Shown: piece by piece, positions 1 through 49,443 of the stretch
How positions within the stretch are numbered: position 1 is the stretch's first letter
Layout: each line of letters starts with the position of its first letter
Source of the DNA: Craspedostauros australis
Taxonomy: Eukaryota
Assembly: GCA_030167865.1 (NCBI GenBank)
Contig: JALAGF010004397.1
Location: forward strand, 1 to 49,443
DNA: 49,443 bases
Direction of reading: 5' to 3'
The notes under the pieces: generated by a model
Databases searched by the model: none
The model's input: only the letters and a program-made list of their open reading frames with translations
What the model was told of the DNA's origin: nothing
Program-made: the position numbers and the translations under genes

Positions 1-1140
1 ATTGCAATGCCCATGATGGAGTTGTGCAAGGTTATGGATGAAGACAAGGGTACTGGGCAAGTCGATTTGTTGGAGTGATGGTGATGGTGCAAAGTGGAAA
101 TGGTGATTACTCCACTGCTGTGTCACACATTCCAAGTCACTCATTGGCTCAACACTTCCACACACATGCAGTGAAAAGACAATGGCAAGTGTGCATGTGG
201 TATAGAAGGTGGTGCAGGTGATGTACTCCATCATANAATGGATAGCTCACACTTCATGATTTGGTTCAGTTGCGGATAGCAAGATGGGATGAATGTACCC
301 ATGAGTGGGTGAGGAGCTTGGAATATCAACAGCATCGAACCTCAGTCGCAGTCACTATTGACACTTTCATTGTCATCACATTGTTGGGTCCTTGCAGTAT
401 GCAAGCATTCACCCGATTGTTCGAACCAGCCATTGGGCAGCTGGTGAGCCGACGAGCGAAGAAAGAGCCATACACCTTGCCAATTGTGCTTTGGTCAAGC
501 TTGATGCAACTAAAGCATACCTTTGCAATACCCAGAGGATTTCCAACACTTGTGTCCTCATTTCTGCATCTAACAATACTCTGAATGATCACTTGATGAA
601 GCTTGTGAATGTTGCGATGACATCTGACTCGACACGTGTGGGTGGCTCTTGATCTGGATTTGGTGCACAATTGGGATCAAGCTGAGCAAAAAGATAGAAC
701 AAGAGACAGTGTGCAAGCAGGAGAGCAGTCAAGGGGATGTCATGTGACACCAATTGAAGATTGTCAATGATGTGATCATGTATGTGCTGATAGTGAAACT
801 ATGCTCACCTGGCTCTACTCTTGCACCATCTTGGATTGCTCCTGTTGGAGTGTGCAAGGCTTGCTTTGGTCCAAGCAATTGGTTGGATTTGCGAATACTC
901 CGATGTTCAAAGCAGTGTATTTCGTGTGCAATGTATTGGTACCATATGATGCATTGGTGCCAAGCCATTGTTTTTCACATCTCAGGACCAATTCACCTCA
1001 GGGTGTGTGTGTCTTGAGCAATGCTCCAGCTTGACAACTTGGCCAATGGCATTGTTGGATCAAAGATGTGCAGCATTGGCATCAATGCTGAGACATCGCA
1101 CACATCTCCAGCATGATGCGTGATCTGGCCTCAGCTCTGC
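1..1140. mobile_element. Probable degenerate transposable-element relic (family not identifiable)
   Basis: By eye CpG-poor and TpG/CpA-rich compared with the genes in this window. No intact ORF. One minus-strand frame (codons starting at 969) runs to position 1 with only TGA/TAG stops, as expected from CGA>TGA-type decay. No diagnostic TE motif recognised. Confidence 0.3.
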
Positions 1141-1431
1141 CATCCGTAAGCTTCACGTTTCCGCACAAGGCGTGCATCCTCCACCCGAACTTGTTCAGAT
1201 GGGGGAATTGAAGCACCAGCGATCGCGCTCATCATCTGGACAGTGTTTGCAGAAGGAAGTGTGCCAGGGACTTCCGGTAAAACGGACTATCGGACTAACG
1301 AACAGCATCACCATCTGGTTAACGGACATTCGTAGTCGTGAATGCGAATTCCTTCGTCGTGGTTGGCAAGTCTTATTCGGACATTCTGGTTTTATCAATC
1401 CGTGATAGAATTGTCTCTAGCCCACATCGAA

Positions 1432-1517
1432 CAAAGATGCCCTATTTAGGGCACGCTTTGAAAAGATGCTCTATTTAAGGCACGTTTTGAAAAGGTGCCC
1501 TAAATAGGGCATTTTTG
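1432..1517. repeat. Three ~29-bp units, each with an internal palindrome, together forming a long inverted repeat
   Basis: Units AAAGATGCCCTATTTAGGGCACGCTTTGA (1433-1461), AAAGATGCTCTATTTAAGGCACGTTTTGA (1462-1490), AAAGGTGCCCTAAATAGGGCATTTTTGA (1491-1518). The core is TGCCCTA-NN-TAGGGCA, and unit 3 is close to the reverse complement of unit 1. Confidence 0.85.
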
Positions 1518-1667
1518 ACATCGCACAGATACGAGTCGCAAGTGGCGACGACAATGTCTGAAGGACACTGCAACCAAGACTAATAAAATCTCATTCACGA
1601 CAAATATTGTTCGTAAGCCCGTTAGAATGAACTCGAACCAGCATGTCCGGAGGAGATATGGAGTACT

Positions 1668-1882
1668 CAACAACACAACACAACACAACACAACACAACA
1701 CAACACAACACAACACAACACAACACAACACAACACAACACAACACAACACAANNNNNNNNNNNNNNNNNNNNNNNNNNNNNNNNNNNNNNNNNACAACA
1801 CAACACAACACAACACAACACAACACAACACAACACAACACAACACAACACAACACAACACAACACAACACAACACAACACA
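1668..1882. repeat. (CAACA)n pentanucleotide microsatellite spanning an assembly gap
   Basis: Perfect CAACA repeats on both sides of an N run (1754-1794); true length unknown. Confidence 0.97.
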
Positions 1883-2004
1883 GTACAGCACTCTTAGTCC
1901 ATTGCGAGATCAAGTGTATCGTATTGTTGCAGTGTCTTCCATTATATAATAGTATGGAATAGTAATAATACAGATGATAACAATGATCCCAAGGTGTGCC
2001 TCCC

Positions 2005-3309
2005 TCACGACACCTTCTGCCGCTTACGATCAAATCCCAGAAGGCACGCCAACCGTGATTCGGGATGAAAGTCCAGCGCGCGCTTGTTGCGGTTACCTTC
2101 CTCCATCGTGGCGTTGCGATTGTCCTGGAAGTCGTTCCGAGTCGATGATTTGTGCTGCGTGAGGTTGTTGTGCGATGGCGCGTACATGGCCTGGAAGGAT
2201 GTGGTGAGCAGCGGCGGGGAATCCGATGTCGTTGGATGCAGCTCGGATATGGATGGCAGAGACGGTCGCGTGAGATGTTGCGGCGTTTTGTGGATGTGCG
2301 CTGTCTTGAACAGTGGGGCTGTAACGTGAGTGGGCGTGTCGCTGTGATCACCGGTTTGGCCATGAACGAGATCCGTCGCTTCTTGCAGCACGGCTGCCGC
2401 TGACTGTTGCGGGGGTTCGTTCCTGTGGATGCTGGTATTGTGCTTGTTGCTTGTGTTGTTCGTTGTGGCGTTTGCAGTGTTGGCGGAGACATCGAGAGAA
2501 CAACCAGTGGAACCATCACTGGCCTCCTTGTGACAGCGATAGGCCTGAACGTAGTCCCGAATGCCTTGCGCCAAAGCCGCCTCATGCGCCCATGAGGAGC
2601 ACTCCAACGAAACCTTGCAGAGGAAGTCCTCCTTGCTCATGGACAGGGATGCTTCCGTCTGCTCGTTCTTGCTTTGGTTGTAATGCTGCTGGGCTCGAAT
2701 GACGCACTTGCGGGCCAGGCCCTTCATCTGCGATCGATCTGTGTTGTAGCGCTCCAGACCGCTGCTGTCCACGGCGATGCCCGCCATCGTGCTGGCGTTG
2801 GCGTCTGCGGTGCCCTGTTGTTGTTGTTGTTGTTGCTGAGCATAGATCAAGGCGGAAAGAAGAGCCACCTTGCGAAAACGGGACAGCTCCGACAAGGGAT
2901 ACCACAGATCCTTCTTGGCTTCCTCCTTGTCCAGGACGATGCAGCAGTCGCACGAGATGACCTCAACGCAGGCTGGGTTGCCATCATCGCCATCATCATC
3001 GTTGCTGTGTCGGAAGCGCACTCTATTGCTCTTGTTGTTGCTCTTGTTGATGCGTTTGGGATCATCATGATGTTGCGAGTTGGATGGAACCGAACTGTCT
3101 TCATGATTCTGCTGCGGACACTGAGGCTTGACACCATCTTGACAGTCGGGATCACCGTGACCGGCCGGCACGCAGAGAGGCTGCGCAGCTGAGACATCAT
3201 TCTGCGGAAGGCAGTCATCTTTCGCAGCCGCGTTTGCTTCCTTCTGGACACCATTCGCCGCTGCTTTGACGTTGGACGTGCCGTTCCACAGACTCGCGAC
3301 TCGCATCAT
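2005..3309 (-). CDS. Uncharacterised diatom-type protein with RVxF motif and LWY...GLE block (434 aa)
   Basis: Long ATG-initiated ORF with coding-like codon usage. Motifs RVRF, DLWYPLSELSRFRK, SSGLERY and AALAQGIRDYVQAY resemble a family I recall from diatom proteomes. Polyglutamine run and low-complexity termini. Confidence 0.8.
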   Translation of the reverse strand: MMRVASLWNGTSNVKAAANGVQKEANAAAKDDCLPQNDVSAAQPLCVPAGHGDPDCQDGVKPQCPQQNHEDSSVPSNSQHHDDPKRINKSNNKSNRVRFRHSNDDDGDDGNPACVEVISCDCCIVLDKEEAKKDLWYPLSELSRFRKVALLSALIYAQQQQQQQQGTADANASTMAGIAVDSSGLERYNTDRSQMKGLARKCVIRAQQHYNQSKNEQTEASLSMSKEDFLCKVSLECSSWAHEAALAQGIRDYVQAYRCHKEASDGSTGCSLDVSANTANATTNNTSNKHNTSIHRNEPPQQSAAAVLQEATDLVHGQTGDHSDTPTHVTAPLFKTAHIHKTPQHLTRPSLPSISELHPTTSDSPPLLTTSFQAMYAPSHNNLTQHKSSTRNDFQDNRNATMEEGNRNKRALDFHPESRLACLLGFDRKRQKVS

Positions 3310-4884
3310 GGTTGTTCTATGCAGAGTATAAGCGTTGCTGTTGATTATTGTGCACGACCTAGAGCACCAATACCAATACGGGAATCAGAACTGGTGTCAG
3401 GATGGTGTTGATTATGGAGTTGAGCACGTCGATGCGGTTGGGATGAACCAGGAGTGTGCTCAGCTTTCTCGATCAGCAGACAGCCTTTGTGGATGTGGCA
3501 GATGGCAGCAGCACCTTGCGTGTTGTTTCTCCGCGTGCTGGTAGTCGCTCGCAACGGAATCGGTTGCGCCTTCGTCTTCAGCCAAGCGGTTCCGGACTTC
3601 TTCTTGCACCGATCTCTCTCTCTCTCTCTGCTCAACGCCCTCTTTCTTCAAACCGACACTTGGTGGGATGTCTGGTGCAGATCGCACTATTGTAATGTGA
3701 TATAAGAGGAATGTAACTGCAACGGTGTTGGCAGGGGCTCTCGTGTCGAATGGCAAGCAAGGTTGTTGCTGATCTGGATCCAAGTACAGAGTGGTTGCCG
3801 AGCAGAGCGTCAAAGTGGAATGTGAGACGTTGTACCTGCAAGAGCGGCCCTTGTGTTGGCGCAACTGTCGTTGTGAAGTGAGACGCAGGTGCAGAGACTC
3901 CTGTTTTTGCTTCGGTTTTGTGCTGCTTCTCGCGACCAAAGGCACGATCATCACACACGCAATGTGTCCACCTTGTCGAATGAGCGTGGGTTTTGTGCCA
4001 CATCGGTAAACAACACACGTCACGATCGAGCACGGGTTCGGACGCACCAATACCATTGTGCTTCATCGCTACGCGGGCAACGCGATGCGCAATGACACCG
4101 CAACTTGCATCTCCGATTGTTTCCGTTTTCTTGAGAAATGTCATTATTGCTCCGCTTCACAGTCGGCATTTATCCGAAGTGTCACTCAACGCAAATAATG
4201 TGAAAACAGGTAGTATTAAAACGACCTTATCATACGAGCAACTATTAAGCGGAAAGTCGAACTTCAATGGTGGGCGAAGAACAGATGTTCTGATTCACAT
4301 AGCACATTCACTACTCCTGCCACCGAACGTAACACGTTCGTCTTTCTCGTGGATCAACATGGAAGCGCCTTCTCACTTTGCGATAACTTCAAGATAACGA
4401 TGCGATGTTGCATTGGTACCAGAATGCCGCAAGCTACAAACGCGAACTTGAGTCAAACACTTAACAACGGCTTATGTCACAAAGGAAGGAGAAAAACGGC
4501 ATTTTGCGGTTCAAGCATCTCGCGAAGCGTTCTGCGGACACAAGTGCACGAATTGGATCATTCTTTTGGGGCACAAAATACTTGCATTCCGACAAGTTCC
4601 TGGAGCCGCATCGATGGAACAGTCCTGATTCATGAATAAATGTATCCCGTATGACACACTACGACATCCTCAACAAACAATTGTAGAGCATGTACTCTAC
4701 GAGCTACTCGATCGCAGGATGATGCTTTGTGCAAGTAATCTCTATCAAATTACGATAGAGACAGGGTTTATCTACATTCGATGGAAGCGCTGTCGTGAGC
4801 ATCCATTCGGAGGTGGATTCTCATGCTCGCAATATGGACGAACGCAGCGCTTCCACCCTTGGGATGTTGGCGCTCATCGTGCCA

Positions 4885-6788
4885 TTATAATGGCACGGCG
4901 ATCTGTTCCATGAACTCATCGAAGATGGCCGACAAGCTTGAACAGGTTGATCGATCCGTCGGTTTAGCGCTGTCCACGACGTCTGTGGCGCAGCTCGTGT
5001 TCAATCCATACTGCTCCTGCTGCGGGCAGTTTGAGGCGCTAGGTGTGCCGTTGCAGTTCCGTGCAACGTTGTCTGTGGGATGGGTATTGATGACGAAGGG
5101 AGCAGAGAAATGAGGCGCAGCGCAGAGCCGAACGGAATACGAGAGGAGAAGAATGGTTGAGGATGTGTGAGATCTGTGGACAACGACAGTGCATTGCAAG
5201 CAACTCTCCTTCAGCACGCACGACGCGGCTTGCATGCGGCAGATCATGGTCGAGCAGAGTGGAGTGGAGGAGAGCCGCGTACTTACTCTGCTGTGCAGGT
5301 TGTGGTGCTTGTGTAGAAAAGGGCAGTGGATGTAGAGCTGAATCAAAATACTGTTGCTTTTGTTGTTTTTGCGCATTCACTGCCTCGTCTCCATCTTTCC
5401 ACATATGTGCATTCACATGCCATGGATCGCGAGATAGATCGAATTGCCATTGGTTGCACTCATTGTGATCGCCGATGTTTTCATCGGTCAGCGGCGAGAA
5501 TACCGAGTTGGACTGCTGGGTAATGCAATCCTTGGCTGTGACCGGATGCTCATTGCTATGAATGGAGCTGATGGTGCTCATCCCCAACGAGCTGGACGAT
5601 TCCGTTGAAGCGGAGTGTTGCAGTGGCGCATTCATGGAACTGCCCATGTTGGCGACGTCGGCCATCGGGTTCAAAGTGTCGAAGAACCGTTGCATGGGTG
5701 ATATCGTCGATGCCGTGGCCGTGGATGCGACAACACCATGGGGCGCCAAGGACGGCGGCACCAACGGCTCATTGTTCCAGACCTGCTGCAGGCACTGAAA
5801 CTCGGAGATAGTCGACTCAGGGGAGCTCTCGTCTGCGACTAGCACCGTCTTGAGCTGGGGAGATGACACCACTGCTGGGAACGACAATGGTTGCGTGGGA
5901 AACTTGGCATTCCCAGAGTTTGGGAGGGCCGGAAGAGACGATTGGATCTTGGGCATGATCCGCTGTGGGACGACCTGTGCCGACGCTTTGCTCTGCTTGG
6001 TCTGTTTGGCAAGGGCGGCCTTGGCCTTGCGCAATCCCTTGATCTTCGTGCGCTCCATGTGCCGGCAGAGTTCAGGGTTTCCTCGGATGAAATTCTTGTT
6101 GGTGTCTATTGGTACGGCCGTTGCGTGTTGTATTGGTGCGTACGTCACGGAGAAAGAGAAGAAGGAAGCAGAGATGGTGTATCCAAACGCGTTCATGCCG
6201 TGAGTATCATGAAGACCGACGCATGTATTAATACGTCAATCACAAAATCAGGCGCAAAGGTGAAGCGATTCGCAAGTTGAATCCCTGTGCAACTTATACC
6301 ATGCAACCACGAGGACGAGACCAACCGAAACCAACGATCACAACAGGATGGGCCCATCCAATGAACTTACAGCTTCCTCTTAACGGATTGCGACGTCCTC
6401 CATGCACGCAGCTGAAGCCCCAGATGTTGAGCTGCCGCACGAAGCTCTTGTACTTGGATTGATTGATGGAGTAGCGCGGGAGGATGACGTCGACGAATGC
6501 ATCCCGGTCATGAATCTTGAAGGATTTGCCATCCTCATTCCAGGAGACGATGGAGACGAATTCCTTCTTGCGCGCATCCTCGAGAATCTGATGCAGGACT
6601 CCGGGGAATAGCGTCCTGAAGGCGTTGGTCTTGTCAACGGATGCGGTGTCGCTGGAGCTACTGTTGGTTGCGAACGAGAGGCAGTCGCTCTCGCTGGCCG
6701 AGACTTGGTTGGCAGCAGTAGCTGCAGCGGTAGTGGCAGCAGCAGAGGTCTCACCCATCGTGACACCTGCCGCCCTTGATTCGGACAT
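4885..6788 (-). CDS. Heat-shock transcription factor (HSF-type DNA-binding domain); exons 6788-6371, 6105-5287, 5072-4885; 474 aa
   Basis: HSF domain FPGVLHQILED...IVSWNEDGKSFKIHDRDAFVDVILPRY...KYKSFVRQLNIWGF. Intron 1 (6370-6106, GTAAGT...AATAG, phase 1) restores GSYTNKNFIRGNPELCRHMERTK. Intron 2 (5286-5073, GTAAGT...CACAG, phase 1) joins a terminal exon ending SAIFDEFMEQIAVPL*. Total 1425 nt, in frame. Exon 3 is less certain than exons 1-2. Confidence 0.9.
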
Positions 6789-8758
6789 GCCGTACTGCGC
6801 GTTGACGGTTGCCTCGTTGCTTGATGTTTTGGTTGTTATTGATTCTTGTTGAATGTCTTGTTATATGTCAAGACTGCTGGGATGGATGACCGGGCGAGTG
6901 TGTTTCTAAGTTGTGAAGAAGAGTATTGTGATACAGTTTGTTGTGGATGCGCTCGCAAGTCCTCCGCGTTGATGAGAAATGCAAGAGCGGATTGTGGGGT
7001 ATTGGGTGGTTCTATCCAGACGGCAGTGCGGAAAGGCAGCCGAGTATGACGCTGATGCGGTTGGCGTCGGTATTATGGTTGCCTGCTGGGCAGAGGTGTT
7101 GCAACAACGAGATGGTTGTTGCTTGTAGAACACGTATAATACATGCGAGTAAACGTGCCAATGCGCTTATGCCAGGCTGTCAACTCCTTCGTTGCTGAGC
7201 ACAGGCGAATTCGTATTTTGGGTTGGACGTGGTCGTGAGTGTGGGCGGGACAGTGTTGGGTGATGTGTTTACTGGTGTAGGTTGGTCCATCCATCCGTCC
7301 ATCCGTCCAACCATCCATCGATCGGGTGTTGTTGTTGCTGTTGCTGTTGCTGTTGCTGCTGTGTCGTATGGTACCATACATACGAGTATGCAGAGTGTTC
7401 TATTCTCTAGCGAGAGAGAGAGAGAGAGTATGGACTTCCGTTGGATGATGATGGATGCTGCCGTGGCTTGTGATGTATGGCAGAGCTCTTGCATCAGTGG
7501 ATGCCAAGTAATTGAATCCAAGCCAAGACGGCGCGATGTGGTGGTGCTGATTGTTGACCACTGATTGAGTGAAGAAGAGATGTGTTCAACAATTGGCACG
7601 TTGCTGGTGGTGGATGAAAAGAGTTGCGGAGCAGCGAAGCGGCCAGCTGCGGAACGCAATCGGCCCCGCTTTCTTTGAGCCGTGAGGAGAGAACGTCCTG
7701 GCAATGTCGAACCAGCAGCGCGCTGCGACAGATGGGACTGTGCGGGTGCCTTTCTCTTTCGTGGAGACCACGAAGGGCTTATTGTACTACTACTAAGTCG
7801 TACTCTCGCAGTGCTGATGACAGGAGTTTCAAACAGCTGTCGAGCATCGTGCCTCCGGATACAGGTGGTTTCGTTGATGATTTCATTGTTGGTTTGCACT
7901 GGAGGGTGACATGTTTACTGGTGTAAAATGGGGAAGCGCCAAAGAAACGCCCAACAGAGCGTGGCATTGGATGGAAACGTGAACTGGTGCGTTTGGTAAT
8001 GATTCTGACGTCAGACAGTTGCGACATTCGACCTCGTGTTCCATGCCACTGCCCCTGAGAGGTAGATGACGTGGGACGTGTGCCCTTCCAGGTCACGAAA
8101 ACGGTTTGCGCAACACAAACATCAGCCGAGATGATTATTGTGCGCTTTGTCTGTGTCACTTTGTTGAAGGCAGATGCACATCGGTATACATGACATGCAT
8201 CTCCTGGTGCCCACTTAATGGGGTGACATCTTTGCTTCTGTACACTGAAACTCACGTCATCTTTGTGAATGTTCGACGAATTGTACCTGTTCCGGAAACA
8301 CAGACAATCGTTTTACGCACGCATGACGTTTGCTGACGCATGTGTTGCTCCTTCGCCTTGATTACAGGACTGATGCATGGTACTTCCTTAGGTTTAATTG
8401 AAGATGGGTGTTTGACTCGATGGACCATTTCTGTTCGGATTGAAGATTGGATCGCGGATTGTACTCACCAGACCTTGTTTCGGCCAATGAGAACGGTGCA
8501 TGGCCGATCTGATTCTCACGTGTTGTTTGTGCCGAGTGCGTGTCATGTCGGTGTTGTCCGATCGCCGACCACCGATGGCGCGCTGATTGTCGTGTTGTTT
8601 GTGCTGGTTCGACCCACTCGCGGCAACAAGACACAACGGAAGATGGGATGGCATCACATCAAGAGGGCGCATCCACACCCATCAACACACATCCACACGT
8701 ATGGACTGTGATCTGGCTTGTATCTGAATCTTCAGACCCTCCGGATCAACTCCGGGCC

Positions 8759-8826
8759 AATCCCATTCAATTCAATCCAATTCAATCCAATTCGAACCAA
8801 TCTACTCTGCTCTACTCTGCTCTGCT
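8759..8826. repeat. Compound pentanucleotide repeats (AATTC/AATCC)n and (CTCTA/CTCTG)n upstream of SQD2
   Basis: caattcaatccaattcaatccaattc followed by ctactctgctctactctgctctgct. Confidence 0.7.
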
Positions 8827-9034
8827 GGAATCGTTGAGAGAGAACCCTGCCATTCCGCAAGTACTGATACTCCATTCCTCCCATCGACCCTATTTGCAGA
8901 TATAGGTGCCGATCTTTCTGCTTCTGCTTCTGTTCCTGCTTCTAATTCCACTTCGAACACTCCGCAGCTACGAGCACGTACTCTAGATCGTTCTAATAGC
9001 TCGGACAGGAAGCAAGGACCCACATCGAACCACC

Positions 9035-10977
9035 ATGGGCCGCGTTACGCGCTGCGATGCATCGGATGGTGCTGCGATGGCCATGTCCATCATGTCGACG
9101 GCCTTCGTTGTCATGCTTGCCATCGCATCGTCGCCCACCTGCGATGCATTCGAAACCGCGGGACGGGCGGCCTTCAACTCTCCCCTCTTCCGCAAGCAAC
9201 CATCGGCATCGGCGCTATTCTCGACGGCCAGCGACAAAGCGCCGAAGCTGCGAATCATGCCACCGCGCAAGGTCGTGCTCATGGTCGAACCGACTCCCTT
9301 CACGCATGTCAGCGGCTACGCCAACCGCTTCAACGAGATGCTCAAATTCATGAAGAAGGCGGAGGATAGCTTCAGCGTCTTGACGGTGGACAGCATGACG
9401 CCAGCCAAAGACCTACCCAACGAAGTCTTCGGCTATCCCATCCAGCACACCCTGGGCTTCACCTTTCCTCTCTACAACCAGATCAGCCTCACGTTGGATG
9501 TGCCGGAATTGAAGGGCGCCACCATGTTGGAACGCAATCGGCCGGAATTGATCCATGTCAGCAGTCCGTAAGTTGGTTGGGATGCACGCATTCTTTCGTA
9601 CTCTTTCCAGGGAGGCTCTCCAGAGTGTCTCTCTAGAGAGTCTTCCAGAGAGACAACAGGAATGGTATCTTGCATGGTGCATGTCACATCTTGTATATTG
9701 GAGAGAATGGGTGTTGGCATTGTCATTGGTGTTGGTGTTGATGTTGATGTTGGCAGGAGATGATATTTGAGTGCAATGCTCTGCTCTGCTCTACTTTGCT
9801 CTGTTTTGCTCTGTTCTCACTGGAAAGAGACAGACAGACACACAGAGAGAGAGAGAGAGAGAGAGAGTACTTACAATGTGCCATGTACTATCGAGAGATG
9901 GCGGTGGTGATTGTGCATTGATCCAACCAAATATCTGACCCTTTTCGCCTCGCTCTACCCTCCTCGATTCGATCGAACCAACCAATTCTCCTACACTCTA
10001 TATGCAGTGGGTTCATCGTGTACCCGGCATTGCTGTACGCCCGCGCCTTCCAAATCCCCATCATCATGAGCTACCACACCCACCTGCCATCGTACGCTAA
10101 AAACTACCTCTCCTTCCTGCCGTTCATGGAGCAGTTCGCTTGGTTCCTCCTCCGCGTGGCCCACAAACGCGCCGATCTCACCGTCGTCACGAGCCCGCAG
10201 ATGAAGGCCGAGCTCGAGGCCAACGGCATCCCGCGCGTCGACGTCTGGCGCAAGGGTATCGACACGGAACGCTTCAACCCGACCTTCCGCTCCGCAGACA
10301 TGCGCAACCAGATGACGGACAACAACCCCGACGACTTCCTCCTCATCTACGTGGGACGCCTCGGCGGAGAGAAGAGGCTCAAGGACATCCGGCCCATGCT
10401 CGAGAAGATTCCCAACGCGCGCCTCTGCATCGTCGGCAAGGGACCCCAGATGAAGGAGCTGCAGGAGTACTTCAAGGACACCAAAACCAAGTTCATGGGA
10501 CAGATGTCGGGTGACGCTCTGTCGCAGGTGTTCGCCTCGGCCGACGTCTTCTGCATGCCCAGCGATTCCGAGACGTTGGGCTTCGTGGTGCTGGAGAGCA
10601 TGGCCAGCGGCGTCCCCGTCGTGGGTGCCAACGCCGGCGGTATCCCCAGCATCATCAATGACGGCACGGACGGATTCCTGGTGGAGCCCGGTGACACGGA
10701 CGGCTTCGTGCAGCGGCTGAACCAGCTGCAGGATGACGAGTTCCGCGATCAGATGGGAAAGAACGCGCGCGCGGAGGCCGAGAAATGGGGCTGGGAGGCG
10801 GCGACGGCGATGCTGCGCAACGTGCAGTACGAGAAGGCCATCCTCAACGCGCAATCCAGGATAAGCAGCGGGATGGGACGGCCCGGCACGACGCACTTTT
10901 GGCGTTGCATCGGATGGAAGTTCCATCGGCTGTGGCTGCGGCTGACCGGTCAGTGGAAGAAGGATTGGAAGAACTGA
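9035..10977 (+). CDS. SQD2: Sulfoquinovosyltransferase (sulfolipid SQDG synthase, GT4 family), plastid-targeted; exons 9035-9567 and 10008-10977; 500 aa
   Basis: SQD2-like motifs VEPTPFTHVSGYANRF, LIHVSSPGF (across intron 9568-10007, GTAAGT...TGCAG, phase 2), MSYHTHLPSY, DVWRKGIDTERFNP, YVGRLGGEK, and GT4 signature MPSDSETLGFVVLESMASGVPVV. The N-terminal hydrophobic signal peptide ends CDA|F, an ASAFAP-like cleavage typical of complex-plastid import. The true start could be a slightly downstream Met. Confidence 0.93.
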
Positions 10978-11336
10978 GGCAGCAAGCAGCAATGAATGGT
11001 GTACCATCCATATCTTTGCCGTTTGAAGTGTTCGCCGAAGTGTCTGCAGTGAGTGCATCAGATTGCTGCGCAGTGTGCGAAGCAATGCACGGAATCGTAT
11101 TATACGAGTAAGCGAAGTTTAGAGATTTACAGTTAATTTCGGACTTCACTTTCGTTGTGCATTGCGTACTGTGCATTGCGTACTGCGTATGGTGTGGTAT
11201 GATGCCTTCCTACTTCATGGCGCACGTCCCATACGAGTACTCCATTGACCATTCAATGATCATTCAATGGCAGCCAGAGCAGTAGTCGTATCATCATCAT
11301 CAGCAGCAGTAGCAGCAGCATCGTGACTAATGATTT

Positions 11337-12140
11337 CTATGGCGGTGGCGGCAAGAAAAGATCTTCCTCCTCTTCATCATCGTCATCATCGTCATCGCCG
11401 CCTCCCAACGCCAACACGGAGGACGACAATGCCTTCCCATTCGGCCTTGTCGGCACCCTGGGCGCGTTGGGCAAGTTGGCCGTCCCCGTGGGTATGACGG
11501 GCGACGCCATGCCTGCAGCCTGCCGCTGCGCCAGATCGCTGTTGATGGGCTTGGCCAGCACGCCGATCATCAGGGGACCGATGAGTCCGTCAATATTGAC
11601 CCATCGATGGTATTTGTCGAACAGCGCCGTGCCGTCCTTGCCCAGCAACCCCTTGAGGATGCGCACGCCGCCGGGATGATAATGCAGATACGGACCGATG
11701 TTGTAGACGCGACCGCGCAGCACCATCCATCCGTCGTACTCCTTGTTGTGCTGCTTGACTTCGGCCAGCGTGATGTCGCGTCTCAGTGGCTGTCCCTTGC
11801 GCTGCGCGAGGTCCTTGGATTTGAGCAGCAGACGCTTCCAATCATGCAGCCCGTAGCCCTTCTTCAATCCGCGGTCGCGCACATTGACGGCCGTCTTGCG
11901 TGAGGACGACGATCGCACGGGATTGGCGCTTGGCTGTTTGAATCTGCGCGGTGGCGGCATGGTGGTGTCGTTCATGTGGCGTTCTTCCGATGCGGCCGTG
12001 GATGGTGCTGGCATGATCCTGCTCTTTGTCGTTTCATTCGTTCCATTCGCTGCATTCATTGCGCCTGTATCTGTATTGGAGCTGCTTGATGCAGCTGAGG
12101 GCCTCGGAGGAGGCGGTGGCATCAATGCGGAGTCGTCCAT
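11337..12140 (-). CDS. Cytochrome b5-like heme-binding domain protein (CYB5R4-N/Irc21/RLF type, no reductase domain), 267 aa
   Basis: GYGLHDWKRLL ... ITLAEVKQHNKEYDGWMVLRGRVYNIGPYLHYHPGG...GKDGTALFDKYHRWVN, with both heme-ligand His (HPGG and YH). Pro-rich disordered N-terminus and acidic C-tail. First in-frame ATG at 12140. Confidence 0.9.
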   Translation of the reverse strand: MDDSALMPPPPPRPSAASSSSNTDTGAMNAANGTNETTKSRIMPAPSTAASEERHMNDTTMPPPRRFKQPSANPVRSSSSRKTAVNVRDRGLKKGYGLHDWKRLLLKSKDLAQRKGQPLRRDITLAEVKQHNKEYDGWMVLRGRVYNIGPYLHYHPGGVRILKGLLGKDGTALFDKYHRWVNIDGLIGPLMIGVLAKPINSDLAQRQAAGMASPVIPTGTANLPNAPRVPTRPNGKALSSSVLALGGGDDDDDDDEEEEDLFLPPPP

Positions 12141-12821
12141 CTTCTCAGGACCTTCTTTGTCTGTCCTCTCTGCTTTTCCTTGTACCAATGTATTGCAATA
12201 TAAAACTAGAATAGAATATATTATTCTATTCTAATATGTACAAATTGAAATGTAGTGCACAATATTGTACTTCTGCGTACTGTCCGGAAGTGCACCTAAT
12301 CCAGAGAGTATTCTTGTTCGATACAATGCAACTCTTTCAGGAAGACTATTATCTTGCTCTGTCGGTATGTGTACGGCGCGCTCTTGTGATTGTTTTCTTG
12401 GTTTCTTGGTCTGTGGGGTTTGGCGGGGTTGTTGTTGGTTTTGTTGTTGTTGTTGTTGGCGGTTCGATCCTGTTCTCTGAATGATACCACGCTTTCGCTA
12501 TACTGCATGTGTAGTACCTTCGTCAAGCGAATGACACACAAGAAAGACAAATGTCCAAGGATGCGACAAATCCACACCAGAACGCAAATGCTTACGTGGG
12601 TCATTCTCTGACCAACAGGGAGGCACACAACACCTCTTGTCGCTGCTTGGTCATCACATCTTCATCTCCACAGCCATAGCCATAGCCATCACCATAACCA
12701 TCACCATCACCATCGCTATTGTGGGGATCGTTATCGCAACCCATCGATCCATTTCATCACCACTCACAGAATCAGCATCACTCACAGCATCACTCACAGT
12801 GCTATCGACAACACCGACAAC

Positions 12822-13589
12822 ATGACAAGCACCGCCACAGACGACAACAACACCGTCCCCGTGTACGTGCTGTACGGTTCCCAGACGGGCAACTGCGAAC
12901 AGCACGCCATCGACTTCTGCGGATACTTCAAGGACGAGGCCAAGAAGCTCGGCAGCGACCACACCCTCGACACGCACCACCTGCAGCTCGATGACTTCCT
13001 CGAGATGCAATTCGCCGACTTCCCCAAGACGGGAGCCCTGCTCGTCATCTTCGTCAGCAGCTACGGCGTCGGCCAGGCTCCGCTGGGTGCCTACCGATTC
13101 CGCGATGTCTGCGACCAGTGGAACGAAAGCGCCGCGACCGGACAGCCGATGAAGGGACTGCACTACGCCATGTGCGGTTTGGGCGACAGCATGTACCCCA
13201 CCTTCTTCCAGAATCCCACGGAAATCGATCTCGCCCTCACCAAGGTGGGCGCCAAGCGCATCGGTGCGCTGGGCAAGGCCGACGCCAGCCAGTCCGGCGA
13301 CGATGCGCAGGACAAGGTCGTGCAGCGCTGGCGCAAGGCGATCGTCAAGCCCCTGCTCGATGCCATCCCGGACATCCGCGCCGTCACGCCGCAGCGGCTC
13401 AAGGAGATGCAGCAATGCGTCATGGAGATCGTGGTGAGGCTCGATCCCGAGATCGAGCTCCCCGACGGTCTCGACATTCCCAATGCACCCACCAAGTCGA
13501 AGGGCGGCATGTCGCAGACTCTCCTGCTGGCGGGCGGCGCCATCGCGGTGGGTACTGCGGCCATGGCTCTGTCCAGCACGTCGCAGTAA
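12822..13589 (+). CDS. Stand-alone flavodoxin-like (diflavin-reductase-type FMN-binding) protein with hydrophobic C-terminal tail, 255 aa
   Basis: FMN-binding motifs VLYGSQTGNCEQHA, VIFVSSYGVGQAP, YAMCGLGDSMYPTF and LTKVGAKRIGALGKADAS. C-terminal LLLAGGAIAVGTAAMALS. No FAD/NADPH domain and no N-terminal targeting peptide. Confidence 0.88.
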   Translation: MTSTATDDNNTVPVYVLYGSQTGNCEQHAIDFCGYFKDEAKKLGSDHTLDTHHLQLDDFLEMQFADFPKTGALLVIFVSSYGVGQAPLGAYRFRDVCDQWNESAATGQPMKGLHYAMCGLGDSMYPTFFQNPTEIDLALTKVGAKRIGALGKADASQSGDDAQDKVVQRWRKAIVKPLLDAIPDIRAVTPQRLKEMQQCVMEIVVRLDPEIELPDGLDIPNAPTKSKGGMSQTLLLAGGAIAVGTAAMALSSTSQ

Positions 13590-16500
13590 CCAACGCTCTC
13601 CGGAGAGGATTGGTGCTTTGTAGTTGGCGTGAAACTCGGGATTCAACCCATTCACGTATGGTCCGTGAGAGAAACAGTTGTTCGTGATCTTCATTCGTCC
13701 GATAACGTGTTTGTCACCTTTCGTTCGCCTATTGTTCATCAATCTACAATGCAACATTGGGTCTAGAGAGAGAGAGAGAGACAGGATGGACTCCCGTTCT
13801 TACAGCGTGTCACTCCCCCAGACCAACTCCGCCACGCGCCACCTAAAACGTTCCAAGGCTTCACGCCATCGCGAACATCCCAATCGCACATGAAACACGC
13901 TTCCAGGTACGCCAGACTGACATAGTCGGGTTCAATGCAGCTTTCACCTGAGTGTATTGGCAATCATCCACTCGCACCCGTGTGCGAGTATTGCGCGGTA
14001 CCCCAGCAGAGAGAAGAGGACAGCGGATGCTGTTTGATGGGGGTGAATTGGCACCGTCCCCATGCCATACCATGCATCGAGGAAGATGGTAATGAGGATG
14101 AAGCCAACCTGCGAGGCATCGCATCGTCACAGCGACGCTCCGTGCAAAGAAGGAACCGATTAGCTTGTATTCTACCAGCTATTTACTTGTACGGCGAAGA
14201 ACGCCAATTTGTGCACTCCAGAGTCGACTGCTCCTAAGCAATGTTCCCCATGTCCCGAGTTGTTGGTTTGCTCGCTGGCTCGCTTGCCGTTACATCCTTT
14301 CTTCACTTCTTCGCTTCTGTTGCTGATGGATGAAGTGGTGTCACCCCAAAGTCTTCCGAGAAGTCACCACGATTACTGTTGATGCGAGTATTGCACCCTC
14401 CCATCCCTTCTTGCAACCGGAGGCGACGGGAACAATTTGCCTTTTGAGTGTACAATACTCCAGAGAGGTACTCTTGCCGCACTCGTAGGTATGAAACGAG
14501 CAAATTGACCTTCTGCTCCAAACACTCTTACAGGTGCCCAAATCCGACCTCGTCGTATTGCATTTTCCTTCACGCTCTGACTCCAGAGAGAGAGTTGCGT
14601 TGCTGTGAAGGGATTCCATCGAAGTGCGGCAGAACGGCTCTCAAGATGCTTGTCGGCGTGGTAATGTACTGCAGCGGAGGTAGGCCATGGTGGGAGGGTT
14701 GATAGGTCACACATTCGGTGGCAGCACATCGAAAACTTTGCATTTGCATCTTGCATTTGCATTTGCGTAGCGGGACCACGCGGACATGGGGAGTGACGAT
14801 CTGCAAGGAACAGCATGCTTCATTCATGTTGGTGTTGAAGTCCAAGGGGGCCATTCTCTGTGAACCGCAAGCGCTATCCGGAGTGGCCATTGCCTTGACC
14901 ATGTGATCGGATGCGATCAACATGTAAGAAAAAAAAACACACTGCGAAGAAACGATTCGTTGGATGAGAGCGCAAAAGGGCGCCAAGCGACCAATAGAGA
15001 TGCACACACTTCAGATGGGCAGATGGGCAGATAGACAGATGGATAGAGAGACAAGTAAACCGAGGGCATTACCATGTGCCGGACGCGCGAGGGCAACGCT
15101 TTGTCGACAAGGGGTTTCGACCTTGCAAGCGAATTTGCGCTGCGTCGGACACCTGGAATGGTTCGGATCGGAAGAAGAGAAAGCAGAAACGCTTCGCGTC
15201 AACATTCAAACGACGGTAAGTCGTTGGTTTTCATACGCACTCCTTCCTGTCTGGTACGACTATGGTACGAGTAGTGCAGTAGCGCAGTGGCGCAGCCTCC
15301 CATTTTGGACGTCGCAGGCCGTGAACTGCCCATCGCACAGGTGGTCTCGAATTAGTTCAAAACGTGAGGCCATGTTGACGCCACAGTCGATCCCTGCACC
15401 AAGCCAAACGGACACGCCGCCTCCTCTCACCATGTGACGTTGATGGTGGGTTATGTGTGATGAGGAACCGCTGCCCAAAGAAGAAGAACCAACGTGTGCG
15501 TTTGTGGGATGTGACTCCGCTCAACCTGTGCCTCGAGAAGGCAGAACCGCCTTCCTTCATCTCGCTGAACCATTCCCTGACGATAAAACAAGACAAGACT
15601 TCAACAAGGCTGGGACCAGGCTGTTGCGGATGTTGCGCTTTGTGGGAATCGTCCCAATCCAGACCAACTGGGAACCGACAATCGCAGCGTGTTCAGTACA
15701 GGTCGTTGCCCATCACGTTTGCAACAGGAGAGACGCTCGGGAAAATGAAGCACATCCACGAATTGGCTTTGTCCGTCACCCATGTCCAGGTTGTTCCTTG
15801 GTGCTCCCAAAGGACTATTTTTCCTCTGCACAACTTCGCATCGTGTCTGGATTTGTCGTTTCTGTTCGACAAATTGTGTTGGCGCTGTCCTGTGCTTCAA
15901 TTTGTTCTGCTCCTTGTTGCGGACCACGCCTGTGATGGGTGAAACCAAACCTGCTTAGGCACAGCACAACAGCATCCACGACCACTCCGTTGTCATGTGA
16001 CCACTGGTGCGGTACCAAGGGTGGAACAATCCCCCGCTGCTCTGCGACCGCGAGGGCGAGTCTGAGGAACCACAAACCGCAACACGCGTCGTGTCTGGAC
16101 GAAAACACAGCGTTGATGATGTGGAAGTTCTGGGTTCTGGGTTGGTTGACTCGATGTTGCGTTGATTTTTGCCATCGGGGAGCGAGGAAGAGGAAGGTCA
16201 CGACGTGACAACACTGAGACATGCCATGTTTCTTCCACACAGCAAGCATCGCATTAGCGCGAACGCTTCGCGGCAACTCTCACACGCCACAACAAAGTCC
16301 TACTTCCAGAAACGCAACCATTCCGCCGAAAGCGAAGAAGTCGGAATGTCAACATCTTGTACTCGGAGTACACGAGCCAGTCCTCACCCATCACTCATCC
16401 AAGGTTCTCTCGCTCCCCCCTGCCAATTTCTTCATGTTTCCGACCATCACATCCCCCACCACCATTCCGTGCCATCCTTTCGGCAGTCTGTAAGGCTAAG

Positions 16501-18435
16501 TACTGTGGCAAGTTTCCGTCGTGAAGGAAGAAACGCGGACACGACCTGTGGCTTTGCGCATGGACAAGTTCATGATGGCATGCACCGAGGTGTCAGACTA
16601 TGGATGAAATCGAGTCTCCAGCCATGCGCATGCATGTCAGCTCGACTGTGGGCGACCGTTAGTGGGTGGGCAGTTGCATAACTTGTAGTTGTTCTGCGCG
16701 AAAGATTGGAAGACTGGTTGGGAGGGCCGAACGCGGGGTGATCGCTCATTGGTGGTTGGTAATACTCTGGGCATGAACAAATCACGTACGCGTAGGCCTG
16801 GTGTGGCATGACATGATGCTTGTGCAAGTTGGCGTGACATCTCATTGGAACTTCTCACTCCTTTCGCGAAGCTCGTTCTGTGGAACCATGTGGGAGGCGA
16901 AGTTTGTGAAGGAAGCACCATACTAGACTACTCTACTTTCACTGGTGCAGCGACGCATGGCATAGTCGTGCAAAGGGGAGTGCGTGTCAGCGGCTTTTCA
17001 CGGTTTCGTAGACCAATCACCAAAGAGGGACATTCACGAGAACCACAGTCACATCTGCGGCCACAGCCGCGATCATGATCACGATCACAACTGTCACCAC
17101 AGTCACCGCACCAGCGGCACAGCCACAACTGCGATCACGGCAACAGCGAGGAGTGATATCGTACCATGCATTGCATTTGTTTGATGCCACCCACTGGCGA
17201 CGATTCCGGATCGCCAGACTCCCACCAGTCTCTCACAACAAGAGAGCCGTTGTTGGTCTGCAATTGGCTGCATCCATTCCGTTCGCTCCAAAGACCGATA
17301 CGGAAGCAATTTGTGTGATGTCTTCATCCCTGTTCTCCATCAATGCCACACTCGCACAGTTGCACTCGTGCGATCGCCTGTGTTGTTGCCGTTGCCTTTG
17401 TGGAAGCGGAGATTGGGAATCAGAGATGACACCACAAAGCAGAGGGGGCGTATTGAGATGCAGAGGGACAAACACACATAGCGCATGGAGTTGCATTCCT
17501 CGACCTTGGGTCGTGTCGTACCACATTGCTGTGCCATTGCACCCGAGTAGAGTATATATGAGTACTGTGCCCAAGATGTTACGAAGTTTACCAGAGTGGT
17601 TGTCCGTCAAGCCAGAAACATCTATGCGGCGAGGTTTCCTGAATGCCGATGGGAGATGCACGCAAGATGTTGCTGTGGAGATGCATTTCGAGCTGCTTCG
17701 CGAACAGAGGACGGCAGAGCAGGATAATCCTATCCACACTGCGCTCCGTTCAAATGTACCAGCACCCTCTCCTGTTTTGGACGGAGAGACATGGAGCGGG
17801 CGGAAACAACCCATCGTTGGAGTCCTTAATAATAGAGTAAGTACCGTGACGCTGCTGCTCGTGTTTATGTAATAATATATAATATTGTATATCTCAGAGT
17901 ATGTGTACTATCTTGGTAGAAGTGCAGGCATGTCGTTTGTTTGTATCAATACATGTATCCATAGAGCACCGCCATTGCCGTCATAGTTACCGTGGCCGCC
18001 GCGGTCGGCGCTGTCGTCAGCTGTCTTGCTTGGGCTCTTTTGTCGTTGGCCTGAAGCGTCCATCCACCCCACACCACGCGTCGCCGCTTTGGTCTCTTGC
18101 CACCCACCTCGGCGACATTCCATTCCGTCTAGCTCCGGCATTCCCCGACGGAGCAAGGAGCAGGAAGCTCACGATGATTGATTGAGGAGTGGGGTCGCAC
18201 GCAACGGCTCTGATTCGATTGGCTTTGGCAACCCGCCGACATCGCCAAGAAACTCCATTTCGACACAAGGCTTGTGTGCCCGGAGGTTGGTTTGAGGTTC
18301 CGGATGGTGTCCGTGATGTCTTCTTTGCAAAGTACTGACTGTGGGGTAGTGCGCACCCTCACCCTTGTGTGGCATTCTCTCCTTCCTGATATCGTGCCAA
18401 GTCACACTTTTACGTATGCCACACGTACGTATGTA

Positions 18436-20265
18436 TCAAGATGGATACAATCCCGTGGGGTGCGTGCCATCGTTCTGTTGGATGCTCTCCAGCAAAGCGA
18501 GGATTTGGTCAGACGTTGATTGGGTGGGATGAGAACGCGTTGCCCGTTCATTGCGGGATCGGACGAATGATCGTTGCAGTTGCTGATGCAAGTGAATGGG
18601 AGATTGCGAAGCAAACTGCATGGGCAAGTGCGATGATGATTGCACCTGCACCTGCGATGATGATTGAAGGGATACTTGCAATGACGGCTGAGCGTGCATT
18701 CGTGGCTGTTGTTGTTGCTGCTGTGGTTGCGCTTGAAGCAACAGCGATTGGACTTGCTGGGCGAGAGGATGATCCCTGGGCATACCGACGTTGCTTGGCA
18801 TCTTGTTGTTGACAGCGCTGTGCAGGAGCGCATCGAGCAAGGCGTTGTGTTGAGCATTGACTTGCTGCAGAGCCCCTTCCACGAGCAGTCTGCGTGCTGA
18901 CTGCTCTTCCAAATGGCGCCGCTCGTCTGCCCGATGTATTGCGTGGAGCCGTTCCAGGACGAGGGAGACGTGCGGGTCCACCAGAGGTCCAGCCCCCGCC
19001 ACGGAGGGTTGCAAGGATGCTTGTGTGGCGGCTGCTAGAGACTGCACCGGGGCCAGGTTGGCTCCCATCTGAAGATGCGCGACAGGAGCGGATTTGAGAT
19101 CGAGCAGTGATCGTCGCTGGTCAATACGTCCAAGGAACATGGGAGAAGTGACAGCAGCGTTGATTGGCCCTGGATGCAGCAAGTTCTTTGACCTCGACAT
19201 TGCGCCTGCTGCCTGACGTGCATCGAAGGGCTTCACTACGCCCATGCTGATGCCCAGGCCCATGCTCTTGTCGTGGTGCCGGTGGTAGGCCTCGCCCTCG
19301 AGCTCTCGGGTGTGTACGCGGGGATGAGTAGCACGATTGTCATTTCGGGGCGCGCACATTTTTCGTGCAGCAGCCATGATGGTGGAGTGCACAGCCATGT
19401 CTCCAGTGGCATGTGGTACGCCACCACTGCCTTGGCCACCGTGGCTGGCGTTGGCACTATCTGCGTCATCTTCTTGCTGTTCGTCACCTCCAGCATACCG
19501 AAGAGCCAGCTTCACCTTTTGATGGATGGTGACAGGATCTTGTACGACCTCGAAGGGGCCACGGATGGTGGTCCTGCCCTTTGCCTTGTTGTCGATGGTG
19601 GTTGCTGCCGCCATGTCGGCGTCGCCGCCCTTGGGCGCATCGCTTGTTTTCGCCAAGGCTGAGGTTTGCCCTGATGGTGGCAATGTCGTTCCCATTGCCG
19701 TGGCTGGTACCGCTGCCGTAGGTGTTGCCGTTGCCCCAGGCGATGGCGACTTGACGCGTCTGAGGAAGCGAGTCTTCTTTCTGTGAACCAGAGCAAGGGC
19801 CTTTCGCACGATGTTTCTTCGTTCGGACCGAGTCGCGGCGTTCTTGTAGCCCTCGGCGTACCTGCGCATGAGTTTGCGGAAGACCTTGTTGCCAGGGTTT
19901 TCGTTGGGGCCCGTTCCCCTGCCAAACAGGACGTCGTTGGGTTGGATCGTGAACACAATACTCCTGCTTTGTGGTTGGGAGACGGCCTCCTCAGTGTTTG
20001 TGATTGCACCAGTCGGAGCACTGTTGGGGTTGGTCTTCATCTGCGCCACCCCTGACTCTCTTGCGACAACAGGTGGAACTGAGCTCTTGGATTGAACGAT
20101 CATGGCGCTCTCGGTTGCGCGCAGTTGAGATCGGCTGTGGTCGAGACTGACCTTGGGACGGGGATGGTGCTTCTGTTGATGTTGCTCTGTGAGGATTGAA
20201 GGTGATGGCAAGGCAGGTTGGGTTTGCGCTTGTCGTCGATACTCACTGTCAGTGTTGGAAGGCAT
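18436..20265 (-). CDS. DUF6824-type domain protein (diatom-expanded, putative regulator), 609 aa
   Basis: Motif NDVLFGRGTGPNENPGNKVFRKLM...YKNA...RFLRR...FEVVQD...KVKLALR matches the DVLxGRG...GN..FR...RFL...KVxQALR pattern. Gln-rich C-terminus. Confidence 0.8.
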   Translation of the reverse strand: MPSNTDSEYRRQAQTQPALPSPSILTEQHQQKHHPRPKVSLDHSRSQLRATESAMIVQSKSSVPPVVARESGVAQMKTNPNSAPTGAITNTEEAVSQPQSRSIVFTIQPNDVLFGRGTGPNENPGNKVFRKLMRRYAEGYKNAATRSERRNIVRKALALVHRKKTRFLRRVKSPSPGATATPTAAVPATAMGTTLPPSGQTSALAKTSDAPKGGDADMAAATTIDNKAKGRTTIRGPFEVVQDPVTIHQKVKLALRYAGGDEQQEDDADSANASHGGQGSGGVPHATGDMAVHSTIMAAARKMCAPRNDNRATHPRVHTRELEGEAYHRHHDKSMGLGISMGVVKPFDARQAAGAMSRSKNLLHPGPINAAVTSPMFLGRIDQRRSLLDLKSAPVAHLQMGANLAPVQSLAAATQASLQPSVAGAGPLVDPHVSLVLERLHAIHRADERRHLEEQSARRLLVEGALQQVNAQHNALLDALLHSAVNNKMPSNVGMPRDHPLAQQVQSLLLQAQPQQQQQQPRMHAQPSLQVSLQSSSQVQVQSSSHLPMQFASQSPIHLHQQLQRSFVRSRNERATRSHPTQSTSDQILALLESIQQNDGTHPTGLYPS

Positions 20266-22645
20266 GTTTATGAGGCACCCGTGTCAGGCAAGAGAAAGAA
20301 CTTGGTGTGAACGTATTTTATTTGTTGTGGGTGTGCAAGTATGGTCCTCTCTCGCAGCGAAGTCCCCCTCCTTCGTACTGCCAGAAGTGTTGCAAGATGA
20401 TCGATCACACGCGCAGTATCAGCCAGCGTCAGTCGATGCAAATAGCATGTGAGGATCCGTGTTTGTTCTTGGTGTCAATCGAATCGGCTTGATTTGGTTG
20501 CTTCGATTTGTTTGGGAAGAATGACGCGGAATGAATTGTGCTGGTAGTAGCGCGCAGCATTCTTCCCCATTCTGCCCCAAAAACCCATGGCCACTATTCA
20601 CGCTCTTACCTTCGTAGAATGTCGCCTCTCGATGTCTGTTGTCGCGTCTCCTTTTGCGGAAGGCAATTTGCCCCTGTTGTTATCGTTTCAGTCACACAAA
20701 TTATGCCGTGGTGGTGCTCTTTGTTGGGTTGTTGTTGGTTGGGACGTCAGAAGCGCTTTTTATGGGAACACACGGGGATGTCCCTTTCCTGGGCGTCCAA
20801 AGCTGTTCTTCGCTCCACGCGTGGTCTGGTTCAATGAGCCAACAATGTGGTTCCCGAACCAGCCACAACGGACGCAAGGCAGTGTGGAATCTCTGCACCA
20901 ATGCTTCCATCAGTCAAGGAAGAGAGAGAGAGAGAGAGAGAGGAGGCCTCATGAGGAGAAGTAGCGAGAAGCGGAAGCGGGCGTCTCTGGACGTACGCGA
21001 GGAGGAAGCAGGACAAAGGCGAGTGAGCGCACGACACTCGCACCTCTCAAGAAATGCTGTCCTGACGACTGTCGCGGTGAATGTGATTCGTCGATTGTCC
21101 CTCTATTGCCCATTCGACTTCAAGTTGCGCTTAGCTCCGTCCCCCAATCGCCAATGACCGACTGCACGAACCATGGAGAGAAGTTGCAGCGTGAAATGAA
21201 TTGCATTTCTTTGTGACCAGCGCGAACACGACCAACAACCGAAGCACCCGCCAGCAATAGGTCGCGGCCAAGTAACAACAAAAAGCCACCCACGCACACC
21301 CGAAGCCCAACCAGCCAGTTTTTATCACTGTCGAATGTACGCATTTGTCTGGAGGAGGTAGAATGCACGTTACGAAATGACAGACAATGACAAACAATGA
21401 CGCGGCAGTGCAAGTTGCAGCCGAAGGGAACAAGGCTTTAAGCCCCTCCTCACACGGAATTGTCCAGCAATGCGCGATCGCCATACATGGAGGTACGACT
21501 ATTGGCGGAGCAGCGCATCCGATCGTGTGGTGGTGAATGCATGAGAAGGAACTGCTCTGCCTGGGAGGCCGTACCTGCATCACAAGCATTTGCATGTACT
21601 CTTCCAGATGCTCACCGGATTACCGAGGGAATGGCTTGAGCCTCCAACTTCAACGATTCTTCAGTTACAAACCTGACTCTCTGCACCACCGGCTCCGCAG
21701 AAGTTCCAACGAAATGTGCCCCTCTTGCACATACAGACTGCCATCCCTCTCTCTTGCTTTCTCTTTCTCTTTGCACATAGCTGGTTGGGTGGCTGCGCAG
21801 CAGACCTGCGATGCGGCTTGGCCACCAGGACTTCATCCATCCATTTCCCCCTCCAGAGGGAGAGAGAAACGGCGGCCTCTCCACCTCCAGAATTTCTGTT
21901 CTCTGCTCTCTATTTGGAGACTTCTCTGTCCACATTTGTGAGGAGGCGCGGACACAGAGGCGTCAACGTGCAAAGCGCATGAAACTGGAGAACTGCCATC
22001 AAGCAGCAGAGGTTTGCAAACATTTGCACCCTCATGGTACGATACTATGATGCCATATTCGCTGCTGCGTGCGTTGGTACGCTGCGGTTCGAGTACTCTG
22101 GAGTATACTCGTGTGGTACTATCCCGGACAGCTGTCGCTCCAGAATGGTTGACCGCTATTGAGCGCGGAAAAGAAGAGCGTCTCCTCGTGTGATGGTCGC
22201 GCTTTTTGCTTCGCGGCAGCGGCCTCTTTGCCTGGTTTTTGGCGTTTGGGTGGTCCCGCAAACCCAGGTGTGATGCGCCTTGCAAGCCAGTGGTACGTAC
22301 AGGATGAGACGTTCGTTTTGGTTGGAATGTCCTCAAGTTGTTCCGGGCAGTGCCACAAGCGGCTCTCCACCCACGAGCACATTCGAGTTGTTACCAATGA
22401 AGCACCCAGCCGACCACTCGAAGTGTATGAGGTCGGTCTCCAGTAGAAAGTTGTGAGTAAGGTACCATGCATGCGCGTTCTTACTCGCGCATACATATAT
22501 ATATATGGGTGGCATCATGGCTCCCGGTGGTGCTCTCTCTCTCTAATACTCCATGATCCTGTGTTTGTGCGCGATTCACTGAAGCACGTACTATATAGCT
22601 TTCTATACTATAATATTCTATGATAATACATAATATAATAGTATT

Positions 22646-23900
22646 CTATAATATGTTATTTTTGGACATCGGCGATTGCCCAGTGCCGTTGGCGGAGGGA
22701 TCAATCGCGGCGTCCGCACCTGGGACGAGAGGTGTCCGAGCCTGTTCCTCTGCGTATCCATGGCATACTACGTCATAGCATTTGAGATATGTGCTGATTG
22801 CGTCGACGTGTTGGCGCATCCTACTGCCACTCTTGTTGAATGCATTGTTTGGAGACGCAGGAGAGTTGAAGGTGAGACCAATCGACCGGAGGATTGGAAA
22901 CAGCACATCCTCTCTTTGTCGCTCAGCAGGTGTCATTCGATTACGCCAAGTAAAGAACAATATCCATCTTGCGGGCAATGGATGCCACCGCTGCCCAATG
23001 TTCGTTTGGGGGTACAGCATGGGTGCGGGTCCTCAACAGAGAACACGAGCAGAAGGCTGTACCATAGTCCACCTCAACCCGAAGTCGCCATAGTGTACTA
23101 TTTGTAGGTCTGCTATCTGTGGATCTCGCTGCGGATGTGCTAGCGATGATTTTCTCTGCGGGGGTGCTGGCCATGCTTGAACACGAATCTATTCTACGAA
23201 TAATACTAGGTGTGCTGTATGGGATGCGACACACGAGCGAGGTTCTGTCTCATTCAACCACACCATCATCAAGCGCCACCAACGGCGATGCCTAGCGGTG
23301 GCATGTTCAGAGTACGACCTCCTTCCGTTGCCGCTCCATATTCTGCCTCATTTTCCTCCATATAGTACTGATTTGGATGTTCTGCGGAGTACCAGACGGT
23401 GTATTGCTCAACCACACCAGTACGACTTTTCCGTGATACGTATGGCACGAGCATGAGCTATGCATCTATGCATCTTTCCACAGTGTGTAGAATACTCGCA
23501 CAAGTGCTGAGAACTTGGAGATGGAGGCCTATCTGCAGAGGCCTTGATTGAAGTTGATCTTGTTCCCCACAACGAACGAAGCCAGAACGAAGCCGAAACC
23601 AAGACAGTCCAAGCATTTCCTTCCACCAGGACTCGGGTGACCACGAAAGCAATGCCTCCTGCAGCACTTCATTTGTGCCATTACCAAGCATCGCGTTACA
23701 GGGATAGGCAGGCCCCTCTGTTCGTCCATGTCTCTCAGGCGAGCAGACAAAATACGGGTAGAGCGATTCCGGTGCAATGTTGAGGTTCCGCTATGGGTCG
23801 TTCGACTAGTCGTGCCCGCCGGTACGAGACACACGCAACTGGCAGTATCTTGGGCAGTAGGAGTATGTGCCATCCGAGGCATCATCCACCACAAGCGTGC
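22646..23900 (-). pseudogene. Possible decayed gene of unknown family
   Basis: One minus frame from about 23900 to 23269 has only three internal TAG stops (23808-23806, 23793-23791, 23460-23458) and reads as protein-like. A second protein-like ORF (23020-22646) follows in another frame and ends at an AT-rich, 3'UTR-like stretch. No family recognised. Confidence 0.25.
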
Positions 23901-25855
23901 AAACTGGGACTACGGGTGACGCGGATGCGCTCGTTGAAAGGAGAGGATGGGCACCGAGAACATTCGCAGGTCACGGTGGTGGATCACACAAGCGAAGAAA
24001 GCCTGTCTTCTTTGAAGGTCATCACCGGGACCACAATCTGCACGTTGGTCTGCATATGCCAATAGCTGGGGAGGGCGAGGGAGAAAGGAAGACCACACAC
24101 AAGAAAATGAACGTTCGACGAAACCGATGCTCTGTCGATCTGTTGTTGGAAGCGCATGGACGGAGAGTTTGATCCTCGATGCAACTGCACAACAAGCCCA
24201 ACAAGCGAAACCTCATCACGCAGTCCAAGCAACTGGGGCTCCGCAGCTTGCTCTGCCATACTCCAACAGTACCTCGCGAGGAAGTGGTTCGGTATACCTC
24301 TTCTCCGTCGTAGCATACACACTGTACATCGGAAGTAACGGCACTCTTTGGCGACTCCGAAGAGACAAAACGACGCCAACCGGCACCCCCGTTTCCGCAA
24401 GAAAGGGAGAAGAAGAGTCTGTTCCGTCGTGTCACGCTTCGCGGATGGTGTCTTGCAGAGCAGACATGGTCCCTTCAACTGCGTTCCCGGTTTTCGATCC
24501 CTCCCTCGTCTCTCATCCATACTGGTAGCAGAAGCACATCGCGACGAAGGAACTCCCACGTGCGGGTTGCCGCGAGGACGGAGATGACCTGAGTTGGACT
24601 GTTGCTGCAGTGGGGTGTGTAGCCCCACAGAGAAGAGAGAAAGCGGAGCCGTCGCAACCTGTTGTGTTCTCTTGGTCTTGCCCGATGACGGGATGAGTCT
24701 ACTCGAAATGAGATTGTGAATGATTGGATTTGGTGCCGTTGTGCCAGAAGACGAGCGGTTGGTGGGCTTTGAGAGGTGCGACCACGGCTGCCTCGTGTGC
24801 GGTGTTGCGTTCCATGTCGCTCCGTCCATCGCGTTCACTTTGTTTGTGTCTGTTCGTGTTTCGGCGATGGGACATCCCATTTTGTGGAGGACATGGTGCC
24901 GCGTAAAGGCACCGTCTGTCATCGCACGTCACAGAACAGGAAGAACACTTGCGTTGTGTGGACGCAAAGACACAGAAGCAGATGTCAACACGATCTACCA
25001 ATTAGATTCACTTGTGCCCGCGCATGCATGGCATCATCCCCAACGTTGTTTCTGGTTGGTTGACTGGGTATACGAACGTGATGACGAGGCGCTAATAATA
25101 TCGAGTTTGTGACGAAACGATGAGCCGACTGTTCTTCAAGTACTAGAGAAACGTGTATTGACTCCCTCGACTCAATATTGATAATACAACAGCCTTTTCC
25201 ACGGTGTAAAGAACTGTTCCTCGCTATCTGATTGGTGAGACGATGACACGACGTTGTTCTGTGGTTATGAGCTATTATCAGTTTGGGGAAGTTCCAGAAG
25301 GGAAACGGACGATTGTCGTGTGGGCAACACAACACAAGAATGAACAAGAAATGAACGGAACATCGTTTCTGGCCTGTTGCATGACGTTGTGTGAAGCGAA
25401 GACGTTCGGGTTGTTGTTGTTGTTGTTCCTTTCCGCGAAAGCGCCACACCAAGAACCGCGAAGACAAAGGCGACAAAACACCCACACGCGATCCGTGCCT
25501 CTTCCTGTCGCGTCGATGCCAGTCTTGGCAGAGAAGGGTTGAGCGCCCTCCTCCGCAATGTAGGTGGATGGTAGGAGGTTGTAGGAGTCGAGTATCATAG
25601 TCGTAGGTGCACCTACACCAAACAACCACAATCACCAAGCACAAGAGAGACAGAAGGAAGACAAAGTGCACGGTTTGGGGCTCACAAATCGAAGCGCAAG
25701 GTGTGTAAAGTGTTGCGCGGAGAGTCGCTGTGCTCGTATCGTGATTGCTCGTACGCACTTACCTGCATACGTACTCCAACTTGTGCGGCGAAGTTGGGGA
25801 AGCGATGATGTTCGTTTTGCCATGTGCCGAAACAAAGGATTGAATGGAGGAACGG

Positions 25856-25894
25856 CATGACATGAGATGACATGAGATGAGATGACATGAGATG
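25856..25894. repeat. (CATGA/GATGA)n pentanucleotide microsatellite
   Basis: catgacatgagatgacatgagatgagatgacatgagatga. Confidence 0.8.
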
Positions 25895-26322
25895 AGTGGG
25901 TTGGATGGAGCAACAAACGAAGAGATGGATTCCTTCCAATGCCCTTGATGCTCACCCATCGCAATTCTTTCTGCTTTCTATGGTCTACTTGACATCCCTT
26001 TGCTTTCCCAATCTGATCGTCAACGCTCCGTTCATCTTTCCAATGAATGCATTCATCACATCACCTTGATGTGTCGCAACCATCGATTCTATTATACATT
26101 GCTCTGCTCTTTCATCAATGGTCTGCCTCCTGTCACTGCTATCGTCGACCAGGGAAGAAAGCGAGTGCAGTGGAGGAATTCAGTTCTTCATGCGACGACT
26201 CGACCAATCCACACCGTTCAACATTCATCCAGCGAAGCATCCCAGAGCTCGCAACCGCACAAGCAACAGCGCCACCACGCCACAACGTAACGCAACGTAA
26301 AGCAACGCAACCTCAATTTGAG

Positions 26323-27087
26323 ATGGCGCCAAACCAATCTGACCATTTCGCTTGCATGCCTTCGAGATTCGAGAGGGACATGGCATCGTTGATGGATGTC
26401 GGGTTCGGCATGATCGGATCCATGCCCGTCACGAACAACAACAACTTCGAGGCTGCCTGCAAGGTTGGGTTTCCGATGGGAACAACACGCCGTCCCTGCA
26501 ACAGCAATACCAACGACGGCAATGACGACGAAAGAGATGAGGATTCGGAAGACAACGAGCTCAACATGTTCACGAATCTCATCCAATCCATCCGCAGCCA
26601 TCACGAGCAGCAATGGCAGGACAATGGACGACCATTTCGCCCGTTGGACTTGTCGGCTCTTCAACCTGCATCCCAGCAACTACAACAACAACAGCAACAG
26701 CCCATGCCAAACACCAACTCGTCGCAGATCAGTGCAGCTTCTGCATCCAAGCAACAATTCTTGCTGCGACGCAACCGCCGCATCCGCAAGCGCGAAATGG
26801 AGCTCATCATGTCCTCTCCCAACCGTCTCACGCAAGGCAACGATAACGACGACGCTACGAATGCCGCAGTCACGACGGTCATGCCGCTGCGCCTGCCAGA
26901 GCTCCACCATGACGATCGCACACGATCACGCAGCGACTCTTTGATCCGCCGCATCCGGTTGCATCGAAGACGAGCGCCATCGAGCACCCCAACGACCGAC
27001 GACTGCTGCTTTGCAGCAACAATGCTCGCGACGTCGCAAGGACAGCAGAAGCGGCGGTCAGCGGATTCTGACTCGGAGGAGCGATGA
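26323..27087 (+). CDS. Hypothetical, largely disordered protein (254 aa from ATG 26323)
   Basis: Coding-like codon usage, with acidic patch, polyQ and basic patches (LLRRNRRIRKRE, IRRIRLHRRR). Followed by an AT-rich 3'UTR-like region. The ORF is open upstream to 26047 but that part looks like UTR. Confidence 0.6.
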   Translation: MAPNQSDHFACMPSRFERDMASLMDVGFGMIGSMPVTNNNNFEAACKVGFPMGTTRRPCNSNTNDGNDDERDEDSEDNELNMFTNLIQSIRSHHEQQWQDNGRPFRPLDLSALQPASQQLQQQQQQPMPNTNSSQISAASASKQQFLLRRNRRIRKREMELIMSSPNRLTQGNDNDDATNAAVTTVMPLRLPELHHDDRTRSRSDSLIRRIRLHRRRAPSSTPTTDDCCFAATMLATSQGQQKRRSADSDSEER

Positions 27088-27776
27088 GGCGGCTCAGCAG
27101 GCCACCGACTACTTCCATACCACTCCATCGTTACGCTGCACCCATTTTACTCTACTATTGCATACCACACCGTACCTGCACATACGAAACATTATTATAC
27201 AAACAAACCAAAGCAACAAACAAGAAAAACAAATCACAATCAAAGCCTGTAACACTACAATACTATAATATATTATACAGCAATACTACTCGACTACAAA
27301 ACGTACGTACGAGTGTGGCATGACTTGCACAGAGCAGCATACCATTCCACATGCATGCTAAAACCTCGATCCCTGCGCCGTGCACCGTCGCGCCGAAATG
27401 CCCTCTCGTTCGATGGGCTTGTCGGATTGCGCACGCAACCACGCCTATTTCCAATCCAGATTGCGGTTCTCGCTGCACGACACAATCCAGAAACGCCATC
27501 CCTTCGACGAGGAGGGGCTGTGGTCCGTGTCGAATCTGTTCGATCACCATCTGACATGCGTACCTGCTGCCGATGTTCGCATTGCGTATCAAGTCTTGCG
27601 GATTCCGTGCAGAATACAGTATCGTGTGGATACAGAAAGACAACCACGCAAATTGAAGATGAAGGTAAGATTGAAGGGACTGCGACTTTACGACAGGTTT
27701 AGAGTGATGGGAATGGGATGGGGCAGTACTACATCATAACATACCATACCATGCATGAGACACACAGGCAGGTTCG

Positions 27777-29270
27777 TCACCGACGCAGCGACACGACCTG
27801 ACGAAACTTCTTGGTGACCACTTCGAAGGTGAGCTGCACCTTCTCCAGCCGCAACCGTTGGATGGTGGTCTGGCGTTGCCTCTGTATCTTCTCGCATTGC
27901 TTCAGGGCGGCCTTGAGCTGCTTGGGTGCGTAGGATTGCAACATTGCGCGCCGGTGCATGCTGGAGAGCTTGAGGTCGTCGCCATGGCGGTGGTAGGATC
28001 GGATGGTGGAATTGATCTGGCGAGACCATCGCTTGAAGTCCTCGGACGAGGATGGCGTTGTTGCGAATGATGACGACGACGACGACGAGGTGCGCTGCGG
28101 TTGTGTTAATGTGCGTTGCGGGGCGGTGGATTCAGGAAGCTGGGCATTCGAAATCTGGTCGTCGCTGTGCGTTGTGGAAAGATGATGCCGCGGGCTGATA
28201 GCAAAACCACGCGCGGCACGTTCATTCGCAGAAGCGATGCTCTCATCCAACCAGTACGTCCTGGTGCCGACCACATCCCAGCCAATGGAGATGGGCAGAC
28301 CGCATGACACCGCCGGGTTATCGCCCAGAATCGTCGGATAGTACTGGACATGCACGCAACCGAATCGAACGCGGCGATGCTGTCGCCTTGTTGCGGTTCT
28401 GGCGCCTGACGTCGCAGGCAAGCGCAACGACAACGACGACAAGTCGCTGTCGGCGATCACCTCGAGCGTCGCGTCTCGCACGGAATTGTGGGGCGCTGAA
28501 CTCCGCACAGAAGAAGCACCGCAGGCGTCTATTCTGCCGTGATCCCCACATTCGCAGCGTGTGGTGTGCGTGTGGGCATCGTTGTCCGTGCTGTTGGTGG
28601 CCCAATCTTCTGTGCTGATCGACATGTCCGTGAGGAGTGTGGATACGGAAGTGTTGATCGTCTTTGTCGACGATGTGTGATTCGGCAAGGTGTTCGTTGG
28701 ATGCAAGTGGTTGGCACGATTGCCGCGGTTGTGGCCAAGCTTTCTGCTGAAGCTCTTCATTTGAACCGCGCTCGCGCTCGTATTTGTACTTGCGCTCGTA
28801 TTGCCCCTCGTGCTTGTTCCTGCGCTCGTATTTAGACCAGTGTTGGTGTTTGTACTCGCACCGCCTTCTCGTCGATGAACTCCGCCAGTTTGATCAACCC
28901 CATCACGCCGCAAAGGTATCAGCATGATCACCCCGCCAGACTCGTGAGCATCATGGTCATCCTCTGTTTCACGCTCATCGTGCTTGCCGCTGCCCTTTCC
29001 GTTGCCGTTGCTGTGGCACGCCCTAACTGGTTTGCGTTCACCTGGAGATGGATGCCGATGCCGATTATGATTATGATGCTGACGATGATGGTGATAATGA
29101 GCATCGTCATGGTCACAGTCATGGTCTTGATCATAATCATAATCGTCATTGCCGATCTGTCGTTCATTCATGGACAGCCTCTCATGCAAAGGCTCGGTGG
29201 CATTGCGTTGCAGGATAGTCGAGGTGGCTGTCATGGTCGGAGCAAGCTCTGTTGTTGTTGTTGTTGCCAT
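27777..29270 (-). CDS. Uncharacterised diatom-type protein with RVRF...GDNP...PISIGW motif (497 aa from ATG 29270)
   Basis: Motif RRVRFGCVHVQYYPTILGDNPAVSCGLPISIGWD and a C-terminal helical block (RRAMLQSYAPKQLKAALKQCEKIQRQRQTT) resemble a family I recall from diatoms and other stramenopiles. His/Asp-rich and Ser/Thr/Asn-repeat N-terminal region. Confidence 0.8.
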   Translation of the reverse strand: MATTTTTELAPTMTATSTILQRNATEPLHERLSMNERQIGNDDYDYDQDHDCDHDDAHYHHHRQHHNHNRHRHPSPGERKPVRACHSNGNGKGSGKHDERETEDDHDAHESGGVIMLIPLRRDGVDQTGGVHRREGGASTNTNTGLNTSAGTSTRGNTSASTNTSASAVQMKSFSRKLGHNRGNRANHLHPTNTLPNHTSSTKTINTSVSTLLTDMSISTEDWATNSTDNDAHTHTTRCECGDHGRIDACGASSVRSSAPHNSVRDATLEVIADSDLSSLSLRLPATSGARTATRRQHRRVRFGCVHVQYYPTILGDNPAVSCGLPISIGWDVVGTRTYWLDESIASANERAARGFAISPRHHLSTTHSDDQISNAQLPESTAPQRTLTQPQRTSSSSSSSFATTPSSSEDFKRWSRQINSTIRSYHRHGDDLKLSSMHRRAMLQSYAPKQLKAALKQCEKIQRQRQTTIQRLRLEKVQLTFEVVTKKFRQVVSLRR

Positions 29271-30194
29271 TTGTTGTCTGTTTCTGGTTTGTGATCTCCA
29301 ATGCAAGCCCCGGCTTGGAACGATCTGTCCTTGCTCGCCTGCCTCCCACACGACAGAAGGCGATGACAAACAACAGAACAGGACGGATTGGTTCGCTTTT
29401 GGCAGAGGTGTTGCCGTCCGAATCTGGAGAGTCTCGTCGACGATGGCAGCGGCTGGCACGTAATAGGTATGTTGGGGAGGTGCTTTGTGTCCTCTTGTTG
29501 CTCCTGCGCTTGCGTGTTTGCTTTGTTGTCTCCGTCACTATCTCCTCTCTCAAGGGAGGTCGAGTATGGAGCGTGCGTGGTGTGTGTGATCCGTGCGGCT
29601 ATGACAGAGAATGATTGTGGATGTGCTCTGTGGCGCGAACGGTGGTGGCTGGGAGCGCTGTTGATTTGTGCCATGCATTACTACGCGAACACGCTGTTGC
29701 GCTTTGTCGTAGCGCCCTCGCACAACGTTGTTGCGTATTGCGTCGTACGTGTTGCGAGCACAAACCCACCAGTACGGTTTTTGCTCGCGAGCCTTTGGTG
29801 CATTCAGCAGAATCGCTTTCGTTACGGTTATTTGTTGCTTCTTTCTCCGCGTCCCCACTGTCGTTGTCAGTTTCCACACTATGGCCCCGCCACTAGGATG
29901 CTTTCCGAAGCTTGTTGTCACAACCGGTGTTTTGCATAGCCAATTGTACCCAATTGTACTCCACTAGCGAACTGGTTTGTCGCATTCTTCTGGGAAACTT
30001 CAGTGCCACGACCGTCGCAATCGCGCTTTGGTGGCAGTGGACGCGAGGGATCCACGTCACCTTTCCACGTCGATAGAGGCCAGTATAAGTACATATTCTA
30101 TGTTCGTTACGCTATTTACAATGTGTGGCACTTTCCTCAGCAACACATACCAATACAGAGGACAGGGCCGCGCTGCCGTGCGCTGCACTTCTTG

Positions 30195-31118
30195 TCAGCG
30201 CTCTCCCACCTCAGCAACACAACTGCAGGTGCGAGTGCAGGTGCAAGTGTGAGCACATCTGCATTCATCACTCCGCACCGACGATCCCCCACCCACAAGG
30301 TTTGGCAACTGCACAGACTGCACATCGCCGTTGGGATGGTACAACTCGACGTAGTTCAGGTGTCCATCTACAATTGCGCGTTGCCGACACTGCGCCGACA
30401 GCTGCTCGGAAATGCTAGAGATCCGTTGCTCATCGCAAGCCAAGCGGGATGCCTTCACCAATGCAGATCGGATGTCACGTTGCGATGCCTTGCGCTGCGA
30501 GGCAAAGTGCTGCAGGTGCCGATCGGCGGCTTTTGGATCTTGGCTGCGCAGCTCGTAGGCGGCTTGCAGCTTCAACATCAGCAGCTCGCGTCCCGTGTAC
30601 CATAGCTTGGATCTTTCACTGTGACATGCCCGGTCGGCGCTGCTCTTTTGCAGCTTGTTTCGTGTGGTTGCATGTTCATGACATCGTATCGAGGCTTGCA
30701 TCGCTTCTTGGTCGAACCAGACTCGTTTGGGCGCTTTCTTGTTGGGACCGTGCATTGGTATGCTGTGGACTTGCTGGAGATGCTTGTTGTGATGAGAGTG
30801 GTTTGGTGTGTGCAAGGAATGCTTGTTCGACGTCCTCTCATGACGATGGACGCATGGCTTGCGATGGTTACGTTGCGCCGATGCATCGTGGTGTGCATGC
30901 GCGATGGTTGCTGCGTGACTGCTCAGCATTCGAAATCCATTCGATTGTGGATGCTGCACCTGCAGCCCCCGCTGTTGGAGCTGTCGTTGCTGGTGAACGC
31001 GCAACTGGAGAAGCTGACGTAGCCATTCGTGCTGGAGTCCATGTTCATGATGCTGCACGTGAGTCTCGTTGTGGTGGTTGGTGTGATCGTTGCCATGCTG
31101 TTGCTGCGGGAGATTCAT
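30195..31118 (-). CDS. Uncharacterised RVxF/LWY-family protein, likely distant paralogue of 2005-3309 (307 aa from ATG 31118)
   Basis: KRVWFD ... KLWYTGRELLMLK ... ISSISEQLSAQCRQRAIVDGHLNYVELY. His/Gln-rich N-terminus. Confidence 0.72.
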   Translation of the reverse strand: MNLPQQQHGNDHTNHHNETHVQHHEHGLQHEWLRQLLQLRVHQQRQLQQRGLQVQHPQSNGFRMLSSHAATIAHAHHDASAQRNHRKPCVHRHERTSNKHSLHTPNHSHHNKHLQQVHSIPMHGPNKKAPKRVWFDQEAMQASIRCHEHATTRNKLQKSSADRACHSERSKLWYTGRELLMLKLQAAYELRSQDPKAADRHLQHFASQRKASQRDIRSALVKASRLACDEQRISSISEQLSAQCRQRAIVDGHLNYVELYHPNGDVQSVQLPNLVGGGSSVRSDECRCAHTCTCTRTCSCVAEVGER

Positions 31119-33688
31119 GGCTGTGCTTGCCTCGAAGGCAAATAGCAGATGTGAGTGACAAAGTAGTGCGAGTATGTATGGCACAAGTACGAGCACAGTA
31201 CCAACCGAAGAATGAATGAGTCAACAAATGACAGTGCAGTGGCTGAATGAATGAATGAATGAATGAATGCTGGCCTGCCTACCTTCTCTTGTCTCGTGAT
31301 GATGATTCATCCAGATTGTGTGATCCTCAGCGCTTTCCCTCGTTCTTTTCTTGCGTTCCCTAGCTGAATTACTCGTCAAGTGGCTGGGGCGCTCGTTGGT
31401 TCATCAAGATCGCAGCTGCACCACGCCTACTCGTGCGCCACCGCAACTGTGTTTGCAACTGATGAGCGCTTCGACGCGACGACCAGCAAGGACTCCGTCA
31501 GGCAGCTCTTGTCTGATCTTGTCTTTGATGGTTATGGAATACTTGTTGTCGCCTGATGTGAAGTGCGCAGCGTCGATGTACAGGTTCCGCCCTGAGTTCG
31601 AGCGCGTTCCTCTCTTCTTTCTTCGGTCTCTCTGTTGGTCTCTGTTGGCCTCTATTGGTCTCTCTTGGAATCCATTACGTTGTTTCATTTCGTGACGCGC
31701 GTGATACGCTCACATCAACATGCTTGTGTGGAACCTCGCACACGACTCCTCGTGGCTTGGAATACCATTGAGCGTCGCGAAGGTCATCAGAACGGTTTGG
31801 ATTCATTTGGGATCACGAAGAGACCAGCCCCCGAAGAAAAAGAAGCCGTGTTCTTCTTCCTTCGTCAGGAACATGTGTTCCCTCATTCTCTAGACATTTC
31901 CGGAGTATTCCGCACGTACAGCGCGTTATTCACAAAAAAGGTGTTTGCGTCCGCCACAACCCAATATCTACTATTCAAGCATAGACCGCGACTCAGCATC
32001 GCTCTGTGTCGCCAGCCATTTGCTCTCCCCCAAATAGGTCACCTCCCCCTTTTCGGCAAGGCAAAACAGAAAGACTCAAACACACAGCAACGCAATTCTG
32101 TTCCTCACAGTTGCTGTCCACCCATCTCTTGAGCTATCTTTGTGCACGAGTGCGCAAGAGGATCGCCAGCCTCGAAAAGCAAATGGCAACCCCCGCATGG
32201 ACTCTATTGCACTTCATGGTCTCCTTCTGCACGGCGGGGTGAAAGCGTAGCTCAAACCACGGCCATCGAAACTACGATTCGAATCATCTCTCTCTAGATT
32301 CGATGATGCTGACTAAGCCAGCAAATATCGAAGGTGGAACTTCTGGCGAAGTACGTCATCTCACGTTCGACAAACGTCGACGACTGAAATAGGCCGGTTG
32401 GTTCTGTTTTGCTACTGACGTCTGGAAGACATGGCTTGTCCGCATTTGATTGGTTCGGTGACGCACGGCATCTGTTTCGATGTCTTCCTTGTTCTGTGCC
32501 ATTTGCTCAACTCGCCGTCTTTTGTCGTTTCCCACCATGGTGATGTGTGTGCGTGTGGAGATGTACGACCTGGTCTGTACTCGTGCCAAGTACTGCAGCC
32601 CGAGATCGCGTTGTCATCTGCGAGGAGAGTTCGTCGTATCCACCAGCACAGCACATCCTCGGTGCCTCTTACCATACTCGTGCCGCAGCGCCGACAAGAG
32701 GGACCCGCAATCCAGAGGCCCGTATCGTTCGGCATCCCAACGAACTCATGCACCATCCATCACCTGTGATCCACTCAGCTAGATCCTCCCCCGCGACTCG
32801 AAGAACCTCACAAACGACCACTGACACCGCCCACTTCCCGTCAGCTCTTGCAGTGTAGCACATTCATGGAATAGAGCACGAGTAGTCGACCACAATTGAA
32901 GGGTAAGTGGATCCTCACACAGTTGCAAACATACTCGTACCGTACACACACACACACACACACACACATACATACACACACATACATGCACGACAAGCAT
33001 CAGTGCTTGCTGCAACAACAACAGCGGTTCTGCGAACCTCGATCAGATAGATATCTACCGAATCCATCCTTGTTGCACCTTTGCGCATGCTATTGCAATA
33101 ACGAAGATCGCGCGTGTGTGAGTGAGTCCATGAGTTTGCAAGTCGATGAGTTTGCGAGGTTGAGTGCGAGGATCGCGAGGACCGTGATGATGGACTGAGG
33201 TAATAGTCCACTGCTCATGGGCAGCGCGATGGCAAAAAGCAGATATAATATGTTGCAAGGTGCCTGCTTGTTGGCTGCGTGTGATTGACGGAAGGGAATT
33301 GGGAGCGTGGACTTCCAACAGCCACCACCACACAAGGCTTGGAACACCTCAACGTTCCGTGCTACTCCACGAGTACGCTGTGCTGGTGCAACATGAGCGA
33401 ACATTACCGTCACTACCCGTGCATCATGGTCTTCTAACAATACGCATGCTCTGTTCTGTTCTGTTCTCTGTCTTGCTCTGCCACAATTGTGCCATTCTCT
33501 ACTCGTATCGGGTCGACTCTGATCTGGAAACTGATGTGTTCTGTAATGCAATACAATACATTATTCTATATTCTATGATGATATTCTACACTTCATGTCG
33601 GACTGCGCGAAACCATCTGCGATAGCCAACTACACCTTACCATACGATATCATACCAGACCATCGAATTTGTAGTTCACGAGCTTAGA

Positions 33689-34558
33689 ATGTGCCAAACC
33701 AACGGCGATCCGAGCAACCAACCCAACAACGACCAAAATCCCAGGCACGACCCGATGCAGGAACAGAAGCAAGAGCAAGAAGAGAATCATGCGATGATGG
33801 TCGATGCCGTGGCCATGTCCGCGCGTGACAAGAGGTCGCAACCGCACGGTCACTACCAGCAAGAGAAGAAGGAAGAGTCAGACCTGGAGCTTTTCGAGAG
33901 AATCTTGGGTACCTTGAGGCGCCGGCATGCCGAGGTTCCTTTGTTCCATGACTTCGCACGGCTGGATGACTGTCATCAGATCGTGACACGCACGGACATG
34001 GGTTCTGGGGGCGCCGGTCAGAAGATTCCGGGTGGTTCGTATCCCTGCCAACACCTTGACACCGCCCATGGGTCTGTCAACGCGTGCGACTTTTCCTCGT
34101 GTCAAGCGCCGGCGAATGCCAGGCTCCTCTCGACCCTCCCACCGGCCCTGACGCTGCCGCGCGGCCCCATCCAGCTGCGGCGGCTCTCCTACCGAGTCTT
34201 CCAGCGTGGCCCAACATCTCTTTCAAGCGACGAGGCAGCCAGTGTGCCTTCGCCAGGCTTTGAAGCCGTCTTGGATGCGCAGAGAGATAGTGTCGCGAAC
34301 GCGATGCTCGCCCTGTACGCCAGTGACCCTGCCAAGAACGACGGCGATGACATCATGGACGGTGGCTTGGAGTTCATATCAGGCTCTCATCATCGTCGAA
34401 GAGATACCATGCCCGAGAGTTCCGTCGAGACTGGCGATGCTAACAGCGACAGCAACAGAAACGGCAGCCGGGGGCGCTCCAACGAGAACGGCGCCAAGAG
34501 AGACGTAGAAGTCGATCTTGATGCTGGCGACTGGCATACGATCCCGCTAGATCTATGA
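33689..34558 (+). CDS. Hypothetical protein, 289 aa
   Basis: ATG-initiated, GC3-rich ORF with acidic disordered termini and a more ordered core (LELFERILGTLRRRHAEVPLFHDF...LTLPRGPIQLRRLSYRVFQRG...VANAMLALYA). No family recognised. Confidence 0.65.
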   Translation: MCQTNGDPSNQPNNDQNPRHDPMQEQKQEQEENHAMMVDAVAMSARDKRSQPHGHYQQEKKEESDLELFERILGTLRRRHAEVPLFHDFARLDDCHQIVTRTDMGSGGAGQKIPGGSYPCQHLDTAHGSVNACDFSSCQAPANARLLSTLPPALTLPRGPIQLRRLSYRVFQRGPTSLSSDEAASVPSPGFEAVLDAQRDSVANAMLALYASDPAKNDGDDIMDGGLEFISGSHHRRRDTMPESSVETGDANSDSNRNGSRGRSNENGAKRDVEVDLDAGDWHTIPLDL

Positions 34559-37500
34559 TCGATTGATGTGATAGACCTAGGACGGAGTGTGGCCCTCTAT
34601 TGCACTTCTGCGCCGCCATTCGGCGGAGACGAGAGAAGGCCAATTTTAAGTCCACGCAAAACGTAGGTTTTATCATGTTTGGTTCTATCCTCGGAGTTCT
34701 CGTGCCATGATACAAGTTGCGCCACACGTTTGTGCTTGGCGCGGCAGAATGGAACAGGTTGGGCACTGGCCATCACTGCGCAATTGTTGTAAGTGATGAT
34801 CGTGTAGTGGTATCAGATCCGAGGTCTGGAAGGTATGGACTTGGCGAGATGTCTGCATGCGCCCAGCAGAGGTAGTGTTGTACGCTTGTGCATTGTCTTC
34901 GTGGCTGCTGGTGGCGCGCCAGACTCGGATACGTAGAGCAATATATTCATTACCTTCTGAACTCTCCGCGTGGTATGCTGCCTTGAGCCAATTTCGCGGC
35001 TTGATGCCAAAGCGCGCTTGGCTGCTTACATCGTCAAATACACGTACATGGATGGCTGTTGGCTCGGCTCGATGCTTGTATTAGTTGAGTGGCCGTGGGT
35101 TCATATTGGAGCATGTGAAACATGCAATATGTAATGTTAGTCGAGTTAGGTTGGAGCACTGGAGCGCTCGAAATCCGACGCCGTCGGAGTGTTGACACCA
35201 ATTAGGTTTTGGCATCAATCACACTTCTGAGACAATCAGAGGGGTGGCATGCGAGCACACGTTTCTTGCACGCACAGCATCGATTCCAGTAACATACTCG
35301 TACTGGCTCGTCGTAGACTCCAATACTGTTTTCAGAACAGGGGAATTGCAAGCCTGGCAAGAGGGTGTGAGACTTCAAGGATGATAGGATCGCGGAAGCA
35401 GGAAATGGGGCATTCGATTGTAGGGTATGCCATCGGTATGATAACAAACATGTCTGGTTTACGAGTCGAACCGAATTTCGCAGTTGCCACCACGTGCTAG
35501 AATACTCACTGAATAGATCCGGCGAGATGTGCTCAGACTACTCGTACTGGTACGAATAGGTGTCCCATTACTGCCAGTCAGATGAAAGCGTTCGTGGCAT
35601 TGCGCAAAAAGTGCACGTCGCGATTATATCGTGATTGACACCGCTGTTTTGTTTGCCCTTGATTTGGGTTGGGCTTGTTGTTGAATTCGGTGTGGGCCAT
35701 CATCGAAGTTTTCACGAGACGCTTCTCGTGTCCGCTTTTGCAACCAAACTGCCTGGTCAACATCTTTGGCCAATGATTATCGCAACGGCGTTGAGAACCG
35801 ATTGGTTTGGTTGCTTGGCTCAACTGCTGGCTTGATAGGTCGACCTGTTGTTCGCCTGCCTGCCTGCCTACCTACCTGCCTACCTGCCTGCTTGTTTTCT
35901 TGCTTGGCACGGGGTACGGTCCAACAGCGACGGTGCTTTTCTATTGAGGAGGATGCGGCAAGCGTCCGCAGTGGTGGATAATGGTAGTAGCTCCAGATTC
36001 TCCCCTGCTGCTGGTGTTTCCTACATGTTGACCAATTGGCCATGCATGGTATTGGTACGGAGAGCAAGCGAGGCTGGTGCCAGCGAGTGTGACTTCAGCC
36101 TCCAGTTTCATGATCACATTGTATCATGGTGATGGAAGCATGGTGCCCCATGACTGGATGTGTTGATGAAGGGCTTGGGTTGATGTGAATGACGATCTGG
36201 AGAGGCTTCTCATGGATGTGCCGAAAAGCGTTCGATTGTTGCATACCCGCATAAGTGTGTGACGTACGAATGGGGAGTCATCATGAGCTCGTTGTTGTCG
36301 TTGTTGTTGTTGTAATTGTTGGAATGGAATGAACGTCAAGTAACATCACTGCTCACCCACAAACACCATCAATCCAACTAACGCCAACTCATCGTGTCAC
36401 CGCCAAGAGAACAAATCGCGATCGCAATCTCAGCCAAAGAGACGCGAAAGGAGACAGCGAGTACAACCCATCGAGACGTCACCATCCTCCTCGCACAAGC
36501 ACAAAGATCGTTCTGACACCACTTCATGTCACATCGTCCACAACAACAAAGCAACAACAACAAGGCAACAGGAACAGTCGGGAGAAAGTTCGACTTGGTG
36601 TCTCTGTCCAAAACTCTTCGATTTTGTGAGCACGACCTGATGTTCGCCTTGGGTTCTGACGTGACGAACGCAAACTGTATGTGTTCCCATTGGTTGAGAC
36701 GCGTCATAATCGTGATGAGTCAACAGAAGGCACCGCGTGCGCACTGACATCTTTGCAACACGCAAGCGACCACGTCAACAGGCAACAACACGATCTGAAA
36801 AGCGAGCCAAATGTGAATTAGCACGTTTCCAAAAAAAGGTACGATACCACACGAAAGTAGACGACCCAACACAACTCTAATCTATTCTACATATTCTGCA
36901 ATCACAGACAACACAAACCATGCCACACTTCTCTATTCTCTCTCGAGTGCATCCACAGGCCATGACTATAATTGCAAACCAACACACGGGATTGTGGAAG
37001 CCTGCTCACGAACTTCGACGTCAACCATTCCCGTCAAGTCTGCTTTGTGCAGAATCACGTTTCAAAAATGCGACAGCAAACTTGAAATGAACCTCAGATG
37101 CGCATATTCAATTGAGAGACGAGAATATCCTGAGTGCTCACGAGCATGTTGATCATCTTGGTCTTGTCCTCACTCGGGGAGAGCTCAAGCACGGGCGCAA
37201 CGAGCTGTGTTGTCTCGAGCACCCGACACTTGGCCCTGTTTCGTTTCGAGATAGTTTGCCACACGTTCAGTCTGCAAAAGCTCCGACAAGTCAATTCCTG
37301 GAAATATGGGGTATGCGGTAAAACGTATTTGGAATGGTTACATGAATACGTTGATCGACCTTGCCGATGTCACATAGTACGTCTGTCAGTGTACGTCGCA
37401 TACAACCGTCAACATGTAAGCTACGGTTAATACTTCTTACCTTTGTATTATTCATGCACATGATTGGACGGACTATATATGGCCGATAAAATAACGAACA

Positions 37501-38218
37501 ATATTTGCGAACATCTTGACACGACTCAATACAATCGAATCAACCCAGTCTTACCTGGAAGGCTGCTTCGGGAGAGCCACCGTCCCCGCACATACCTGCG
37601 CGTTTGCATGTGTGTAGGATTATGCTGCGGTAGACCCTACCAATAGGTCGTGCAGCAGCACTGCATTGTTTGCAATGTAACGATCTTGTCTGAGACCTCT
37701 CCAGAGAGAGAGAGAGAGAGAGAGGAGAATTGCATGGACAAAGGTCACTGAGCTACTACTACTCGCACAAGACTTGTTCGATTCTCTGGACATGAGTAGT
37801 ATAATATGGTACAGCATCACGTTCTGAGCACACTAGGGCAACGGAGATACACCAGCGACAAGATGAGAGATGGTCTGGAGCTTAGAGCGCTCTACTTTCT
37901 CTGGAGAGATTATTCGATGTGTGCATTCTACTCCAAATCCCCGATAGCATTTGGAGGTGGCGTTCGAAAATCTCTCCCAACGAATGCCTCTGTGTTCGTA
38001 GCCGGGCACCATATTCTCGGGCCAGAATGTACCACGCTGTAGTGCCTTCGGCTGCCCATCGCCGCGCCTGCTGCCTGCTGTTGGCGGTGGAATGCTGGTG
38101 CGACGGATGGTGTTCGTAAGTTATTCGAGAAATGGAGACCGACGTGAAAGGAGAAGCTTGTTCATGCTTGCTCGTGAACTCCCAAAACTTGAATGCCCCA
38201 TTGTGGAAGGAGATGGCA

Positions 38219-39478
38219 TCACGCGCCCGGTGACGTTGGACATTCCTCGGAAGGTATTGGCACCTTCGATCGCATCAACCCGCGCGCATCCGAAATGAAG
38301 TCGATCTGCGAAGCGCAATCTGCCATGCGATACATGACGCAGGCACAGTTGGATCTCCAGCTGTAGTCGTCTGGTTGTGGGAGGACGTCCAAGGTATGGA
38401 TGAAGTGGATGTACGCAACGACATCTGATCCATAGTAAATATCACAATGCTGGCCGCACGATACGTCTGAGAAGGATCCACCGTAGCTCCACATGAGGGT
38501 GTCGTTGCTACCGATCGGAAGCGGGGAGTCGGGCAGTTTGAAGACAGCTGTGTTTGAGTAGTTGCCCCAAACGACGGGCCTGTGCCAGTAGCCATCGTCG
38601 AGAGCTACGTCCAGGACGCCAGTGACGATGAAGACGGCTCCAATCGCGATAATGAGACAGGCGCCGTAGCAGACAGCGAGGCCCATGCGATTGCTTCGCC
38701 TTGTCGCGGGGTCGGACTGGCGTTCACGTGCGACCGAGACCACGGAGAGGCCTCCATCTGAGATCCGGATTGTGATGTTGTTGGCGACGCCGTTGTCCGT
38801 GCTGGCAGGGACGCTCTCATTCGCGTTGGATTCGGTTGTGAGGCTGGCGGACCTTGTGTCCTCCGTGCCTGACGGCACATCCCGGCTGACTCCCATGCAG
38901 TTCTCGTCGTCATCGATGCCCACAGCAAAGATAGTGACATCTCCGTTGAGGATGTGCGAAAGATGGTGCTCGGAACCTGTGTTTTCAGATAGCAAGGCAG
39001 CTTGATGATTCTCGTCTGGTGCCTCATTGTGGCCTGCAGGGAGTGGTTGAGGTGCATCCTGGGGTGCCGCTTGTGGCACAGTGCGCAGAGCACTTCGTGT
39101 GCTCGTATCACGCGACGAAGCTAGATCTGATTGTGTCTGCTGCTGTCTGTGCTGCTGTGGGACGTTGGATTGGGCGTTTGCCTCAATGTCACTGTTGATG
39201 TTGTCATTGGTTTCATCATTCTGATCAGTGTGATCATCGTTGTTGTCATCGTTGTTATTGCTATCGTTGTTATTGCTATCGTTGTTATTGCTATCATTGC
39301 TGTTGGCACTGACAACACCGAAGGCAAGCTCTGCATGTGGTCGATCTGGAGCTGTCTGCGCTTGAGGAATGCAATCGTCAGAGTGGATGAAGATGATCGG
39401 GATCTCAACATCTCCATCTCCATCTCCATGGGCGTCTGCGTGCGCATGTCCACAAGCACTCGCACATGTGCCGCTCAT
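38219..39478 (-). CDS. Single-pass membrane protein with disordered N-terminus and Cys-containing C-terminal domain, 419 aa
   Basis: Long ORF with Asn/Asp repeats encoded by a 15-bp tandem repeat (~39250-39300). Hydrophobic segment MGLAVCYGACLIIAIGAVFIVTGVLDVAL preceded by basic residues. C-terminal region has N-glycosylation sequons (NYS, NDT) and six Cys. Confidence 0.7.
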   Translation of the reverse strand: MSGTCASACGHAHADAHGDGDGDVEIPIIFIHSDDCIPQAQTAPDRPHAELAFGVVSANSNDSNNNDSNNNDSNNNDDNNDDHTDQNDETNDNINSDIEANAQSNVPQQHRQQQTQSDLASSRDTSTRSALRTVPQAAPQDAPQPLPAGHNEAPDENHQAALLSENTGSEHHLSHILNGDVTIFAVGIDDDENCMGVSRDVPSGTEDTRSASLTTESNANESVPASTDNGVANNITIRISDGGLSVVSVARERQSDPATRRSNRMGLAVCYGACLIIAIGAVFIVTGVLDVALDDGYWHRPVVWGNYSNTAVFKLPDSPLPIGSNDTLMWSYGGSFSDVSCGQHCDIYYGSDVVAYIHFIHTLDVLPQPDDYSWRSNCACVMYRMADCASQIDFISDARGLMRSKVPIPSEECPTSPGA

Positions 39479-40308
39479 TGTTCGAATGCTGCTTCAATGA
39501 GTCCCTCCAGCTGCGAGATCTGGCACGGGTGTGGTGGAGGACGACCTTCAATACGACTATGGTAAAGCGCGGCTATGGTGCACATGCAATTGTTGTGCTT
39601 GTCGCATGTATTGTATTCTACTGCTATTATTATTAGAGTGATGAGACTTCAACACCAACATGAAAGACAAGAGCGCAGAATGAAATGAAATCCAACAACG
39701 TCAACAACCACAACAAATGAACTCACATGATCTCCATCCACCAACAAAACTGCGAAACAAAACTGAAGTACGTGCAACTTCTGCGCAAACAACGGCACCA
39801 GGGAGACCCACAACACCATTCTGCTCGCAGTGCGCACGCGACAACCTCAACGCGCGTCACAATTCTGCCGCCGAAGAACAAGCAGGAAAGCATTGGACAT
39901 TCCGACTTGCGAAACACGACTTAACTTCCGCGAAGCAAAGATTCTGATCGTGCTGGATGAACGAACAGTCGCCTGAATCGACAAAAATGTAGTTCGTGAT
40001 TCACCAGAAATGGAGTCTTGTGTCGAGGACCAACCATTGAACGATGGCGCCAGTTCCGTCTACCTTCGTCATCTGTCCATTCCCAACCAACAACCACGCA
40101 ACAACACAATCACTTTCTTGTGGATGTGGAGACCATCATCCATTGATGCACCAGACCGCAAGCAGCCCTGCATACGGTGGACCTCCGAGTGCAAGAAGAG
40201 CCAGGCCAGCATTATAGTTACGGAGAGTGTGGACAACAACCTCGATCTCTTCACTGTTCCATTCTCACGCGCTGAGTTGACGTTGCAGATCCACGATCGT
40301 GTCTCACG

Positions 40309-43300
40309 ATGGCATTCGCTGAAGCCGGCTCTGCGAGATCCAAGAAGAAGAAGAAGAACCGCAGCAAGGGTCGCAGCAAGAATCGCAAGAAGAACAATGC
40401 TGAGGCCGACAGCAACGCCAATAGAAACAGCATTGCCAACACCAACGGCAAGTCCAAACTCAGATTCCTGGGAGAGGAGGCTGGAGGTTACGAACACTTG
40501 GATGAAGGCGATGATGCCAGCGTCATTCACATGGACAGCGACGATGATGATGATGTGATGCACGATGATGATGTCGACATTGGCTTTCGCAAGCATCATT
40601 ACTCCAACAACAGCAGCAGCAACAACAGTGGCAACAGCAGGAAGAAAAGGAGGCAGCGATCCAAGGAGGAGGCCATCTACGGTGTCTTCATGGGTGGTGG
40701 TGACAATGATGACAATCGCAATCATGCCAACAGCACCAACAGCAGCAATGTCATGCCAACAGCGCCCCTGTTCGTCAAGTCCAAGACGGCCATCAAGGAG
40801 GAGGCTAACCAAGCAGCAAAGAGCGATATTGCGGGCATGTTCCAGAAGGCATCCAAGCCGGATGCGGGTGACAAATCGGCAGCTTCCGCAATGACCTTCC
40901 ACAAGGCGAGCAAATCGACGGATGAAGAAAAGAAGGAAGGTGACGCCACCACCAATGGCAACAATGACAACAATGACAATGAACAGAAGAAAGTGGAGGA
41001 GGAGGAAGAGGATCGCAAGACGGAAGCGGAGCAAAAGGCGGCGGACGATCGCTTCCTCTCCCTCCTCAACAAGGCCACGGCCCGGAGCAAATCCAAGGCG
41101 TCGGCCAAGCTTCGGGAGATCCCACCTACGCCGATGCTTTCCACCGATGCGCGCGCGTCCGCAGCAACGGCTCCTGCCATGCCGCCAACCTCCTTCGGTC
41201 AGCAGCCCAAACAGCCGGCCTTCGTGTTGTCCAAAACCAAGAACAAGCCACCCAATCCAAACCTGGGAAAGTGGGAGAAGCATACGAAGGGCATTGGGAT
41301 GAAGCTCCTGTCCAAGATGGGATACGGCGGCTCGGGAGGTTTGGGTTCCGACAGGAGAGCCAGAAGGAAGCTGCAGAAGCTCAAGGAGGAGCAAGCCAAG
41401 GGTCCGCAAACGGACGCAGCAGCAACTGCGGATGCCAACAACAAGGACGCCAAACCAGAAGGCGAGGGCAAGACGGAGCTGCAGCAGCAGATCGAAGCCC
41501 GGTTGCAAGCGCAGAAGGCGGCGGCCGAAGCCGCAGCAACCCAGTCGGCGGCACCGACCATCATCGAGGTCAAGAAGGGAATTTCGCGTCCCATCGAAGT
41601 CGTCGTGCGTCCGGCCAACATGGGATTGGGCTTCGGAGACTTCAAGGAGGCATCCCAGCTCAAGTCCAATCGGAAGATCGAAGCGGAGGTGCGTGGCATG
41701 GAGGGCGAACTGGACGACAACAAAAAGAAGAAGCAGCAGCAAAAGAAAAAGAAACGAAAGCGTCGAACCCAGCGGGGTGACGATCATGATGATTCCGATC
41801 ATGTCGACATGGATAGCGATACTGATGACGAAGACGGTGATGATGAATTCGACGAGGACGGCGACGAGGGGATCGAAAGTTCGGCCTACATGAAGGATGT
41901 GGACGACATGATGGCACAGCAGCAGTGGAAAAAGCGCCAGCGGAAGAACCCCAACAAGAAGGCCAAGAAGCGAAAGGCCAAGATCGTTTCCATCACCGAC
42001 GGTTGGGGAAGGAGTGCCGGCGAGGGCGCCAACGATGCCGATGGGGCCGTCGTCGTCGACATGACGGGAAGCAAGCAGTTCGGAGACGCTGCGTCGCGGG
42101 AGCCCGTCCCGCTGGGTTCCGAAGTGCTGCACAATATCTCCTTCCTGATGAGCACGTACGAGACCAAGATGAGCTCGTCGCATCACTTCATCCAATCCAG
42201 CGACCGCAAGATCGAACACTTGCAAGGCGAGGTGGAGGAGATGAAGCACAGGCTGGATGAGATCAAGGACAGACGATCCAAACTCACGCATATCACGGAC
42301 ACGATCGATGCCATCGAGCAACTCCTGGAGCAGTCCTCGCCCAACCGTGGTGTTGGCACCAGCGACGCGGCCTTGGAACGGAAGGCCCGATCCATGGTTT
42401 GCGAATTGGCATCCAAGCTGTCGCCGAAGGAACGTCAGGAGCTGAATTTCTGGCAGATGCTGGCGCCGTCATTGCTCAGTCCCGTCATCGAACGCAAGCT
42501 GCGACGTTGGAAGCCACTTACGGACAACTTGGAGACCAGCCGCAAGCTCATCCATTCCATCATGGCATTCGCATCGACGGATGCCGCAGCCGAAGGCGAG
42601 ATGGCCAGCTTGGAGAGCGTCGTGTTCGGCATGGCCGTGTTCCAGAATCAGCTCATCCCCATGGTGCAGAAGGAACTTGATTCCTACAAGTGGGTGCCGC
42701 ACCAGCAGGTCGACCACGTCGTGGATCTGTACGAATTGATCTACAAGTCATCGAAAGAGTACAGAACCCGGCAAAAGCACCAACGGCGTACAAACAACAG
42801 AAAAATACAGCAGCGACAAGGCGGTGCCGCAGGTGACGGTGCCGCAAGCGATGATGAGGTTCAGGTCTTCCCCATGGGCGATGTCAGCGAGGACGAAGAT
42901 CACGATGAACATGACATGGATGTCGACGGCGGCAAAGGAGGTTTGAAGATGGGTCATGAGTCATCCACGCGGTTGCCGGATCTGGCCAAGGTGGTTCGGG
43001 ATCAGCTCCTGCACAAGACGATCTTCTCCAAGCTGCTGTCCGCCCTGGGGAGTTGGCGACCGAGCTTCGATGGTGCGGCCTCCTACGGCAGCAGCAAGAC
43101 CAACCACCGTCTGGATCTCTGGATCCTGCCGTGGTTGATCCATCTCAACCCGCACGGCGAGGTTCCGATGCTCTTGCTCGAATGCAAACCCAAGATCCGA
43201 TCCGCCTTGGTCGGTCTGCAGCGACATCACTCCAGCAGACGAGCTGCGCCAGGCAGCAGCGGTGGGAGTGACGACCAACAACGCAAGCAGGCGGGCGAAT

Positions 43301-43920
43301 TCTTGAAATCGTACACTGAGATGCTGCGGCCATGGTCCAAGATGATCTCCTCCAAGACCTTACAGGAGTGGACTACACCCATTGCTCTGCAGCAGCTCAA
43401 GCTCTATTGTTCCAGGACACCGGTGTCCCTGCCAACCGACGACGACGACGGCAAACAACAGGACTGGTCAGCACTGCAGATGACGTTCGAATGGCATTCA
43501 ATCGGCCTCATATCGAACGTCGACTTCGTGACTCTGATCGAAACGGAGCTGTTGACCAACTGGTCCATGGCTATGTTCGAAACGCTTTCCGAGATCGACA
43601 ACGTTGAGGAGGGCAGAACACTGGCCGCGAAGAGCTACTCCACCTGGAAGTCTCGGATCCTTTGCAATCCCTTGGCACGGCAGCAGAAGGTCTCCAAGAT
43701 CAAGACCGCCCAATCCATCGAGATGCTGCGACAGGATCCCGTCATCTGCCGCATCTTCTACTCCGCGCTGCGCATGATCCAAGCACTGGCGGATGGTAAT
43801 GGGAAGAAACAACAGAAGTCGAGTGCGGGCATGTTGCTCGAAGACGCGTTGCATCCGAAGCAAACCACCTTCTCGGAAGCCGTAACCAAGAGGATTGAAC
43901 GCAGCCGGTTGGTGAAATAG
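40309..43920 (+). CDS. TFIP11: Tuftelin-interacting protein 11 / Ntr1 (Spp382) homologue, G-patch spliceosome-disassembly factor, 1203 aa
   Basis: TIP_N-like SKEEAIYGVF. G-patch WEKHTKGIGMKLLSKMGYGGSGGLG...GISRPIEVVVRPANMGLGF. EVLHNISFL plus coiled coil, then GCFC-like motifs KLRRWKPL, KLLSALGSWRP, LDLWILPWL, MLRPWSKM and SYSTWKS. Confidence 0.92.
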   Translation: MAFAEAGSARSKKKKKNRSKGRSKNRKKNNAEADSNANRNSIANTNGKSKLRFLGEEAGGYEHLDEGDDASVIHMDSDDDDDVMHDDDVDIGFRKHHYSNNSSSNNSGNSRKKRRQRSKEEAIYGVFMGGGDNDDNRNHANSTNSSNVMPTAPLFVKSKTAIKEEANQAAKSDIAGMFQKASKPDAGDKSAASAMTFHKASKSTDEEKKEGDATTNGNNDNNDNEQKKVEEEEEDRKTEAEQKAADDRFLSLLNKATARSKSKASAKLREIPPTPMLSTDARASAATAPAMPPTSFGQQPKQPAFVLSKTKNKPPNPNLGKWEKHTKGIGMKLLSKMGYGGSGGLGSDRRARRKLQKLKEEQAKGPQTDAAATADANNKDAKPEGEGKTELQQQIEARLQAQKAAAEAAATQSAAPTIIEVKKGISRPIEVVVRPANMGLGFGDFKEASQLKSNRKIEAEVRGMEGELDDNKKKKQQQKKKKRKRRTQRGDDHDDSDHVDMDSDTDDEDGDDEFDEDGDEGIESSAYMKDVDDMMAQQQWKKRQRKNPNKKAKKRKAKIVSITDGWGRSAGEGANDADGAVVVDMTGSKQFGDAASREPVPLGSEVLHNISFLMSTYETKMSSSHHFIQSSDRKIEHLQGEVEEMKHRLDEIKDRRSKLTHITDTIDAIEQLLEQSSPNRGVGTSDAALERKARSMVCELASKLSPKERQELNFWQMLAPSLLSPVIERKLRRWKPLTDNLETSRKLIHSIMAFASTDAAAEGEMASLESVVFGMAVFQNQLIPMVQKELDSYKWVPHQQVDHVVDLYELIYKSSKEYRTRQKHQRRTNNRKIQQRQGGAAGDGAASDDEVQVFPMGDVSEDEDHDEHDMDVDGGKGGLKMGHESSTRLPDLAKVVRDQLLHKTIFSKLLSALGSWRPSFDGAASYGSSKTNHRLDLWILPWLIHLNPHGEVPMLLLECKPKIRSALVGLQRHHSSRRAAPGSSGGSDDQQRKQAGEFLKSYTEMLRPWSKMISSKTLQEWTTPIALQQLKLYCSRTPVSLPTDDDDGKQQDWSALQMTFEWHSIGLISNVDFVTLIETELLTNWSMAMFETLSEIDNVEEGRTLAAKSYSTWKSRILCNPLARQQKVSKIKTAQSIEMLRQDPVICRIFYSALRMIQALADGNGKKQQKSSAGMLLEDALHPKQTTFSEAVTKRIERSRLVK

Positions 43921-46399
43921 AAAATCAGACAGCACTCCCAGCCAAGTGCACAATAGCCTATTGCAGCACCTGCATTACAACTGGAGATGCTTTTGTGCCT
44001 GTCATGTCGGTCGCACAGCAGCACGGTACCACCCTGTTGTTGCAAGTTAAGATACGATGGATGTAATGTTTGCGGACGTGAATGTTGGATGATAGCGTCC
44101 ACAATGTATCCTGGCGGCAGGGCAACTTGATGCCCGCGAATTGGCGAATGATCGACATGACCATGATCACGCATGGTTGACAAATGTTTGCATCGCCCAA
44201 GAGGTGCGATTGCACCAGGCCCCAAAGCAGAGCCGAGACATGTACGCAGAGTCGTACGAGTATGTATGACATCCGCGAGGACGGTAGCACAGCACAATCC
44301 TGTGCAATGATGGAAAGCATTAGGGTCGCCCTTATTCGTACTCGTAGTTGAAGATCTTCTACGGTTCTGGCTGGCCGCGACATCGTCGATCCGGCAACGC
44401 ACAGGGGAACCCGCACTCTCTAGAGAGCTTGTGCAGGTATTATTGATCGTACTTGCAGATCGTAGAGAGGCAAGAGTGAGTCGACGGTTTCAGACGAAAT
44501 CTAAACGGCAGCCCGGAGTGCTGATGGGGTGCTGAATTCCCCCCAAAAGAAGACACCAACTCGAGGGATCGATGCGGCGCCTCGCGACGATTCCGACCAG
44601 CCGCCGTTACCGCCGGACAGTCGACGCGCAATGCCGCGATGCGCTTCTGTATACATGCCGCCTTGTGCTCGCCTTGGCGAATGTTATCACTGAGGAGCGC
44701 AGCACAGTGATACGTGTATGTATCCACAAAGTGATGGAGGACTGCTGGGGATGGAACAAATACTCGCCATCAACCGCAACCACCACCACCATCGCCACTT
44801 GGCAAATCTCTGGCCCGCATCAAACAGGAGGATCATACAATCTCATACAATCTGGTGCCTTTCCTTTCCTCCTGCCTTTTTGCTTCGTTGATTGTGATTG
44901 CGCCGAACTCATCATCCCGTGTTCTGGATCGTGGATCTTTGGCCCCGCCGATGACACGTGAGCCTTACCAGGAGCTGCGTTTTACGCGTCCGCATCAAGG
45001 AAAGTGCGGAAAGTTCCGGATACGCAACTCTCTCTCTCTTTGGTCGTTGACGCCATAATGCGTTAGTTTGCGCCAGTTCGCCAAATTTCACGCGATGTCT
45101 CTGTGATCGTTACGAGTACCATGGCGACGCCGCACTCGTTGATGGCACGAGCAGGAGCGACGGGATGATGTTTGCGATGCACCGCCATGGCGTTGTGTTG
45201 CGCTGCTTCCGTTTGGCCATGGTCGCCTCCGCTGTCACCATCCGATTGACGATTCTTCATTCTGTGCTCCGTGGAGATCGTGCATTGTGAAGGTTGACAT
45301 AGCCGCTGCGAGCAGATGATATTTTTCTCTGATCATTCTCCTCTCGCGAGAGACGTGGCGCGTCTGTTGGTTTGGAACAATATCACAATGCCCATAGCGT
45401 CCAGACGGGGCATGTGGTTTGCTCTTGTGGCATCTTGTGTCACCGCGGGTGGAAGGCTGTCAGAGCAACACGGCAACAGCAACGGCAACAGCTGAATGAA
45501 ACAGCAACATCAACCGCAAGGAAAGCGTCTGTCCCGTTGGTTTTACCATTGCCATTTCTCCATCCCCAGAGTGACGAAGACGGGCGAAAGCTGCTTTGCG
45601 TATCTGGTGATGGCGGCAGAGTGCGAGAAGGTGCGCGAATTGTCGGCAAGAGTGAACCATTAGAGGATTCTCGCATTCGGATTATTTTACCCCAAGTACG
45701 TGTCACATTGACATTTTGGGCCAATTTGGGCCAGAACTGCACAGGACTCATCCGTGACAAATTCCTGCTTAGATTGGTTCGACTCCTGTAGCGTTCGCAA
45801 TAAAATCGAGGAATGCGAACAAGCAAACTTGATGGAGGGGTTCGATTCGCTTTTCCATCGTGACGGCTGGCGACCCCAGCCAATCAAAGGGATTTAAATA
45901 TATCGCCAATGCGAACAAGCCATCCCATTGAAGGGCGAATTGAGGGGAGTTTTGAAGATTTATCCCGAGCTTTGTTGCCCTGGGGTTCTCATTTGGAACC
46001 GTGTGACGCAATCGATCTGTTCCCTTCATGGAACGATTCTCGTTGCTGGCGCTGAGACAGGCAACAATTCAGTGGTGGGACTGCGTGGTTGGTTTCGCAC
46101 AAGGATTTGGGCAACTTCCACAATTTCTAAGAAACCACGGTATGGACAAATAAACTGTACTTATTTCCTTGCGGTATCTGCGTACGAGTACCTCGAAGAG
46201 AGAAATATCATTGCCGTATCTCCTCCGACTTTCCAACCAATACGTTTATGGTATCATTGCGATGGGACTATCAACTGTTTCGCGTTGTTGTGGCTCATCA
46301 CAAGTACCTCCAAAAGAATTCCGATTCATGTGGAAAATTGACAAAAATAGTTTTTGCAAAATTCCAACAACGAAACAAGGACGGAAGTGTTCCTTTGAT

Positions 46400-47210
46400 G
46401 TGAACCATGACGCAGCGCCATCAACAATGCAAACATCAACACTAGGATTGGCATTGACAAAGACAATGATATCAACTCTGCTATTGAGTCCAACTGTGCA
46501 CAGGCTTGTGCTATCGAATAGAATCAACCCATGCACTGTATAGTGCTTGGAACGACGACGTCCTGGACACATTTAACCAAGATTTCAATGATACACATGC
46601 AAGGGCGCACATCCAACAATACAGACCCCACCTGCTTCATTGGAGGTGATGGCAACAGCAAGATTGCCAGTTGTATGCATGTTGGCAAGTTCCGCTCACA
46701 GAAGCCTATGATCGTGGAAGATGGTATTGGTTGATAGTTGTTTGTTTGCTATTTCATTACGTTGGCACTCCAATCCTCTTGGTGTCTGTTTGTTCTCTTG
46801 CTCGATGTTCTCGGTGCTTCAATCTGTTTTGTAGATTTGGTCGTCCAACTATGAGTTGGTGTGCAAGATGCTCTCTCGCTGCTCTTTGTATTCTCTCTCT
46901 CTCTGTCTCAGCATCATGCACTTCGTGCTACACCATGCTCCATGTTCGATGCGTACTCCGCATTTGACACTCTGTTCATTCAGTACTGGCTCCTACTCCA
47001 TGAGTACTTACCATTTGAAGTTCACCTTTAGTATCCATGATCTTGATGCCCTTTGGTCATCGGATCTTTGCCTCCTGCTCTGACTTGGAAACAGATGTCG
47101 ACGTGGTGACATGATGACATCCTGTCAACATCAGTAGGCATCCTTCTGCTCTCCAGATGTCACGTTCCATTGGTGATGCAGCAGTCTGCCAGATGATATC
47201 GTCATCTGAG
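46400..47210. other. CpG-poor sequence adjacent to the copia relic, possibly TE-derived
   Basis: TpG/CpA-rich by eye, no intact ORF, strand-biased T/G-rich segment around 46730-46910. No LTR partner or PBS identified. Confidence 0.2.
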
Positions 47211-47489
47211 GTTTAGTTGGGAAGTACCTCGAGATTCTCTTGGTACCATACATTTCTCTTGATGGATGGACGGACGATATTTCCAATTCTCTCAGAAATC
47301 GTCGATTGCAAATTTCCTCCAGAAATTCTGCTCATTTTTGTGTGTTCCATTTCTGCTGTAATTCTGACGAATCACAGCATACTATTGACACGAATGTAGT
47401 TATACCGTCCAAGTGCGTATGAGGGAATAACGGGTGAACGATGCACATATACACGTACATCTCGACATATGCTCACATGTACATCTCGA

Positions 47490-49443
47490 CACAAGGAGGG
47501 AAGGCGTACGTTGACGACTTCCAAGACAGTGCTTCAAAGAGCAATGATGCCAGGTTTGCAAGCACCAGCAACTTCAAGGGAACATGCCATAACTGTGGAG
47601 TGTATTGGCATCGATCTGCAGATTGTCCTGAACGGAAGAAAACGAATCACAAGAAGAATGGTAACAATAGCAACATCAAAAAGAACGGAAACCGAAACAA
47701 CAAAGGCACAGGAAATGGATTCAATAGGAAATGCAACTACTGCGGCATCTTTGGGCATTGTGAGGCGGAGTGCCAAAAGAAGAAGTTCAATGAGAAGAAG
47801 AAGGCTGACGAGCAGACCAACACAGCGAAGGAAAGACACGACAAGAGCGGCCACGAGATGGTGCTCTCAGCAAGAGACACGCCGCTCTGCATGGAGGTGT
47901 CCGACGACATCGAGGACTCATTCTTTGACAACTTCCAACACTTCAAGAACGACGACGAAGTATGCGACGGCGAGGTCATACCAGAATGGCTCAGCGAGGA
48001 GCCAATCATCCACGAGGTGTATTGGAACGTGGTGTGTATCGATGATGTGTTCTGTTCTACTTTTGGGGATTATGAGCCTAACGCTCCTACTTGTGTTTGT
48101 TCCTGCTGCTGTTGTTGTCACGACCACTGCCGTGTGTTTGTTTTGTTGTTCTCGTTCTTGTCGTCACCGTCGTTCCTTGCTGTCGTTCCATTCGACTCAT
48201 TTGACTTCATTCCCGTCGCCTACGCTCCAATAAGGTGGACCCACGCCGTGAAGTCAGCTACGAGTGCTGCTTCAACGTGAACGACATCATTCATCCACCC
48301 AGCGACGGAGCCGAGATGGGAACAGAGGCCATTGATATCAAGATCGAAGCAGCCACGAACGCAGACGATGCCGGCGCCAACAAGAACGGCGCGGATCGTG
48401 ACAACGAAGACGTCTCCGGCGACGAGACGAACAGCGGCGAGGCGCCGCCTCCTCCAGCAGCGGGGAACAATAGAACAGGCATCGTTGACAAAGACAGCAG
48501 CAACAAATCGGTAGAGGAAGACCGGTTCAATCCAAACAAACAGGTCATCTACCCAATGGACATCCAATTCCCACCAGTTGCAGATCCCAGAAGATCGGAC
48601 GACATCTATTGACATGACACAATCCCATACCCAACAGTGACAGCAGAGACAGTGCAATGACAACTCATCCATGATGCAGTGATGGCAGCAGGGATGCATC
48701 TATTCCCAGGGATCGCCAATGGAGGATTACTACACGTATGGACAAGCATGATGGGCACCATACTGTCCGAGAACTTCAAATCAATCGAGGAGATCCTCGC
48801 CAACTCAGTCATCATCAACCGTTTGTTGGAAGGAGTGAATGAGGAGCCCATTCCAGAGACGGAGTTGCACTACATTCTTGGAGGGTGCGTGCAGGTGCTC
48901 CTGCGCGAGCGACCACAAGTCACACCCTACAATCTGGTGACAGGAACCCACCAAGAAGACACATGGCCAGCAGCGGTCACAGAGCCAAACTACTATGGCA
49001 TGGATGATGAAGACGGGAATCCCTACAACGAAGATGGAGTCCATGAAGACGACATGGCAGCGGCTGCCATGAAACAGCTCCATGAGCTGAGCACCAAGTA
49101 CAAGGACAAGGTCATCAAGGACACCTGGCTTGCTGACAGCGGAGCTTTGTGTCACATCGTGAATTCAGACGCTGCCCTCTTCAACATGCAGCACAACAAG
49201 TCCTTCATACAAGTGGGAGACAGCACAAAGCTGGACTCTCCCAAGATTGGGTCCATTTGCTTGAAGGTCAAGCAATGAGACAACACATGCCACATCATCC
49301 GACTTGACGATGTGAAGTACACACCCAAGATGTGGGTGAACCATTTCTCTACGAACAAGGCGCTGTACAACGGCTACCAGATTGGTAACGACGCCATTGT
49401 GATGGACATCATCAATGGATCCAGAAAGAAGATCATCTTCAAT
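47490..49443 (+). mobile_element. Degenerate Ty1/copia LTR retrotransposon (gag C-terminus plus protease region), 5'-truncated, continuing past the window end
   Basis: Two CX2CX4HX4C zinc knuckles (CHNCGVYWHRSADC 47585-47626; CNYCGIFGHCEAEC 47732-47773). Copia protease motif WLADSGALCHIV (from 49126), followed by IQVGDS...IGSICL...LDDVKYTPKMWVNHFS. In-frame TGA stops at 48610, 48658 and 49276. Confidence 0.88.
48032..48237 (+). other. ~200-bp insert in the copia polyprotein: candidate intron (48032-48234, GT...AG) or solo-LTR/small TE with GGTG direct repeats
   Basis: Abrupt switch to T-rich non-coding composition. GGTG at 48031-48034 and 48234-48237. Deleting 203 nt gives ...TGG AAC GTG GTG GAC CCA..., joining the zinc-knuckle frame to the frame carrying the protease motif. 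Confidence 0.7.

Follow-up and report, generated by a model that had tools for sequence, protein, structure and literature searches.

Nested solo LTR of a second Ty1/copia family as the probable source of an intron-like insert in a copia retrotransposon of Craspedostauros australis

The intron-like segment between the gag and protease regions of a copia retrotransposon in Craspedostauros australis (assembly GCA_030167865.1) is almost certainly an ordinary solo long terminal repeat (LTR) of a second Ty1/copia family, nested in a copia host that was probably already defective. The window analyzed comprises all 49,443 nucleotides of contig JALAGF010004397.1, and the insert occupies positions 48020-48232, on the minus strand, antisense to the host. 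The assignment is carried by the identity of the insert to paired LTRs elsewhere in the genome, a target-site duplication (TSD), empty sites in sister copies, the orientation of the insert and the broken state of the host. A first-pass annotation made from the sequence alone had left three options, namely a splice switch, an intron-generating mobile element, and an ordinary solo LTR with coincidental GT and AG dinucleotides; it is the third that the data favor, since the segment corresponds to the LTR of a different retroelement and the sister copies lack it. Solo LTRs are commonly found nested in decayed retroelements, and the insert as found is of little significance in itself.

Extent of the insert and its full-length donor

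The mobile unit is 213 bp long, begins and ends with a short terminal inverted repeat (TATTGG...CCAATA), and is flanked on both sides by a perfect 5-bp TSD, AGGTG. The left TSD copy (48015-48019, plus strand) is original host sequence, contains a GT at 48017, and occurs only once where the sisters have the empty site, while the right copy (48233-48237, plus strand) is the source of the AG (48233-48234) read earlier as a splice acceptor. The boundaries originally described therefore need correction: the insert had been given as 203 nt with an element start at TGTATCG and direct repeats of GGTG or TGGTG/AGGTG, and the unit in fact begins 15 nt further left, at 48020, with AGGTG as the real repeat. 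Four other genomic copies, when aligned to the window, cover the same 48020-48232 span to within two bases. The ends are TA...TA in four of the five LTR copies (TG...TA in C6371, antisense reading), and the insert lacks the canonical TG...CA termini.

Searched against the genome of the same organism (65.9 Mb in 6734 contigs), positions 48030-48240 returned five matches, the window itself and four others (97, 97, 89 and 77% identity), and a 19-nt LTR pattern with two mismatches allowed gave nine, consisting of the same five copies and four sequences that are not full LTRs. The genome comparison proposed in the first-pass annotation thus leads to the paired LTRs of another retroelement, on contigs C1235 and C3432: the insert is 97.2% identical to both, differing by five substitutions and one 1-bp indel. 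The two repeats show no difference from each other across their 212 bp, have GATAC on the outer side of each only, enclose copia features and lie on overlapping contigs; they thus represent the 5' and 3' LTRs of a single young element. On the minus strand of C1235, the LTR copy is followed by GTTTATACGACC and then by a 1674-aa open reading frame (ORF), GTTTAT being the PBS-like motif after the donor 5' LTR; on C3432, the LTR copy is preceded by a reverse transcriptase (RT) ORF (RVT_2, PF07727, E=3.3e-20) and the polypurine tract (PPT) GAAGGGGCG. The sense strand of the insert was fixed by the PPT and the PBS-like motif of this full element. The integrase-like part of the 1674-aa ORF, located upstream of RT, is weak by profile (rve, E=0.1, with no Pfam match above cut-off for the donor integrase), and its atlas neighbours, at 0.93-0.97, are mostly from Bacillariophyta.

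The overlap of the two contigs, 8.3 kb at 100% identity, is made up of a LINE that lies within pol and is accompanied by a duplication of ~15 bp. By coordinates, the donor measures ~7.8 kb when the LINE is left out; with the LINE, it reaches ~16 kb. The donor copia maps to C1235:8350-13700 and C3432:10205-12670 (G000, L029-L032), is split in pol by this LINE, which has long open ORFs, and lies antisense within the 3' part of a DUF6824 gene; the copia insertion and the LINE insertion both look very recent. The remaining two copies are solo LTRs with TSDs of their own (ACTAT for C3803, AAAGC for C6371); the TSD differs at every one of the four insertion sites, and those of the other sites are without AGGT.

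By far the most probable course of events is that a Ty1/copia copy with TA...TA LTR ends integrated antisense into the gag-protease spacer of a defective copia, duplicating the 5 bp AGGTG, and that the inserted element was then reduced to one LTR. The full element presumably came first and probably lost its interior by LTR-LTR recombination, the standard route to solo LTRs.

The broken host copy and its insert-free sisters

The host copy consists of a C-terminal part of gag (47492-48019, plus strand) with two CCHC knuckles (zf-CCHC, E=0.002) and, beyond the insert, of a gag-protease spacer and protease (48238-49443, plus strand) that run past the contig end (Pol_BBD, E=7.7e-6, slightly below cut-off). 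Three in-frame stops interrupt the latter, TGA at 48610-48612 and 48658-48660 before the WLADSGA protease motif and TGA at 49276-49278 after it, the frame itself being in phase with that motif. Adjoining gag lies an 812-bp host-family LTR with TG...CA ends (46680-47491, minus strand; 929 candidates in the genome, best 40 scored) that is inverted relative to gag; in the sister copies C199 and C3207, it is the opposite strand of this LTR that precedes a PBS-like motif and gag. The PBS, the leader and the gag N-terminus, which together span ~1.15 kb in these two sisters, are absent from the window copy. The inverted LTR has no TSD (ATGCA on the left, CAAGG on the right), and its left junction is the same in C6294 and C6144. 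Placement of the missing leader and gag N-terminal segment in inverted form upstream was rejected, as it has no match in the window. An origin of the T-rich tract as inverted host coding sequence was likewise rejected, given that no long inverted repeat was found within 45500-49443 and that the unit occurs elsewhere with TSDs. The PBS-like stretch of the host family, CGTTTATAAACG (L013 and L014, bases 342-353), is a perfect palindrome with GTTTATA in common with that of the donor; no tRNA gene was found in the window.

Sister copies of the host locate the insert as a foreign sequence. Both host flanks occur many times in the genome (184 and 174 candidates, with the best 40 scored for each), and all 16 sister contigs present in both flank listings carry the empty site with 0 extra bases; the 18 sister loci fetched with both flanks, some of them on the same contig, have the empty junction too. 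The first-pass annotation had named presence in sister copies as a check, and the answer is absence from every one of these 16 contigs. In C199, gag and protease are read in a single 1079-aa frame (HEVDP at residue 530, ADSGA at 830; matches to Retrotran_gag_2, zf-CCHC and Pol_BBD), and the host family therefore needs no splice at the insert site.

The two sisters nearest to the window copy are C6294, which shows 29 differences across 1734 flanking bases, and C6144, whose flanks match at 96-98%. Both are insert-free and yet share the TGA codons at 48610 and 48658, from which it follows by parsimony that these stops are probably older than the LTR insertion and that the host would already have been defective at that time. 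C6294 shares window positions 45661-49443 minus the insert, its bases beyond that part, 4077-11271, being without a match to the window. A simple allelic relation was not upheld on this account, and C6294 may be either an allele or a duplicate. The window (at 49443) and C6294 (at base 1) break off at an identical position within the host element, in keeping with an assembly break in a repeat. Window positions 45660-46680 form a repeat of ~1 kb, found at 93-97% in C6294, C6144 (from 46228) and C5165; a 147-aa frame within it has no Pfam match.

Intron-like appearance and alternative readings

The gag-like frame (47438-48280) reads ...EEPIIHEVYWNVV (...HEVYWNVV), continues into a T-rich tract and ends with the stop codon at 48278-48280. 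This is as the first-pass annotation had it, except that the residues YWNV, taken there for gag, are encoded by the insert; the tract is T-rich because an A-rich LTR is read from the opposite strand. The interval singled out as an intron (48032-48234, plus strand) is 203 nt long, begins with GTGTGT, ends with TAAG and contains TTTGAC at 48200-48205, all as described. Its removal had been said to restore the polyprotein exactly; the phase into DPRREVSYECC is indeed regained, but WLADSGA is not reached, the TGA codons at 48610 and 48658 lying in the way. Any deletion of 2 mod 3 restores this phase, because the insert plus one TSD amounts to 218 nt, or 203 + 15. Around the insert, 20 GT..AG pairs restore the phase, and the 203-nt interval, with its donor inside the LTR, is one of them. 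For a null model, the same LTR ends were placed at 47,950 target sites on each strand of the window; 56% of the sites on one strand and 55% on the other then had a phase-restoring pair close to the junctions, a share that falls to 39% when the acceptor has to be YAG. The observed GT/AG fit does not exceed chance: such a pair is to be expected for about half of this LTR's insertions and is therefore not evidence of an intron. The intron look has three sources, the reversed A-rich LTR, four GT dinucleotides at the LTR end and the AG from the TSD, and the insert almost certainly plays no part in Gag or Pol expression.

A further interval, the hypothetical 48017-48234 (plus strand, 218 nt), equals the LTR plus one TSD; it starts from the AG/GT junction within the TSD, which makes its seamless removal possible in sequence. 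AGGT is present in the TSD at 0.55-0.57% of random sites. An unlikely but conceivable extension of the solo LTR reading is accordingly that the same LTR is incidentally spliceable, the spliceosome removing either this interval, with both sites from the TSD, or 48032-48234 from sense transcripts as an accidental, functionless intron. Besides AG/GT in the TSD, such splicing could draw on the donors GTGTAT and GTGTGT, on TTTGAC about 30 nt upstream of the acceptor and on the T-rich interior, and functional introns made of Copia-family solo LTRs are described for Panicum virgatum in the available part of PMC12130899. Against this, the acceptor is AAG rather than YAG, the host's own LTR is inverted, hence no sense promoter is evident, and the spliced RNA would still meet two stops. 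If true, the seamless splice would represent a clean natural intron gain through a TSD at an AG/GT site.

There is only a slender chance that the feature is more general, such that the TA...TA copia clade to which the donor belongs is pre-adapted to intron making, with solo LTRs spliced, seamlessly where the TSD has AGGT, as a low-copy LTR-derived introner in a diatom-like alga. The basis for this would be that, by sequence, the antisense LTR starts with several GT and is T-rich, and that the final TA plus a target G makes TAG.

Very improbable is the stronger claim that this LTR family is itself an introner tolerated in genes, its antisense strand giving the donors and its TA end with the following G giving TAG. 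On the antisense strand, an AG does lie within 4 nt of the LTR end at all four insertion sites (by rough arithmetic ~0.4 per site and 0.03 for four, for a pattern spotted after the fact), the window copy has four GT in its first 20 nt (+10, +13, +15 and +17), and one copy lies antisense in the 3' part of the DUF6824 gene. However, just five LTR copies at four sites were found in the genome; the genic copy is full-length and, together with the LINE nested in it, measures ~16 kb; and no stop-free run in the flanks of the C3803 and C6371 solo copies exceeds 64 codons, although the possibility of short exons makes this a weak test. The TSDs, moreover, differ from site to site, and the pattern AGGTG-TATTGGA has 12 matches in the genome, one of which is this LTR; a CAA[TC]A-AGGTG end within 700 nt occurs in none of nine other loci (10 of the other 11 matches). 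A target preference for AGGTG was rejected on these counts, the window's match being the only one tied to this LTR. The intron-generating element of the first-pass annotation is not supported, the other copies being LTRs with TSDs lacking AGGT. As set out in the available text of Gozashti et al. 2025 (PMC12130899), Copia-derived introners resemble the insert in that a solo LTR has possible splice sites from element and TSD; the insert differs in lying in a dead retroelement instead of a gene and in having few copies.

That the host family uses the insert as a programmed splice switch, with Gag only when it is retained and Gag-Pol when it is spliced, has a negligible probability: the site lies between gag and protease, near that of Arabidopsis Ty1/copia introns (PMC5580714, available portion), but the inserted sequence is the LTR of another family, is missing from 16 of 16 sister contigs while the C199 gag-protease frame is continuous, and sits in a copy with downstream stops and no gag start, so that the switch proposed earlier, being neither family-wide nor placed in an intact host, is refuted. 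The native introns of the coding region in Evade, BARE1 and Drosophila copia, whose splicing yields Gag only according to the available portion of PMC5580714, share with the insert a position near the gag/protease border. In contrast, the insert is a foreign sequence, present once in the host family and situated in a broken element, and it is not a regulatory intron of this type.

Relation to known copia elements and the TA...TA clade

The nested solo LTR and its parent agree in most respects with Ty1/copia (Pseudoviridae) elements. The insert has the paired-LTR match, 5-bp TSD, terminal inverted repeat and sister empty sites of a Ty1/copia solo LTR, and the parent has a PPT before the 3' LTR and a copia-type RT, with a weak integrase-like region upstream of RT; the insert differs in its ends, TA...TA instead of TG...CA. 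In the diatom CoDi elements, which are Ty1/copia elements (Maumus et al. 2009), LTRs of 153-844 bp, element lengths of 5182-8062 bp, a nested insertion with a 5-bp duplication, tandem CCHC knuckles in CoDi6.2-6.5 and the lack of TG/CA in 3 of 26 families are reported in the available sections of PMC2806351, which refer the termini of CoDi3.2, CoDi4.2 and CoDi4.3 to a supplementary table. The donor is alike in its copia RT, and its 212-bp LTR and ~7.8 kb length fall inside these ranges, while the host element has tandem CCHC knuckles as in CoDi6.2-6.5. Set beside the published description in this way, CoDi membership is likely; of 1219 RT relatives, the 120 that were listed include none with a CoDi name. 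Possible hints of a diatom host are the DUF6824 genes and the Bacillariophyta neighbours of the donor's integrase-like region. The available parts of PMC3601003 and PMC3488318 contain no specific information about the primers of CoDi elements or about transposons that duplicate AGGT.

TATA-ended Copia LTRs are known in plants, and the Lotus TATA elements have short LTRs with a mean of 229 bp (PMC9804982, available sections). The insert resembles this class of non-TGCA Copia LTRs in that its TATA ends form an inverted repeat; the class in that source is from land plants, whereas the clade here comprises several families in a diatom-like alga. In 14 loci related to the donor 3' region (14 fetched of 37 other matches), GAAGGGGCG is followed by TATTGG in nine and by TAA in two, with no call in three. 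The LTR end (CAATA) plus GTTTAT has 17 matches as a pattern and the control pattern 0, and a TATTGGA start lies 162-273 bp upstream in 11 of the 15 fetched loci of the former. On C4526, an element is bounded by two LTRs of 170 bp that do not differ from each other, and its TSD is AGAAA. Judged from these sequences, TA...TA ends are a trait of several copia families in the genome, and LTR finders demanding TG...CA would overlook such a young multi-family clade. No TA...TA clade of diatoms was found described in the titles and abstract openings of the literature on non-canonical LTR ends in diatoms, a scope that does not establish absence from print. The copia families with TATTGG...CAATA LTRs of 162-273 bp, GAAGGGGCG and GTTTAT are represented by loci L045-L058 and L079-L093. 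At one of them, L084 (C6244:10372), the LTR has a purine tract before it and GTTTAT after it, which suggests tandem elements with one LTR in common.

Elsewhere in the window, a 615-aa frame (18436-20283, minus strand) carries a DUF6824 domain, from a family abundant in diatoms. A 1214-aa frame (40276-43920, plus strand) contains TIP_N, G-patch and GCFC domains and presumably represents a TFIP11/Ntr1-like splicing factor gene.
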